64,000 nt of DNA from an uncultured bacterium (GTDB taxonomy: Bacteria; Patescibacteriota; Minisyncoccia; Phycocordibacterales; GWA1-40-21): the NCBI GenBank assembly GCA_903822075.1, contig CAIJNK010000004.1, positions 12,661 through 76,660 of the forward strand. The letters run 5' to 3'. Under the pieces are notes generated by a model that searched no databases, was not told the DNA's origin, and saw only the letters and a list, made by a program, of their open reading frames with translations. Below are positions 1-64,000 of this stretch, one piece after another (within the stretch, counting starts at the first letter, position 1; the number at the start of each line of letters is the position of its first letter). A program made the translations under genes and the position numbers.

Positions 1-825
1 GCTAATAATAAGATCAGCAGCCCCCGCGGCCATGGTCATGGTTAAGTCATTCAAGTAATCAAAAATTCGATAGCGATTTTTGTTCGGGTTACTTCCCAGA
101 ATAATGGCTGAAGTACCAGAAACTTCTTTGACGTTATTTTTACCGGTTTGGTGAATAATCTGGTATTTTTCGATCAGCTTAGGTAGGGCATCTAAAACTC
201 GCTCGTTAATGATTTTTGCACCCAAGGAACCGCCGATAATCAGGATGGTTGGTAAGTTTTTTTCCAGGCCTAAGTACTCATGCCCACCAGTCTTGTTGGC
301 AAGTAAAAGAGACTTTCTTATGGGGTTACCCGTATAGGCCACTTTGCTCTGATCGGTAAAATACTTTACAGTGTCCGGATAAGAGACGGCAATTTTTTTG
401 GCAAATTTACTGGCCCAGAGATTTGTGCGGCCTGGCACACTGTCAGACTCGTGAATTATGACCGGAATACGCAGAATTCTCGCCGCAACTAAGACTGGAA
501 AACTTGCGTATGCTCCCTTGCTAAAGACAACATCTGGATATAGGGCAAAAACTTTCCGGATAGCCAGTATTACGCCAAAAATAGTTTTAAAGAAATCCAA
601 AAAATTTAAGGCGGAAACATAACCTCTGATTTTTCCTGCGGAAATTGGTATAAAAGTGATGTCATTGCCAATCAAAGCCTCCATGTCATAAGGGCTGTCC
701 GACATAAAATATAATTGAGCTGAGACCAGGTTTTCTTTTTTTGCGGTATCGTTAATAGCTTCTGCTACGGCAATTAGAGGATAAAAATGTCCGCCTGTTC
801 CACCGCCGGTTAGTAGTATTTTCAT
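1..825 (-). CDS. murG: MurG, UDP-GlcNAc:lipid I N-acetylglucosaminyltransferase (C-terminal part runs off the window start)
   Basis: Reverse complement of 781-825 translates MKILLTGGGTGGHFY (MurG G-loop GGGTGGH); frame stays open to the window edge, so it is not in the ORF track. Confidence 0.75.
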   Translation of the reverse strand, partial: MKILLTGGGTGGHFYPLIAVAEAINDTAKKENLVSAQLYFMSDSPYDMEALIGNDITFIPISAGKIRGYVSALNFLDFFKTIFGVILAIRKVFALYPDVVFSKGAYASFPVLVAARILRIPVIIHESDSVPGRTNLWASKFAKKIAVSYPDTVKYFTDQSKVAYTGNPIRKSLLLANKTGGHEYLGLEKNLPTILIIGGSLGAKIINERVLDALPKLIEKYQIIHQTGKNNVKEVSGTSAIILGSNPNKNRYRIFDYLNDLTMTMAAGAADLIIS

Positions 826-830
826 TTGAT

Positions 831-1927
831 TTAAATTATCTTTTTATACTTGGAAATATTAATAATCATGCCAATCTCTGCTAAAGTAAAGAATAGAGCT
901 GTTCCACCCTGACTAAAAAAAATCAACGGCGAGCCAGACAAAGGAATAACTCCAGTCATTGAAGCAATGTTCAAAAATGATTGGATAGTGATAAGTATAA
1001 CAATTCCAATCACCAAAAGTCCACTAAAGGCGTCGGGTGCTTGACCGCCTATTTTTAGACCACGGGAAATAAAAAAAATAAACATTAAAATAATAGCTAC
1101 ACTGCCAATAAAACCGAATTCCTCGGCGGCAATTGGGAAAATGGCATCACCAATGGATTCCGGTAAAAATTTGAATTTTTGAATGCTTTGACCAAGCCCG
1201 CGGCCGAATACTTCACCCGAACCAACAGCGATCAGAGATTGTTGTATTTGGTAGCCGGAAGTCAGTGAGTTTGATGAGGGATCCAAGAAGGTGTTCAAGC
1301 GAGCAAGTAGATATGGCCGCATAAAAAACAAGGCTGAGACACCAATTATTCCGATAACAAGGAGTAAAAACATGTGACGCCACTTCCCACCGCCGATAAT
1401 ATACATGGCAAGGCCAACGATAAATATGATAATAAAAGAATCCGTATCTGGTTGTTTTAGCAAAAGTCCGCCTACAATACCGGTCAAAACCAAAAAGGGC
1501 AAAAGGCCGTATTTCACAGTCGAAATTTTTTCCTTCATCTCCCCTATCCAGGCGGCAAAGTAGATTATAAAACCAAGCTTGAGGAATTCCAAAGGCTGAA
1601 AAGAAAAATGAAAGACATAGATCCAGCGGCTGGCACCACCGTGACTGACACCTATTCCGGGAACAAAAACTAAAATGGAAAGTATAATTGATAAAGAAAA
1701 AATATAAAAAGAAAATCTTTTCCAGTACTTGTAGTTAATTTTGGAGACGATAAAACAGGTGATGCTACCAAGAAATAAACCGATAAATATCTGACTAAAA
1801 ATAATCGAAGTGAATTTGGCGTTGTCTCGAGCGTATATTCCCAAAGAGGCAGAAATAAAGACGACCACTCCACTGACGAGTAGTGCCAAGAATGAAGTTA
1901 AAAATATTTTATCGACTTTCTTCGGCA
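831..1927 (-). CDS. ftsW: FtsW/RodA/SpoVE-family peptidoglycan polymerase / lipid II flippase
   Basis: Multi-TM 365 aa protein; family-typical block GGASRWIYVFHFSFQPLEFLKLGFIIYFAAW; ATG at MPKK (1927) preferred over the TTG at 1940; lies between mraY and murG as in dcw clusters. Confidence 0.8.
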
Positions 1928-1932
1928 TGCAT

Positions 1933-2979
1933 TTACCCAATTAAAGAGATAATAATCCCCAAGCTAGCGCAAATGATACCGAGGATCCAGTAACGCATGA
2001 CTACTTTGGTGGCGGGCCAGCCTTTAGCTTGAAAATGGTGATGAAGCGGTGCTACCAAAAATACTTTTTTACCATTACGGTATTTTTTAGACAAAAGTTG
2101 AATGATACTGGAGGCGGAGGAGATAACCAAAGGGAAGGCAATGATCGGTAAAATCAAAACTTGTTTGGTGAGAAAGGCCACCACCACAAGAGTTATTGTG
2201 AGAGCCATTGTCCCCGTCTCGGACATATAAAATCTGGCCGGTGGGATATTAAACCAAAGGAAGGCCAGTAAGCCGCCCACTAGCACAAAACAGAACGCTG
2301 CTAGGTCGATTTGTTGCTGAAGTAGAGCGATTAAGCCATAAGAACTAAATATAATTCCAAATACGCCACCAGACAGACCATCCAAACCGTCAATGACACC
2401 GCCCGAGTAGGTACCAAGCATGACGACTACGAAAAAGACAATAAAAAGCCAGCCGGCATCCCAGACGCCAACAAACGGAATAATAATATCGGTCTTTCCT
2501 AATTTAAAAAAGAACCACCAAGCGCCAACAAGAGAAATTAGAAAAACAGCCAGTAATCTTTTTTTTGATGATAAGCCACCGGCCTTCTGGTCATAATTTT
2601 CGGTGACACTCATGTAGTCATCAACCAAACCCACCAAAGCACCAATAATCAGGGTAAATATTGGTAGCCAAGTCTGATTACGACTAAGAAAATTCAGCTT
2701 GGACATCACTGGACCGTCAATGAGTGCTCCCAGCCAAAAAATAATTATGGTGATAATAGCACTGGCCCAAATAACAATTCCACCCATGCGCGGTGTTTTC
2801 TTCTCTTCATCGTTATGCAGACTCTGAGTAATGGAAGCGACACCGCCATCGGTGGCCACGACAACGCTTTTCTTCTTCCACATCTTATTTTTGTAGAGAA
2901 AATTACTCACCAAAGGTGTGATTAATATTCCAACAATGAAAGCGATGGTCGTCGGTACGAATATTTTTACTATATCCAT
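1933..2979 (-). CDS. mraY: phospho-N-acetylmuramoyl-pentapeptide transferase
   Basis: 348 aa polytopic membrane protein; MraY motifs (DDYMS..., VAPLHHHFQAKGW); dcw context. Confidence 0.85.
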   Translation of the reverse strand: MDIVKIFVPTTIAFIVGILITPLVSNFLYKNKMWKKKSVVVATDGGVASITQSLHNDEEKKTPRMGGIVIWASAIITIIIFWLGALIDGPVMSKLNFLSRNQTWLPIFTLIIGALVGLVDDYMSVTENYDQKAGGLSSKKRLLAVFLISLVGAWWFFFKLGKTDIIIPFVGVWDAGWLFIVFFVVVMLGTYSGGVIDGLDGLSGGVFGIIFSSYGLIALLQQQIDLAAFCFVLVGGLLAFLWFNIPPARFYMSETGTMALTITLVVVAFLTKQVLILPIIAFPLVISSASSIIQLLSKKYRNGKKVFLVAPLHHHFQAKGWPATKVVMRYWILGIICASLGIIISLIG

Positions 2980-2983
2980 AATT

Positions 2984-3955
2984 TTATTTGTCCATTATAA
3001 CATTATTTATTAAACTGGTGGTATCCACAAAGCTATCTCTGGCTCCTAAGACAACATTAATCAAGGTGACATTATTACCCATATCAGTGAGCAGAACCAA
3101 ATTTTTTAAAGCCAGATCGGTACTCCCTGTCTTGCCACCAATTATGTCATATTTAAGACCCTTTTCTTGCAGTAGCTTGTCAGTATTTGTAACCACCTTG
3201 CAATAGTTGCTTATATCACAAAAATTGAAGACGCTGTTTGTGGTTATCCTAAAAATTTCTGGGTGGTGGTTTTTTATGTATAGCAACAGTTTGGCCAGAT
3301 CTGTGGCTGTTGAGACGTTCACTCCAAGGGTTCCACCAGGCAGACCAGTTGGGTCTAAACCAGTAGGACTAAAAAAAGTGGTACTGGCCATACCAAGCGA
3401 CTTGGCCTTGGAATTCATTTTGGCAATAAAGTTATTTTCACCCAACGTGCTACTAAGCAAACGGGCCGAATCATTATCGGAAGAGATAAGGGCGTTGGCA
3501 AGCAGGTCCTGCACTTTATAAACTTTGTTAGTCTCTAATACAAAAGCACTTTCTTCTCGACCGATATAATCGCGAGTGGCCGTTACGTCAGTATCCAAAC
3601 GTAAATTTTCTAAAGTCACGACCGCCACCATCAATTTTGTGACACTGGCGATGGGTAAGCTAAGGTCAGCCTCCTTAACCGCAAGGATTTTTCCTTCCCC
3701 GTTGGAATTAAGGGCAAGTGTCAAGTAAGACTTAGCCGTCACTTCGGGTGAAGTGGTAGCTATTAGGTGGATTTTGTCTAGTTTCTCTTTTACTTCGCGG
3801 TCCAATTGAATTTTTTCTACAGCCTTTTTTAACGCCTCAGTCCGATTTTTGTTATTAAGACTGATAGAAAATAACAGAATACTGATAAAGAAAAATAAGA
3901 GGACAACAATGAGCAGAGCCAGGAGTTTTTCTTTTTTGCCGTTCTCAAAGGGCAT
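2984..3955 (-). CDS. D-alanyl-D-alanine carboxypeptidase (serine-type, PBP5-like) with N-terminal membrane anchor
   Basis: SxxK active site (ASVTKLM), SDN motif (SSDNDSA) and KTG motif (GGKTGST) in order, as in S11 peptidases. Confidence 0.75.
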   Translation of the reverse strand: MPFENGKKEKLLALLIVVLLFFFISILLFSISLNNKNRTEALKKAVEKIQLDREVKEKLDKIHLIATTSPEVTAKSYLTLALNSNGEGKILAVKEADLSLPIASVTKLMVAVVTLENLRLDTDVTATRDYIGREESAFVLETNKVYKVQDLLANALISSDNDSARLLSSTLGENNFIAKMNSKAKSLGMASTTFFSPTGLDPTGLPGGTLGVNVSTATDLAKLLLYIKNHHPEIFRITTNSVFNFCDISNYCKVVTNTDKLLQEKGLKYDIIGGKTGSTDLALKNLVLLTDMGNNVTLINVVLGARDSFVDTTSLINNVIMDK

Positions 3956-4623
3956 TAGACGGTTGGTACATTAATTTCCTCAGCGTCATCCACTTGCTGC
4001 GGATTTATTAAATCAGCTGATTTCTCTGGAGCGGGCTCGGCGGGTTTCTCTTCAGTTAGGTTTTGCTCAAATTCTGCTTTTACTTTTTCGTATTCCGGTA
4101 ATTCTTCTATTTTTGAGACACCTAAAAATTGGAGAAGTTCAAAGGTTGGACGATACAAGAAACTGCGCGCATCCTTTGGATTAGAAATTCTTTCTACTAG
4201 CCCCCTAATCTGTAAGTTGCGTAAAATAAAGTTTGATTGAACACCGCGAATATAATCGATCTCCGCTCTGGATATTGGCCCTTTATAGGCAATAACAGAG
4301 ATGGTTTCCAGGCCGGCCTTGCCCAAGTCTCGGACCAGCTCTTCCTTGGTTAGCCTCTCAATAATATGGGATAGTTTGGCGGCGGTGCCAAGCATAACTT
4401 CATCATCTTTGTAAATCAACTCTACTCCCCTTTCCATTATTTTTTCCTTCAAAACTTCCAAGCCAGTCAAAATTTCCTCTTCTTTTTTTCCCAAACTGGC
4501 TGCCAATTTCTTGATGGATTGCGGCTCGCCTTTCCAGAAAAGCACGGCCTCCAACTGATTATCTAATGACAATTCTTCCATAATTTGGCAATTATAGAAC
4601 ATTTCTTGGATAAATGAAACCAT
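3955..4623 (-). CDS. scpB: segregation and condensation protein B
   Basis: 222 aa; two winged-helix ScpB repeats (…SRAEIDYIRGVQSNFILRNLQIRGLVER…); acidic C-terminal tail. Confidence 0.8.
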   Translation of the reverse strand: MVSFIQEMFYNCQIMEELSLDNQLEAVLFWKGEPQSIKKLAASLGKKEEEILTGLEVLKEKIMERGVELIYKDDEVMLGTAAKLSHIIERLTKEELVRDLGKAGLETISVIAYKGPISRAEIDYIRGVQSNFILRNLQIRGLVERISNPKDARSFLYRPTFELLQFLGVSKIEELPEYEKVKAEFEQNLTEEKPAEPAPEKSADLINPQQVDDAEEINVPTV

Positions 4624-4651
4624 TTGACTTTTGAATCATTTGATGTATAAT
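4624..4651 (+). promoter_or_regulatory. sigma70-like promoter TTGACT-16-TATAAT driving the pilin-like genes 1 and 2
   Basis: TTGACT at 4624-4629 and TGTATAAT at 4644-4651; SD GGAGG at 4706-4710 precedes the ATG at 4716. Confidence 0.55.
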
Positions 4652-4715
4652 CTGTACTAGATTAGTTTGGTGTTGACATTATCGTAAAGTCCCTAAAAGA
4701 GGGCATGGAGGCAAA

Positions 4716-5153
4716 ATGAAGACAAACAAGACTGGTTTTACGTTGGTGGAATTATTGATCATCTCCGTGGTAATTGCGGTCCTGGCAGGGTTTGCTGTTC
4801 CCGCCCTTCGAGAGATGCGTGAAAAGGCTCGACTGGACCAAGAACAGGCGCTAACAAAACAGCTCACGCCGGAGCAAACAGAAGCCAAGCGTCTGGCGGA
4901 CCTGGAACAGCAAAAGGTTGCTGCGGAGCAGGCCATGGAGGCTAAGGTGAATCAGGTTCAGAATTGTGGGCACGGGGCCTACTATTTCCCTTTTGCGGAC
5001 ATGGGCGAGTTTCTTAGCGTCCGTAACGCTTTCATGGATAAACATTCCGGCATGAAGTTCGTGGGTACGGAACCGAATATTGTCGAGCAAGGTTGGGGCG
5101 ATGGGCGCTATGGCATTACCGTTGGTCATGTTGTTTTCTTTCAAGAAGAATAA
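4716..5153 (+). CDS. type IV pilin-like (prepilin-type N-terminal cleavage/methylation) protein, paralog 1
   Basis: MKTNKTG|FTLVELLIISVVIAVLAG: class III leader ending in G, then F-T-L-V-E (Glu5) and a hydrophobic helix; Q/E/A-rich linker; C-terminal GHGAYYFPF domain. Confidence 0.75.
   Translation: MKTNKTGFTLVELLIISVVIAVLAGFAVPALREMREKARLDQEQALTKQLTPEQTEAKRLADLEQQKVAAEQAMEAKVNQVQNCGHGAYYFPFADMGEFLSVRNAFMDKHSGMKFVGTEPNIVEQGWGDGRYGITVGHVVFFQEE
4881..5039 (+). repeat. 159 bp direct repeat, copy A (inside pilin-like gene 1)
   Basis: About 96% identical (6 mismatches by eye) to 6033-6191; encodes EAKRLADLEQQKVAAEQAMEAKVNQVQNCGHGAYYFPFADMGEFLSVRNAFMDK identically in both genes. Confidence 0.85.
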
Positions 5154-5165
5154 ACGGAGGACGAG

Positions 5166-5612
5166 ATGAAGACGAAACAGGGTGGTTTTACGTTGGTGGA
5201 GATTATGATTGTGTTGGCGATCATCGGCTTGCTGGCGGCAATGGCTATTCCGGCTTTCGTTAAGGCGCGCGAAAAGTCACAGCAGTTGGTGGAGGAGAAC
5301 AGGCTGGCGCATTTGACACCGCAACAGCGAGAGAATGAAAATCTGGTCAAACTGGAAGAGCAAAAGCTCGCCCAGCAAAAAACGACCGAGCAAAAATTGA
5401 GTCAGATTCGTCCGTTTGGCCACAACATCTACGAGTTTCCTTTTGTGGGGGACGAGTATCGGTTTATGTTGTCGGCGTTCCAAGATAAGCACCCCGAGCT
5501 GCGTTTCCATAGTGCCGAGGGTGAGGTTGTGGGAGTTCAGACTGGCAGCACAACTGCCTATGGGGCAACGGCGAGTTACACCGTCCATTTCGATGATGAG
5601 GTCAAGCAGTAG
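5166..5612 (+). CDS. type IV pilin-like protein, paralog 2
   Basis: MKTKQGG|FTLVEIMIVLAIIGLLAAMAIPAF prepilin signature; same architecture as paralog 1; SD GGAGGA 6 nt upstream; only 12 nt from gene 1, so the two are co-transcribed. Confidence 0.75.
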   Translation: MKTKQGGFTLVEIMIVLAIIGLLAAMAIPAFVKAREKSQQLVEENRLAHLTPQQRENENLVKLEEQKLAQQKTTEQKLSQIRPFGHNIYEFPFVGDEYRFMLSAFQDKHPELRFHSAEGEVVGVQTGSTTAYGATASYTVHFDDEVKQ

Positions 5613-5638
5613 CTACAAAGACGGTGTCTTGAGTACAA

Positions 5639-5670
5639 CCCGAACGTTTGCAGACGTTCGGGTTTTTTAT
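5639..5670 (+). terminator. rho-independent terminator after pilin-like gene 2
   Basis: cccgaacgt-ttgcag-acgttcggg (9 bp stem) followed by tttttt. Confidence 0.7.
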
Positions 5671-5697
5671 TTCCCAATTTCTACACTTAAACAAACA

Positions 5698-5726
5698 TTG
5701 ACTTTTAGTAAATATATTAGTACAAT
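5698..5726 (+). promoter_or_regulatory. sigma70-like promoter TTGACT-17-TACAAT for pilin-like gene 3
   Basis: TTGACT 5698-5703, TACAAT 5721-5726. Confidence 0.5.
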
Positions 5727-5780
5727 AGGCAGAGATGTGTTTAGGGATATTTGAAACAAGGACAGGAGAAAAAGGGTAAA

Positions 5781-6308
5781 ATGAAGACAAACAAGACTGG
5801 TTTTGGGTTGGTTGAGTTGTTGGTTGTTATCGGGATGCTCATGAGTCTCCTGGCTATTGTGATCGGAATTCACGAGTTCAGGTTACACCGCGCTGCCCAG
5901 CGAGAGAAGGAAACGGAAGCGAAAGCGGAACAGGTGCCACTAACACCAGAGCAATTGGAGAACCGGCGTTTGGTCGAACTTGAGGAGCAGCAAGTGGCCG
6001 AGCAACAAGCAAAGGCGGCGGCGGAACAAGCTGAAGCCAAGCGTCTGGCAGACCTGGAGCAGCAAAAGGTTGCTGCGGAGCAGGCTATGGAGGCTAAGGT
6101 GAATCAGGTTCAGAATTGTGGGCACGGTGCCTACTATTTCCCTTTTGCGGACATGGGCGAGTTTCTTAGTGTCCGCAACGCTTTCATGGATAAGTATCCT
6201 AGTATGAAGTTTCAAGCGACGGAACAGCATGTGATTACATACGAGGCTGGACGAACATATTCTTACAGCTATACCGTTGGTCACGTTATATATTTCAAGG
6301 AAGAGTGA
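5781..6308 (+). CDS. type IV pilin-like protein, paralog 3 (longer coiled-coil linker)
   Basis: MKTNKTG|FGLVELLVVIGML; C-terminal half near-identical to paralog 1; ATG at 5781 preferred over the TTG at 5751. Confidence 0.7.
   Translation: MKTNKTGFGLVELLVVIGMLMSLLAIVIGIHEFRLHRAAQREKETEAKAEQVPLTPEQLENRRLVELEEQQVAEQQAKAAAEQAEAKRLADLEQQKVAAEQAMEAKVNQVQNCGHGAYYFPFADMGEFLSVRNAFMDKYPSMKFQATEQHVITYEAGRTYSYSYTVGHVIYFKEE
6033..6191 (+). repeat. 159 bp direct repeat, copy B (inside pilin-like gene 3)
   Basis: See copy A. Confidence 0.85.
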
Positions 6309-6336
6309 CGGGCATTGAAAGGTGCCGAAGGTCCAC

Positions 6337-6368
6337 CCCGAACGTTTGCAGACGTTCGGGTTTTTATA
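6337..6368 (+). terminator. rho-independent terminator after pilin-like gene 3 (same hairpin sequence as 5639-5670)
   Basis: cccgaacgtttgcagacgttcggg followed by ttttt. Confidence 0.7.
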
Positions 6369-6420
6369 TTTCTCCATTTAAGCACCTAAACAACCAACTT
6401 CTCGGATTTTTTATTGAAAG

Positions 6421-7155
6421 TTAATTATAATGCGGTACGCCGGTTTGTTGAGTCTCAATTTCAATATCGGCAAATTGGTCATTCTGCCGGACATCCACAA
6501 TCCCCTGTTTGACCAATTCCAACATTGCCAAAAAGCTGATGATCACATTCACCCTTTCTTCTTTGCCCACTTTGGCAAACTCTCTAAAAGAAAGTTTGAT
6601 GCTACTTTGAATTCTTTTTGTTAAATTCCCGATCATCTCTTCCAAACTGATCACTTTTTTAACGGTTGCTTTGGGAATATTTTCCACCAGTTTTGGCAAC
6701 GCTTTAATGACTGAAATAATAGCCGTCAGCAAGTTTTCTTTGGTCATTGTCTGATCCGGCGAGAAAACCGGCACGGCCTTTCTGGGTTCGGCGGCAAAAA
6801 TAATATCTTTGCCGAATGAGTTTTTAATATGAACGCTTAATTCTTTAATTCGTTGGTATATTTTTAGCCTTCTTTCCAAATCACTGACATCATGCTGTTC
6901 TTCCTCGGATAGGTTTAGGTTTGGCAGCAAGGATTTGGATTTGATTAAAAGCAAAGTAGAGGCAATGACCAAAAAATCCGCGCTCTGGGCAATGGGAAAT
7001 TTTTCCTGGCTTTGAATATAAGTTATATAATCATCGGCCACCCTTGATAAAGCAATGTCGTTAATGAATAATTTCCGCTTTTCAATCAGACTTAACAGCA
7101 GGTCCAGTGGACCCTCAAAAAATTCGGTTTTAATCTGAAAAGCGGTGTCAGACAT
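6421..7155 (-). CDS. scpA: segregation and condensation protein A
   Basis: 244 aa; N-terminal ScpA block FEGPLDLLLSLIEKRKLFINDIALSRVADDYITYI. Confidence 0.8.
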   Translation of the reverse strand: MSDTAFQIKTEFFEGPLDLLLSLIEKRKLFINDIALSRVADDYITYIQSQEKFPIAQSADFLVIASTLLLIKSKSLLPNLNLSEEEQHDVSDLERRLKIYQRIKELSVHIKNSFGKDIIFAAEPRKAVPVFSPDQTMTKENLLTAIISVIKALPKLVENIPKATVKKVISLEEMIGNLTKRIQSSIKLSFREFAKVGKEERVNVIISFLAMLELVKQGIVDVRQNDQFADIEIETQQTGVPHYN

Positions 7156-7172
7156 AACAGTAATTATAACAT
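7156..7172 (-). promoter_or_regulatory. extended -10 element (TGTTATAAT) 7 nt upstream of the scpA ATG; putative leaderless promoter
   Basis: Minus strand reads tttATGTTATAATtactgtt-ATG; no SD; the same ATGTTATAAT-N6-ATG arrangement recurs at 33204-33221 and 45463-45480. Confidence 0.45.
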
Positions 7173-7182
7173 AAATGCTAAC

Positions 7183-7230
7183 GGGTCGCTCTCGCCATTT
7201 AACGCGGACTAATCATTCCGAGAGCAACCC
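7183..7230 (-). terminator. terminator-like hairpin downstream of aspS (12 bp GC-rich stem, long loop, weak U-tract)
   Basis: gggtcgctctcg ... cgagagcaaccc with one mismatch; lies between the aspS stop and the scpA promoter. Confidence 0.35.
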
Positions 7231-7241
7231 GCTAGCTTTCA

Positions 7242-8594
7242 TTAAAATTCACCCTCGGTTCCCTCCAATCTTTCATCAATCCGGTTCATATCGCGAGGGA
7301 AAATGACGGCCTGACGGACGTTTGGCAGGTTCAGAAATTGCATCACCAACCTTTCCGCGCCAAAAGCAAATCCGCCCTCCGGTGGCACGCCGTATTTAAA
7401 GGCCTGCAAAAACATAGTGATGGTTTTTGGATCAAGATTCCACTCCTTAACATGCTTCTCCAGTTGTTCAAAATTATTTATGCGCCGGCCACCGCTTGAC
7501 AGTTCCCGTCCGCGACAAATCATGTCCAAGCCTTCATTGAATTCTGGTTCAGCTGGATTTGGATAAACGTAAAATGGTTTTTTCTTGGTAGGATAGCCGT
7601 AGACGAACACAAAATCCGAGCCGGTTTCTTTTTTCACTATTTCGCAAATTTCCACTTCATCTTGCGAAGAAAGATCCTTGTCACCCCGGTTATCACGCTT
7701 GTAGGCCTCAAATATTTTCTGCTGGGCCTCACGCAACGACATGGTGGGCGTCTTATCAAGCATGACAGGCAATTCCACCCCCAGTATTTTTAAATGCTCG
7801 GCATTATTCTTTTTTATCTGCTCCAAAATATATTTAATCGTTTTTTCTTCCATATCCCTTATATCAGTCCAGGAATCAATGAAGGCCATCTCGGCATCCA
7901 AAGAAATAATTTCCGTCAGGTGACGAGTAGTGGCGCTTGGTTCGGCGCGGAAAATTTTGTTGACAGAAAAACATCTTTCAAAGGCGCTCATCACAATCTG
8001 CTTGTAGAGCTGTGGTGACTGAGTCAGGTAAGCGGCCTTGTTGAAATAACCGATTTTAAACACTTCTGCTCCGCCTTCTGCGGTGGCAGGGACGATGCAT
8101 GGTGCCTGGAACTCAAAAAAGCTTTCATTTTTCATGATCTCCCTAAAACTATCAATCACAGTCTCCAGAATTTTAAATACTGCCTGGTTTCTTGGGTGAC
8201 GAAGGGTGAGGGCGCGATTATCAAGCTCCGTTATCAAGTCCAGATTAAAGCCATCAGCCGACATGTCAAAAGGTAATGGTGCCGCTTCGGCTAAGATGGT
8301 GATTTTTAAAATTTCGAGCTCAATATTGCCATTCAAAATCCCGGCCTTCTTGTTTCTTTCCGGACGCTCATTCACTTTTCCATTCACTTCCACCACAAAT
8401 TCCTGGCGCAGTTTTTTTCCTTGCTCCAGCGCCTCGGTCTGATTTGGCAAAATAACACCCTGAACAATTCCGGTCATGTCCCGAAAATCCAGGAAAATCA
8501 TTTTCCCCTGATCACGTCTGATATTCACCCAACCCTTGATCATAACCTCCTCCCCTACTTTTGTGCCCAATTCTTTTATATATGTTCTTTTCAT
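7242..8594 (-). CDS. aspS: aspartyl-tRNA synthetase, archaeal/eukaryal type (class IIb), possibly non-discriminating
   Basis: N-terminal OB fold; motif 2 FRAEPSATTRHLTE, motif 3 GGFAFGAERLVMQFLNLPNVRQAVIFPRD; FKYGVPPEGG is typical of archaeal-type AspRS rather than AsnRS; Asp-like T-box specifier upstream. Confidence 0.6.
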   Translation of the reverse strand: MKRTYIKELGTKVGEEVMIKGWVNIRRDQGKMIFLDFRDMTGIVQGVILPNQTEALEQGKKLRQEFVVEVNGKVNERPERNKKAGILNGNIELEILKITILAEAAPLPFDMSADGFNLDLITELDNRALTLRHPRNQAVFKILETVIDSFREIMKNESFFEFQAPCIVPATAEGGAEVFKIGYFNKAAYLTQSPQLYKQIVMSAFERCFSVNKIFRAEPSATTRHLTEIISLDAEMAFIDSWTDIRDMEEKTIKYILEQIKKNNAEHLKILGVELPVMLDKTPTMSLREAQQKIFEAYKRDNRGDKDLSSQDEVEICEIVKKETGSDFVFVYGYPTKKKPFYVYPNPAEPEFNEGLDMICRGRELSSGGRRINNFEQLEKHVKEWNLDPKTITMFLQAFKYGVPPEGGFAFGAERLVMQFLNLPNVRQAVIFPRDMNRIDERLEGTEGEF

Positions 8595-8761
8595 ATTATT
8601 ATTTTTATTTAATCAAAAATCGCCCTTACAAAATTACCATAATTGATAATCTTGTAAGGACGATCTGTATCGTGGTGCCACCTTACTTGCTTCTTAATTT
8701 ACCTTCGAAGACTCCACCTTATCATCGGTTTCAACGTCTATGTCTTGATAATATCACCTCC
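8595..8761 (-). promoter_or_regulatory. T-box riboswitch leader (antiterminator/terminator switch) controlling aspS
   Basis: Minus strand: A1 GTAAGG, 7-nt bulge UGGCACC, A2 ACGAU-acag-AUCGU, A1' CCUUAC, i.e. the canonical AGGUGGNACC T-box antiterminator. An alternative 11 bp terminator (cguccuuacaa/uuguaagggcg) plus U-tract precedes the ATG. Candidate specifier GAC/GAU followed by A in stem I. Confidence 0.75.
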
Positions 8762-9748
8762 TCAATAAATATCAACCCCCACCGCCTTTCTTACCATATC
8801 CATCTTCTTTTCCGCTCGCATAGAAGCCCTTTGGCCGCCAGCTTTCAGGATATCAAAAACGGTGTCCAAATCATGTACCAGCATCTCTCTACGCTCTCTC
8901 ATTGGCCTAATAAAGGCCTCCAAAGCCTCAATTAGCCCTTCCTTGGCCTCTTTATAGCCCAGGCCACCATTTGTGTATTTCAGGGCTAAAATTTGCCTAT
9001 CCGCGTTGTTTAGAAGAAGCCTATGAATATTATAAATATGGTTGGTCTCGGTATCTTTAGGCTCGGCTACGCCCTTGGAATCGGTCGGGATACTCATGAC
9101 CGCCTTCTTGATTTCTTCGTAAGTGGCAAAAAGCGGGATGACGTTGCCATAACTTTTGCTCATTTTTCGGCCATCGGTACCCGGCACGGTTTCCACATTT
9201 TTTAAAATCAGTGGTTCGGGTAATTTAAATATTTCAGAATTAAAAACGTTATTAAATTTCTGGGCGGTGTCGCGGGCATATTCCACGTGTTGTTTTTGAT
9301 CCTGGCCTACGGGCACCACATCCGCATCTTGCAGTAAAATATCCGCCGCCATCAATAGCGGATAATCAAAAATCCCCACATTTATTTCTTTGTTTTTGGC
9401 CTCCGCGTCCTTGTAAGCATGGGCGCGCATCAGATATGGCATGGTGGTAATACAATTGAAAATCCAATTCAGTTCATGCACTTGTGGCAGATCAGACTGT
9501 TTGAAAAGTACTACTTTTTTAGGATCAAGACCGATAGCCAGATAATCCAAAGCCACATCGATTATTCCTTGGGACATTTGCTCTTTATTCTGAACGGTGG
9601 TCACGGCATGATAATCGGCAATAAATACGTAGCTTTCATACTCGTTTTGTAACTCGACAAATTGCTTCATGGCGCCAAAATAATTACCGATATGCACTCG
9701 GCCCGTCGGTTTTACTCCGGATAACAGAATTTTCTTTGAATTTGACAT
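8762..9748 (-). CDS. trpS: tryptophanyl-tRNA synthetase
   Basis: 328 aa class I aaRS; HIGH-like GVKPTGRVHIGNYFGA, KMSKS (KMSKSYGN). Confidence 0.85.
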   Translation of the reverse strand: MSNSKKILLSGVKPTGRVHIGNYFGAMKQFVELQNEYESYVFIADYHAVTTVQNKEQMSQGIIDVALDYLAIGLDPKKVVLFKQSDLPQVHELNWIFNCITTMPYLMRAHAYKDAEAKNKEINVGIFDYPLLMAADILLQDADVVPVGQDQKQHVEYARDTAQKFNNVFNSEIFKLPEPLILKNVETVPGTDGRKMSKSYGNVIPLFATYEEIKKAVMSIPTDSKGVAEPKDTETNHIYNIHRLLLNNADRQILALKYTNGGLGYKEAKEGLIEALEAFIRPMRERREMLVHDLDTVFDILKAGGQRASMRAEKKMDMVRKAVGVDIY

Positions 9749-9766
9749 GGGTTTATAATAGCAGAA

Positions 9767-10570
9767 TTACATTATCAAATCTAGCTCGACGTAAAACTGC
9801 GAACCTTTTCCTTCACCTTCGGATTCGGCCCAAACACGGCCATTTTGATCCTCCATCATTTTCTTGGCGACATACAAGCCCAGTCCGGTGCCATGAATGT
9901 TGGTTTTACCGGCGGCAATGCACCGACTGAATTTTTGAAAAAGCAAAGGCATGGTTTCGGGTCTTATGCCCACCCCACTGTCGCGGACGCAAAAGATCAC
10001 CTTCCGGTCATTTTTTGCCAGACTGATTTCAATCCAACCTTTGTCTGTGTATTTGCAGGCATTATCTACCAGATTCAGCAACACATGTTTGATTTTTGCC
10101 TTGTCTCCATGAATAGTGAGCACTTCCGGCGAAATATGCAATCTTATTTCCAAGCCTTTACCTTCAATGATTTTTTTCATTTCATTGATGGCTTCGTTTG
10201 CGAGGTGCGTCAGGTCAAAATCTTTCCGGTAATACCGCATCTCACCTTGCTCGATACGTGACACGTCCAGAAAATCATTTACTGTTTTCCCCAAATTATC
10301 TGTGGACTTGAGCACTATATTCAGTGGCTCGGCAAAACCCGGTGGCACATCGCCAAAGTCACCTTCGAGCACCAGGGAAATGTAACCCTTAATTGCTCCA
10401 ATCGGCCCCCGTATTTGATGGGCGGCGAAAGAAACAAATTCATTGGCCAGTGTGTTTGATGCCTTAAGACTCTCAATCAGATTATGGGCTTCTGCTAGCG
10501 CTTTTTCCAATTCCTGAATTCGGCTGTCCGTCTGGTGTTCAATATTAGTATGATGCTGTATATTTTCCAT
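9767..10570 (-). CDS. cytoplasmic sensor histidine kinase (HisKA + HATPase_c, no TM segment)
   Basis: H-box FVSFAAHQIRGPIGAIKGY; N, G1 and G2 boxes (…DNACKYT…, DSGVGI, GTGLGLYVAKK); 18 nt upstream of trpS on the same strand. Confidence 0.8.
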   Translation of the reverse strand: MENIQHHTNIEHQTDSRIQELEKALAEAHNLIESLKASNTLANEFVSFAAHQIRGPIGAIKGYISLVLEGDFGDVPPGFAEPLNIVLKSTDNLGKTVNDFLDVSRIEQGEMRYYRKDFDLTHLANEAINEMKKIIEGKGLEIRLHISPEVLTIHGDKAKIKHVLLNLVDNACKYTDKGWIEISLAKNDRKVIFCVRDSGVGIRPETMPLLFQKFSRCIAAGKTNIHGTGLGLYVAKKMMEDQNGRVWAESEGEGKGSQFYVELDLIM

Positions 10571-10603
10571 GTTTAATAATTATTTATAATTTAGTTGTAA
10601 AAT

Positions 10604-10651
10604 CAAAAAAACCAAATTTTAATCTTCGCTCGTGGAAAGATTAAAATTTGG
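10604..10651 (-). terminator. strong rho-independent terminator after the membrane histidine kinase
   Basis: Perfect 15 bp stem ccaaattttaatctt / aagattaaaatttgg; run of about 8 U on the minus strand. Confidence 0.8.
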
Positions 10652-10667
10652 TTCTCCAGAATATAAT

Positions 10668-12383
10668 CTATTCTGTTAATTTTAACTCCACATAGAACTG
10701 AGAGCCTTTACCCTCGCCATCGGATTCGGTCCAGATTCGGCCATCGTTTGCTTCCACCATTTTCTTGGCCAAATAGAGACCCAAACCAGTTCCTAAAATA
10801 TTTGTTTCGTTGGCATTCTTAGCTCGAGAGAAGCGTTGGAAGAGTGAAGCAATAGTTTTGGCCGACATACCCACGCCGCTATCTTTGACCGCAAAAATGA
10901 CTTTATTATCTTTTTTCTCCACTGACACCTGCAGCCAGCCTTGCTTGGTATATTTGACGGAATTATCCACCAGATTATTGAAGACTTGCTTGAGCTTGGT
11001 TCGATCGGCATTTATCAGACAGGGGTCGGTTGTAATATTCACTCTGAATTCCAAACCTTTAGCCTCGACGCTCGGTCTGAATTCTTTGACTGTCTCTTCT
11101 ACCAACTCTCGTAAATCAAACTTTGTCAGGTCATATTTCATCTGTCCCAAGTCAATGCGGGAAACATCCAGAAAGTCCGTCACCATGTGGCTGAGGGAAT
11201 CAGTAGACTTAAAAATGGTACTGAGGGGCTCATTAAACTCTTTTGGTACCGTTCCGTAATCCCCTTCAATCATGAGTGATAAGTAACCTTTGATGGCCGC
11301 TAACGGTCCGCGAATCTGGTGCGTGGCCAAGGAGACGAATTCTGATTTCATCAAATCCACTTCCTTCAACTTTTCATTTGTTCCCTCCAGCCGTTCATTG
11401 AACCTTTCCAGTTTCTTGTTTGAATCTTCCAAATTTTGCGCCAATTTCTCAATATGTTCCTTTTGCGCAATTTCGTTTTTGACACCTCGGACAATCATCA
11501 AACCCATAATGGCGGAGAACACCAAAGTGATAGCTGTCAGCACTTTATTGGTATTGCTTTGGATGAAGAAAAATTCCGATCCGATCAAAATCACCTGGGC
11601 CCAAATCAAAGCCTGAGCCCCCAAAAGCTTAATATCAAAAGCTTTGAATTTAACAATGAGAAAAGCTAGAAAAGCCATAAATATGACCATACCAATCTGG
11701 CCATAAATTAAAAATTGCCAGTTACCTAGATCGCTTGCTAAATATCCAGCAGAAAAAAAAGAAAACGCAAATAATGATACGCCTATGGTGGCTAAGAAAG
11801 ATTGTCTTCTTATCTCTCCTTTACTTATTTTTTTATATTTAAAAATAAAATAACCAATTATAAATATAAAGGATAATATACCTACATAGTAATAATAATT
11901 TGTAAAAAGTGAACCCTCGGTTCCTTCACAGTTGGTAATGTCAAAATTTCTCAGGTTGTATATCGTAGGAGTAAAAAATATTACTGGTAATATTGGAACT
12001 ACAAGAAGTCCTTTTTTAAAGGAAGACAGATCTTTTTTATTAATAAATACATAAATGAAATAGATAATAAGTACAGAAATTAGGGAGCTTAGTAGGCCCA
12101 ACAGAGCCCATGAAAACATAGTGATACGGCTGTCAGTACTTATCCATGTTGCTAAGTCACTAATTGACCACAGAGAAAAACAAACAGATATCCAGAAAAG
12201 AATCTTTGGCAATAATTCGCTTTTATTTTTTATATAAACAAATATACCAATAAAAATAGCTGCAACTGATATTGGTATGTGAGAGTATAAGACCAAACTT
12301 ACAGGTATTGATTGTTGGAGAAAATCAGAACATGTTTTTATGTGTGTAATAAAGTTAAAATCCATACTTTTATATATTAACAA
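10668..12383 (-). CDS. membrane sensor histidine kinase (about 8 TM N-terminal domain, coiled coil, HisKA-HATPase_c); paralog of 9767-10570
   Basis: H-box FVSLATHQIRGPLAAIKGY and an ATPase core nearly collinear with the upstream kinase; hydrophobic N-terminal half. Confidence 0.8.
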   Translation of the reverse strand: MLIYKSMDFNFITHIKTCSDFLQQSIPVSLVLYSHIPISVAAIFIGIFVYIKNKSELLPKILFWISVCFSLWSISDLATWISTDSRITMFSWALLGLLSSLISVLIIYFIYVFINKKDLSSFKKGLLVVPILPVIFFTPTIYNLRNFDITNCEGTEGSLFTNYYYYVGILSFIFIIGYFIFKYKKISKGEIRRQSFLATIGVSLFAFSFFSAGYLASDLGNWQFLIYGQIGMVIFMAFLAFLIVKFKAFDIKLLGAQALIWAQVILIGSEFFFIQSNTNKVLTAITLVFSAIMGLMIVRGVKNEIAQKEHIEKLAQNLEDSNKKLERFNERLEGTNEKLKEVDLMKSEFVSLATHQIRGPLAAIKGYLSLMIEGDYGTVPKEFNEPLSTIFKSTDSLSHMVTDFLDVSRIDLGQMKYDLTKFDLRELVEETVKEFRPSVEAKGLEFRVNITTDPCLINADRTKLKQVFNNLVDNSVKYTKQGWLQVSVEKKDNKVIFAVKDSGVGMSAKTIASLFQRFSRAKNANETNILGTGLGLYLAKKMVEANDGRIWTESDGEGKGSQFYVELKLTE

Positions 12384-13150
12384 TTAATATCCTTTTTGTC
12401 ATGTACATAGTCTTTTATTTTTTTATGATAATAGCACCAAAATGAGTCTTCTTCTGATTCCTTTGGTAAAAGTCTAACAATTAGAGGTTTAATTCCAAAC
12501 TTTTCTTTTAGAAATGACATGGCGGGTACTATTATATCTAAAGTTATTTTTTCCTCCTCCTCATTTGCAAGAAAATTCTCAAATAATATGCCATTTCGTA
12601 AAAATAGAGATAGAAATCTGGGATAGTATAGATTTGGAGTTTTACCGTTTCTTTTAACCCAACTTGAAATATCCTTGATATTAAATTTAATCTGTGGAAA
12701 CTCCTCGCAAAGAATGTCATGATGTAAATCAACAAGTTTTCTGCCGGCAACGGTTTCAACATCTTTGATTGTCTTTCTGTCATTTTTGTTGAAATCAATT
12801 ACTTTTTTTGGAACACAAATCTTCCCTCCGTTTTTATCTGTACCGGTATGAAAAAACATCTTGCCCAAATGATGTTTTAGACTGTTAATTGAAATATACT
12901 TATCCTCCAAATATTCTGATAGAATAAACTCCAGGCCTACATCATTTGCTCGATCCTCAAATCTCAATAGTTCAAAATTTAAACTAGAAATATGACGTGC
13001 TAAATAAGCCTTCGGGCTATCTTGTAAGAAATCCGGTATATCCCCTCCTAAAAATTCTTCAACCCTCTTTTGTAATCCTTTATCTTCCCATCGCTTCTTG
13101 ATTTCATCTTTTGCCTCCTCAAGCGGCGTGTATATGTCATCTAAATTCAT
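12377..13150 (-). CDS. hypothetical protein (257 aa)
   Basis: Long ORF with coding-like composition; no recognisable motif. Confidence 0.4.
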   Translation of the reverse strand: MNLDDIYTPLEEAKDEIKKRWEDKGLQKRVEEFLGGDIPDFLQDSPKAYLARHISSLNFELLRFEDRANDVGLEFILSEYLEDKYISINSLKHHLGKMFFHTGTDKNGGKICVPKKVIDFNKNDRKTIKDVETVAGRKLVDLHHDILCEEFPQIKFNIKDISSWVKRNGKTPNLYYPRFLSLFLRNGILFENFLANEEEEKITLDIIVPAMSFLKEKFGIKPLIVRLLPKESEEDSFWCYYHKKIKDYVHDKKDINC

Positions 13151-13187
13151 GAAGGATATTATATATCTTTTTATGTTATTAGCAAAG

Positions 13188-13799
13188 CTAAATTGATCCC
13201 CACACAGCTTTTATGGCAATAATGACAAACTGCATTAGGACCGCCCAACCCAAGCAGCCTAGAATTGTACTGGTGACAAAAATAATGTAATCGCGCCTGT
13301 CCAGCTTATCAAATCGGCCATGGCGAAGGAAAATGGTGGTGATGAAGGAATCCTGCCAGAGTGATAAGGTTACGAAGGCAAAAACATCATTCTTGTTTAG
13401 TAGCCAAATCATGAACTGAAGCATCTTGGCTGGTATATAGAGGCTGAATCTTTTTATCAAGTTCTGGTGATTACTGACTTCATGGACCCACAGGTGACCT
13501 TTAGCTTTGATATTCTCCACTTCGTTCACCCCAAACCAATCGACTTTTTTATGCTGATACCAGAGCAGTATGATGAAATTATTAATAAGCGCCACAACAA
13601 TCAGAGCCAACACTCCCACAAAGCCAAACAAACCCTGAACTATTGGCCAGATAATAAATTCCCAAATTGAATTGTAGGCTTCCAGTATCCCCCACCCGGA
13701 CATTACCTGCACTGTTCGGCGCCAATTCTTGGAGATTAGAAAAATAATGATCCCCAATACGACTATCCCTCCGATTATCCATAGTATTTCGTTTGGCAT
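13188..13799 (-). CDS. hypothetical integral membrane protein (203 aa)
   Basis: Several hydrophobic helices; no recognisable family. Confidence 0.4.
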   Translation of the reverse strand: MPNEILWIIGGIVVLGIIIFLISKNWRRTVQVMSGWGILEAYNSIWEFIIWPIVQGLFGFVGVLALIVVALINNFIILLWYQHKKVDWFGVNEVENIKAKGHLWVHEVSNHQNLIKRFSLYIPAKMLQFMIWLLNKNDVFAFVTLSLWQDSFITTIFLRHGRFDKLDRRDYIIFVTSTILGCLGWAVLMQFVIIAIKAVWGSI

Positions 13800-13860
13800 T
13801 TAGTTATCTAGTATACTCTTTTTACACATCCTGGACAAATTAATCTAATGATACTTAAAG

Positions 13861-14547
13861 TTAATTATTATTGAGTATAAACTGACAGTATTCGTTAACA
13901 TTGTTAAAAATTCTTTCTGCCCCAGCTTCGGTAAGTATACTTCCCCATCCCTCATCACTTTTTGGTGGGAGAATGCCAAAAGTATTTAATTTAAAATCTT
14001 TTTTGATGGCCTCTAATATTTTTAACGGGGATGGCCGGTCATCGCAAAAAAATATACGGTCCGGATTAAAAATGTTTCTGACTTTTGTCATGCCATCAAA
14101 TTTATCACTGCAGTCATTCATACCTAAAATCAATTTAAAGTAATCTGCGGCGTTGTTCCGCTTAAGATTATAGAGAATCTCTTCTTTTGGTGCCCCGCTT
14201 ATTATAACCAGATCATATATACGAGAAAGCTCTTTGAGTAACTTATTGTCAGCAAGCCATATTTCATCATTAATATAGCCGGTAAAATCCCTTTCTCTCC
14301 CCAAATATAAATCTTGAAAATATTCCTTTACTGCTGAAAAGTTTATTTTTATTCCACGATATTTTAAAATATTAAAAGTCCTTTCCCAGTCGTCATTACT
14401 TTCCTTCATAGATTCTATCATCTCTTTTCCTGTGGCTTCTTTCCCGCCGTCAAAAAAGGCTACAGTCTCAATAATACATCTTGAATAAGAGACTGATTCG
14501 TCTCTAAGCACCCCGTCATTATCAAACGCAATAACAGTCCTAGACAT
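13861..14547 (-). CDS. HAD-superfamily phosphatase (candidate histidinol-phosphatase partner of hisD)
   Basis: Motif I AFDNDGVL (DxDG[TV]), motif IV FFCDDRPSP; start moved to M20 (MSRTV) to avoid the 56 nt overlap with hisD; ends 1 nt after the hisD stop. Confidence 0.6.
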   Translation of the reverse strand: MSRTVIAFDNDGVLRDESVSYSRCIIETVAFFDGGKEATGKEMIESMKESNDDWERTFNILKYRGIKINFSAVKEYFQDLYLGRERDFTGYINDEIWLADNKLLKELSRIYDLVIISGAPKEEILYNLKRNNAADYFKLILGMNDCSDKFDGMTKVRNIFNPDRIFFCDDRPSPLKILEAIKKDFKLNTFGILPPKSDEGWGSILTEAGAERIFNNVNEYCQFILNNN

Positions 14548-14548
14548 T

Positions 14549-15802
14549 TTATTGCTCATTCCTTCTAATATCAGCGGCATTTTTATGTCCAAATAGACCT
14601 TCAACTTCCGCTAGTATTGAGGCTATCTTAATAAGGTCTTTTGAGGCTTCTTTTGTAATTTTTTGATAGGTTAATACCTTTACGTATTCTTTGACCGATA
14701 GTCCGCCAGTATATCTGGCACAGCCATTAGTTGGCAGGGTGTGGTTTGGACCTGAACAATAATCTCCAAATACCTCCGCTGAGTATTCGCCAATAAATAA
14801 GGATCCGTAATTCTTTAACTTTGGTATAATTGTATCAGGATTTTTTATCTGAAGCTCTAAATGTTCCGGAGCTCTTTTGTTTGCAATTTCAATTGCCTCG
14901 TTGATGTTATCAGCCAGAATAATTGCACCATTTTTATCGATTGATTTTTTAGCAATATCTCTAGTCTTAAGGGCTAAGAGTTGTTTTTCTATACTCACAG
15001 AAATCTTCTCAGCTAATTCCTTGCTAAAGGTTATTACTTCTGCTCTCGAGCTTGGGTCATGCTCAGCTTGAGCTAATAAATCAGCGGCAATAAAATCTGG
15101 ATTCCCAGAATCATCAGCAATAATTAAAACTTCGCTTGGACCAGCAATAAAATCGATTCCCACAATACCATATACTTCCTTCTTGGCGGCTGCGACATAT
15201 TGATTTCCCGGACCAACTATTTTGTCTACCTTTGGAATAGACTCGGTTCCATATGCCATTGCGCCAATTGCCTGAACCCCTCCAACATTAAATATTTTAT
15301 CGGCTCCGGCGACATCGGCAGCAACAATCGTTACGGGGCATATTTTAGGTGAGCAGACAATAACCTCACTTACGCCGGCAACTTTAGCGGGAATTACTGT
15401 CATCAACGCTGTCGATGGAAGAGGATATCTTCCTCCAGGCACATAACAACCAATTTTTTCAATCGGTACTATTCTCTGGCCACAGATTACACCGGCATTA
15501 TTAATTTCAAAATCCTCTAAGCTTTTTAATTGATTTTTGGCAAAATTCCTTATATTTTTAGCGGCAAACTTTAAGGCGCTAACAGTTTTCTTATCTATCT
15601 GAGAATACGCCTTATTTATCTGATCTTTTGTCAGTTGAAAATTAGTAATTTCAAAATTATCAAATTTTTTCGTATATTCCTTTACGGCAATATCTTTTCT
15701 CTTTCTGATGTCATCAAGTATCTTTTTTACAGATTCAACATCTTTGACGACAGCGGATTCAAAGAATTCTGAATTTAAGTCTTTGGAATTTACAATTTTC
15801 AT
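14549..15802 (-). CDS. hisD: histidinol dehydrogenase
   Basis: 417 aa; HisD blocks [34 protein letters not shown], and [30 protein letters not shown]. Confidence 0.85.
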
Positions 15803-15842
15803 ATACTTTATAATATGTATTATATGCTATCTATATTTTTTA

Positions 15843-15877
15843 ACAAATAAAATGGGATGGATCCTTCGATCCACCCC
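15843..15877 (-). terminator. terminator-like hairpin after the PRT-like gene
   Basis: gggatggatc-cttc-gatccacccc; U-rich tract on the minus strand. Confidence 0.4.
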
Positions 15878-15904
15878 ATGCTCTAACACTCTACAACGAC
15901 ACAA

Positions 15905-16936
15905 TCAATCCACCTCATTCAGTCGTGCATAATCATTATTCAACAGATCGATGACCCGATCGCCGAGACTGTAGAACTCGACGAGTTTCCGGCCATATGC
16001 CACCGGGACCGAGGTTATAGGCCTCGTGTCGATGAGATCCCCAACACAAACTGGCCTGCTGTTAAGCTCCTCCATTCTCTGAAAGATCTTAATCGTAGAC
16101 ATTATGCAATACTGGCTGAGCCACAAAAGCTCATCCTGCGACATTGGCAGACCCGCCCACTCCTTCAATTTGCCGTAAGGCAGAATGTAGGGTTTTGACA
16201 AGGTCGACCGATCGAAGAGATGAACCGGAATCAAGGACTCTCCCACCTTCACCCCAATTACCCTGCCGGCATTTGGAACGAAGGGAAAGAAATCATGGCT
16301 CGGCATCCAATCAACAGGTTTCTCGAAATGATAATGCCAGACCAGTTCCCCTGTAAAAGTCTTGGCCAATCTTTCTTTGGCGTCAGGGAAAAGTATTCCC
16401 ATAACGATAGCCGCCACGTTTACCTTCCGCTTTGACAGTTGATCGATCATAAAGCAGAGGGTACTTCCGGTGAATGCACCATCCTCAAGGATGATTACTC
16501 TCTTACCGGCGAGCTCGCGGGAGACCAGTTCGATCTGACTTTCCACCGAACCAGAACCGGCCCTTGACCCGACAGAGATGATGTTTCCCTCAAAGTCGAT
16601 CAGCCTTGAAAGACCAATGCAGGTACCACCCGCCTCGTATGAGATCATCGGTGTGGTGGTGATAATCGTTGCATCCGGCATTCGGACTTTAATTTCCTTT
16701 GCCGCTGACACAATTCCATCACAAAAATCACCAAACTGAATGATCTCAACAACGGATTTAGACCCAGCAAAGGTCTTTTTGATCTTCTGTATGAGTCCGC
16801 CTTCAACTTCGTCAATTTCTGCGCGGTCCGGTATCTTGAGTCCGACCCTCTTGAATGAGCACAAATGATCATAAAGAGTCAGCGTCAAGATGTACTGCGA
16901 GAAACCGTTACTGCCTACTACTATTTTACCCTTCAT
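15905..16936 (-). CDS. phosphoribosyltransferase (type I PRT fold)-like protein, function unknown
   Basis: PRPP-binding-type motif VIILEDGAFTGSTL; GC clearly above the window average. Confidence 0.45.
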   Translation of the reverse strand: MKGKIVVGSNGFSQYILTLTLYDHLCSFKRVGLKIPDRAEIDEVEGGLIQKIKKTFAGSKSVVEIIQFGDFCDGIVSAAKEIKVRMPDATIITTTPMISYEAGGTCIGLSRLIDFEGNIISVGSRAGSGSVESQIELVSRELAGKRVIILEDGAFTGSTLCFMIDQLSKRKVNVAAIVMGILFPDAKERLAKTFTGELVWHYHFEKPVDWMPSHDFFPFVPNAGRVIGVKVGESLIPVHLFDRSTLSKPYILPYGKLKEWAGLPMSQDELLWLSQYCIMSTIKIFQRMEELNSRPVCVGDLIDTRPITSVPVAYGRKLVEFYSLGDRVIDLLNNDYARLNEVD

Positions 16937-17036
16937 CTTCCTACCCCGTCCTCTCTGTTATTTTGTATGTACCACTAGTCTGGTAACTATGATATGAATA
17001 TACAGCCACGTGTCAAGTTGACATAGTATATATTAT

Positions 17037-17070
17037 ATAAAATAAAATACCCCCGCATGGCAATCGCGGG
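17037..17070 (-). terminator. terminator-like GC hairpin plus U-rich tract after the HAD gene
   Basis: cccgc-atggcaatc-gcggg; minus strand then reads uauuuuauuuuau. Confidence 0.35.
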
Positions 17071-17083
17071 AGTATTCCTTAGG

Positions 17084-17884
17084 TCAGTTTGATTTTATCC
17101 ACTCCAGACAATCTAGCAATCCTTCGGTGTAAGTTCTACCGGAGATGTATGTTGATCTGTCTTTCAAGGCCTGTGAACCGTTACCGACAGAGCACATAAT
17201 TACTTGAGCATCTCTAATTATATCGGAATCGCCATCTCCAACCATAAAGAACTTCGTATCCGTCGGGTACAATCCTTTCAGATATTGAAAACCCGATGTC
17301 TTATCGGCATTTGCCGCACCCATGATGACTATGCCATAGGATTCGTTATAATCCTTAGCCTCCAACCCTTTTGGGATCGGTATGGTTTCTACGAGGGTTT
17401 TACCCTCCGTAAACCAGGCGTTATCAATCCTAGGTATACCACTCGCATCCGTAGTTCTCAGATAGAAACCGACGGATTGCTTTCTAAGAGCATCAATAAT
17501 CAACATCCTCCGATTTGGAGAAAAGACTTTTTTCTCCCTTATCCATGTGGCGGAATCGCCAATGACAACATCGCAATCAACTGTTGTAAAGACTTTCTTC
17601 AACCCAAGGATGAAATCATCAATATCGGTAACATTCGCAATAGGATAACTGATGCCATTAAACTTCACGAAGGCACCCTTTTCCGCAATAATTGCCCTGG
17701 GCTTAAAACCGAATGTTCCAAAATTGATTCTCTCAAGTCTCTCGACCGGAGTATCTGAGTTGGGAACGATCTCCACTTGAGTGCCTGAGTTTCGAAGAAA
17801 TGCGGCCATGGCCGATAAATCCGTGGTGATCTGATATTCCTTATCCAACAGAACCCCATCCACATCAATCATGATAACTTTCAT
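17084..17884 (-). CDS. HAD-superfamily hydrolase (Cof/sucrose-phosphatase-like IIB type)
   Basis: Motif I MIDVDGVLL, motif IV MVGDGDSDI; start set at MKVIMID (M17). Confidence 0.6.
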   Translation of the reverse strand: MKVIMIDVDGVLLDKEYQITTDLSAMAAFLRNSGTQVEIVPNSDTPVERLERINFGTFGFKPRAIIAEKGAFVKFNGISYPIANVTDIDDFILGLKKVFTTVDCDVVIGDSATWIREKKVFSPNRRMLIIDALRKQSVGFYLRTTDASGIPRIDNAWFTEGKTLVETIPIPKGLEAKDYNESYGIVIMGAANADKTSGFQYLKGLYPTDTKFFMVGDGDSDIIRDAQVIMCSVGNGSQALKDRSTYISGRTYTEGLLDCLEWIKSN

Positions 17885-17945
17885 TGTATTTCCATATTTG
17901 TTGTGTGCTAATTTCTCTACGCAAACTAACACACTTTATTAGCAT

Positions 17946-18848
17946 TTACAAATTGATTATCTTATAAAAGAAATCCATAAATTCCTGACTTTTGACTGCT
18001 TCAGCGTAGTTGATCATATTCCTTCCAGGAACCACCGAACCGGCCTTGTCACCTTCTGTTTCTATGGTAAAGTTTCCATTTTTAAAATTAAGAAAATCTC
18101 CGAGAATCGCCGATACCGCTAAGGGATCGTAAAGTTCAAACTGGCGATTATTTGGATTGCCAAAAAATGCGTACCAATTTTTTATCGCCTTAATAATAAA
18201 TTTTCCGGAACAGGATTTGGACTTGATATTCGTCAAATCCTTGATGTCTATAAGGCATTTGTGAGTCACGTCCAAGGGTATTAGGTTAACTTCTCTAAAA
18301 TTATCAAAAATCATTTTTACAGATAACGGATCTTGGAAAAAATTGAACTCGGCATATTTCGTGGAATTACCTGGGACGTTAATTGCTCCACCCATTAAGT
18401 ATAATTGGGATATTTGTTTTGCTATTTCGGGGTATTTTATAAATGCCTTGGCTATGTTTGTCGGTGGAGCTACGGAAATGATAACCAGATTATCACCATA
18501 TTTTTTTGATGATTCAACTATAAAATCTACTGCATCTTTCGCTTCCTGGCTTCTGGTGACTGGAAGATCAACGTTGCAAAGCCCATCGTTTCCGTGATAA
18601 TCAAAAGCTTCAACAAATTGCTTTGACGATAAAGGTTTGGCAGAACCTTTGTATACTGAAACATCTGATCCTAATAATTCCAAGATAGCAAGGGTATTTT
18701 TAGTCGTTTGAGTCACTCCGACGTTCCCCCCACAAGTGGTAATTCCAATAATCTGCGACCCCAAGGTCTTTGATAGTAGAATGATCGCCAAAGCATCGTC
18801 AATGCCAGTGTCCACATCCAAAATAATCTTTTTGTCCTTACTAAACAT
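17946..18848 (-). CDS. inosine-uridine-preferring nucleoside hydrolase (IU-NH family)
   Basis: N-terminal fingerprint ILDVDTGIDDALAI (DxDxxxDD); ORF-track N-terminal extension rejected because it runs through the tRNA; start at MFSKDKK (18848). Confidence 0.75.
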   Translation of the reverse strand: MFSKDKKIILDVDTGIDDALAIILLSKTLGSQIIGITTCGGNVGVTQTTKNTLAILELLGSDVSVYKGSAKPLSSKQFVEAFDYHGNDGLCNVDLPVTRSQEAKDAVDFIVESSKKYGDNLVIISVAPPTNIAKAFIKYPEIAKQISQLYLMGGAINVPGNSTKYAEFNFFQDPLSVKMIFDNFREVNLIPLDVTHKCLIDIKDLTNIKSKSCSGKFIIKAIKNWYAFFGNPNNRQFELYDPLAVSAILGDFLNFKNGNFTIETEGDKAGSVVPGRNMINYAEAVKSQEFMDFFYKIINL

Positions 18849-18907
18849 GATGAATATTATATTATGATAATAAAAAAGCGGCAAGTCTAGGACTTGCCGC
18901 TGAGGAA

Positions 18908-18984
18908 TGGTGGGTAAGACGGGACTTGAACCCGTAACCCTTGGTTCCACAAACCAATGCTCTAGCCAATTGAGCTACATACCC
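18908..18984 (-). tRNA. tRNA-His (anticodon GTG), CCA encoded, no encoded G-1, apparent A73
   Basis: Cloverleaf folded by hand: acceptor GGGTATG/CTTACCC (one U-U), D-arm GCTC-AATTGGCTA-GAGC, anticodon arm TTGGT-TTGTGGA-ACCAA, T-arm ACGGG-TTCAAGT-CCCGT, then A-CCA; 10 nt downstream of hisS. Confidence 0.7.
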
Positions 18985-18994
18985 ACAAAGGAAC

Positions 18995-20377
18995 TCAAAC
19001 CAATCTGGCTCGAATGCTAGCAATTGCCTCCTCGATTGTCAAGGAAACCTGACTTTTGTCCGAAGTATCCTTGAGACTTACCACGTTCCTCGACACCTCA
19101 TCGGGACCAGCAATGATCACAAAGCGTATACCCCTTTTAACGGCGTATACAATCTGTGCCTTGAATGAAACCGGCTCCCCGACATAGACTTCTGTCTTTA
19201 TGCCTTGATCGCGCAATTTTTCTCCAAGTGCCATGGCAGACCCTGACAACCCTTCGTTGAAAACGGTCACGAGAACATCTGCCGTAGCGGTCGTCTTTGC
19301 AACCAGACCCTTGCTTTCAAGAGCGATAAGGATGCGATCCACACCAACTGAGGCGCCGACCCCAGCGATGTTTGAACCAGGAACAAATCTGTTGGTTAGA
19401 CCATCAAATCTGCCGCCAGAAAAAACACTGCCTAGGCCGTCGACATCAGTAATGTATGTCTCAAAAACCGGTCCCGTGTAGTAATCCAAACCCCTCGCCA
19501 CAGACAGATCAAACGACCAGAATTCCCGTGGCACGCCTAGAAAATCCAGATTACTGATCATACCCTTCATTGTGGTCAAGCCCTTATCTCCACTTTCGCT
19601 TTTCCCTCCAATGATTTCAGTGACATCACTAAGGACTAGCTCCGGATCATTTTCTCGAATCGAAAGAAATCTTCTCAGAAGATCGATCTCTGTTGCGCCC
19701 AAAGGCTTACCTACGCCTTGGAACTCATACGGAGATGCGAGCTCAGAGACGACCCCGTCCAATCCAAGACGATCGATTTTATCAATCGTCCGGAACAGAT
19801 TCTTGTCAGTGATGTTGTAACCCAGAAGCTCCGCAACAGTATTGAGAATCCTCCTGTCGTTGATCTTGATGTTGAAACGGTCAAAACCGAGAGCCTTGAG
19901 CGTCTTGTACATCACCAACACAATTTCGGTATCAGACCAGACTGATCGCGAACCGATAGTGTCAATATCGAATTGCAGAAATTCCCTGAAGCGGCCTTTC
20001 TGCGGTTTTTCACCGCGCCAGACCTTACCCACCTGATACCTCTTGAAAGGTTTCGGGATGTTTGGATATGCTGCAACGACTCGCGCTAAGGACACTGTGA
20101 GATCGAATCTTGAGGCAAAATCCTCCTCCATCAACGTTTCTCCAGCATCCTCAGCGCCAGTTTTGATGCGCGACGTAAAGATGCTCTTGGTGAATTGCTC
20201 GCCTCCAGTCAACACCTCCAACTTTTCCATTGCGGGGGTGTCCAATGGTAGGAAACCAAATGACTCGTAGATTGCCCGTATCTTATCAAGGGCAGCCTGG
20301 AGAATTATCATCCTTTCGGGAAGATAATCTTGGAATCCCGCCAACGTTACCGGTTTAATTGTCCTGTTTTCGTTCAT
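18995..20377 (-). CDS. hisS: histidyl-tRNA synthetase
   Basis: 460 aa class IIa aaRS; HisRS N-terminal block (…FQDYLPERM…, ESFGFLPLDTPAMEKLEV…); anticodon-binding domain; GC above window average. Confidence 0.85.
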   Translation of the reverse strand: MNENRTIKPVTLAGFQDYLPERMIILQAALDKIRAIYESFGFLPLDTPAMEKLEVLTGGEQFTKSIFTSRIKTGAEDAGETLMEEDFASRFDLTVSLARVVAAYPNIPKPFKRYQVGKVWRGEKPQKGRFREFLQFDIDTIGSRSVWSDTEIVLVMYKTLKALGFDRFNIKINDRRILNTVAELLGYNITDKNLFRTIDKIDRLGLDGVVSELASPYEFQGVGKPLGATEIDLLRRFLSIRENDPELVLSDVTEIIGGKSESGDKGLTTMKGMISNLDFLGVPREFWSFDLSVARGLDYYTGPVFETYITDVDGLGSVFSGGRFDGLTNRFVPGSNIAGVGASVGVDRILIALESKGLVAKTTATADVLVTVFNEGLSGSAMALGEKLRDQGIKTEVYVGEPVSFKAQIVYAVKRGIRFVIIAGPDEVSRNVVSLKDTSDKSQVSLTIEEAIASIRARLV

Positions 20378-20523
20378 TATTACCCTCTTCTGTTTAACGT
20401 ACTTTTACACTTCTAAAATAGACACTACTAAAATATAGTAATTTGTCAACATTGATTTTATATAATTTAATGTTTAATTAAACTCGCCCACCATTGTCAA
20501 AATAAACACATTTGTCTTATTTC

Positions 20524-21510
20524 TTAATGTTTTGTTATCACAATACTTTTCTTTTTAGTATCCATACTTACCTCCCCGCCTATCGGAAAGGTAATAATCG
20601 GGCTGGTGTGGCCAAAATCAACGTTGGCGATAACCGGCATATTTTTTAATTCCGCTTTTGTCTTTATTATCTGAATCAATTTATCATTGGTCATCTTACT
20701 GACGTTCTGAAACCGGCCAATCACGATTCCTTTTACTCCCTTAAAGGAAGGTTGATGGATTATAGATTGCAAATCGCGATCAAAAAGTACTGGATTTGAG
20801 GTCTCATCGTCTTCCAGGAATAAAATAGAATCTTTCAAGGACGGCACATACTCCGTTCCTTGGAGTAGGTTAAACGTGCAAAGATTAGCGCCGAGAAGAG
20901 TGCCAGAAGCGTTGCCTTTGTTAATCACCAGCCAACCATCATTTTTAATTAGGTTTCTTTTGTCCTGATCCATATACCAGGCGTCATCCGTCCAATCTTC
21001 CGAAGGCTTTATGTCAATCAAATCATTGGCCATTAGGCACTTCTTGAAATAATCCATGGTGTAATCAAAGTGCAGCTTTTGGCCAAAGGTAGACCAGACC
21101 GGACCGGAATAAGTTACCAAACCGGTTTTAGCAAAAATGGCATTCTGCAAAGCGGTAGTATCTGAATAACCGATAAATATCTTGGGGTTTTTCCTGATAA
21201 GATTCCAATCAAGATATCTCAGAAGTTGATTGCAGCTAAAACCACCGATGACGGCAAAAACCGCTTTTACCTTTGGATCTTTAAAAGCCTGGTGCAAATC
21301 CGCCACTCTGGACTTGATGGATGATGACCGAAAGTCGTCAATCTCTTCCACATGTTTGCCAAAAGTGACTTTGAAACCCAACCCGTACAAGCGACTGTTG
21401 GCAATCTCCCTGGTCTCCTTTGAAATTATGGCCATTGAACTGGATGGCGCCACCACTCTTATCTCATCCCCCGCCTCTAGCTTTTTTGGATATATTTTTT
21501 TCATACGCAA
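20524..21510 (-). CDS. LD-carboxypeptidase (peptidase S66, LdcA/MccF family)
   Basis: N-terminal IRVVAPSSSM nucleophile elbow; about 330 aa, typical of S66. Confidence 0.65.
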   Translation of the reverse strand: MRMKKIYPKKLEAGDEIRVVAPSSSMAIISKETREIANSRLYGLGFKVTFGKHVEEIDDFRSSSIKSRVADLHQAFKDPKVKAVFAVIGGFSCNQLLRYLDWNLIRKNPKIFIGYSDTTALQNAIFAKTGLVTYSGPVWSTFGQKLHFDYTMDYFKKCLMANDLIDIKPSEDWTDDAWYMDQDKRNLIKNDGWLVINKGNASGTLLGANLCTFNLLQGTEYVPSLKDSILFLEDDETSNPVLFDRDLQSIIHQPSFKGVKGIVIGRFQNVSKMTNDKLIQIIKTKAELKNMPVIANVDFGHTSPIITFPIGGEVSMDTKKKSIVITKH

Positions 21511-21525
21511 ATAGTAACATATTTC

Positions 21526-23553
21526 TCATTTAGAATCCTCTAAACCTAATTCCTGAGCAAAAAAAGATAATATCAACGCTTGATTTTCGACAATTTTTAC
21601 CACCGGCTTTCCCGATCCATGTCCAGCATCCATTTCAGTAAAAAGATGGACCTCATTTTCTTTATTCACTCCTTGAAGCATAGCCGTCATTTTACGAGCA
21701 TGAAGCGGATCAACTCTGGTATCCTTGTCGGCTGTAGTGAATAAAAAGTCCGGATATTTTATCCCTTCCTTCACATTATGATAAGGGCTCCAAGTTAAAA
21801 TTCTCTCCAAATCTTCTTTGAGATTCGAATTACCGTATTCGTGAACCCAGCGGATAGCCATACCGAATTTAGGGAAACGGACCATATCAGTAAGTGGTAC
21901 GCGCGAACAAATAGCTTTAAATAAGTCTGGCCTTTGCACTCCCACGACTGAAACCAGAAGTCCACCATTACTGCCCCCGATAATTCCCAGTTTTTCCCGG
22001 CTGGTATATTTTCTGGAAATCAAATACCCACCGGCAGAAATAAAATCGTCAAAAGAATTCTGTTTGTTTTTATAGATTCCGGCCTTATGCCACTTATCGC
22101 CAAACTCTCCCCCGCCGCGAATATTTGCAATAGCAAAGATACCGCCTCTTTCAATCCAAGGAACCCAATTTCTCATAAAGGACGGCGTCTCACAATGGTT
22201 AAAACCACCATAACCATAAAGGAGAGTTGGGTTTGAAGAATCAAGATTAAGGCCTTTCTTATGAAAAATAAACATCGGAACTTTTGTGCCGTCTTTTGAC
22301 AAATACCATTCCTGCTTTACTTCATAATCTTCAGGCTTTATCGGGTTAGCAATTTTCCGATATTCGGAATATTGTTTTGTCTCCGGATCATAACGATAAA
22401 TAATCTTCGGGAAGACAAAAGATTCAACACCGTAAAAGAACTCTTCTTCCTCCCTCTGTGATGAGGCTCCAGCCAGGCTTGAATACTTCGGCAAGGGCAC
22501 CTTTTCAATTTCCTTGCCCTCATAATCAAAGATAATTGCTTCGGAACAGACATCTACCAAGTATTCAACTAGGATTCGGCTTTTAGTGAACCTGATTGCT
22601 TCAAGAAGATATTCTCTCTCCGGTATAAGGACGTTCCATTGATCAAGAGTATTGTATAAACAGTCATAAGTGGTCCAGAGCACCTTAAAATTATTTGCCT
22701 GATAATTCGTATCCATTACCACCTTGTCTTTTAAAAAGGATAAAGAAAAATGAGCCGGAATTCCCACAACAAGTGGTTTTGTTTTCTTGGTAAGACTCTC
22801 GTAGATGTAAATATCATTTTTTGTCCACTCTTGTGACACCTGAATGCCGAGATATTTATCGTCAAGAGAGAGCGTCAGACTAATCATATCATCCTTGGGA
22901 CGATCTGCTCCAAAAATAAGTTCATCGTTATCGGGGTTACTCCCTAATTTATGAAAAAAAACTTTCGTATGCAGAGATTCCTCACCTTTCGTTACAGTTC
23001 CCGGACGAGGGTTTCTGGTGTAGTAAAAGCCTGAATCGTCCGCCAACCACTGAATTGAAGCGTAACGGCAATTCACAATATTTTCTGTGAGCTCTTTGTT
23101 TGTTTCCACGTCTTTGATGTAAATCACTGACATCTCATCACCGCCCATTGAAATACCATAGGCTATGTATTTACCTGTTCTGGATGGCGTCCAATAATCA
23201 ATAGTGACCGTATTGCCGGCTCTTTTACCATTAGGATTAAATAGCACAACAGAATCACCGTCCAAGCCCTTTTTAACATACAAAACAGCCTGGTCATCAT
23301 CCGGCTGACGTTCAGTGTAGAAATATCTGCCTCTCACTGGCACGGGGTTCGAAAAAGTAGTCACCTTGAAGTTCTTGACTAATTCAGCAGAGAAAATCTT
23401 AAAATGACCCTGCCTTAAATCGGCATCTGTCCGTTTATTTTGATTTTTTATCCAATCCTTAACTTCCACACTTTCGGAATCCTCAAGCCAGCGAAATGGA
23501 TCAGGTACTTTAATACCGCATATTTCGTCAACGATATTTTCTTTTTTGGTCAT
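21526..23553 (-). CDS. prolyl oligopeptidase (peptidase S9A)
   Basis: 675 aa; beta-propeller N-terminal part plus alpha/beta hydrolase with GGSNGG nucleophile motif and a distal HG…. Confidence 0.75.
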   Translation of the reverse strand: MTKKENIVDEICGIKVPDPFRWLEDSESVEVKDWIKNQNKRTDADLRQGHFKIFSAELVKNFKVTTFSNPVPVRGRYFYTERQPDDDQAVLYVKKGLDGDSVVLFNPNGKRAGNTVTIDYWTPSRTGKYIAYGISMGGDEMSVIYIKDVETNKELTENIVNCRYASIQWLADDSGFYYTRNPRPGTVTKGEESLHTKVFFHKLGSNPDNDELIFGADRPKDDMISLTLSLDDKYLGIQVSQEWTKNDIYIYESLTKKTKPLVVGIPAHFSLSFLKDKVVMDTNYQANNFKVLWTTYDCLYNTLDQWNVLIPEREYLLEAIRFTKSRILVEYLVDVCSEAIIFDYEGKEIEKVPLPKYSSLAGASSQREEEEFFYGVESFVFPKIIYRYDPETKQYSEYRKIANPIKPEDYEVKQEWYLSKDGTKVPMFIFHKKGLNLDSSNPTLLYGYGGFNHCETPSFMRNWVPWIERGGIFAIANIRGGGEFGDKWHKAGIYKNKQNSFDDFISAGGYLISRKYTSREKLGIIGGSNGGLLVSVVGVQRPDLFKAICSRVPLTDMVRFPKFGMAIRWVHEYGNSNLKEDLERILTWSPYHNVKEGIKYPDFLFTTADKDTRVDPLHARKMTAMLQGVNKENEVHLFTEMDAGHGSGKPVVKIVENQALILSFFAQELGLEDSK

Positions 23554-24323
23554 ATGTTTAATATTGTCCTAACGGCTACTCTGTATACTTCAGCCTTTAC
23601 TGCTTCACGCTTTGTTTTCTCATTCTTATGACTTTCATCATGACAGGTCTGCCCTTTTATCAAATTATCTGAAATATAGACCAATGCTCCACAAGGAACT
23701 TTGAAATGATTTGATACAGCAAAAACCACTGCAGTCTCCATTTCCACACCAGAATAACCTGCCTCGGACCAGGACCTCACATCCTCCCAAGTTTCGCCCA
23801 TCATCGCCTGACAGCCCATAATAGCCCCGGTATCAATCTTAAGATCTTTAGGCGTATTCTTAATCAGCTCCTGTGATATAGCCTCGGTTGAATAATGTTT
23901 ATTATCTTTCACCTCGCGAGCGTAGATTCTGGTAGTGCTTTCGTCACCATAGGTATATTTTGGAACTATTAGATCCAAAGAATTTAGATTAGGATTTAAA
24001 CCGCCGCAACTGCCAATGTGAATATTCTTCTTGGAACCAAACAAACAGGCCAGGTGTAAATATTCCGAGAGTGTTGCTCCCCCATATTCTATAGTAAACC
24101 AGTATTTCTTGCCGTTAATCTCTAATTCCCTGATATGCTGAAGAAACTTATACTCAAGCTTTTTAATTCTATACTTTATTCCCAAATCTTTTAAGGTATC
24201 CTCCAGATTTTTTATATGTTTTTCATCATCCCAACCACCATAAGACAAGAAACCAGATATTTTGTAATCAGGCGGAAGAGCACAGTGTTTTCTAAACTCA
24301 TCGGCGGTAAATGATTTGTACAT
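23550..24323 (-). CDS. nucleoside phosphorylase, PNP/UDP-1 family (MTA/SAH nucleosidase or uridine/purine phosphorylase-like)
   Basis: SGVEMETAVVFAVS block resembling the VEME[GS]AA motif. Confidence 0.55.
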   Translation of the reverse strand: MYKSFTADEFRKHCALPPDYKISGFLSYGGWDDEKHIKNLEDTLKDLGIKYRIKKLEYKFLQHIRELEINGKKYWFTIEYGGATLSEYLHLACLFGSKKNIHIGSCGGLNPNLNSLDLIVPKYTYGDESTTRIYAREVKDNKHYSTEAISQELIKNTPKDLKIDTGAIMGCQAMMGETWEDVRSWSEAGYSGVEMETAVVFAVSNHFKVPCGALVYISDNLIKGQTCHDESHKNEKTKREAVKAEVYRVAVRTILNI

Positions 24324-24335
24324 TGTTATACATTA

Positions 24336-24686
24336 CTATACTTTTTCAATTACTTCCATACTTTTTTTAATGAACTCTGAAAAGTTTTTCTCTTTTATAG
24401 CGAAATCATCATATAGTTCTTGGATTAACTCTGTCAACAGTTGGCCGTCAATCTTAAGTTCTCTATGTTCTTTGTAAAAACCCTCAGGAGAACCTATGAT
24501 TTTGATCATGCGCGGATCGTTCAGGATGATTGGTGTGACAATCTCGCTTAAAATCCATTCCTTGTGTGGAGATTCATAATTACCCTTTTTAATATTTGGC
24601 GAAACGTCCTTAAATTTCTTGAAATATAAAAAATGAGAAATTTCATGAGCAATGGTACGGCTAGAATCCTTCCGGTCATATGTCAC
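24336..24686 (-). pseudogene. C-terminal fragment of a HExxH-motif protein (paralog of 26744-27631); possible split or decayed gene together with 24762-25079
   Basis: IAHEISHFLYF…IVTPIILNDPRMIKI aligns with ALHEISHFIFF…VLTPVLLQHPDIIKH of the 295 aa paralog; the ORF starts only 12 residues before the HExxH. Confidence 0.35.
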
Positions 24687-24761
24687 AGAAAAACTTCACC
24701 GATTCAGGAAACGCGGGCAGATAGGGTTAATTGACACATATCCGACAATCTCCCTCTCTGG

Positions 24762-25079
24762 CTAATCTTCCTGGATTATCTCTGCTAGCGTCTCAAATAC
24801 TTCTTTTTGTACTTTGTTCCATTCATCCTCCACAAACCTTAAACCGCTAGCCATTATATCTCCTAGCTCTTTTCTTATCTTGGCAATCTCCATCCTTATT
24901 GCCTTTTCTCTTTCGACCCGTGATTTAATGTCTTTAATTTTGATAAATTGAGGATACTTACTGGTTATTTTATCACTCCAGTTTCTGTCTAAAAAGTCAA
25001 AAAACATCTCTGTTTCCAGTTCTAGCGGCATTTGCTTAAAAGTAACTTTTGGTATTTTGCTCTTGTCTATTTTTTCCAT
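24762..25079 (-). CDS. hypothetical protein (105 aa), possibly the N-terminal remnant of the same HExxH paralog
   Basis: Weak resemblance (TEMFFDFLDRNW vs TEINLFFSNLFKRDF) to the N-terminus of 26744-27631; acidic and helical. Confidence 0.35.
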   Translation of the reverse strand: MEKIDKSKIPKVTFKQMPLELETEMFFDFLDRNWSDKITSKYPQFIKIKDIKSRVEREKAIRMEIAKIRKELGDIMASGLRFVEDEWNKVQKEVFETLAEIIQED

Positions 25080-25126
25080 TCTTTATCTTGTTTTGATAAT
25101 ACCACAAAATATAGTAGACTAGAACC

Positions 25127-25648
25127 ATGACTGAAATAGAATTAGAGAAGACGTATTTAGCCAAGTATCTACCAGAGGGATTAAAAGACTGCCCTTCAAA
25201 AGAAATTAAGGATATTTATGTCCCAGAAACTGAAGCACATCCATCTCTACGTATCAGAAAACGTGGTGATAAATATGAAATAACAAAAAAAGTCCCCGTC
25301 CTCGGAAATGATTCTTCGGAACAGTATGAACACACTATAATTCTTACAAATGAGGAGTTTTCCGCTTTGGAGCAGGTAAAGGGTAAGGTAGTTCGGAAAA
25401 TTAGACATTATTACAATTATAATGGGGCGCAGGCAGAAGTGGATATTTTTCAAGATGATTTAGCGGGCTTAGTTTTGGTAGACTTTGAATTTAAAAAAGC
25501 TGAAGATAAAAATAATTTTGAAATGCCAGATTTTTGCTTAGTCGATGTCACCCAAGATAAACATTTTGCCGGCGGTATGATTTGCGGCAAGGAATATACT
25601 GATCTGGTGCCGCATCTAGACGAATTAGGCTACAGAAAGATAGGCTAA
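25127..25648 (+). CDS. CYTH-domain protein (triphosphate tunnel metalloenzyme, CyaB/ThTPase-like)
   Basis: Begins MTEIELEK (ExExK signature); about 170 aa beta-barrel-type composition. Confidence 0.6.
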   Translation: MTEIELEKTYLAKYLPEGLKDCPSKEIKDIYVPETEAHPSLRIRKRGDKYEITKKVPVLGNDSSEQYEHTIILTNEEFSALEQVKGKVVRKIRHYYNYNGAQAEVDIFQDDLAGLVLVDFEFKKAEDKNNFEMPDFCLVDVTQDKHFAGGMICGKEYTDLVPHLDELGYRKIG

Positions 25649-25664
25649 ATTTACAATTAAACAC

Positions 25665-26291
25665 ATGGAGAAAATACAAGTATTGATGATTCACGGTGGT
25701 ATGACTTTCAAAAACAAAAAGGACTATTGGAAGTATTTGGGTGTCAAAAGACTTGGTTTTGAAAAGAAAATCAGCTGGACAGGGGACTATATTGATAAGG
25801 CTTTGGGTAATAGATTTGAAATGATCAAACCGCGCATGCCTCAACAAGATGATGCTAAGTATACTGAATGGAGGATCTATTTTGAACGACACCTTCCATA
25901 TTTAAGAAATAACTATATTCTCATTGGTACCTCACTTGGCGGTATTTTCTTGGCCAAGTATCTGTCCGAACATAAACTACCTGAAAAGGCATTGGCGACA
26001 TATTTAGTCTGTCCACCTTTTGACGACAGTCATTCGAATGAAGATTTAGCTGGCGGGTTCAAACTTAAGTCGGATATTTCAGCCCTTGAAAATAACTCAA
26101 AAAAACTTTGTCTGATGTTTTCTGCGGATGATGAATGTGTTCCGATTTACCATGCCGAAAAATATCGGGGGAAATTACCAAATGCCAAAATTATGATTTA
26201 TAAAAACAAGAAAGGACACTTCAGGGTATCAAGGTTCCCTGAAATCGTACAACTGATCAAAGAAGACGCCAGGAAAGCCTTAAAAGCTTAG
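25665..26291 (+). CDS. alpha/beta-hydrolase-fold serine hydrolase (YdeN/RBBP9-like)
   Basis: Starts …VLMIHGG; nucleophile elbow GTSLGG; about 200 aa. Confidence 0.5.
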   Translation: MEKIQVLMIHGGMTFKNKKDYWKYLGVKRLGFEKKISWTGDYIDKALGNRFEMIKPRMPQQDDAKYTEWRIYFERHLPYLRNNYILIGTSLGGIFLAKYLSEHKLPEKALATYLVCPPFDDSHSNEDLAGGFKLKSDISALENNSKKLCLMFSADDECVPIYHAEKYRGKLPNAKIMIYKNKKGHFRVSRFPEIVQLIKEDARKALKA

Positions 26292-26300
26292 AAAGTAGAC

Positions 26301-26744
26301 TTACAGAAACCTCACTGTATCCGAGAGCAACGCGCCATGATTCAAATCAATCTGCACTTGCTTTGGCAATATTATTCGCGAATCATTCGTTCCAATCCAA
26401 CAAATCTCCACCAGTTCATCCCTATGTGTACCGCCAAGTTTGCTTATATCCAGAAAATCAGCCGAATTCAGGACTTCAAAGAAGAACTCGATAGATTGTT
26501 TTCCTTCCCCGTTTTCAATCGTAAGGTTGTTAACATATAAAAGTCTTCCAACTCTTGGTTCAATGCCCAATTCCTCAATAATCTCCCTCTTAAAACAGTC
26601 CATGACCCTTTCACCCCATTCTAGGTGTCCACCCGGTAAGGCATAAAAGTTCGCACCGACATAATGCTTTACGGCCAAAAGCTTGTTATCGTAAAGAATT
26701 ATTCCCCGACAGCGGACAATTATTTCTTTATTTAATTTAATCAT
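26301..26744 (-). CDS. NUDIX hydrolase
   Basis: Complete Nudix box G(HLEWG)E-RVMDCFK-REIIEELGI. Confidence 0.8.
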   Translation of the reverse strand: MIKLNKEIIVRCRGIILYDNKLLAVKHYVGANFYALPGGHLEWGERVMDCFKREIIEELGIEPRVGRLLYVNNLTIENGEGKQSIEFFFEVLNSADFLDISKLGGTHRDELVEICWIGTNDSRIILPKQVQIDLNHGALLSDTVRFL

Positions 26745-27631
26745 TATAATATTTTAATTGGTTTCGTGAATTCAGTTTTCAAAGCTTCGTCCGAAAATAC
26801 TGCGCGGCCATTTTTTGCATGAAGCAGATCCCGTCTTAAAACTTCTGGTTCTATCCGTTCAAATATACTAACTAACCAGCGCAAAAATGCGGGGTAACCT
26901 TCTCTAGTGGGATTTTTTGCGAATTCTCTGCTGACATAATCAAAAATACTCATTACTTCCCCACTCACCTCAACCAGATACTTGATAGATTCGTCATTCC
27001 CACAGACATAATCCTTTTTTCGGTGTTTAATGATATCCGGGTGTTGCAAAAGCACGGGGGTTAGGACTTCTTTCAGGTGATGTATGCCTCTATCGGATAA
27101 TACATTTGGAATATTGGCAATTTGCCTAAAAAATATGAAGTGCGATATCTCATGCAGGGCAATAGATACAAGTCTGTCAAATTCTGTTATACCGTCTTTA
27201 ACCCCCGTAATGGTAAAATAAAAAAGATTCCTTTTTACATCAAACGGACAAATAGGATATACCGATGGCATAATTAAATATTTATAGTGTTCAGTTTCCC
27301 CCATTAAAATCTCAAGTGATTTAATTCCTTCTTCTATTTCTGGTAATTCAGCCGTAATGTTAGTTTCGGCAATTTTTATGCTATCGGTGTATCTTTCTCT
27401 AAAATTCAAAATTACACCCTTAATTTTAGCACGTAGTTCATCGTCAGATTGATTATCGGGATTAGTATGAATATTTGTTAGCTCCGGAAAATTCTTGTAT
27501 ATCATGTCCCTGAAAGCTTTAAAATCACGTTTAAATAGATTACTAAAAAAAAGATTGATCTCTGTATCCTGTTCAAAAATACAGGTCAATGATGATTCTT
27601 TTAGTATTTCTGTCGGTAGTTCTTCTCCCAT
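26744..27631 (-). CDS. HExxH-motif protein (putative zinc-dependent hydrolase), uncharacterised family
   Basis: IALHEISHFIFF; 4 nt from the ABC exporter gene and 1 nt overlap with the NUDIX gene, so in an operon. Confidence 0.4.
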   Translation of the reverse strand: MGEELPTEILKESSLTCIFEQDTEINLFFSNLFKRDFKAFRDMIYKNFPELTNIHTNPDNQSDDELRAKIKGVILNFRERYTDSIKIAETNITAELPEIEEGIKSLEILMGETEHYKYLIMPSVYPICPFDVKRNLFYFTITGVKDGITEFDRLVSIALHEISHFIFFRQIANIPNVLSDRGIHHLKEVLTPVLLQHPDIIKHRKKDYVCGNDESIKYLVEVSGEVMSIFDYVSREFAKNPTREGYPAFLRWLVSIFERIEPEVLRRDLLHAKNGRAVFSDEALKTEFTKPIKIL

Positions 27632-27634
27632 TTA

Positions 27635-29410
27635 TTATTTTTGTATAAAACCACCAGCCTGTAGCTCCCAAAGATCCTTGTAAAGGCCGCTCTCCTTGTT
27701 TGACAGCTCTTCATGAGTTCCCTCTTCAATTATTTTTCCGCCCTCCATCACTAGAATTCGATCCATTTTGCGAATGGTGGATAAACGATGAGCGATGGCA
27801 ATAGTTGTTCGGCCCTTCATCAAGTTATCCAGCGCTTTCTGTATCAAGGCTTCGGAATTTGAATCTAGGCTCGACGTGGCTTCGTCTAAAATCAAAATAG
27901 GCGCGTTTTTCAGAATAGCGCGGGCAATGGCCACTCGTTGACGCTCCCCGCCGGATAATTTAACCCCGCGTTCACCGACAAAAGTTTCATATTTGAGCGG
28001 AAGCGCTTCTATAAACTCATCGCAGTGCGCCAGTTTTGAGGCGGCAATAACTTCCTCATCTGCAGCTTCCGGCCGACCATAGCGAATATTTTCCATCAAG
28101 GTACGATGAAAAAGAATTGGGTCCTGCGGTACCAAACTTATACTCTGTCGCAGGCTTTCTTGGGTAACCAGACTGATGTCCTGGCTGTCAATCAAGATCT
28201 GCCCGCTGGTCAAATTATACAGGCGTAAAATGAGACGGACAAAGGTTGTTTTGCCGGCGCCCGAGGGGCCTACTAAGGCTATTTTCTCACCGGCTTTGAT
28301 TTGACAATTAATGTTTTCCAAAACATCTCGCGTGTCATTAAAGTTAAAAGTCACATTCTTAAATTCAATTTCACCTTGCCTTATTTTTAAGTCCAATGCG
28401 TTTGAGATATTTTGGATTTCATGCGGAGCTAGCATTATCTCGGTCATCTGTTTAGAGTCTGCCAAACTTTCAAAAATATTTCGCAAGACCATATTCACCG
28501 ACCAGATTTGTTTGGCCAAGGAGACAACGTAGATTTGTACCATGACAATACCTCCCACCGTCAACTTGTCAATTGACCAGAATTTTATGGCATAATAGAA
28601 AATGACAAATTCCATCAAATAGACCAATAGTAGCTGAACCGAATCGTAAAGGCCGGCATAGTTCCAGGCTTTGACTTCGTATTTTGATTGTTTGACGGTG
28701 GCGGCGGCATATGAATCAGTCTCTCTTTTATAGCTATTAAACAGCGATATAGTCTGATTGTTGGAAATATTATCGGCAAGTAAGGCGGTAGTCTCGGAAT
28801 CCAACCTAGCCATTTCCACGTTGTATTTCATACGCCAGAGGTAAAATAAGGTACTACAGGTGAAATATATAATAACCCATATCAAGATAATGAGTGACAA
28901 AATTTTAGAAGTAAAAAAAGTGACAACGATGGCTCCGACGACCGTAAGCATTAATGGCGCAAAATTAAAAATAAAAGTGTCGAATAATCTTTCAAAGGCT
29001 CTGGCTTGGCGGTTAATCTTCTGAACCAACCCCCCGGTAAAACTGTTTGTAAAAAAATTGTGCGAGTGTCTGATTAGATATTGAAAAGAATTCTGTTTAA
29101 TCTGCGCCATGGTATAGGTTTCCGTTGGCAAATAGACAAAAAATGCGGCTCGATTCGTCAACCAGCTAAAGAAATGCATTATTGCCACAATAATAATGAT
29201 CTGGATTAAACTGCCAACAACGACAGATTTTGGACCAGTGGTCCCCAGAATATTGAAGAAATTCTGATAGAAATAGGGTGTAACAACATCAATAATGTTG
29301 GCAGTGATAAAAAGAGTCAAAGTTAATATAAAAAAGGTTCGGTACCCCTTTAGTCCTTTCAAATACTCCTTAAATATCTGTCTTATTGTTACTTTGGACT
29401 CTTTTTCCAT
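27635..29410 (-). CDS. ABC exporter, fused permease/ATPase (MsbA/bacteriocin-exporter type, no C39 peptidase domain)
   Basis: 6-TM N-terminal half; Walker A GPSGAGKT, signature LSGGERQRVAIARAIL, Walker B ILILDEATS. Confidence 0.85.
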   Translation of the reverse strand: MEKESKVTIRQIFKEYLKGLKGYRTFFILTLTLFITANIIDVVTPYFYQNFFNILGTTGPKSVVVGSLIQIIIIVAIMHFFSWLTNRAAFFVYLPTETYTMAQIKQNSFQYLIRHSHNFFTNSFTGGLVQKINRQARAFERLFDTFIFNFAPLMLTVVGAIVVTFFTSKILSLIILIWVIIYFTCSTLFYLWRMKYNVEMARLDSETTALLADNISNNQTISLFNSYKRETDSYAAATVKQSKYEVKAWNYAGLYDSVQLLLVYLMEFVIFYYAIKFWSIDKLTVGGIVMVQIYVVSLAKQIWSVNMVLRNIFESLADSKQMTEIMLAPHEIQNISNALDLKIRQGEIEFKNVTFNFNDTRDVLENINCQIKAGEKIALVGPSGAGKTTFVRLILRLYNLTSGQILIDSQDISLVTQESLRQSISLVPQDPILFHRTLMENIRYGRPEAADEEVIAASKLAHCDEFIEALPLKYETFVGERGVKLSGGERQRVAIARAILKNAPILILDEATSSLDSNSEALIQKALDNLMKGRTTIAIAHRLSTIRKMDRILVMEGGKIIEEGTHEELSNKESGLYKDLWELQAGGFIQK

Positions 29411-29476
29411 ATGAAGCTTATCCTAACACAAAAAAGACCGGCTAGGAATAACCCTCGGCCGATCTTTTTTGTATCA

Positions 29477-29869
29477 TTATTCTGAGGTAGTGCTTGCAAT
29501 GGATGTAGAACACGACTCACCGTCTGGAATATTCGTGTCGTTGCACAGGGTGTAAGAGCATTTGGGTTCGTTTGGCGCACAAGACAGCTCTTCACCACAA
29601 CCGATTTTTTCAATAGTCTGCTCACAGGCGTAGATACTGTAGGCGGCCTTACTGATAGTTTTGTAATCAGAGGCGTCAGCCGGTACACAGGTAGGATCGG
29701 TGCCGTCGCAAGTGACAACATCACGATGGAAGCAACTTTCTGTCTGAGGATCGCAAGACACTTCGGCCACAATCTGGTAATCTTTCACTATAACTATACG
29801 CCAAAAAGTAACACCGACGGAACCAAGGATAAGGAGGATCAAGATAGTGTAAAAGATTTTGTTAGCCAT
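29477..29869 (-). CDS. small membrane-anchored cysteine-rich protein (130 aa, 12 Cys)
   Basis: N-terminal anchor IFYTILILLILGSVGVTFW, then a Cys-rich ectodomain (CDPQTESC…CDGTDPTC…); sits between dnaJ-like and the ABC exporter. Confidence 0.45.
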   Translation of the reverse strand: MANKIFYTILILLILGSVGVTFWRIVIVKDYQIVAEVSCDPQTESCFHRDVVTCDGTDPTCVPADASDYKTISKAAYSIYACEQTIEKIGCGEELSCAPNEPKCSYTLCNDTNIPDGESCSTSIASTTSE

Positions 29870-29883
29870 GACAATATTATATA

Positions 29884-30792
29884 CTACAGTCCTTCGTTTT
29901 TCAAATCCTCTATTAGCTTTCTTGCTGTTCTGGATAGACGGTTTGGCATCTTAATCTTTACCTTTACAAGTAAGTCACCACGATGTTGAGCATCTATCGG
30001 CACGCCTTTTCCTCTAATGCGCAGGATTTCTTCAGAATTCGTACCTTCCGGTATAGATAGCTCAATATCACCATCAAGTGTTTTGAGCGGATACTTAACA
30101 CCTAACAGCGCCTCGGACAGCTTGATGTTTATTTCTGTCACGATATTTTTTCTCTCTTTGTGAAAAAGAGGATCTGGCCGAACAGAGACATTTATATATA
30201 GGTCTCCCGCCACCCCGTCTTTTACCGGTTCTCCGGCTCCGGATAAACGAACAGTTTCACTATCGTTAATATCAGCCGGAATCTTTACTTTTATTCTTTC
30301 AGCTTTACTGGCCGAATTTCTAGTCAGTGAAAATTCCTTTTCCACTCCAAAAATTGATTCGGCGAAAGTAATTTCCAAATCGACACTGATATCCCGTCCT
30401 TTTCGAACTCGCTGCCTTCGTCCCATCGCTCCGCCAAAAAACTCTCCAAAAATATCATTGAGGTCAAACTCAAAGTTACCACCCTGACCGCCTTGAGTGA
30501 ATTGAGAAAAATCAAAGCCACCAAAATCCTGACCCTGGTTAAACCCGCCAAAGCCGCCGTACCCACCGCCAGAGTGACCACCCATAGAATCGGCCGAACC
30601 AAAAGTGTCGTACTGTTTACGTTTGGCATCATCACTCAACACGCTGTAGGCCTCGCTGATTTCCTTGAATTTATTTGCATCTCCGCCCTTATCCGGATGA
30701 TACAAATGAGCAAGCTTCCTGAAAGCCATCTTTATCTCATCCTTAGAGGCACTCTTATCTACTCCCAGCGTTTTGTAATAATCTTTGGCCAT
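29884..30792 (-). CDS. DnaJ-class co-chaperone without zinc finger (CbpA/type II-like)
   Basis: J domain with HPD (AHLYHPDKGG); G/F-rich region; C-terminal substrate-binding repeats; no CxxCxGxG repeats. Confidence 0.75.
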   Translation of the reverse strand: MAKDYYKTLGVDKSASKDEIKMAFRKLAHLYHPDKGGDANKFKEISEAYSVLSDDAKRKQYDTFGSADSMGGHSGGGYGGFGGFNQGQDFGGFDFSQFTQGGQGGNFEFDLNDIFGEFFGGAMGRRQRVRKGRDISVDLEITFAESIFGVEKEFSLTRNSASKAERIKVKIPADINDSETVRLSGAGEPVKDGVAGDLYINVSVRPDPLFHKERKNIVTEINIKLSEALLGVKYPLKTLDGDIELSIPEGTNSEEILRIRGKGVPIDAQHRGDLLVKVKIKMPNRLSRTARKLIEDLKNEGL

Positions 30793-30799
30793 TTATTGT

Positions 30800-32707
<1,908 letters not shown>

Positions 32708-32739
32708 ATGTTTTAGATTTAATTAATTTAATAAACACA

Positions 32740-32900
32740 ACCTCACATCCTCACTAAACCACCCCCTGACCCTCTCCTAGGAAAGGCGGGGGAAGCCAAC
32801 CTCACCCCTAACCCCTCCCCTTAGCTAATGGGAGGGGAACCGGATCCGCACCTCCCATCGGATGAGGGGAGGTCGCTATTCTGATAGCGGGAGAGGTTGA
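32740..32900. other. GC-rich, purine/pyrimidine-skewed intergenic element with at least three hairpins upstream of dnaK
   Basis: cccctcccc-ttagctaat-gggagggg; cacctccc-atcggatga-ggggaggt; cgctat-tctg-atagcg; composition unlike the surrounding AT-rich DNA. Confidence 0.4.
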
Positions 32901-32903
32901 ATA

Positions 32904-33203
32904 TTAAAAAGTAGAAGGCGCGCGTGTTGGCTGACTCATTACAAAACTAAAATCTTTTGAAAAATTAGAAACAAAATTAGAAAAAATAGATTTGATTGGC
33001 AAAAATTCCACCGGACTTTTCACGCACGGCAAACATAACGTTTCTGCCTTCACCAGCTTTTCACCCAATATCTTTCCGGAAACCGCCTTAGCCACTATTT
33101 GCCCATTCCTTTCCACCAGCTCAAACACCAAAAGCGCCCAAGCCCCGTTTGGCAATTGTACGGCCTTTTCTATGTATTTTGGCTGTTTCTGGATGGCTAA
33201 CAT
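32904..33203 (-). CDS. hypothetical protein (99 aa), probably leaderless
   Basis: ATGTTATAAT-accgtt-ATG arrangement directly upstream; no SD. Confidence 0.4.
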   Translation of the reverse strand: MLAIQKQPKYIEKAVQLPNGAWALLVFELVERNGQIVAKAVSGKILGEKLVKAETLCLPCVKSPVEFLPIKSIFSNFVSNFSKDFSFVMSQPTRAPSTF

Positions 33204-33221
33204 AACGGTATTATAACATAT
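33204..33221 (-). promoter_or_regulatory. extended -10 (TGTTATAAT) 6 nt upstream of the ATG of 32904-33203
   Basis: Same motif as at scpA and the ATP-cone gene. Confidence 0.4.
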
Positions 33222-33238
33222 TTGACTTTTTCCTTAAC

Positions 33239-33267
33239 TTGACAAAAAGCTATCATAAGCGTATACT
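33239..33267 (+). promoter_or_regulatory. near-consensus sigma70 promoter TTGACA-17-TATACT
   Basis: TTGACA 33239-33244, TATACT 33262-33267; about 50 nt upstream of the SD/ATG of 33320-33613. Confidence 0.6.
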
Positions 33268-33319
33268 TATCACCAGAAAGTAATCACCCCAGAAAGGTGA
33301 GTTTCGAAAGGAGGCCAAT

Positions 33320-33613
33320 ATGGCTAGGCAGATGCAGATGAGGAGACCGAATGTTGTGGCGGAATCGCAGTCGACGTGGAGAGATATAGAACCAGGACAG
33401 TTCTTCCGGCGGAAAAGTGGTGAGGAAGGACGAGTCTTCTGGGTAGGCAGTGCTGGACGTTACAAAGTCTACTTTCCAGTTCTGGAGGATAAGAAGGTTT
33501 CCAGAAAGGGTGGTGCCTTGGAGGAATTCTTTCCGGGTGAAGTCATCGACATCCTCAGCCCAACCAGTTTGAACATCTCCGAATGCGAATTCTCGGATGA
33601 CGAAGCAGCCTAA
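33320..33613 (+). CDS. hypothetical small protein (97 aa), GC-rich, self-contained transcription unit
   Basis: Strong SD (aaaGGAGGccaatATG); promoter upstream; GC-rich hairpin terminator downstream; no family recognised. Confidence 0.55.
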   Translation: MARQMQMRRPNVVAESQSTWRDIEPGQFFRRKSGEEGRVFWVGSAGRYKVYFPVLEDKKVSRKGGALEEFFPGEVIDILSPTSLNISECEFSDDEAA

Positions 33614-33636
33614 CAACGAACAACAAGAAAGCCTAA

Positions 33637-33680
33637 AGCGCCGAAGGAAATCCCTTCGGCGCTGAATTATTATATATTTT
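33637..33680. terminator. bidirectional rho-independent terminator (11 bp GC stem) between the small ORF and grpE
   Basis: agcgccgaagg-aaatc-ccttcggcgct followed by a T-rich run. Confidence 0.7.
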
Positions 33681-34275
33681 ATTTCTTAAACTCCCCCACC
33701 ACCACTTTTGGCGCAATAATGATTTTGCCGTTCATGGTGTAACCTTTCTTTTTTATTTCTTTGATCAAGCCATCTTCTTTTTCATCAGTCACCGGCACAA
33801 CCTCCTCGGCCACATGCAATTTAACATCGAAACTGTCCCCTATTTTTGGCACAAATTCTTTTAGTCCATTTTCGTCAAGGATCTTGACAAGCTGCGAATG
33901 AATATATTCCACCCCCACCCGCCAATTTTGTGGCACGGCATTCCACTGCTCTTTATTCATAAAAGCCATATCAAAGCTCTCCAGCACGGTGAGCATTTCT
34001 TCCAACAAATTTTCATTGGCAAATTTTATATAATCTTTTTTTTCTTCATCCGCTCTTTTCTTATAATTCACAAAATCCGCCCGCTCTCTCTGCCAGCCGT
34101 TCATATATTCATCTTTCTCCGCTTGTAGTTTCTTTATCTTCTCTTTCAACTTGGCAATTTTCTCTTTCGGATCACTCATATTGTCGCTATCAATATCCGC
34201 ATCATAAACCACCTCAGAGTTGTCTTCTTCTGGTTTGGTATCCTCCTTTTTTACTTCGTCATTATCATTATTCAT
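33679..34275 (-). CDS. grpE: nucleotide exchange factor GrpE
   Basis: Coiled-coil N-terminus; GrpE signature RERADFVNYKKR; C-terminal beta domain. Confidence 0.8.
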   Translation of the reverse strand: MNNDNDEVKKEDTKPEEDNSEVVYDADIDSDNMSDPKEKIAKLKEKIKKLQAEKDEYMNGWQRERADFVNYKKRADEEKKDYIKFANENLLEEMLTVLESFDMAFMNKEQWNAVPQNWRVGVEYIHSQLVKILDENGLKEFVPKIGDSFDVKLHVAEEVVPVTDEKEDGLIKEIKKKGYTMNGKIIIAPKVVVGEFKK

Positions 34276-34343
34276 AAGTGCATTATAGCAAAATTAGCAA
34301 AATAATCAAAAATCCAACTTGTGGCTGGATTTTTGTTTGTAAT

Positions 34344-34748
34344 TTATCGTTTAGACCACTGAGGAGCCTTGCGAGCCTTTTTGAGACCGAACTTGCGTCG
34401 CTCCTTGGCTCGAGGATCACGTTTGAGGTAACCAGCCTTCTTTAAATCTTTGCGTAAGGTTAAGTCAAAAGTAATCAAAGCGCGGGCGATGGCATGGCGG
34501 ATAGCCTCGGCTTGGGAATTTACTCCACCTCCGTTTACCATAACGGTAACAGTGAACTTCTGCTCCAGTTTTGAAGCGGTAATGGCATCCATAACAATCG
34601 CTCTTTGTTCAGCCACCGTAAAATAATTCTCAATTGATTTATCGTTTATAAGCATGCTGGCTTTGGCGCTTGGAGTAAGTCTGGCACGAGCCACGGAAGT
34701 CTTTCTTCGGCCAACAGTCTCGATGTATTTGTGGGTAGTTTCTGGCAT
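34344..34748 (-). CDS. rpsI: 30S ribosomal protein S9
   Basis: GRRKTSVARARL, GGGVNSQAEAIRHAIARAL, C-terminal …KKARKAPQWSKR. Confidence 0.9.
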   Translation of the reverse strand: MPETTHKYIETVGRRKTSVARARLTPSAKASMLINDKSIENYFTVAEQRAIVMDAITASKLEQKFTVTVMVNGGGVNSQAEAIRHAIARALITFDLTLRKDLKKAGYLKRDPRAKERRKFGLKKARKAPQWSKR

Positions 34749-34749
34749 A

Positions 34750-35121
34750 TTATTCTTTGATGGTTAAATTCTTTAAAATCCCTGGCTTAAGCTTATTCTT
34801 GTGAATCATTCCGGCCACCGCTCTTTCTAGGACACCGGCATAACCTTTCTCAATGGAAAGCTCGCCGAGGCTTCTCTTTCTCAAACCACCTGGATAACCG
34901 GAGTAATTGGTATAAACTTTAGTCCTGGCTTTCTTCTCGGTAATATCCATTTTGGATGAATTCACAACCTCAACCTTCACATCAGCAATCTGGTTCTTTT
35001 GAAAATTGGCATCATTTTTACCAATCAGTGTTGCAGCCACCTCGGAAGCTATGCGCCCCAATTTTTTCCCCTCAGCATCTATTTTAATATTTTTTGTCAT
35101 ATTTTTTTCAGGATTACACAA
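34750..35121 (-). CDS. rplM: 50S ribosomal protein L13 (short; true start may be M8 at 35100)
   Basis: GRIASEVAATLIGK…AVAGMIHKNKL; classic rplM-rpsI pair. Confidence 0.75.
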   Translation of the reverse strand: MCNPEKNMTKNIKIDAEGKKLGRIASEVAATLIGKNDANFQKNQIADVKVEVVNSSKMDITEKKARTKVYTNYSGYPGGLRKRSLGELSIEKGYAGVLERAVAGMIHKNKLKPGILKNLTIKE

Positions 35122-35461
35122 ACTCTATCTGGGCCATCTTGGCGCCATCATTCTTGCGATCGTTTAATTTGGTGATTCGGATATAGCCGCCGTTTCGCTC
35201 TTTGTATTTTGGGGCAATAGTCTCCACCAGTTTTTTGACGCTAGCGGGACCAACTTTGGCACTGATCAGCCTCTGCGCAGCCATATCACCAGCTTTAGCT
35301 TTAGTCACCAACTTTTCTACCAACGGTTTTAACACTTTTGCTTTAATTTCCGTGGTCTTAATTTTACCATCTCTGATCAAAGAAACAGCCATCGATTTTA
35401 AAAGGGCGTTTCTGACATTTCTTTCGCGGCTTAATTGCTTTGTTTTCTGTCCGTGTATCAT
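35114..35461 (-). CDS. rplQ: 50S ribosomal protein L17
   Basis: RNVRNALLKSMAVSLIRDGKIKTTEIKAK…GGYIRITKL. Confidence 0.85.
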   Translation of the reverse strand: MIHGQKTKQLSRERNVRNALLKSMAVSLIRDGKIKTTEIKAKVLKPLVEKLVTKAKAGDMAAQRLISAKVGPASVKKLVETIAPKYKERNGGYIRITKLNDRKNDGAKMAQIEFV

Positions 35462-35465
35462 TTTT

Positions 35466-36419
35466 TTATTTGAGAGTTATACCAAAATTAGACAAAACCT
35501 TCTTGATTTCTTGAATTCCTTTGGATCCCAGACCTTCAATATCATCCAGATCTTTTTCTTTCTTGCGAGCCAACCCGCCAACCGTTCTTATATTGCCGTT
35601 TGATAAGGCATTTATGGTTCGGGCTGACAAATCAAGGGTCTCAATTCGCGTCTTTAAAAACTCTGTATCACTCTCCTTGGAATCATCAGTCTCCTCTTTG
35701 GATTCCTTAATGACAATTTCGGGCTCCTTGAAACCAACGATAGCCTTAAGTTGGCTGATCATGATCAAAATAGATTCTTCCAAAGCTTCCTTTGGAGTCA
35801 GGGTGCCATCAGTTTCAATAAATAATTTTAACTTGTTAAAATCAGTCCGATCACCCACGCGCATGTTTTCCACTTCGTAATTTACCCTTCGAATGGGGCT
35901 AAAAATAGCGTCTAAGGCAATGTGACCGATTTCTGTCCGGTCTTTTTGTAGGATTTCTTTTGGAACATAGCCCAAACCTTTTTCAATCTTCATTTCGATG
36001 GAAAGTTCGGCTGATTTGCTACCTAGACTTGCCAGATAGAGATCAGGGTTTAAAATTTCCACCTGACCGGGTACTTTTATGTCCCCGGCAGTAACTTCCT
36101 GAATACCCTTAATATTGAGCTCGATAGTTTGAGCCTCATCGGTAAGCATCTTAATTCTGATTTTCTTCAGGTTCAAGATAAGAGAGATAACATCTTCCTT
36201 GACCCCAGGAACAGAGGAGAATTCATGATCGACACCGGCAATTTTTATGGAAGTTATAGCCACGCCAGACAATGAGGAGAGAATAATTCGGCGAAGCGAG
36301 TTACCCAAAGTATGACCATAGCCAGGATAAAGGCCGTCTATTTCGTAGGTGCCGGAGAATCCCTCTTCCGAGACAATGCGTGGCTTGGAAGGTAGTAATA
36401 CTTGTTTGTTTTCTGACAT
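35466..36419 (-). CDS. rpoA: DNA-directed RNA polymerase alpha subunit
   Basis: 317 aa; NTD and CTD blocks (…GYGHTLGNSLRRILLSSL…, C-terminal RTINALSNGNIRTVGGL helix-hairpin-helix). Confidence 0.9.
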   Translation of the reverse strand: MSENKQVLLPSKPRIVSEEGFSGTYEIDGLYPGYGHTLGNSLRRIILSSLSGVAITSIKIAGVDHEFSSVPGVKEDVISLILNLKKIRIKMLTDEAQTIELNIKGIQEVTAGDIKVPGQVEILNPDLYLASLGSKSAELSIEMKIEKGLGYVPKEILQKDRTEIGHIALDAIFSPIRRVNYEVENMRVGDRTDFNKLKLFIETDGTLTPKEALEESILIMISQLKAIVGFKEPEIVIKESKEETDDSKESDTEFLKTRIETLDLSARTINALSNGNIRTVGGLARKKEKDLDDIEGLGSKGIQEIKKVLSNFGITLK

Positions 36420-36487
36420 AGGCTTACTTTTAATTAATTATTAAAAATGAATAAATATTATAAACTATTTTTTAAAAATATGCAAGT

Positions 36488-37093
36488 TTAGCGGCTATAG
36501 AAGTTTAGCACAGCGGCGGTGTCAAAATTAGTTTCCAATGAGGAGAGTTTTGGTGCTCCTTGAACCTTACATTCCATTTTAGGTAAATCAAAAGCCAACC
36601 AAGATGGGTAGTTCTGATTTTTTAACTTCTCTGCAAGATTGGCAAAAATGTTTTTCTTGGCGCTGCTCTCACGAATAGTAACTTTGTCACCAATAGATAC
36701 GGCATACGATGGAATGGTGATTTTAAGGCCATTTACTTTGATATGCCCGTGGGAAACCATTTGCCTTGAAGCCTGTCTGGTAGGAGCCCAACCCAAACGA
36801 TAGACAACATTGTCGAGCCTTGATTCCAGAATGGAGATAAGTTTTTCTGGTGAGTTGGCACCGGCTTTTTCCAAAATACTCTTAACGTATTTAGCAAACA
36901 TCCGCTCACTCACGCCGTAAGTCATTTTAGCTTTTTGTTTTTCCAGCATCTGCAAACCAAAATCACTCTTTGGACGAGGTCTTTTTTCAACTTTGCGCTG
37001 GGCCTCCTTGGCGGCAAACTTTTGTGTCTGAGTTTTATCAAAAATATTTGCTCCCAATCGTCTAGCGGTTTTGTATTTTGGTTTATTTATCAT
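36488..37093 (-). CDS. rpsD: 30S ribosomal protein S4
   Basis: 201 aa; S4 domain …LESRLDNVVYRLGWAPTRQASRQMVSHGHIKVNG…. Confidence 0.9.
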   Translation of the reverse strand: MINKPKYKTARRLGANIFDKTQTQKFAAKEAQRKVEKRPRPKSDFGLQMLEKQKAKMTYGVSERMFAKYVKSILEKAGANSPEKLISILESRLDNVVYRLGWAPTRQASRQMVSHGHIKVNGLKITIPSYAVSIGDKVTIRESSAKKNIFANLAEKLKNQNYPSWLAFDLPKMECKVQGAPKLSSLETNFDTAAVLNFYSR

Positions 37094-37104
37094 GATTTTA
37101 ATCT

Positions 37105-37548
37105 TTAGACTCGGCGGGGTTTTTTAGGTTTTGGACCATTGTGTGGTACTGGTGTGGTGTCTTTGATGGAATTAATGGTAAAACCTTTGGTAATGAAACC
37201 TCTGATTGCAGATTCCCGACCGGAACCAACCCCTTTAACCACAACGTCGATTTCCTTTAGTCCCAAGTCGAAAGCTTTCTGACCCAGAGTCTCTCCTATC
37301 TTGGCAGCAGCAAACGGTGTACCCTTCTTGGCTCCACGGAAACCCATTGAACCGCTAGAAGACCACATTAAAACATTCCCTTTATCGTCAGTCAAAGAGA
37401 CCTTGGTGTTGTTGAAGGTTGATTCCACGTACAAAATACCAGAGCTCACCACCTTTTTCTTGGCTCCCGCCTTGACTTCTACTTTTGGAGCAACAACATC
37501 CTTCTTCTCCTCGGTTGCCTCTGTTTTTTCAATTACTTTTTTAGCCAT
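37105..37548 (-). CDS. rpsK: 30S ribosomal protein S11
   Basis: C-terminal …IKDTTPVPHNGPKPKKPRRV. Confidence 0.9.
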   Translation of the reverse strand: MAKKVIEKTEATEEKKDVVAPKVEVKAGAKKKVVSSGILYVESTFNNTKVSLTDDKGNVLMWSSSGSMGFRGAKKGTPFAAAKIGETLGQKAFDLGLKEIDVVVKGVGSGRESAIRGFITKGFTINSIKDTTPVPHNGPKPKKPRRV

Positions 37549-37554
37549 TATATT

Positions 37555-37935
37555 TTATTTCTTATCTGCTGCTTTCCTACCGGTACCCATGGTCTTCCTG
37601 GTGTTACCGCGAAGAGTTCGAGAGTTGGTCTTGGTCCGCTGACCGCGAGACGGAAGTTTCTTGGCGTGTCTGGTGCCTCGATAGGACTTGATATCTTTTA
37701 GTCTTTTGATATTACCGGATACCTCTCTCTTTAGATCACCTTCGATTTTCTTAGCTTCAATGATCTTTCGAATAACATTTTCTTCCTCAGGTGAAATTTC
37801 AGCAGGTTTTTTGTCACCGCTGACTTTAGCTTCCACCAAAATTTGTTTAGACAAAGACAAGCCAATACCGTAAAGAACGGTCAGGCCTACTTTCAATCTT
37901 TTGTTGTCTGGGATGGTGATTCCTGAAATACGCAT
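37555..37935 (-). CDS. rpsM: 30S ribosomal protein S13
   Basis: MRISGITIPDNKRLKVGLTVLYGIG…; basic C-tail. Confidence 0.9.
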   Translation of the reverse strand: MRISGITIPDNKRLKVGLTVLYGIGLSLSKQILVEAKVSGDKKPAEISPEEENVIRKIIEAKKIEGDLKREVSGNIKRLKDIKSYRGTRHAKKLPSRGQRTKTNSRTLRGNTRKTMGTGRKAADKK

Positions 37936-37989
37936 ATAATATAATTTAGTCAGTGAAGATTAACATATCTGGCTTTAAAAAGCAATGCT

Positions 37990-38106
37990 CTAGCCCTGCC
38001 TTTGTTTATGACGAGCATTTCCAGTGCAAATGACCATCACCCTTCGTTTTCGACGGACGATTTTACACTTTGGGCATATTTTTTTTACTGATGCTTTTAC
38101 TTTCAT
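37990..38106 (-). CDS. rpmJ: 50S ribosomal protein L36 (below the ORF-track length cutoff)
   Basis: Reverse complement translates [38 protein letters not shown] (C-x2-C…C-x5-H zinc ribbon); position between infA and rpsM is canonical. Confidence 0.85.
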
Positions 38107-38121
38107 TTTTTTATTATTAAA

Positions 38122-38349
38122 TTAAGATCTTTTGATTATTTTCCCTTTGCCACCATACTCATCTACTTCATAAGAAACGCGATCACCGATAAGTACCCTA
38201 ATTCTATGCAGCCTCATCTTTCCGGAAAGAAAGCACAGTACTTCTTCTTGGTCATCAGTATTCTTAACTTTAAAAAGGGTATTAGGAAAAGCCTCTATTA
38301 CCACGCCATCTTTTACTTGTTTATTCTTATTATTTGCCATTTGATACAA
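38122..38349 (-). CDS. infA: translation initiation factor IF-1
   Basis: S1-like OB fold …EAFPNTLFKVKN…GKMRLHRIRVLIGDRVSYEV…. Confidence 0.85.
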   Translation of the reverse strand: MYQMANNKNKQVKDGVVIEAFPNTLFKVKNTDDQEEVLCFLSGKMRLHRIRVLIGDRVSYEVDEYGGKGKIIKRS

Positions 38350-38396
38350 CGCCCAGTACTATAGCAAAGAACCGCCCCAATAGTCAAGCTTTCGGT

Positions 38397-39731
38397 CTAT
38401 ATATTTTCTTCTACTTTTATCTTATTTATATTGTCAGGGAAATAACGAGTCCAGACAGGACGGAATAAAACCTTGAGACCCAGAATGGAGTCCTTGTATT
38501 TAGCTGAGAGACTCTTCAGATCTGTCTCCTTTCGACCCAACAGGTCTCTTTTTAAGGCGGTAGAATCATACTGCCATTTTATATCTGCGTCACCGGTAAT
38601 CTTGATATCAAGTGCATCATTTTTCCACAAAACCGGACTCGTTCCTTTCAAGGTAGCAATTAAGTTGTCAGCCGGAATAAACGTGACTGGTAATCCATCA
38701 AAGTTGGCAATTTTTTGTGTGGCCAAGTATTTTGCTAATTTTGAATTATTGAAGACAACTCCATTTAGAATGCCTTCGATATTGATTTGGACCTTATTGG
38801 TTTCCACCGCCGTATCCGGTAAATCAGAGAAATCAAGAGAATAGCCATCCTTAAAAAGAAAATAGTTTTCTGGCTTAATGGCGTAGAGCTCTTTAAGTAA
38901 TTGATCTTTTAACTTACCCTTCAGGGCGTCTTCGGTTGATTTTCTTAGATCATCGGCCACGATTCTTTGTTTACCGATAAAACCCCCAACGATGTCTTCT
39001 TTTAATAAAGCATAAAAACCAACATAACGTAGGTCACCTTTAAAACCGGGAATTTTAAAATCACCTTTAAGATCTGAGACTTTGAGGTTATAATCTTCTC
39101 CCGCTTGGTCAGCAACTACAGTGGCTTCGACACTGCCTGGAATGATCTTACCACTTTCTTTATTTTGACCAGGAATAATTACCGATGTGCTTATCCGATA
39201 CACCTTGCCGTTGGCAGCCTCAAATCTGGTATTATTAATTAATCGCTGCGGAGAAGTACTGTAATTATTATATATAACGATCTTTCCGCTCGCTTTCTGA
39301 CTGACTTGTTTCTCGGCTGTTGCTTCAACTGTTTCTCCCAGATCTTCTTTCACTTTCAAAACCTCAAAAGTGAGGTCTGTAGCGGCCGCTGACTCTAACT
39401 TCGCGGAATAGGCATCATTGTTAAAAGTGATTTTTTCCGTCCGCGGGGTGACAATAACTGTGGCCGAGGAAAAGAGTATCGAAACTCCAAAAAATAGTGC
39501 GAGTAAACAGATGATAGCAATAAGCCAGATTACAAATTTGGGATTTAGAGGTTTTCGGTTACCACCGGCAATTTTATTGACTCGACGAGGCTTAAAGTTT
39601 CCCTTATTCTCCTCAAGGTCAACAATTTCTTTTTTCAAATCTTGGTAATCGGCTTTTTTATCTTTAGATAAGGGAATCTGCCGGATTGAACGCTTGGACG
39701 GAAGCATGTCGTTTATAATTTTTTTAGTCAT
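38397..39731 (-). CDS. hypothetical bitopic membrane protein (444 aa; cytoplasmic N-terminal 60 aa, one TM, large extracytoplasmic domain)
   Basis: TM FVIWLIAIICLLALFFGVSILFS; no motif recognised; located between the FtsA/PilM-like gene and infA. Confidence 0.4.
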   Translation of the reverse strand: MTKKIINDMLPSKRSIRQIPLSKDKKADYQDLKKEIVDLEENKGNFKPRRVNKIAGGNRKPLNPKFVIWLIAIICLLALFFGVSILFSSATVIVTPRTEKITFNNDAYSAKLESAAATDLTFEVLKVKEDLGETVEATAEKQVSQKASGKIVIYNNYSTSPQRLINNTRFEAANGKVYRISTSVIIPGQNKESGKIIPGSVEATVVADQAGEDYNLKVSDLKGDFKIPGFKGDLRYVGFYALLKEDIVGGFIGKQRIVADDLRKSTEDALKGKLKDQLLKELYAIKPENYFLFKDGYSLDFSDLPDTAVETNKVQINIEGILNGVVFNNSKLAKYLATQKIANFDGLPVTFIPADNLIATLKGTSPVLWKNDALDIKITGDADIKWQYDSTALKRDLLGRKETDLKSLSAKYKDSILGLKVLFRPVWTRYFPDNINKIKVEENI

Positions 39732-39737
39732 ATTTAT

Positions 39738-40928
39738 TTATATTTTATAAAGTTTATCCAAAAACATTAATCCTAATTTATAAACGGTATCGGCAATGTC
39801 AGATGACGACTTTATCTTTTTATTTTCAATAATCAACACTTTAAAATCCCGTTTTTCGAGCTTATCTTTTAAGAACGGAATCAAATCGCTATTGGCAATC
39901 AAAAAAATACATTCCGGCACATAGATTTTATCCTTAAGACTGTCTAGAACCTCAAAAATCTTGCTTAACCAGTTTCGAGCAGCACTGTCCATCGCCATGG
40001 CCAATCTCATGGCCGCTAATTGGTCATTACTTTTTGCGGTCTGCATGCTAATCATAGAATCGGCAATTTCTGGAGTGACTTTTAACTCCTTTGATAATTC
40101 GCGTATGAAATCGTTACGGCCCAAAGGGATGGAAGCGGCACTAATCATGACGTTATCCTTAATAATGGAAATATCGGTCATTTCCTCACTAATATCAATA
40201 TGGATAAAATCTTTTTTTTGCGGAAATAGATCCTGAATAATCGAGAAAGTTGATAAAGACAAAGAGTGACACCAAACGTTTTTAACATTGAAAGTTTTAG
40301 AAACGGCTGAATCGATAGTAAGGAGAATATCTTCGGGCACGACACTGAAGAAGACAGAAAGTTCTAAATCCTTTGCTTGCTTACCATAAAAATTATCCAC
40401 AGCATAACCATTTACTTTTACTTGAATTATCTTTTGTTCAATAATTTTTCCAACTTTGGATATACCCGCTTGAAATTGTTTTTCTTGCTCCTTTATCAAC
40501 TTACTCAAATAGCTTTCGGTAATTTTAATCGGTTTCTGATCTTTTATTCGGATCGTTTTAGTCTGAGAAACGCTCCAAGGGGAAGAAAAAACATAAAAAA
40601 CGCGATCGATTCTTATCTTTCGACCCGTACTAGCCTCAATTTTTTTTAACCCCTCAGCTTGAATCCTGGCGGCCAAGGTCGTCAAGGAAGATTTCAGCAA
40701 TTCCAGATGTTTTGGGACAGAAATTTCATCCTGAAAAGGAATTATTTCTTTGCTGTAATATGTAACATCCTCACCCTCTTTTTCTGAAAAATTGATTATT
40801 CCGCCCGCCACGCTTCCGCTGCTAATATTAAAAACCAAAGAATAGCTACCTTTATTTCTTTTTCCAAAAGAAAAGAACGACATGCTTACATTATAATACA
40901 CATCATTTGTAACCGCAAATTTTGGCAT
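39738..40928 (-). CDS. divergent actin-fold ATPase of the FtsA/PilM type
   Basis: SLVFNISSGSVAGGII (phosphate-1-like), DISEEMTDISIIKD, IPLGRNDFIREL resembling FtsA/PilM motifs; start moved to MPKFAVT because the upstream 22 codons run through a terminator hairpin. Confidence 0.35.
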   Translation of the reverse strand: MPKFAVTNDVYYNVSMSFFSFGKRNKGSYSLVFNISSGSVAGGIINFSEKEGEDVTYYSKEIIPFQDEISVPKHLELLKSSLTTLAARIQAEGLKKIEASTGRKIRIDRVFYVFSSPWSVSQTKTIRIKDQKPIKITESYLSKLIKEQEKQFQAGISKVGKIIEQKIIQVKVNGYAVDNFYGKQAKDLELSVFFSVVPEDILLTIDSAVSKTFNVKNVWCHSLSLSTFSIIQDLFPQKKDFIHIDISEEMTDISIIKDNVMISAASIPLGRNDFIRELSKELKVTPEIADSMISMQTAKSNDQLAAMRLAMAMDSAARNWLSKIFEVLDSLKDKIYVPECIFLIANSDLIPFLKDKLEKRDFKVLIIENKKIKSSSDIADTVYKLGLMFLDKLYKI

Positions 40929-40966
40929 GAAAAAACCCGGCACCGTCTTGTTAGACTGCGTGCCGG
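40929..40966 (-). terminator. rho-independent terminator/attenuator; its U-tract abuts the start codon of the FtsA/PilM-like gene
   Basis: ccggcacgcagtctaacaagacggtgccgg (10 bp stem), then guuuuuuc-AUG. Confidence 0.65.
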
Positions 40967-41159
40967 ATTTGTTAACGATTACGCCACCAACCATTATTCG
41001 GTGGGAGTGAACGGCAAGTTAAGTACGGTGGCTACCTTCCGCCCAAGTGTGTTTGCCTCACCTTTTGGCGTGCACCCGTTGAAGCCGTTTAGAAAGTTGG
41101 CAACGAATACCGAACCTCCGATAGTAATCTCTACCCGATAGTTATTTGGCGGATTAGGA
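40967..41159 (-). other. unassigned structured, GC-richer non-coding region between the alaS stop and the terminator (candidate sRNA, 3'UTR element or riboswitch-like leader)
   Basis: About 190 nt without a credible ORF; several internal complementarities (uccgcc/ggcgga; ctatcgg repeated); bounded by a strong terminator. Confidence 0.3.
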
Positions 41160-43070
41160 TCACCTCGATCTGCATAATACGCAAGTCAATACAGCCTTGA
41201 TACGTCTGACTCCAGCCGAAACCGCTTCTTCTTTGACAATTTTAAAGTGACCAAGCTCGGAAGTATTGGAAACATGTGGACCGCCGCAGAACTCGGCGCT
41301 GAAATCATCGATTTTGTAGACTTTGACGACATCGCCATACTTGGACAAATCAAAAGACAGGGTGGTGACGATTTTCTTGGCCTCCTCTTTCGGCAATTCC
41401 ATCATTTGCACTGGAATTTTTTCGGCGATTTTTTCATTAACCAGATCTTCCACTTTTTTAATCTGCTCCGGCATTAATTTCTCCGGCCAATTGAAATCAA
41501 ACCGCATTCTTTCCACGGTGATATTGCTTCCCTTCTGGACAATTTCCCCACCCAATACTTTTCGTAACGCACTCAACAGTAAGTGAGTGGCTGTATGATA
41601 TTTGGTCTCAATTTCTCCTGTTCCAGCCAACCCACCCTTGAATTTTTGTTCGGATCCAGCTTTGGAAATGGCTTGGTGTTTTATATATGCATTTTTGGCC
41701 TCTTTCATAGTTTGCTCATCAAATGCTAATCCCCATCCAGACATAATCTCTTGTGATATCTCAATCGGAACCCCATACGATTGATAGATATTAAAAATTA
41801 TTTCCCCATTCACCCGGATTACATTTCCAGTAATAACCGTACCTGGCGGTAAATTTTCTGGATCTATACCACCAATAGCTGAGTTAAATATCTTTTTTAA
41901 TGATTGTATACCATCTCGTAGTGTTCTTCTAAACTTTTCATCCTCATTTTTAATCACATCCAAAATCTCATTTTCTTTGACTAAAAGGATTGGATAAGCA
42001 TATGAAAGTTCAGCTATAGCCGCTTTGGCAATGTTTAAAATTTCTTCATTTTTTATGCCTAGCTGATCAATATATCTGATGGCCCGGCGTAAAACCCTAC
42101 GCAAAACATAACCGGCTTCCGTATTTGAAGGCGTAACACCATCAGAAATAATCATCACGGCTGAACGAATATGGTCAGCCACAATTCTCTCTGCTTTTTC
42201 ATCACGCTTAATTGCGAGTCTCTTGATTAAACCTAAAAGAGACTCAAAAATATCCGTCTCAAATACATTTTCCTTACCCTGCATTACCACCGTAGTGCGT
42301 TCCAAACCCATGCCTGTGTCTACGTTTGGTTTGGCTAGCATTTCATACTTACCATCGGCGGTCTTATTAAATTCCATGAACACGTTATTCCACACTTCAA
42401 TCAATCGGCCTGACTTCACCAAATCTGCAAATTTGCCTTCCAACTTTCCACCTTTTTCTTCACCTAGGACATCGTAAAACATTTCTGTATCTCCTCCACA
42501 CGGGCCAGTAGCGCCGGCAATCCAAAAATTGTCATCTTTGCCCAACGGCAGGATTCTAATTTCACCTTTAATGTATTCGTCGTCACCAGAAACTTCCGCC
42601 TCAATGCCATGCTTGGCAAAATTTTCTTTCCAAATCCTTATTGAATCATTATCTCGCGGAATTCCATCCTCACCCTTGAACACGGTCATGTAAAACCTAC
42701 TGGGATCCAAACCTAGCCCTTCTTCTTTACTTGTCAGGAATTCAAGACTCCAAGCTATAGACTCCTCTTTGAAATAATCTCCAAGTGACCAATTACCCAT
42801 CATTTCAAAAAATGTGCAGTGGCGATTGTCACCCACATCATCAATATCCCCGGTTCGAACGCATTTCTGCACATCTACCAATCTCGTACCAGCCGGATGC
42901 TTGGCACCAAGCAAATATGGCACCAATGGCTGCATGCCAGCCGTGGTAAAAAGAGTACCTTTGTCCGGAATATCATAATTGGCCGGCAACAAAGAAGCTG
43001 AAGGTATTACTTTATGCCCTCTTTTTTCAAAAAATTTCAAATACCGTTCGCGGATTTCTTGGCTTTTCAT
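41160..43070 (-). CDS. alaS: alanyl-tRNA synthetase, short form (catalytic, tRNA-recognition and editing domains; no C-Ala domain)
   Basis: FFEMMGNWSLGDYFK class II motif; editing-domain HTATHLL and CGGPHV; ends about 40 aa after GVRRIKAV; start at MKSQEIRERYLKFF. Confidence 0.85.
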   Translation of the reverse strand: MKSQEIRERYLKFFEKRGHKVIPSASLLPANYDIPDKGTLFTTAGMQPLVPYLLGAKHPAGTRLVDVQKCVRTGDIDDVGDNRHCTFFEMMGNWSLGDYFKEESIAWSLEFLTSKEEGLGLDPSRFYMTVFKGEDGIPRDNDSIRIWKENFAKHGIEAEVSGDDEYIKGEIRILPLGKDDNFWIAGATGPCGGDTEMFYDVLGEEKGGKLEGKFADLVKSGRLIEVWNNVFMEFNKTADGKYEMLAKPNVDTGMGLERTTVVMQGKENVFETDIFESLLGLIKRLAIKRDEKAERIVADHIRSAVMIISDGVTPSNTEAGYVLRRVLRRAIRYIDQLGIKNEEILNIAKAAIAELSYAYPILLVKENEILDVIKNEDEKFRRTLRDGIQSLKKIFNSAIGGIDPENLPPGTVITGNVIRVNGEIIFNIYQSYGVPIEISQEIMSGWGLAFDEQTMKEAKNAYIKHQAISKAGSEQKFKGGLAGTGEIETKYHTATHLLLSALRKVLGGEIVQKGSNITVERMRFDFNWPEKLMPEQIKKVEDLVNEKIAEKIPVQMMELPKEEAKKIVTTLSFDLSKYGDVVKVYKIDDFSAEFCGGPHVSNTSELGHFKIVKEEAVSAGVRRIKAVLTCVLCRSR

Positions 43071-43163
43071 AGGGTAAAATATAACACAAAGCCGGTTTTT
43101 CGCAAAGAAAAACCGGCGGGATTGCTCCACGCCGGTTAATTTACCTTCTTTTTCAACAAGATC

Positions 43164-43475
43164 TCATATCCCGCATTTTTTCCACTCAATTTCACGTGTG
43201 GGAAGTAGCCAGTGGCAATTCATCACAACCACGGGGTATTGACCTGTAAGTAATTTTGGCTGCTGAATTATCCCCGCTTCAATAAGTTCAAGCGCGAGCC
43301 GGGCGCATTTATTCCCGTATTCTCCCCAATACTTACCATGGCAGACGTCAATCAACATCAGCCAGGCCATAGGTGTTTTGCAGGCAGTCGCGGTATAAAT
43401 GATCTCCACGTCCGCCAGTCTCACATAGCCCTTGGCAAGATCCATAATACACGTTGAGAACCTGAGTCCGATCAT
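43164..43475 (-). CDS. hypothetical protein (103 aa)
   Basis: SD GGAGGT 4 nt upstream of the ATG; no motif recognised. Confidence 0.4.
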   Translation of the reverse strand: MIGLRFSTCIMDLAKGYVRLADVEIIYTATACKTPMAWLMLIDVCHGKYWGEYGNKCARLALELIEAGIIQQPKLLTGQYPVVVMNCHWLLPTREIEWKKCGI

Positions 43476-43548
43476 TCTTACCTCCGCATGTTGTTTATTG
43501 TTGAAATTTTCGAAAGAACATATTTTTGCATGTCTTACTAAAACAAAA

Positions 43549-43580
43549 CGAGCCCTCGTATTTGAGGACTCGTTTTTTTG
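43549..43580. terminator. bidirectional rho-independent terminator downstream of the two-nuclease operon
   Basis: cgagccctcg-tattt-gaggactcg then ttttttt; also terminator-like on the minus strand. Confidence 0.6.
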
Positions 43581-43733
43581 ATTAATTTTGTTTTAGTATT
43601 TTTAATCAGAAAAACCAACCCTCAAAACTGAAGGGCTAAAAAAGAAGAAATATGCGGTTTTCAGACTGATTAAGGCCATATAGATAGTATATATAAGTAA
43701 ATAATATGAGCAAGGCTACTCTGTGGATAACTG

Positions 43734-44549
43734 CTAACCAAATAAAGTATCTTTTTCGTCTGCTGATTTCTTAATCTTTTCCTGTTTCACCAAAGCTTGG
43801 AGACATTCCCCGGCGGCCTTACGATAATTGCAATAATCACAATCTGAATTCGGTATAGGTGCATTTGGTAAATCTAAACATTTTTTCATCTCAAAAATTG
43901 TCTTCTCAATCCAGTCAGTTTTACCGGTATAAGAGATGATAGTAATGTCGAAATCAAGCTTGCCGTCAAAAGCCTCTCGATCCGTCTTGCCATTTACATA
44001 AACAAAGTAACCGGTATTCGAGACTTTATAACCATTTTGCTTAAAAAGCCACTGATATATTTCCATCTGTCTTTTGTATTGAATTTTCCATTCATCATCA
44101 AGCGTGATTTCTTCCTCCTTACTGGTTGCTTTATAATCAACAACAATAAGTTCACCTTTGGAATTTATCCAAATATCATCAACCCCTCCGCGAAGTATAA
44201 TATTTGTCGGTTTATGCAAAAATGAAATACCGCGTTTTAAGGCATCACGCCATTCTTCCATTTTAGGATCGTCATAGGGCACAGCCTCGATACCGTATGT
44301 TTTCATTAGCGGATGTGCAGTATGCCGAGCCCGATGAATATCAAACTCTTTCTTCATCAAAAAGTCTACCGCGTTATTCAGGGTCAGCGGAAAAGAAGCC
44401 GGTCGGCCGACTCCGCATTTCTGATCCAAATAAAAACAACGCTCACAGTTCAAAAATAAATCCAACTTTGATCTGGATAAGCGGTGTGGGTCCTTGGAAT
44501 TAGAATCATACAAACCTCGCGTCCTTTTGGCTTTATAATATTGACTCAT
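43734..44549 (-). CDS. Cas4-family PD-(D/E)xK nuclease with 4-Cys Fe-S cluster (standalone; no CRISPR array in window)
   Basis: N-terminal Cys (LFLNCERCFYLD); motif II GGVDDIW, motif III ELIVVDYKATS, QxxxY (QYKRQMEIYQW); C-terminal CDYCNYRKAAGEC. Confidence 0.75.
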   Translation of the reverse strand: MSQYYKAKRTRGLYDSNSKDPHRLSRSKLDLFLNCERCFYLDQKCGVGRPASFPLTLNNAVDFLMKKEFDIHRARHTAHPLMKTYGIEAVPYDDPKMEEWRDALKRGISFLHKPTNIILRGGVDDIWINSKGELIVVDYKATSKEEEITLDDEWKIQYKRQMEIYQWLFKQNGYKVSNTGYFVYVNGKTDREAFDGKLDFDITIISYTGKTDWIEKTIFEMKKCLDLPNAPIPNSDCDYCNYRKAAGECLQALVKQEKIKKSADEKDTLFG

Positions 44550-45462
44550 TGTTTTCTGGCTTTATGTTAAGAGAGGTCTCGGCTTTTTTATTAATTTGGG
44601 CTAGTTCGTCAGGACCAACACATTCCTTGCATAAGTCGTAAACTTCCTTAATGACAGACTGGGCTTTCAAATCATCAAAACCATAACTTTTAAGTAGACC
44701 AAAATCCCCCAACTGCTTGGATAAGACAATGTCGTTAGCCAAAAACATTTTCTTCTCGCTCTGATTCAAAGTGGTCAACACCGTCAAAGGTACCAAGTTC
44801 AGTCCTTCAATCAAGTGATGCAGGTTCTTGTCATGCGGATAATTCCAGCCCACCATGTTCAGATGCACACATTCGCCATACTGAATGGCGGTGGAAGAAA
44901 AATTCGTATTGGTTATCAGCATGCCTCTGGTCAGCTTCCTCTCTTTTCCCCCGAATTTAAAAACGGTATTCTGCAAATCCTCAAACCGGGCCTTGATATA
45001 AAGTGCCACCTTCAGATCAGAGTGTGCGCCAAAATCCGTGTGAAATTTGGCTTCGGTCATGATGAGTTCCTTATCATTAAAAGCCACCACATCTATCTCA
45101 TGCGGAACGCAGGTGCCAAGCACAATCTGATCTGTGAACGTCTGATAGCCCTGTGCCTTGAATATCTCCGCCACAAATTTTTCAAAAGGAAAACCGGACG
45201 GTCCAAGCTCGGCAATCGCCCGTTTCAGGGAATAGCGCAAAGCCACTGGCCGCTGATGTTTACGAAGTAGGGTAAAAGCCTGTCGGTAAATTTCTTTGGT
45301 GGTATGTCCTTCTTCGGTCAAATCACTCTCGATTTTTTGAACAATCATGTCTGCTGTCTCCTTATCTGTGCCGATTTTCCGCAAAGAACGCAAAAGCTTC
45401 TCCCTATCAAAAAGTTCCCTTGTCCCGTCGGCTTTGATTATGTAGATTCCTTTTGGTGGCAT
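44533..45462 (-). CDS. ATP-cone domain fused to Mrr-like (PD-(D/E)xK) restriction-endonuclease domain plus uncharacterised C-terminal region
   Basis: ATP-cone: IYIIKADGTRELFDREKLLRSLRKIG…IVQKIESDL. Mrr_cat-like: FEKFVAEIFKAQGYQTF…EIDVVAF…EAKFH. The 17 nt overlap with the Cas4-like gene implies translational coupling; start at MPPKG. Confidence 0.6.
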   Translation of the reverse strand: MPPKGIYIIKADGTRELFDREKLLRSLRKIGTDKETADMIVQKIESDLTEEGHTTKEIYRQAFTLLRKHQRPVALRYSLKRAIAELGPSGFPFEKFVAEIFKAQGYQTFTDQIVLGTCVPHEIDVVAFNDKELIMTEAKFHTDFGAHSDLKVALYIKARFEDLQNTVFKFGGKERKLTRGMLITNTNFSSTAIQYGECVHLNMVGWNYPHDKNLHHLIEGLNLVPLTVLTTLNQSEKKMFLANDIVLSKQLGDFGLLKSYGFDDLKAQSVIKEVYDLCKECVGPDELAQINKKAETSLNIKPENNESIL

Positions 45463-45480
45463 TAGGAGATTATAACATAA
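45463..45480 (-). promoter_or_regulatory. extended -10 (TGTTATAAT) 6 nt upstream of the ATP-cone/Mrr gene ATG; putative leaderless promoter
   Basis: Minus strand reads ttATGTTATAATctccta-ATG, embedded in the 3' end of mnmA. Confidence 0.45.
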
Positions 45481-46627
45481 TCCCCCCGCCCAAGCATATA
45501 TCACCGTCATAAATGACCACTGATTGACCAGCAGCGGGTGATTTTTGCGCGTTTTTGAAGATTATTTGATATTTGTTACCATTCAGTAACATAATTCCGC
45601 AATCTGAGAGTTCACCGCGATAGCGAATCCGCGCGGAATATTCTTTCTTAAAATCTGGTGGAGTACCTAATGTCCAACTTACATCGCGGAGGATAAATTC
45701 TTTCAAATTTTGGTTTTCATTTTTTACTATATTTTCGGAAACAGTAATAGTGTTCTTTCTAATGCTTTTTGAGATCACAAACTTTTTATTATCATCCGGT
45801 GAACTCTGAGTAATATTGAAGCCATGACGCTGGCCAATAGTGTAGAGTTCGGCGCCGTCATGTCGGCCAATGATTTCACCTTGCTCGTTCAGGACGTTTC
45901 CGGGAACAGTCTTTATAAAGTGTTTCAAAAAATCCGCCATTTCCACCTTACCAATAAAGCACAAACCTTGGCTGTCTTTCTTTACGGCTGTATTCAAACC
46001 AAATTTCTTGGCCAATTTTCGCACCTCCGGTTTTTCCAGATCTCCCACCGGAAACAAAGTTTTTGACAGTTGCTTTTGCGTCAATGTCCACAAAAAATAA
46101 CTTTGGTCTTTATTTTTATCTCGGCCGGCAAGAAGGACGACAGGACTTTGGGAAAAATTTGTCGCGTAGGACCCACCTCGTCCTCGAGGAAGGGTAAAGC
46201 GCGAATTTTTTGCAAAGTCCTGTCGTTCTGATTTCACTTGGGCATAATGCCCGGTCGCCACGTAATCCGCGCCGTTTTTCATCGCCCAATCAAAATAACC
46301 GCCAAACTTCACATATTTATTACACATCACATCCGGATTTGGTGTCCGGCCTGCCATATATTCGGCAATCATGTAATCCACCACTTCTTTCTTATATTCT
46401 TCTTCCAGATCCAAGGTGTAAAACGGAATCTTTAATTTGGCGCAGACCCGCATCGCATCCAGCCTATCCTCCTTCATAGTGCAGCCGCCCCAGAAATCCG
46501 GTTGCCAGACTTTTATGAACACACCACGCACATCAAAACCGGCTTGTTTCAACAGTGCGGCTGACACAGAACTGTCCACGCCGCCGGACATACCCACAAA
46601 AACTTTTTTCTTTTGGCTTTTTTGCAT
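45470..46627 (-). CDS. mnmA: tRNA-specific 2-thiouridylase MnmA
   Basis: PP-loop SGGVDSS; MnmA body including …DQSYFL…; 385 aa. Confidence 0.85.
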   Translation of the reverse strand: MQKSQKKKVFVGMSGGVDSSVSAALLKQAGFDVRGVFIKVWQPDFWGGCTMKEDRLDAMRVCAKLKIPFYTLDLEEEYKKEVVDYMIAEYMAGRTPNPDVMCNKYVKFGGYFDWAMKNGADYVATGHYAQVKSERQDFAKNSRFTLPRGRGGSYATNFSQSPVVLLAGRDKNKDQSYFLWTLTQKQLSKTLFPVGDLEKPEVRKLAKKFGLNTAVKKDSQGLCFIGKVEMADFLKHFIKTVPGNVLNEQGEIIGRHDGAELYTIGQRHGFNITQSSPDDNKKFVISKSIRKNTITVSENIVKNENQNLKEFILRDVSWTLGTPPDFKKEYSARIRYRGELSDCGIMLLNGNKYQIIFKNAQKSPAAGQSVVIYDGDICLGGGIML

Positions 46628-46695
46628 AAAATCGCTTTACTTTTATACCACAAATGCTATGCTTTAGCCAGATACAGGATCTTAAGGAGATAAAA

Positions 46696-46923
46696 GTGGC
46701 AAAAATTTCAAAAGTCGAAACACAGTTAGGCTGTGGCTGCGGAACAAAATTGACGCTGAACACCGACATACCGGAAGGAACTCATTTTGAGCGAATACCG
46801 GAGCTAATCATCGCCGATGGGAAGACGAAGGGCTGGAAAGTAAACCTAAATGGTGCTTTCGATGATTGCGACAGATGTCACCGCGAAAGGCATCGCGGAA
46901 CGTTGCATCAAACAATGCGTTGA
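46696..46923 (+). CDS. small hypothetical protein with Cys pairs (zinc-ribbon-like), 75 aa from a GTG start
   Basis: SD AAGGAG 6 nt before the GTG; CGCG…CDRCH; followed by a terminator. Confidence 0.4.
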   Translation: MAKISKVETQLGCGCGTKLTLNTDIPEGTHFERIPELIIADGKTKGWKVNLNGAFDDCDRCHRERHRGTLHQTMR

Positions 46924-46933
46924 TACACACCCA

Positions 46934-46960
46934 AGCGGACCAATTACGGTCCGCTTTTCA
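46934..46960. terminator. bidirectional rho-independent terminator between the small ORF and mltG
   Basis: aagcggacc-aattac-ggtccgctt followed by tttt. Confidence 0.65.
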
Positions 46961-47908
46961 TTATAGTAAGTATTTTTGTTTGTTGGCTACATGCTCATCG
47001 AATGTTTTAGCATAATGCATGACACCATCTTTATCGGTCAAAAAATACAGATAATCAGTCTTGATCGGACTTAAAACAGCGATGATAGAATCAAGTCCCG
47101 GATTACAAATGGGTGTTGGGGGCAAACCTTTGTATAGATATGTATTATACGGAGAATCTATTTTCAAATCTGCAGTAGTTAAAGTGGCAGTAGTTTTGCC
47201 GTTGATATACTTAAAGGATGAGTCCACCTGAAGCGGCATACTCAGTGCCAGCCTTTTCCACAATATGCCAGCCACTATTTGCCTGGTTTCCGTCGTTCGT
47301 CCTTCTTCTTCAACAATAGAGGCCATTTTGATAATGTCTGATTCAGTCTTGCCGGAGGCTTTTATCTTATCTTCGACTGTCGCAATTTTTCTATTATAAT
47401 TTGCCTGCATTGCCTCAATGACCGTGTATACACCAGTATTAGTCTGGAAAATATAGGTGTCCGGAAAAAGATAACCTTCCAGACTTTTGGCCTTGGCGAT
47501 GAAATCCGCCGGCGTGACTTTGGCTAACTTGGCGGAAATTATTGGCGCCATTTCCGATACGCTCAAGCCTTCGGGTACAGTAATCTTTACTTGGGCCAGA
47601 CGATAATCCCCGCTTGTTAATCTATGAGCTAAGCTGTAGGAATTTTCCGCTTTCTCTAGAACGTAGTCACCGGCGATTATTCCTTTTGTGCCGCCAAGTA
47701 GGACAGCATAAACTTTGAATAAAAAAGGTGAGCGAATGATTTTTTCTGCCTGCATTTTTTTTGCCAAAGAGTTTAAACCAGTGCCATTTTCTACTGTATA
47801 GACAGTTCCAACCGGAAAACCTACTGGAGACCTTTGCTCAAACACAACAAAAACCGAAATAATTAAAATAATGATAATAGCTAAATATGCAGTCAGTTTC
47901 CAGTTCAT
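46961..47908 (-). CDS. mltG: endolytic murein transglycosylase MltG/YceG
   Basis: N-terminal TM; YceG-like blocks (…YLFPDTYIF…, LTDKDGVMHYAKTFDEH). Confidence 0.7.
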   Translation of the reverse strand: MNWKLTAYLAIIIILIISVFVVFEQRSPVGFPVGTVYTVENGTGLNSLAKKMQAEKIIRSPFLFKVYAVLLGGTKGIIAGDYVLEKAENSYSLAHRLTSGDYRLAQVKITVPEGLSVSEMAPIISAKLAKVTPADFIAKAKSLEGYLFPDTYIFQTNTGVYTVIEAMQANYNRKIATVEDKIKASGKTESDIIKMASIVEEEGRTTETRQIVAGILWKRLALSMPLQVDSSFKYINGKTTATLTTADLKIDSPYNTYLYKGLPPTPICNPGLDSIIAVLSPIKTDYLYFLTDKDGVMHYAKTFDEHVANKQKYLL

Positions 47909-47910
47909 GA

Positions 47911-49227
47911 CTAATTCTTAATTGGTAAATTGGCCGGCGGTTCAGATTTTTTGGAGGCAATCTTAGGGAGGGTCGGCGTAGCCGAGACATTGCCTGGGAA
48001 GTGATAGATGGTGGCCAGCTCCTCGGTATTAAGTATGAAAGGATTTTGACGATAATACTGGTATGGAGGGAAAAAGAAAGAGCGCAACCGATAGGCATCA
48101 AACATCTCGTTGGTTAATTTGGCTTTCCTCAAAGTAATCACTTTTTTCAAAAAGGGAAAAAGAGTAGACCAATCCTTAAGGTTATCACTGACGTCAGTCC
48201 ACTTTGATAATCTCAACCCATTTAGCGTAAGAGAGTTATACTGACGCATGGCACCGATGTAACCTGAGATATAGGAAGAATTGAAAACTTCCTTATTTGA
48301 CAGGTAAAATCCTCGGATCATGGTATCAAAAGCCATCTTACTAATCCCCCTTTCTATGGCGGCGATGGTTTCCGTCTGACCCTTGGTCATGTTAGGAAAA
48401 CCAGGGAAATCACCCTTTGTTTCTGGTGTGGCTTTTTTCTTAATGTCAGCAATTTCTTCCAGAGCTTCTTTTTCCCAATTACCCCTCTCTCGGAGTCGGT
48501 GATTTTTTAGATCCTCTTTATTGTGCATCTTAATCAGAATTTGCATCCAGATTTGTTGTCCCTTACCTGCCGAACCTAAAAATTCCAAGACGGCGGTCAT
48601 GGGGTCAATCCGGTATTCGTCTTTCTGGTCCTTATCCATATTGTAATCCACATACGTCTTAATTGGATAGATATCCTTTTTTAAGAGCTTAAATTGTAAG
48701 CCCCAGATAATATGTTTCGCTGGATCAAAGTTAAATTGTCGAACGTAGTCTTTCTCTGGCGGCACCTCATACACTTCCACCGTGGGATATTGAGCATAAA
48801 TTTGAGCTTCCAGTATTTTTTTGAATTTGGTTTCCGACGACCAGATATAAAAATGAATCTGCCCCTCAATCGAAGCTAACTCCAAGGAAAACCAACCTTT
48901 CACCTTTCCATCCAAATATGCTTCGGTATAAGTAGCCGCCCCGCTTGCTTGCATGGCTGCAAAAATGATCTCCATGGCCAAGGGCGACTTTTGGATATCT
49001 TTTGGGATTCTTATCTCAAAGAGGAAGGGTTTAAGTTTGGAAATATACTTCAGCTGAACATAGCGAACCCAGAGGATCACTGCCATATAGATCAAAATTA
49101 CCGGTACCAGAATGGGCGACAAGACAAAAAGAATCTTGTAGATAAGCGGCAGGATCTCCGTATTGAATTTGGTAAGAAGCTCCAGAAACATGTCTGCCAT
49201 TATAACACATGACAAAATTAAAAACAC
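47911..49227 (-). CDS. hypothetical membrane protein (438 aa)
   Basis: Two N-terminal TM helices plus a large soluble domain; no motif recognised. Confidence 0.4.
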   Translation of the reverse strand: MFLILSCVIMADMFLELLTKFNTEILPLIYKILFVLSPILVPVILIYMAVILWVRYVQLKYISKLKPFLFEIRIPKDIQKSPLAMEIIFAAMQASGAATYTEAYLDGKVKGWFSLELASIEGQIHFYIWSSETKFKKILEAQIYAQYPTVEVYEVPPEKDYVRQFNFDPAKHIIWGLQFKLLKKDIYPIKTYVDYNMDKDQKDEYRIDPMTAVLEFLGSAGKGQQIWMQILIKMHNKEDLKNHRLRERGNWEKEALEEIADIKKKATPETKGDFPGFPNMTKGQTETIAAIERGISKMAFDTMIRGFYLSNKEVFNSSYISGYIGAMRQYNSLTLNGLRLSKWTDVSDNLKDWSTLFPFLKKVITLRKAKLTNEMFDAYRLRSFFFPPYQYYRQNPFILNTEELATIYHFPGNVSATPTLPKIASKKSEPPANLPIKN

Positions 49228-49258
49228 CCCGGTTCGCGGAGTGCTTTTAATTTAAATC

Positions 49259-50293
49259 TTATTTTACAATCTCGTACTTCCCTTCCTTACTCTTTTTAAA
49301 GAATTTTGGATTCTGCAAGTTGATGACAATGGTGTTTTCCTTTACATAACGTTCTTTTAAGACTTTCTGAATCACCTCCTGCTTGGTCATTGGACCGTAT
49401 TTCTCAATGAGCTTCTTGATGACATCTTTGACCACACCGCTCATATAACCCCATTCGGACAAAGCATACAAACCGCGTCCCACCAGAACAAAACGAGGAT
49501 CTTTTATCAGTTCATTGTGAGTGGTTGCCACGTGTGCCTTAATTTTGAAAACTTCCGTAATGATTTTAGCCACCTCGCGGAAATGGATGGGCGAACCATG
49601 TCTTCTAATGACCAAATAAGCATAATCTCTCATACCTTTGGTACTAATATTTGAAGACTCGGTCTTACCCCATTCACCCAAAGTATTCTTACCAATCTTC
49701 TTTGACAAGGCTAACCACCTTTTTGCTATTTCCTCATTCTTGTATTTTTCAGAGACATCTTCTAGATGACCGAGGAAGGATTTGATAATATCCGGTTCGG
49801 ACATGAGATCCTCGCTCTTTAAAGTAGCGTAAAGCTTCCGCAACGCCTCATGAACTTTTTCCGATAAGGAACTGTCAATAAACCAGCGGTGTTTAAAATC
49901 CTCGTCTTCCTTGATTTTATTAAAAGGATGACCAACAACCAAAATAAAATTTATATGGCTTTGAATGGAGGCGTCAGTAGATATATAATCCAAAAGGTCC
50001 TGCTCAACGACAATACCGCCAAGAGAATGAATAATTTTTTCAACTTCGTCAAAAGTAGGTTTTTCCTCAAAATATTGCTTGGATTTCCGAATAACGGCCA
50101 AAGCGTGGTTTTCAATCTGCCTGACACGCTCACGAGTTATGCCGTATGTCTTGCCAATAGCATCCAAGGTCATTGGCTCTGAGTCCTTACCCAAACCATA
50201 GCGCTTGGTCATGACATCGCGAGACCGTTGGGAAAGGGCACCGATCAGTCTTTTGCTAACTTGCTTTGGTTTAAAATTTATTGTTATTGACAT
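49259..50293 (-). CDS. putative transcription factor: sigma-70 region-4-like HTH (N-terminal) plus HARE-HTH-like domain (C-terminal)
   Basis: MTLDAIGKTYGITRERVRQIENHALAVIRK resembles sigma region 4.2; C-terminal …DPRFVLVGRGLYALSEWGY resembles the HARE-HTH of the RNAP delta subunit and ASXL proteins. Confidence 0.45.
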   Translation of the reverse strand: MSITINFKPKQVSKRLIGALSQRSRDVMTKRYGLGKDSEPMTLDAIGKTYGITRERVRQIENHALAVIRKSKQYFEEKPTFDEVEKIIHSLGGIVVEQDLLDYISTDASIQSHINFILVVGHPFNKIKEDEDFKHRWFIDSSLSEKVHEALRKLYATLKSEDLMSEPDIIKSFLGHLEDVSEKYKNEEIAKRWLALSKKIGKNTLGEWGKTESSNISTKGMRDYAYLVIRRHGSPIHFREVAKIITEVFKIKAHVATTHNELIKDPRFVLVGRGLYALSEWGYMSGVVKDVIKKLIEKYGPMTKQEVIQKVLKERYVKENTIVINLQNPKFFKKSKEGKYEIVK

Positions 50294-50388
50294 ACTTGCT
50301 GTTTTTAATTAATAAAAATGTCTTTTTAATATCAGCTATCCTATACCCAAATGGACTTTATGTCAAGTATATGTCAAGCGTTTGCATA

Positions 50389-53300
50389 TCACCGGCACCC
50401 CAACGCCCCCTTGGCCGCCACCACCTTATTTGCCGGTATCACGTCAATGCTAATCAAAAGATCAATAAACTGACAGACTGAAACAGAGGGTTGAGTGGCC
50501 ACTGTTTCCTGCTTCAAGATATCATTAACATACTTAATGGTACCCAGACCAAAGACACCAGTACCTTTGGTGACACCAGCGGGTTTGAGGATTTCGTTGT
50601 AATGAGCAGTCTGGAAGCGGATGAGAGCGAGTCTGGTGGCATCATTGAAGTAAGTGGTTTCGTGATTAGGAGAACTGGTACCGGTGGTGGCAATGATGAA
50701 GTTATGAGTGTTAAGGAAGATTTGGAGTTGTTTGATGTCGGAATCAGTGGTATAGGGATTTAGGATATGGGTGAAGAGGAAGGGAGGGGCGGAGGTGACG
50801 GTGGCGGTAAAGGTAGAAGTGGCCAGGGTGGAAGTAGCGGTGGTGGTGGCTAGGGGTTTGGGGATGACTGGTGGCGGAGTACCGCCACCACTGCTACCTC
50901 CTCCGCCCCCTCCGGTAGGAACATATGTACAAGTTTGTGAGAGGACGGGACTGCCGCCTGTACAACCATCCGGTGACGAAGTGACTACGGTGTGACCTTG
51001 AGTTCCCGAAACAGGACAGACAGCCGGAGACCAGGCAGAGTAGGTGAAGGAGGTGCAAGTTTGGGGAGTGGGCGGAATTTCGGTTTTTGATATTTGATAA
51101 ATGTGGACTTCACCCGGCATAAATGAATCGCTGAAAGCGCCGCCAGTCATATTTATTGTTCGGTTGCTTTCACCATAAACATTAACTGTTTTATCGGCCA
51201 GATCGGAAACATTAAAATTAACACTAGTGGATGTGCCGGACATTTCACCAATCTCGCTTAATCTGGTGGCAAAAATCCAAATATCCGAATCGGTTTCTTT
51301 TATCATGGTGTCAACCCGGTTACCATCGGCATTTGCATCATCCGTAACCGCGTGAGTTGAGTTTGAACCCAAAACGGCGGGCGCTAATGTCTGCATATCG
51401 GTAACAAATTGTGAAATAACAGCGGCGTTGTCTGTTGGGATGTCAATCCAATTATTATTTATGGAATCATAATTATACCAACTTATTCCCTTCATGCCAT
51501 GGATAACATTTAACCATATCTCCATTTTTAACAACTCTGGCGTCAAATGAGGCTGGGTCGAAGACATATCACAAGCCTCCACAAATGAAGTAAAAGGGGT
51601 TAATCCAAAATTATTTTTTTGGAATTCATCCATTATGGAAGTATACTGGCTCATCGTCATCTGAGTGTCTCCATTGCTTGCCCAAACGGGATAAACGTCA
51701 AAAGAAAGAATATCAGCCACAGGCTCCAAAGAAAGATAGCCTTTAGTCTTTGTGACGTCCGGAACGTAGCCGTAAAGATTAAGAATGTTTGGATGATTTG
51801 GATCGTTCACATGAGAGATGGCAGTATACAAGTCCATTAAAGCCGGGGTATAAAAAGAAGTTTTAAGATCCGGCTCATCCGCCCAAGTCCAGAATAGAAG
51901 TGACTGATTATTTCTAAATGTCGAAGTGTACTGCGCGATTGTATTAGGCGCATTTGTCGTCAGGTAATTTGGATATCTCGAGTCCGGCCCAAACGTTTTT
52001 ACGCCAAGGCCAGAGACTGTCTGCAAATAACTTGTAAACTCGTTCACTGAATAGTTTGCGGACCATAACGGGTTCCAGCTCGCCACGTTAATCAGATTAG
52101 CCGCCAACATGCCTGAAAGTTTATTTGTATCAGGCGGATAGAACAAGCCAACCGGAAAAATCTTCACACCATTGCTCAATAAATTATTATCCTTATCTAT
52201 GGAGACGAAAGGGGTTCCCGAAACATATTTTGTTAAAGTGGTTGTAGCACTGTACTTTTCAGTGTTCTGACTATCCAAAAGTTTTACAACTAAAGAATGA
52301 TCACCCACCGACAGTGGGACCATGTCTACGGCAAATTTTTCCCGGCCGACTAAATTTGAAATTGTTATATACAGTAAACCATCAAGTGAAGCGACTATCG
52401 TGTCGCCGGTCGAATACCCAGTCAAAGCCAAATCGATATAAAGTGAAGAATGAGCAAAAGAATTAGCGTGACGAATATTAATAAAAGAAGACTGGTCGAC
52501 AATCGGACTGGCGCTAAATGCCGTATCGTCAAAATAAATTGTTCCTCCGTTACCAACCTCAGAACCAGTTTTGTCCATCCCCATCACGAAACGGCTGATA
52601 TTGCCAATTGTGGCATTTATCATGGAAATTTCCGTATTACCGTTAATTTTAGCTGTGAATGCACCCGTTCCGGTTCCGGTCTGATATTCTATGTCCAACG
52701 GATACCAATGCCCACGAATCAAAGGTGTTGCCACGGAAGCGCACGCTCCGCCGGTGGCAAGGCAAAAAGAATCGGCATTTATTTTGTTTAAATAAATTTT
52801 TTTCACAGAGTTATAACTACCATCTTCTAAATTCAGAAAAACAATTTTTGGAGAACTGGCATTGCCCAAGACGAAATCATTGCCTAAATAAAAATAAATT
52901 TGCGCATAGGCGTGCGGCCCGAAGTATTCGTTCTGGTAAAACCAGGCTTTATTGCTTGACGCAGGACTGACTTGCGTGATTGCTGAGTATAATCCGGAAT
53001 GGGCCACAACAGTACTGACCGAGATTACACCAGTACCTGACTGACCGGTATATGATAAGTTTGGTAGATCTCCAACCTCAAAATCTTCATATAATAGTGG
53101 CTTACTGCCATCTGGTATAAAATTGGCAATAATATTTTTATTTGAACTCATGGTTAAGGCTAAGGGATTTTTTGTGGTAGCAACATCTCCTGACCAGGAT
53201 GAAAAGATATAACCGCTCGCGGGCGTGGCCGTCAAGGTGACGGTATCGCCAAAGGCATAAGTGGTGGAAGCCGAGGAATTATCTATCGTTCCATTGGCGG

Positions 53301-53850
53301 CTGAAGTGTTGAGCGTGTAGATGGGATTACCTTGGTCAAAGGCAAAGGCGTCGGCGTAAACATAATTGGTGGTACTGCCGGTTCGAATCAAGGCATATTC
53401 ATCGTCGGTACCGGCAAAGTAATAATTGCCGAGCAGATTCCACTGCCGGCCGTTTGCGCTTTCGTCCACCATGACGGTGGTTGTGGTGGCGTTGTGGACA
53501 ATATCCACTGGCGTATTGGTGGCGGCCTGGCTGGCAGCGGGATAATTTATGTAGACATTGTAATTGCCGGCGGTAGTAATGTGAGAATTGAATTTGACAG
53601 TGGAGGTACCTTTGTTGGTATTCTTATCATGAAGATAGTTGGCGCCGTAATAGCCTAAACTGTAAGTACTTGTTGCCCAGTTGCCAATAATGTCTCCAGC
53701 CGGTATATCGGAATTATCCACCATAATGGGGGTGCTGGTGACGGTGTCAGCGTGGACATGGGAGATGGTTTGAGAGTGAAAAGAAGAAAGGAAGAAAAAG
53801 ATAAAAGAAAAAGAAAGAAAAGTGAAGGAGAGAAATTTGAATAATTTCAT
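50389..53850 (-). CDS. large secreted/surface protein (1153 aa): signal peptide, Ig-like repeats, putative glycoside-hydrolase-like TIM-barrel region, Gly/Thr/Ser-rich linker, C-terminal peptidoglycan-binding (PG_binding_1-like) domain
   Basis: N-terminal MKLFKFLSFTFLSFSFIFFFLSS; FWTWADEPDL / ISWYNYDS blocks; GGGGGSSGGG-TPPPV linker; C-terminal …DIKQLQIFLN…ATRLALIRFQ…. Confidence 0.5.
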   Translation of the reverse strand: MKLFKFLSFTFLSFSFIFFFLSSFHSQTISHVHADTVTSTPIMVDNSDIPAGDIIGNWATSTYSLGYYGANYLHDKNTNKGTSTVKFNSHITTAGNYNVYINYPAASQAATNTPVDIVHNATTTTVMVDESANGRQWNLLGNYYFAGTDDEYALIRTGSTTNYVYADAFAFDQGNPIYTLNTSAANGTIDNSSASTTYAFGDTVTLTATPASGYIFSSWSGDVATTKNPLALTMSSNKNIIANFIPDGSKPLLYEDFEVGDLPNLSYTGQSGTGVISVSTVVAHSGLYSAITQVSPASSNKAWFYQNEYFGPHAYAQIYFYLGNDFVLGNASSPKIVFLNLEDGSYNSVKKIYLNKINADSFCLATGGACASVATPLIRGHWYPLDIEYQTGTGTGAFTAKINGNTEISMINATIGNISRFVMGMDKTGSEVGNGGTIYFDDTAFSASPIVDQSSFINIRHANSFAHSSLYIDLALTGYSTGDTIVASLDGLLYITISNLVGREKFAVDMVPLSVGDHSLVVKLLDSQNTEKYSATTTLTKYVSGTPFVSIDKDNNLLSNGVKIFPVGLFYPPDTNKLSGMLAANLINVASWNPLWSANYSVNEFTSYLQTVSGLGVKTFGPDSRYPNYLTTNAPNTIAQYTSTFRNNQSLLFWTWADEPDLKTSFYTPALMDLYTAISHVNDPNHPNILNLYGYVPDVTKTKGYLSLEPVADILSFDVYPVWASNGDTQMTMSQYTSIMDEFQKNNFGLTPFTSFVEACDMSSTQPHLTPELLKMEIWLNVIHGMKGISWYNYDSINNNWIDIPTDNAAVISQFVTDMQTLAPAVLGSNSTHAVTDDANADGNRVDTMIKETDSDIWIFATRLSEIGEMSGTSTSVNFNVSDLADKTVNVYGESNRTINMTGGAFSDSFMPGEVHIYQISKTEIPPTPQTCTSFTYSAWSPAVCPVSGTQGHTVVTSSPDGCTGGSPVLSQTCTYVPTGGGGGGSSGGGTPPPVIPKPLATTTATSTLATSTFTATVTSAPPFLFTHILNPYTTDSDIKQLQIFLNTHNFIIATTGTSSPNHETTYFNDATRLALIRFQTAHYNEILKPAGVTKGTGVFGLGTIKYVNDILKQETVATQPSVSVCQFIDLLISIDVIPANKVVAAKGALGCR

Positions 53851-53908
53851 TAGGTTGAAGAATTAACTGATATGAATGAATTATATCATCACGCCAAACA
53901 TATTGAAA

Positions 53909-56900
53909 CTAATCGGTAATCAGCGCCAAGATCCTTTCCTTGAGAAACAGTTTCTTTTTTACCTGCTTGCCCGCAAGCCACTTATAAACATCTTCCCGAG
54001 CGAGGGCTACTTTCTCCACTTCCGCCTGGTTGGAACCGACGGGCATTTCAAAGTTAGCGCGCGGCTTGCCATTTATTTGAACGATAATAACCACCTTCTC
54101 CGAAATTGTTTTTTTCTCATCATATTCCGGCCACTTCTCCAAATGAATAGATTTTTTATGACCAAGATTAGCCCAAATTTCTTCCGTCATATGTGGTGCA
54201 AACGGCGCCAATAATTTTAGAATAGTTTCATATTCTGTTTTTGTTATCTCATTTTTTTCGGCCAAATTGACCAAAATCATAAAGGCCGAAATAGCGGTAT
54301 TAAAACTGAAGTCTACAATATCCTCAGTCACTTTTTTTATTGTTTTATGAAGTAGTGCCTCAAATTCAATGTTTTCAACCACCCTTTTGTTTACTACCCT
54401 ATCTTGTAACTTCCAAACTTTTTCCAAGAAACGGCGTGAGCCCACCATATTATCAGTACTCCAAGCAATTTCCTGATCAAACGGACCCATGAACATTTCA
54501 TAGACGCGTAAGGTATCCGCCCCCACATTTTTTATCACTTCATCAGGGTTTATGACGTTCCCCCAGCGCTTGCTCATTTTACGTGAATCCGAACCCAGAA
54601 TCATTCCTTGATTTTTGAGCTGCCTAAACGGTTCTTTCTCACTGACCACACCTATGTCAAATAAAAACTTATGCCAAAAACGCGCATAGATAAGGTGCCT
54701 AGTGGCGTGTTCAGTTCCACCCACGTACAAGTCCACGCCATTTTTCATCCAGTATTTTTCTTTCTTTTTATCCACCAACGCTTTACTATTTTTCGGATCA
54801 ATATAACGCAAATAGTACCAGGAAGAGCCGGCCCATTGAGGCATAGTGTTAGTCTCTCTTTTGGCTTTGCCTTTACAATTTGGGCATTTAGTATTTACCC
54901 ATTTGGAAATAGCCGCCAAAGGCGATTCACCGGTCCCCGTCGGTTCGTAAAACTTTACATTTGGCAATTCCACCGGCAAATCTTTCTCCGGTACGGGCAC
55001 CGCGCCGCATTTCTCACAGTGAATAACGGGAATTGGTTCGCCCCAATAACGCTGACGGGAAAACACCCAGTCCTTCAGTCGATACGTCACTTTCTGCTTA
55101 CCGTCAGCCAAATCGGTAATTTCTTTTTTTGCCTCCTCACTATCCATTCCGTCAAAATTCCCAGAGTTTATCAGAATCCCTTGACCAGTAAAGCATTCTG
55201 AGCCGGTTTTATAGACTTGCCACATATATTTAAAGGCTTCAAGATTCAACCAGCCTTCCATTTTATCGGCCTCTATCCAGACAGCTTTGTGATTTTTTGT
55301 TTCCGCTTCCGTGGTAGGTATTTTTTTGTCATCAACAAGTTCAAACAACATTCCCCGTCCAATGCCATATCGGTTTACATCTTTATGGGCGGCAAAAAAA
55401 TGATTATGCTGCTCACCGCCAAGCTCACGGATGTATTTCACGTTAACGTAACCGGTTTCCTCACGGATCTCACGAAGGGCAGCAGCTTGAAAACTTTCAC
55501 CGTCGTCCAATCCACCAATTATGCCTGAATGCCAGCCAAACTTTTCCCAATCCAGGCACAAGAATTTATTTGTCTTTTTATCCATGACCAAGGCATAGGC
55601 GGTGGTTCTTCTGACCGTCTCTTTATCCGACCGCGCCTGGTCTCTATCTTTCTCTGATTTTGTAAAATACGGAACAACCACTTCTTTGACCGGCAAATTA
55701 TATTTTTTGGCAAAAGAATAATCCCGTTCATCATGCGCCGGTACGGACATAACGGCACCGGTACCGTAATTATTCAAAACATAGTCCGCAATAAAGACTG
55801 GCAAAATTTCTTTAGTCAGCGGATGTTTGGCCTCCACACCAGATAGCCTCAAACCAGTTTTGTTCTTATCAACAGCCGTTCTTTCTATTTCCGTTTTTGC
55901 TTTGACACTCTCGCGATATTTTTCCACTTCCGCCCAATTTTTAATCAGCGGCTTCAAGCTGTCCACCAGTTTATTTTCCGGCGCGAGCACCACGTAAGTG
56001 ACGCCAAACAAAGTATCGGGCCTAGTCGTAAACACCCTTATTTTTTCCTCGGAATTTTTTAGATTAAACCATAACTCCGAACCTTCACTCCGACCGATCC
56101 AATTTCTTTGCGCTTCTTTTATGGACTCAGACCAATTCAAGAGTGGTTTTGGCCAACCTAAATTGGGATCCTTAAGCCGTTTCAGCCAGATTGGTAATTC
56201 GGAATTGACCATTTTGCCGGGGACAAAATCTTTTTCTTCAACCCAAATAATTTCGTTATCCTTATCTTCACCATCGGCAATTGGCGCTCGCTTGTCACTC
56301 TTTAATTCAAAATACGCCGCCTGAGCATAGGCGATTCTATTTTCTCCCTTATGTTTGGTATAATAATGGGCTTCGGTCTGTCCGCCCAAAAGGCGCTTAA
56401 ATTCAATATCAACATAACCAGTCTCCTCCTGCACTTCCCTTCTGGCCGTTTTGACAACATCTTCTCCAGCCTCAATACCGCCAATAATAACCGTATCCCA
56501 GCCAAACTTTTTATTACGAATAATCAGATATTTTTTATTTCTTGGATCAAAGACAATGGCGTGCGCAACGTAACGCTTGACCAAAGGCTTACCGGGTTGA
56601 TGCGGGTTCACCTTATCAATCACTTTCGGCATGATGTAATCTTCTGAATCAAGATCGGCTAAAAGTCGGTCGGCATAGTCGGTAATTTTGAGCACCCACT
56701 GGCGCATCGGTTTTTTTTCCACTAGAGTACCACACCGTTCACAGTTGGGACCGTCTAAATCTTCATTGGCCAACCCGGTCTTACAGGAAGGACACCAGTT
56801 AATGGGTTCAAAGCTTTCATAGGCCAAACCCTTTTTAAGCAGTTGCAGAAAAATCCACTGGGTCCACTTATAATAGTTTGGATCTGTCGTGTTTATCTCT

Positions 56901-57295
56901 CGCTTCCAGTCGTACCCCAAACCGATTATGGACAATTGCTCCTTGAAGCGTTTAACATTTCGCTCCATCGCCACCGCTGGGTGGATTTTATTCTTGATTG
57001 CATAATTTTCCGCCGGTAACCCAAATGCGTCCCAGCCCATGGGGTGGAGAACATTATAACCATGCATCCTTTTGTATTTTGAATACACATCGGTCGCAAT
57101 ATAACCGCGCGGATGACCTACATGTAGGCCGTCGCCGGATGGATATGGAAACATATCTAGGACGTAAAACTTGTCACTCTTGGATTTATCCTTAGTTTGG
57201 TTTATCTTTTTTTTGTCCCAAATTTTGCGCCATTTAGGTTCAATTTTTAAATGATTATATTCCCCATTTTTTGAGGTTGTTTGTTTCTTTTTCAT
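53909..57295 (-). CDS. leuS: leucyl-tRNA synthetase carrying two inserted NUDIX-hydrolase domains
   Basis: HIGH (HVGH), zinc-knuckle CPSCKTG…CERCG, CP1 editing (…TTRPDTLFGVTYVVLAPE…), KMSKS (KMSKRWGN). Two extra blocks each carry a perfect Nudix box: G(GIEAG)E-DVVKTAR-REVQEETGY and G(GLDDG)E-SFQAAAL-REIREETGY. Confidence 0.9.
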   Translation of the reverse strand: MKKKQTTSKNGEYNHLKIEPKWRKIWDKKKINQTKDKSKSDKFYVLDMFPYPSGDGLHVGHPRGYIATDVYSKYKRMHGYNVLHPMGWDAFGLPAENYAIKNKIHPAVAMERNVKRFKEQLSIIGLGYDWKREINTTDPNYYKWTQWIFLQLLKKGLAYESFEPINWCPSCKTGLANEDLDGPNCERCGTLVEKKPMRQWVLKITDYADRLLADLDSEDYIMPKVIDKVNPHQPGKPLVKRYVAHAIVFDPRNKKYLIIRNKKFGWDTVIIGGIEAGEDVVKTARREVQEETGYVDIEFKRLLGGQTEAHYYTKHKGENRIAYAQAAYFELKSDKRAPIADGEDKDNEIIWVEEKDFVPGKMVNSELPIWLKRLKDPNLGWPKPLLNWSESIKEAQRNWIGRSEGSELWFNLKNSEEKIRVFTTRPDTLFGVTYVVLAPENKLVDSLKPLIKNWAEVEKYRESVKAKTEIERTAVDKNKTGLRLSGVEAKHPLTKEILPVFIADYVLNNYGTGAVMSVPAHDERDYSFAKKYNLPVKEVVVPYFTKSEKDRDQARSDKETVRRTTAYALVMDKKTNKFLCLDWEKFGWHSGIIGGLDDGESFQAAALREIREETGYVNVKYIRELGGEQHNHFFAAHKDVNRYGIGRGMLFELVDDKKIPTTEAETKNHKAVWIEADKMEGWLNLEAFKYMWQVYKTGSECFTGQGILINSGNFDGMDSEEAKKEITDLADGKQKVTYRLKDWVFSRQRYWGEPIPVIHCEKCGAVPVPEKDLPVELPNVKFYEPTGTGESPLAAISKWVNTKCPNCKGKAKRETNTMPQWAGSSWYYLRYIDPKNSKALVDKKKEKYWMKNGVDLYVGGTEHATRHLIYARFWHKFLFDIGVVSEKEPFRQLKNQGMILGSDSRKMSKRWGNVINPDEVIKNVGADTLRVYEMFMGPFDQEIAWSTDNMVGSRRFLEKVWKLQDRVVNKRVVENIEFEALLHKTIKKVTEDIVDFSFNTAISAFMILVNLAEKNEITKTEYETILKLLAPFAPHMTEEIWANLGHKKSIHLEKWPEYDEKKTISEKVVIIVQINGKPRANFEMPVGSNQAEVEKVALAREDVYKWLAGKQVKKKLFLKERILALITD

Positions 57296-57301
57296 ACCCT
57301 T

Positions 57302-57340
57302 ATACTACATCAAAAAACACCGCCAAGCAAAGCTGATGGT
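57302..57340. terminator. bidirectional terminator between leuS (start) and the upstream membrane-protein gene
   Basis: aaaaaacacc-(16 nt loop)-ggtgtttttt. Confidence 0.6.
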
Positions 57341-57367
57341 GTTTTTTGAGGCCGAGGAAAATCCGAC

Positions 57368-58366
57368 CTATTTTTTAATATATTTGCTATTCAAGTGAAA
57401 AGCCAGGTATCCCAATCCCATTATGACTACTCCCATTACAATCAGGGCAAATGGCCAACCGAGAGTATCGGAGAAGTTTTGAGCCGTGACACGAATAATA
57501 TAGGCAATCAAGCAAATTGTACCGACAAAAAGAAAGGAAGAGTTCCTTATGTATACGCTGGAGATTATGGTTCCGGCCAATAATAGCGGGTAAAGAACGG
57601 TCCAAATAACGGAGGCTTCAGGACCAGAAGAATTTGCCGCCATAAAATTTAGAACATACCCAGCGCCGAGAATACCGATGACTCCAAAAGTATTTAGCCA
57701 GCCGGCGAACAGTCGTCCTCTTCGATTAAGATAATAACCCACTAATACGTAGCTGATACCGACCAGTATCGTCTGGTAGAGATGAAAATTTGCGTTAAAA
57801 CTTCCGGGATTGTCATTCAACATGTAATTTGAGAGTCCGAAGAATAACCAGGTTCCAAAAACAGTGTTAAACACCGTAAAAATGTCTTTCTTGACGGCAA
57901 ACTGGGTGATGCCAAATTGTAGCAAACATAACAAAGGTATTATTACATTGTAATAGTCCATCGTCTGATTATTTATTTTATCGTCAAACATAATAAAATA
58001 TCCAAACGGAATAAGAACTCCCGACAGAAGAAAAAAGACGTTGCTAATTTTTTTGAACTGGTCAGACTGGTTCAACAAGATTGCCGATATAAAGAAGATA
58101 ATCCCCATGCCAAAGGTCGTAAATACTTTTACCGCAAAAGTAAAACTGGACCAATTTTGACTTATAAGCACGATCAGACCGATTAAAATTATTACTCCGC
58201 CTATGTAGTAAAATATTTCAGCCAAACTTAACCTACTCGCGACTGATGAACCAGTTGTTTCAGCAATATTTTGCTCGAGGGATAACACCTGCTGTATCTC
58301 ATTTCTAGTAATGTCACCGGTCGATATGGCTTTTTGTAATTCTTCGATTAATTGTTGTTTCTCCAT
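57368..58366 (-). CDS. hypothetical polytopic membrane protein (about 9 TM)
   Basis: Hydrophobic throughout; start moved to MEKQQ to remove the 29 nt overlap with the upstream gene (uncertain). Confidence 0.4.
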   Translation of the reverse strand: MEKQQLIEELQKAISTGDITRNEIQQVLSLEQNIAETTGSSVASRLSLAEIFYYIGGVIILIGLIVLISQNWSSFTFAVKVFTTFGMGIIFFISAILLNQSDQFKKISNVFFLLSGVLIPFGYFIMFDDKINNQTMDYYNVIIPLLCLLQFGITQFAVKKDIFTVFNTVFGTWLFFGLSNYMLNDNPGSFNANFHLYQTILVGISYVLVGYYLNRRGRLFAGWLNTFGVIGILGAGYVLNFMAANSSGPEASVIWTVLYPLLLAGTIISSVYIRNSSFLFVGTICLIAYIIRVTAQNFSDTLGWPFALIVMGVVIMGLGYLAFHLNSKYIKK

Positions 58367-58391
58367 ATGATTATTAGCTAATTGATAAAGC

Positions 58392-58949
58392 TTACTTGAG
58401 CACCCAGCCAATAAAAACAAAATTATAGGAATCTGTTACCGTGGTTCCCAGGTCAATCTTTCTTAGTTCATCCTTATCATTTTTAAAATACCATGTATTG
58501 TAATTATGATTATTTCCACCAAATAATTCAAAAATACCATTATTATAATAGTCTCCCCTTTGAATAGAAATATTGTCTGGCGAAACCGGAGAATTATCTA
58601 TTCCTAGTTTTTGGGCATCAGCTAAAGATATTTGAGTTCTCTCATTTGTAGTTACATTATATCGGTAAATTTTTGGTAAGTCTGAATCAATATTGTAGCA
58701 TGATGAATTTTTTGGTAAATCTGTCGGTAAATCTGATTTTGTCACCGCCAGCACTTTCTGATCTTTGACTTTATAAGTATTGACTTCGATACCGCCGCAA
58801 TATGTACTGTAATTTCTAGAATAGTAGAGAAAATCATATTTGGCGACTAAATTGCTTGGCATATAAGCTAAAATAGCGACAACAATAAGTGCCACGACAG
58901 GTATTGCCAATCCGACCCACAGAACAATATTTGATTTCTTGTTTTCCAT
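58392..58949 (-). CDS. hypothetical protein with N-terminal signal anchor (185 aa)
   Basis: TM VLWVGLAIPVVALIVVAILAY; Asn/Tyr-rich ectodomain. Confidence 0.4.
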   Translation of the reverse strand: MENKKSNIVLWVGLAIPVVALIVVAILAYMPSNLVAKYDFLYYSRNYSTYCGGIEVNTYKVKDQKVLAVTKSDLPTDLPKNSSCYNIDSDLPKIYRYNVTTNERTQISLADAQKLGIDNSPVSPDNISIQRGDYYNNGIFELFGGNNHNYNTWYFKNDKDELRKIDLGTTVTDSYNFVFIGWVLK

Positions 58950-59074
58950 TTTTAAAGGTTAAAACTAATAATTTTATTATTATAGCATAAATCTCTTCAA
59001 ATGGAAGAATGAGAAAAATATAAAAGACCTCGGACACATGGCCGAGGTCTACACAAACAACGCAAACAAAAACG

Positions 59075-59722
59075 TCAGATGATGGCATATTCCAGAAGAA
59101 GTTCGAGCCCCCTGATCATCTGGTCAACGGACATGGTAATCTTCTTCTCCCTTTCGAACAAGGCGTTATCAGGAACGCATTCGGGCGTACAGGGCAGGTG
59201 AAGAAATACAAACGGAACGGCAATCTCCTCAGTCTGCGCCGCGCACAGTTGCCAGAGCAGATGGTTACAAACAAAGCCACCGGCATCATAAGAGGGATCA
59301 GCCACGGCCAATTTTTCTTCCTGGCATTTTTGCCTGAAATTCGTGATGCGCCACTTTCCAATTGAAGTGTTGGCCAATGGCGCATCCGAGGTCATACTGG
59401 TGCTGATACGTGTACCCGCAAGAGCATCCGGCACATATTTTCCACCCACCTTGTTCCTGGCGATCACCACAATCTGCAAACCTTTTGCCTCAGAGGACAT
59501 GCCCAGGCTGACAACTCCGGCTGCGCCAACTTTTTGCGCCAGCATGAACAAGGCTTCTCCCCTGTTTGTTACTTGCGGAATAATCGGGTCAAAGATCATC
59601 GAATGGACATCAACACCGGTAATGCTCTGACTATGCAAACGCTCAATCACCAGTTCGGACGAATTTTTGAGCCAATCACCATACTTGTGAAAGCCGGAAA
59701 AAACTATCGTTTTATTATTCAC
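59075..59722 (-). CDS. pcp: pyrrolidone-carboxylate (pyroglutamyl) peptidase I, peptidase C15
   Basis: Catalytic Cys block DAGGFVCNHLLWQ; 215 aa from a GTG start. Confidence 0.7.
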   Translation of the reverse strand: MNNKTIVFSGFHKYGDWLKNSSELVIERLHSQSITGVDVHSMIFDPIIPQVTNRGEALFMLAQKVGAAGVVSLGMSSEAKGLQIVVIARNKVGGKYVPDALAGTRISTSMTSDAPLANTSIGKWRITNFRQKCQEEKLAVADPSYDAGGFVCNHLLWQLCAAQTEEIAVPFVFLHLPCTPECVPDNALFEREKKITMSVDQMIRGLELLLEYAII

Positions 59723-59825
59723 AGACGTACCCCCCAGTTGTTGTTCAAAGAACTCTACTGAAATAGTAAAGTTATTATTCTAAAATAGCAAGGGTTTTGC
59801 CATAATGCGAAAGGATTCAATTTAC

Positions 59826-59899
59826 ACGTTCGCTAGTCTGAGATGACTAGCTCAGTATGATTGAGTTTAAATCCTCCTGCCTTCGGCACATCAGATCTT
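59826..59899 (-). other. two consecutive stable hairpins at and after the ychF stop codon (terminator-like but no U-tract)
   Basis: 13 bp perfect inverted repeat tgattgagtttaa…ttaaactcaatca enclosing a UUCG-capped sub-hairpin, followed by gctagtc-atctca-gactagc. Confidence 0.35.
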
Positions 59900-60988
59900 A
59901 AACTCAATCACATCGCCGTCTTTGACAACATAGTCCTTGCCTTCAGTTCGGATCAGTCCTTTTTCTCGGGCATTGCCGTATGAACCAGCCTCCAGTAATT
60001 TATTCCAAGGAACTATTTCAGCTCGCACAAACTTTTCTTTGAAATCCATATGGATAGCGGTGCCCGCTTCCGGTGCCGTCCAACCATTTTTAATGGTCCA
60101 AGCTCTGGTCTCGTCCTCCCCAGTCGTAAAATATGTCAGCAACCCCAGGAGATCATAACCGGCTTTGATTAAATCATTGATACCATCGTCCTTTACCCCC
60201 AAACCTTCACGCATCTCTATTTTGTCATTTCCTTCCATATCCTTCAATTCATTTTCAATTCCTGCGTCCACAATGACATATTTGGACTCCGTCTCTTTAA
60301 AAAAATTCAGGAGATTCAAATACCGCTCATCATTCAATTCATCCAAATTTTTCCCGCCACTTTTCTTATTCAAAACATACAGGATCGGCTTCATGGTGAG
60401 TAAACAAAGTTTCCTAGCTTCCACCAATTCGAATTCATCAAGATCTGCAATTTGAGCCAGCTTGCCCATCTCCAGAACATCTTTTATTTTTAATAACGCC
60501 GAATTTTCAATAACAGCGACTTTACTACCTTTTTTCATTTCACTGACCAGACTCTGTAAGCGTTTGGATACACTTTGCATATCAGCCAAAATAAGCTCCA
60601 AGTTAATGGTTTCAATATCGGATAGAGGTTCCACCTTATTGGACACATGAATTACGTTACCATCCTCAAAAATACGCACCACTTCGGCAATAGCATCCGT
60701 TTCGCGGATATTGGTTAAAAATTTATTGCCTAAACCCTCTCCAGCCGAGGCCCCCTTCACCAACCCAGCAATATCCACAAACTCCACGGCCGCCGGAATA
60801 GTTTTGGCTGACTTGGAGAATTCAGACAGTTTGGAGAGACGTTCATCCGGCACGGCCACCACCCCGACCGACGGATCAATGGTACAAAAAGGGTAATTCT
60901 CACATGGCACACTTTTTTTAGTCAGTGCGTTAAACAAGGTGCTCTTCCCCACATTTGGCAGACCAACAATTCCAATGGATAATGACAT
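59891..60988 (-). CDS. ychF: ribosome-binding ATPase YchF (Obg-like GTPase family with TGS domain)
   Basis: G1 GLPNVGKST; C-terminal TGS domain (…AGTAIHMDFKEKFVRAEIV…). Confidence 0.85.
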   Translation of the reverse strand: MSLSIGIVGLPNVGKSTLFNALTKKSVPCENYPFCTIDPSVGVVAVPDERLSKLSEFSKSAKTIPAAVEFVDIAGLVKGASAGEGLGNKFLTNIRETDAIAEVVRIFEDGNVIHVSNKVEPLSDIETINLELILADMQSVSKRLQSLVSEMKKGSKVAVIENSALLKIKDVLEMGKLAQIADLDEFELVEARKLCLLTMKPILYVLNKKSGGKNLDELNDERYLNLLNFFKETESKYVIVDAGIENELKDMEGNDKIEMREGLGVKDDGINDLIKAGYDLLGLLTYFTTGEDETRAWTIKNGWTAPEAGTAIHMDFKEKFVRAEIVPWNKLLEAGSYGNAREKGLIRTEGKDYVVKDGDVIEFKI

Positions 60989-61112
60989 CCAGTAAAGATA
61001 CCTGAAAAATATGCAAAAGTAAAACTTGTCACGGACTAGCTACAATATTTTTTGCAAAAAAAAGCGTAGTGATAGAGAAACCATCTCAATCACTACGCCC
61101 ACAACAAGCCCT

Positions 61113-62546
61113 TCATCTCTTTTTACTAATCCTCGCCTTCAAAACCGGTCGGGTATGAGCCAGCGCGGCGTTCGAGTATGCCGCAAAGGTTTCTCTTTGT
61201 GACAAAAGCTCACCTGGCATTCCGGCTCGTACCAGTTTTAGCCGGAAATTATCGACATCAGTCTCCGTCGTGTCCGGGCGTCCAGGAAAACTTCCTGGAC
61301 AACCGACAAGCAACACGAACTCGAATTGATGCCACCGATCAGTAAACAGGCGGACCAATTCCCTTGCATCGGCCCAGCGATCGTTTACGCCAGCAAAAAC
61401 CGGAAGTGAAATTATTACCTTTTCGCCGGTTTTGTCTGAAACTTGACCGCCAAGCGCAATGAGCTCTTCCGGTGATAGACGCTTTATGCCCGGCATATAC
61501 TTCTTCCGTATCTCTTTGAAGGCATAATTGAGACTGATGGAGAGCCTGACTGGTAAACTGAGATACTTCAGAATGAACTCCTGAAGACCCGACTTGGAAC
61601 CAACCGTGCTCAACATGAACGAAATGCGCGGCGTTTCCTTTCTTATCAGACGCCTTACAAGCTCCATGCAATTATGGAGGTTGAAGACCAGACCATCACC
61701 CGATCCAATAAAGAAGATCGTCAGACTATCAGCACTAGCGTTGTTTCGAAAAAGGTTTTTAAACGCTTGGCTCTGACTCATGGCAATGAATACCAGTGCC
61801 TCCATTTCGTCAGTGGTGAGTACACGGCAAGGCATTACTTGACCAAAACGATTCAATTGGCTATGCACTTTGCACGTTACACAACGAATAGGACAACCAA
61901 CGGCCGTCGGCATCTCCAACACAATTGACTGCCGATTTGTTAGATCGGGTTTGATGGCCATACTTACTTGTCGACCGTCACTCGTCAGGACGAAGATCAT
62001 ATTTTCAACCTCGCCAAACGGACCATCGGAGAATTCTGACATCAAAAGCCTGGCGGAACTTATTCCGCGCATGTTTTGCGCAAACCTCCAACCGTTAAGT
62101 TGAACGTCGGGGGTATCCAGACACAACCTTCGGAGTCTTACACCTTCCGCCACTTTTTTCAGCAGTGTTTTTGTTTGAAGCGAATTAAACTCTGTCGGCT
62201 GCCTTGGATTAGCTCGGCGCAGTATCAACGCTTCCGGCATAAAAGTTGAACCTAAAGCTGTAGCGACTTTCTCTTGGTCACTAGCCAGAAGTAGGATATT
62301 TATATCACCGAGAATCGCTCTCAGCTTTAACATAAAATCAACCCCGGATTGATCACCAATCTGAAAATCTAGAATTGCCAGCCTAAATCTCTGTCCCGAC
62401 ACAATCGACCTAGCTATCTCATAATTTGCTTGGCCAAAGGTTTTCGCGACAGTCACTTCATAAGCCTCGTCTGCCAATGCCATTAATACGGCCATAGCGT
62501 CCGGGGCCACCACCAAGATCCGACCCTTGGACATAATCATAAACAC
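61113..62546 (-). CDS. response-regulator receiver domain fused to an RlmN/Cfr-like radical-SAM domain (both methyl-transfer cysteines absent)
   Basis: N-terminal REC-like about 120 aa (…RILVVAPD…LAILDFQIGD…LLLASD…). CPIRCVTC matches Cx3Cx2C. Blocks collinear with RlmN: VGCPIRCVTC~VGCALECKFC, IGSGDGLVFNLHN~MGMGEPLLNLNN, RISFMLSTVG~RVTLSTSG, VIISLPVFAGVND~VTIEYVMLDHVND. No Cys at the RlmN C118 or C355 equivalents. About 52% GC versus the window average of about 40%. Confidence 0.6.
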   Translation of the reverse strand: MFMIMSKGRILVVAPDAMAVLMALADEAYEVTVAKTFGQANYEIARSIVSGQRFRLAILDFQIGDQSGVDFMLKLRAILGDINILLLASDQEKVATALGSTFMPEALILRRANPRQPTEFNSLQTKTLLKKVAEGVRLRRLCLDTPDVQLNGWRFAQNMRGISSARLLMSEFSDGPFGEVENMIFVLTSDGRQVSMAIKPDLTNRQSIVLEMPTAVGCPIRCVTCKVHSQLNRFGQVMPCRVLTTDEMEALVFIAMSQSQAFKNLFRNNASADSLTIFFIGSGDGLVFNLHNCMELVRRLIRKETPRISFMLSTVGSKSGLQEFILKYLSLPVRLSISLNYAFKEIRKKYMPGIKRLSPEELIALGGQVSDKTGEKVIISLPVFAGVNDRWADARELVRLFTDRWHQFEFVLLVGCPGSFPGRPDTTETDVDNFRLKLVRAGMPGELLSQRETFAAYSNAALAHTRPVLKARISKKR

Positions 62547-62634
62547 CTCCTGTTTGAGGTTTGGAATTTTTCAGAGAACAATACCGCCATCCAACCAGTT
62601 GGCTTTGGGCGTCTTATCTGACTAAACAATACAC

Positions 62635-63870
62635 CTAAAAATAACCATTGTCAAATTTTACGGGGAGATGGACGACGAATAGAGTCCCCACCTTGGGCTT
62701 ACTTGATACACCAATATACCCGCCATGCTCTTCGGCTATATGTTTACAAATGGCCAGTCCCAAGCCGGAACCACCCTCTTTACGATTCCGAGATTTATCA
62801 GCTCGATAAAAGCGTTCAAAAATATGTGGCAAATCAAGCTCCGAGATACCAAAACCCCCATCCTCCACGTTCAGACAAAAAGCGTCTTCAGCCTTGGCTA
62901 CCCAGACTTTTATCCAACCATTTTCTTTGTTGTATTTAATGGCATTCCGAACAAGATTGGTGAGTAGTTTTTCCAAATCTTCAATGTTACCCATTATTTT
63001 CGCCGGCTTCCCCGCATACTTATGCTCGATTGTTATATTCTTCTCGGCCGCCACAACTCTTAATTTTTCACAAACATTGGCAATCAAGGAATTTAAGTCA
63101 ATTTTTTCAAAACGTAATCTGGCTGTAATATTTGAATGAGGCTTGGCCAAAAGAGCTAAGTCTGTCAGCATACCAGAAACTCTTTTAATTTCAGTCGATA
63201 TGTTTCTGAACAAATCCAAGTTATCATCTTTTAATTCTTCTGATTTAGCTATAAGCTCGAGACTGCACTGCATAATAGTAAGAGCCGTTCGAAATTCATG
63301 AGAAACATCAGCCATAAATATCGACTTCAATTCAAGGGTTTTGTTCAGTTCTTTGTTCACGTTGTGAAGTTCCTCGGTCCTTTGTTCCACCCTTTCCTCA
63401 AGGATCTTATTCAATTCAACTAGTTTATTCTTGGAAATTACGGCGTCCGTATTATCCAAAGCCATGGATATCGCCCCTTCGATGTGCCCATCCTTGTCTT
63501 TATATGGAACGGCGATAATCTTGAAATATCGGTCTTCGCCGACACCCTGGCTATCTTTTTCGTAAAAATGCTCGCGCCGAACTATCTTTTTCTCTCCGGA
63601 CAACATTTTTTTGTAGTCATCAGCCAAATTGTCTTCGAAAAAAAACTTGTCTTTATAAATATTATGGTTGTGGTAGTCTTTAATTCGAGAATTATTTTCA
63701 AAATACTTATTTACTGAGGTAATATAACCGCCGTCATTTATAGTAATAAGACTGATTGGAATATTATCCAAAACAATCTGATTGAACTTATCAGACAGAC
63801 GACGTCCCCTGCCGGGAATACGGCGATCACCAATTGATTGTTCTATTTTTTTACTGTTGTTTTTTCTCAC
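62635..63870 (-). CDS. cytoplasmic PAS-domain sensor histidine kinase
   Basis: PAS-like N-terminal region, HisKA (MADVSHEFRTALTIM), HATPase_c (…NAIKYN…, DGGFGI, GSGLGLAICK); adjacent to the REC-radical-SAM gene. Confidence 0.75.
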   Translation of the reverse strand: MRKNNSKKIEQSIGDRRIPGRGRRLSDKFNQIVLDNIPISLITINDGGYITSVNKYFENNSRIKDYHNHNIYKDKFFFEDNLADDYKKMLSGEKKIVRREHFYEKDSQGVGEDRYFKIIAVPYKDKDGHIEGAISMALDNTDAVISKNKLVELNKILEERVEQRTEELHNVNKELNKTLELKSIFMADVSHEFRTALTIMQCSLELIAKSEELKDDNLDLFRNISTEIKRVSGMLTDLALLAKPHSNITARLRFEKIDLNSLIANVCEKLRVVAAEKNITIEHKYAGKPAKIMGNIEDLEKLLTNLVRNAIKYNKENGWIKVWVAKAEDAFCLNVEDGGFGISELDLPHIFERFYRADKSRNRKEGGSGLGLAICKHIAEEHGGYIGVSSKPKVGTLFVVHLPVKFDNGYF

Positions 63871-64000
63871 TTTTGGATTCTAACATAATTAGTGGGTTTT
63901 GGAAAGTATAAGATGGACATATTTAATCATAAATTTATCCTCAGCTATTTATAATTGTCCCCATGAATGTAACCAAATTAATTATTGAGGATTTTAGAAA

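Follow-up and report, generated by a model that had tools for sequence, protein, structure and literature searches.

A kinase-linked family of receiver-RlmN/Cfr-like radical-SAM proteins in CPR/Patescibacteria, with a derived member lacking both RlmN mechanistic cysteines

The stretch of DNA analyzed here, 64 000 nucleotides in full length (the window), was found to encode a protein, P0001, in which a receiver-like domain precedes an RlmN/Cfr-like radical-SAM core and whose gene follows that of a PAS histidine kinase. P0001 belongs to a previously undescribed receiver-RlmN/Cfr-like family, found here in CPR/Patescibacteria, and the linkage to a kinase is conserved in that family. As judged from its aligned residues, P0001 is a derived member, in which those serving normal phosphorylation and RlmN-type methylation have been lost. 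The explanation that we favor, taken as a whole, is that of a derived member of a kinase-tied family, with this copy being an Fe-S/SAM-binding accessory or branch rather than an RlmN-type methylase, and we regard that explanation as evenly poised between right and wrong. The features of the locus are as follows.

62635..63870, minus strand: soluble PAS-HisKA-HATPase_c histidine kinase of 411 aa (Pfam matches; orthologues at the same position elsewhere)
62654-62626, minus strand: promoter-like site (10/12 match in a promoter scan), with its -35 hexamer inside the 3' end of the kinase gene
62541..62634, minus strand: 94-nt spacer between the kinase and P0001 genes, holding promoter-like site, motif and Shine-Dalgarno sequence
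62568-62579, minus strand: spacer motif GTTCTCTGAAAA
62546-62550, minus strand: Shine-Dalgarno sequence GGAGG of P0001
61113..62540, minus strand: receiver-RlmN/Cfr-like radical-SAM protein P0001, 475 aa, stop included (ORF calls; AF2 model)
62196..62540, minus strand: receiver-like (beta-alpha)5 domain of P0001, aa 1-115
61941..62195, minus strand: linker of P0001, aa 116-200, with two helices, plus beta strands that run on to the radical-SAM core (from the modeled secondary structure)
61155..61940, minus strand: RlmN/Cfr-like radical-SAM core of P0001, aa 201-462
61056..61100, minus strand: intrinsic-terminator-like hairpin followed by U8, closing the transcription unit (RNA fold)

Both minus-strand ORFs, that of the kinase and that of the receiver/radical-SAM protein, had been reported in a first-pass annotation of the window and were indeed present, with the correction that the latter, given there as 477 aa from GTG 62546, is likelier to start at ATG 62540, with GGAGG 5 nt upstream, yielding 475 aa. 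Modeling of P0001 using AF2 with the family alignment as input gave a pLDDT of 87.9 and a pTM of 0.89, superseding a model made from the single sequence (pLDDT 39.5). The spacer motif recurred in 6-7 family loci, at 25-40 nt before the start codon, the motif upstream of the receiver-radical-SAM family genes being GTTCTYTGARAA, and showed no enrichment elsewhere within the window. The spacer matched nothing in Rfam, neither a riboswitch nor any other RNA, and its predicted RNA fold was no more stable than those of shuffled sequences. For the terminator-like hairpin the folding energy was -23.4 kcal/mol (z -6.9), with 0 of 200 shuffled sequences being equally stable.

A word-indexed homology search with P0001 returned only P0001 itself together with ordinary RlmN-like proteins, and such a search with the family profile was dominated by generic matches to receivers and radical-SAM proteins. 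Exhaustive searching gave 291 matches at E ≤ 1e-3, of which 150 were listed, with at least 77 full-length representatives (at least 400 aa) having the same architecture as P0001, which is thereby no orphan. The counts of residues given herein refer to these 77 listed members. Named family loci were those of Saccharibacteria, Paceibacterota and Parcubacteria. Using P0001 as query, no related loci were found in GTDB genomes, and a metagenome scan for its own clade recovered the P0008 contig alone; a literature search revealed no paper describing fusions of a receiver with a radical-SAM or RlmN domain. The receiver domain is predicted from the sequences to be ancestral in the family, with the complete receiver quintet being present in 55/77 members. 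A C355-type Cys, sitting in a GCG motif, was found in 68/77 and the C118-type Cys was missing in 59/77. Having kept the carrier Cys without the resolving Cys, most members are thus in a state like that of the C118A variant of RlmN, with which a covalent enzyme-RNA adduct is trapped. Eight members with neither Cys, P0001 included, formed one clade in a neighbor-joining tree without support values.

That a histidine kinase lies immediately upstream on the same strand was borne out, with HATPase_c at 99.3 bits and HisKA at 40.5 bits, both above the Pfam cut-offs, and with the H-box histidine found within SHEFRT of the translation. Its PAS domain was sub-threshold here (PAS_9, 20.4 bits versus 27) but has been recorded in the orthologues. 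When the neighborhoods of homologues were surveyed for a kinase partner, as had been proposed, a same-strand PAS kinase was found upstream in 12/12 loci with context, and directly adjacent to the family gene in 11 of these 12, a count leaving out P0044 and P0057 because of their too short contigs. As seen by tblastn, an orthologous PAS kinase (44-59% identity) was located directly upstream in the window as well as in 9/9 further family loci, and two more distant family loci also had a PAS kinase upstream. Such conservation of gene order establishes that the two are functionally linked, though not in which direction or by what mechanism. The earlier description as a simple two-component pair thus stood with regards to the kinase but not with regards to being a pair only, as the neighborhood also holds an OmpR-type regulator. 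A canonical regulator of this type is encoded about 750 nt upstream of the kinase, just beyond the window end, whereby the kinase has a second partner, and one was found at no more than 6 kb in 8/12 family loci. The further kinases at 9767-12383, which had been suggested to feed into P0001, are real, but nothing links them to it.

The C-terminal part of P0001 had been described as collinear with RlmN/Cfr, and this was found to hold, with RlmN/Cfr being the best-matching radical-SAM family both by sequence and by fold. Its cluster motif CPIRCVTC could also be confirmed, as C216-x3-C220-x2-C223 (61872-61895), and the three corresponding columns had Cys in 77/77, 77/77 and 76/77 members. The putative SAM-binding motifs were kept, including G281/D282 of the GxGD motif, N287 and R345; G281, N287 and R345 are each present in 76/77 members, and D282 is likewise conserved family-wide. 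Scored alone, P0001 stayed below the cut-offs of Radical_SAM PF04055 (19.9 versus 29.5 bits), TIGR00048 (38.4 versus 290 bits) and TIGR04432 (30.4 versus 550 bits), and the protein passed the cut-off of none of the Pfam and NCBIfam models. No match was found in P0001 to PF21016, the RlmN-type N-terminal accessory domain, with receiver and linker instead filling aa 1-200 and the profile alignment to RlmN/Cfr beginning at about profile position 164-174; this region takes the place of the N-terminal domain of RlmN. The radical-SAM half is basic (pI 9.75).

The alignment also agreed with the reported absence of both RlmN mechanistic cysteines. At the column of the resolving C118, which precedes the cluster motif by seven residues, P0001 has E209 (61914-61916), with Cys in 18/77 members, and at that of the methyl-carrying C355 (E. 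coli AACGQL) it has L460 (61161-61163, in AALAH), the column of the 68 cysteines given above. Both columns were Cys in 10/10 canonical RlmN-like outgroups. RlmN requires both cysteines, C355 having the methyl-carrier role (PMC5130265). As both are lost, P0001 therefore cannot use the RlmN methyl-cysteine mechanism, a loss that would still leave room for other radical chemistry.

The receiver-like nature of the N-terminus, as first claimed, was upheld by a CheY-like (beta-alpha)5 fold and an aligned acceptor Asp. The candidate phospho-acceptor that had been pointed out in LAILDFQIGD is D58 (AILDF; 62367-62369, at the end of beta3), whose counterpart in the alignment is the acceptor Asp in both the OmpR-type regulator and 8pdc, this residue being Asp in 72/77 members. 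P0001 alone scored 18.3 bits with Response_reg PF00072, below the cut-off of 30.2, the family profile found PDB receiver domains at 1e-16, and Pfam Response_reg matched 23/32 family members at E ≤ 1e-3 (best 2.4e-18). P0001 has, however, kept only D58 among the five catalytic residues of a receiver, the other four being replaced. Thus, the acidic pair after beta1, forming the Mg2+ ligands, is A12 P13 (62502-62507; D/E in 68/77 and D in 59/77 members at the two columns), the beta4 Thr/Ser is A86 (62283-62285; Thr/Ser in 68/77) and the beta5 Lys is R108 (62217-62219; Lys in 67/77). The sister protein P0008 has the same DD to AP, T to A and K to R changes, and also shares D14, following A12 P13. 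What had been proposed as a phosphorylation-controlled enzyme is, for the P0001 copy, not supported in view of these replacements, with which P0001 would probably accept a phosphoryl group poorly if at all, although residual phosphorylation would be conceivable via D58 with the nearby D14. The degenerate receiver was seen in two lineages only, P0001 and P0008/P0166, and selection on that state is therefore weakly documented.

According to the explanation that we favor, the family is one in which a receiver domain stands in for the N-terminal domain seen in radical-SAM enzymes of the RlmN/Cfr type, and its PAS kinase most likely phosphorylates a pair of regulators, an OmpR-type transcriptional one and a radical-SAM enzymatic one, with the latter probably acting on RNA. 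In the P0001/P0008 lineage the acidic pair, Thr and Lys have been lost together with both RlmN cysteines, with the cluster cysteines and SAM motifs kept. P0001 would then most likely serve as an Fe-S/SAM-binding accessory or branch of the kinase system, docking on the PAS kinase via its pseudo-receiver and coupling the status of cluster or SAM, or a non-methylating radical reaction, to signaling. Such an accessory or sensor role is inferred, as are phosphotransfer within the family and RNA being the substrate.

The alternative surviving best is that P0001 is a working response regulator, in which phosphorylation of D58 by the kinase switches on an active non-RlmN radical-SAM chemistry, such as abstraction of a hydrogen from RNA or from some other substrate. 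In its favor, the acceptor Asp is retained, the D14 common to P0008 might replace a metal ligand, and the adjacent kinase is intact, as are the cluster and SAM motifs. The Cys-less clade furthermore has six other members with either a DD or ED pair together with the Lys (P0027, P0028, P0033, P0037 and P0038) or an Asp acceptor with Arg (P0031). In CheY-like receivers, however, it is the acidic pair, Thr and Lys that bind Mg2+ and the phosphoryl group, and P0001 has other residues at all four of these positions; the P0008 receiver, in addition, carries an insertion of roughly 36 aa. We thus hold a working regulator to be possible, albeit on the unlikely side.

With catalytic residues gone from both domains and P0001 alone falling under every curated cut-off, the gene could also be thought of as a remnant without function, in decay from a receiver-RlmN-like gene that was once active. 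This we find improbable, in view of the intact ORF of 475 codons with its strong Shine-Dalgarno sequence and own terminator, the full-length identity of 39% with P0008 (the two having CPIRC, GLVFNL and numerous core residues in common), the confident structure model, and DNA that was identical in three recovered contigs from different samples. Since these copies are DNA-identical, synonymous differences are unusable for a selection test. A pseudogene reading was hence rejected on the basis of ORF, expression signals, conservation with P0008 and model.

It had also been suggested that the segment is about 52% GC and horizontally acquired, which would make P0001 a recently acquired GC-rich foreign gene unrelated to the adjoining kinase. 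The GC content was overstated, being 47.8% for the gene and 50.0% in the best 500-nt window; this does place the gene in the top 1-2% of windows, with three other genes of the window being equally GC-rich. Tetranucleotide z was at most 1.7 and GC3 about 1 sd over the window mean, and the order of kinase and family gene is kept in all of the 12 loci with context. In 9/10 orthologous loci the family gene was GC-richer than its locus, beside an AT-rich co-inherited kinase, and the excess is therefore a family trait, the recurrence of which argues against recent horizontal transfer. Acquisition as a foreign island was thereby largely refuted and rejected as highly improbable. That P0001 would be the organism's housekeeping m2A2503/A37 methylase RlmN, extended at its N-terminus, as could be presumed from RlmN/Cfr being its best-matching family and from relatives automatically named 'adenine C2-methylase RlmN', is scarcely credible and was rejected, considering the absence of both required cysteines, the TIGR00048 score (38 bits) far under the cut-off of 290 and the replaced N-terminal domain.

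A bolder proposal for CPR organisms is that phosphorylation by the PAS kinase controls an RlmN/Cfr-type enzyme modifying or covalently capturing RNA, with the P0001 lineage having turned into a Cys-less pseudo-receiver that reports Fe-S/SAM status to the kinase; this we consider speculative and rather unlikely. CPR organisms are often without a housekeeping rlmN (PMC12641178). If the family is active, these minimal-genome organisms would have their RNA modification tied to environmental sensing, and if the RNA enzyme is indeed kinase-controlled, a sensor signal would directly reach the chemistry of the ribosome or of tRNA. Class A radical-SAM methylases could moreover be studied in a natural series within the family, whose members have both cysteines, the carrier only or neither. 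The window holds the most derived state and is therefore relevant to the conversion of enzymes and receivers into signaling parts without catalysis.

Response regulators with enzymatic output are well known, as are RlmN and Cfr. With these class A radical-SAM RNA methyltransferases (PDB 3rf9, 6fz6, 9p0p) the P0001 family shares collinear motifs, namely CxxxCxxC, GxG(D/E), the S-x-(H/N) strand, GVND and the C-terminal strand, as well as, in most listed members, the C355-type Cys in its GCG motif. The family differs from them in having a receiver at the N-terminus, in scoring far under the curated cut-offs, in its histidine kinase tie and in the C118-type Cys that most listed members lack, with P0001 having neither Cys. 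CheB (methylesterase), PleD and WspR (GGDEF), RpfG (HD-GYP) and RocR (EAL) also have a receiver followed by an enzyme domain beside a histidine kinase, and the structural matches included receiver-HD and CheB structures; unlike these regulators, P0001 has a radical-SAM iron-sulfur domain as output and lacks four of five receiver catalytic residues. Pseudo-receivers and atypical response regulators such as FrzS exist, from which P0001 is set apart by its kept acceptor Asp, the intact adjoining kinase and the canonical receiver in the majority of the listed family members. In branched two-component systems, finally, one kinase serves two regulators, and the neighborhood of the PAS kinase similarly holds, besides an OmpR-type regulator, another protein with a receiver, with the differences that this second branch is a radical-SAM domain and that the phosphotransfer pattern is putative.

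The two minus-strand open reading frames described in the first-pass annotation as a two-component pair were both present, with one of them, previously 477 aa, being corrected in length. A GTG start at 62546, obtained by ORF calling, overlaps the Shine–Dalgarno sequence GGAGG, and an ATG at 62540 lies 5 nt downstream of it; because of this spacing, and because the public gene call for the protein (P0001, here the target) likewise has 475 aa, we adopted the coordinates 61113–62540 and the 475-aa numbering.

62635–63870, minus strand: PAS histidine kinase, 411-aa ORF (HisKA 40.5 bits, HATPase_c 99.3 bits)
61113–62540, minus strand: receiver–radical-SAM gene (target), 475 aa, ATG start

The HisKA and HATPase_c scores of the kinase exceed the Pfam cut-offs, its PAS_9 match is sub-threshold (20.4 versus 27), and its N-terminus has no hydrophobic segment, so that the enzyme looks soluble. 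Within the 94-nt spacer between kinase and target gene, the motif GTTCTYTGARAA(C)T at 62568–62579 (minus strand) was seen, which recurs 25–40 nt 5′ of the family start codon in six to seven otherwise dissimilar spacers (besides the window, in loci L004, L005, L007, L009, L013 and L014); it was not enriched elsewhere in the window, had no Rfam match, and could be a candidate operator or 5′-UTR element. A weak 5-bp hairpin (ACCTC...GAGGT; 62545–62560, minus strand) pairs the Shine–Dalgarno sequence of the target gene with an upstream anti-SD. The unit ends, 3′ of the stop codon, in a strong hairpin (−23.4 kcal/mol, z −6.9) that carries a U8 tail.

When used on the target alone, the Pfam models Response_reg and Radical_SAM and the best NCBIfam match, TIGR00048 (RlmN), all matched but below their cut-offs (18.3 versus 30.2, 19.9 versus 29.5 and 38.4 versus 290 bits, respectively), with PDB sequence matches to RlmN 6fz6 (2e-9), Cfr 9p0p (4e-5) and, weakly, receiver domains. 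An exhaustive phmmer search among 1.84 billion representatives gave 291 matches at E ≤ 1e-3; the 150 of these that were listed included 77 full-length proteins (at least 400 aa), to which all counts out of 77 refer, most aligning over both domains. A 32-member family profile matched Cfr (3e-31), RlmN (2e-29 to 8e-28) and receiver domains (~1e-16), thereby bearing out the proposed receiver plus RlmN/Cfr-like architecture in spite of the sub-threshold scores of the target itself. Response_reg was matched by 23 of the 32 members (best 2.4e-18) and TIGR00048 by 31, the TIGR00048 scores all being below cut-off, and no NCBIfam model reached its cut-off against the family. The AlphaFold model of the target built with the family alignment was confident (pLDDT 87.9, pTM 0.89). 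Automated database names of the family conflict (‘response regulator’, ‘adenine C2-methylase RlmN’, ‘multi-sensor hybrid histidine kinase’), taxon names on three loci or proteins were Candidatus Saccharibacteria, Candidatus Paceibacterota and Parcubacteria, and literature searches found no paper on a receiver–RlmN/radical-SAM fusion.

Functional positions in the target and in the 77 listed full-length family members
Receiver acidic pair: A12 and P13 in the target; first position D/E in 68/77, second D in 59/77
Receiver acceptor Asp: D58 in the target; Asp in 72/77
Receiver Thr/Ser position: A86 in the target; T/S in 68/77
Receiver Lys position: R108 in the target; Lys in 67/77
RlmN C118 (resolving Cys) column: E209 in the target, within IVLEMPTAVGCPIRCVTC; Cys in 18/77
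RlmN C355 (methyl-carrier Cys) column: L460 in the target, within AALAH; Cys in 68/77
Three cluster cysteines: kept in the target; Cys in 77, 77 and 76 of 77
G281, N287 and R345: kept in the target; each in 76/77

The family aligned with the OmpR-type regulator of the target's organism in hhalign (Prob 96.7, E 4.7e-10), and the aspartate earlier named as candidate phospho-acceptor, D58, indeed falls at the acceptor position. It is the only one of the five classical receiver positions that the target retains, the complete quintet being found in 55 of the 77 listed members. The sister protein P0008 likewise lacks the acidic pair, Thr and Lys, has a receiver insertion of ~36 aa, and shares with the target D14, which might partially compensate. 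With those positions lost, the target receiver is probably phosphorylation-incompetent, with D14 leaving some doubt. When the target was aligned with ten RlmN-like proteins of the canonical type, which carry the motifs xxC[VLI]S[ST]QxGCxxxCxFC and AACGQL, the absence of both RlmN cysteines from it was confirmed. Neither is present in eight listed members (P0001, P0008, P0027, P0028, P0031, P0033, P0037 and P0038), which form one clade nested within the family in a neighbour-joining tree without support values, and the loss is thus derived.

The public contig holding the window locus, L001, continues beyond the window end and has the order OmpR-type regulator, RelA/SpoT synthetase, PAS kinase, receiver–radical-SAM protein and YchF, with the first two genes located just past window position 64000.

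L001 1246–2588 region: OmpR-type regulator, 226 aa, fully canonical
L001 1246–2588 region, opposite strand: RelA/SpoT small alarmone synthetase, between regulator and PAS kinase
Window 9767–10570, minus strand: short, soluble histidine kinase, genuine
Window 10668–12383, minus strand: histidine kinase with 7TM sensor region, genuine

The regulator–synthetase pair is also found in L004 (synthetase 57% identical). Using tblastn, full-length orthologues of the PAS kinase (44–59% identity) were found directly upstream of the family gene, and in its orientation, in nine of nine further loci (L004, L005, L007, L009, L011, L013, L014, L015 and L016), with concordant gene calls, the kinase being far better conserved than the radical-SAM protein (family members 26–39% identical to the target). 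With the more distant P0047 (kinase 31 nt upstream) and P0062 (one intervening gene), a PAS kinase was upstream in all 12 loci with context, answering the earlier call for a conserved kinase partner, and an OmpR-type regulator lay within 6 kb in eight. The two kinases at 9767–12383 had been proposed to feed into the target; they are real, and tblastn detected no canonical receiver elsewhere in the 64-kb window, but it is the PAS kinase next to the target that is conserved as its partner, and nothing ties the other two to the target.

From architecture and synteny, we infer a soluble PAS kinase that would feed two regulators, one a transcription factor of the OmpR type and the other an RlmN/Cfr-like enzyme under receiver control, in an uncharacterised kinase-linked family of which the target is a doubly degenerate member. 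The first-pass observation was hence real, with numerical corrections, and its interpretation holds in part. For the target, normal phosphorylation and methylation of the RlmN type are both implausible, yet it maintains cluster and SAM motifs, full-length fold and translation signals, and its radical-SAM half has stayed basic (pI 9.75); we therefore favour, at about even chances, a predicted iron–sulfur/SAM-binding accessory or branch of the PAS-kinase system that would still dock on the kinase. Architecture and kinase linkage are near certain, the mechanistic part of this reading weak. The main rival, a target still phosphorylatable through D58 and performing other radical chemistry, seems less likely given the lost receiver positions. 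A pseudogene, as the double degeneration could suggest, is improbable beside the maintained features.

Horizontal acquisition had been proposed from a GC content of 52%, which was an overestimate: the target gene has 47.8% (window-gene mean 41.1%, sd 3.8; three other genes at 48–49%) and GC3 of 0.487 (0.425 ± 0.065), the best 500-nt window reaches 50.0% (within the top 2.4%), and the tetranucleotide distance does not exceed 1.7 sd. Moreover, the family gene is GC-richer than both its locus and the adjacent kinase in nine of ten loci (window, L004, L005, L007, L009, L011, L013, L014 and L016; the exception is L015), as in L004 (52.2% versus 40.1% and 35.7%), extending to third codon positions (L004 GC3 0.626, kinase 0.347). 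This recurrent offset beside a co-inherited AT-rich kinase disfavours recent transfer into this genome, making a foreign island more improbable still. Among the genes of the window, GC content is highest (49.2%, GC3 0.556) in a divergent pyroglutamyl-peptidase-I-like gene at 59075–59722 (minus strand; Peptidase_C15 48.6 bits), which has ychF on one side and, on the other, AT-rich hypothetical-protein genes, one of them for a DUF2157 membrane protein. The strongest tetranucleotide outliers are 11400–12000 (~30.6% GC, within the 7TM kinase gene) and 4600–5200 (~50% GC). Least credible is a housekeeping RlmN, with both RlmN cysteines replaced.

In RlmN, C355 is the methyl carrier and C118 is needed for methylation, with a C118A mutant having served to trap the covalent enzyme–tRNA complex (PMC5130265). 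Both cysteines occur in only 17 of the 77 listed family members, and several carrier-only members instead have a Cys at −3, −4 or −8 before the cluster motif. Since most members keep the methyl-carrier but not the resolving Cys, their chemistry likely differs from that of RlmN; 50 of the 77 listed (among P0009–P0036 and others) are in the same cysteine state as the adduct-trapping C118A mutant.
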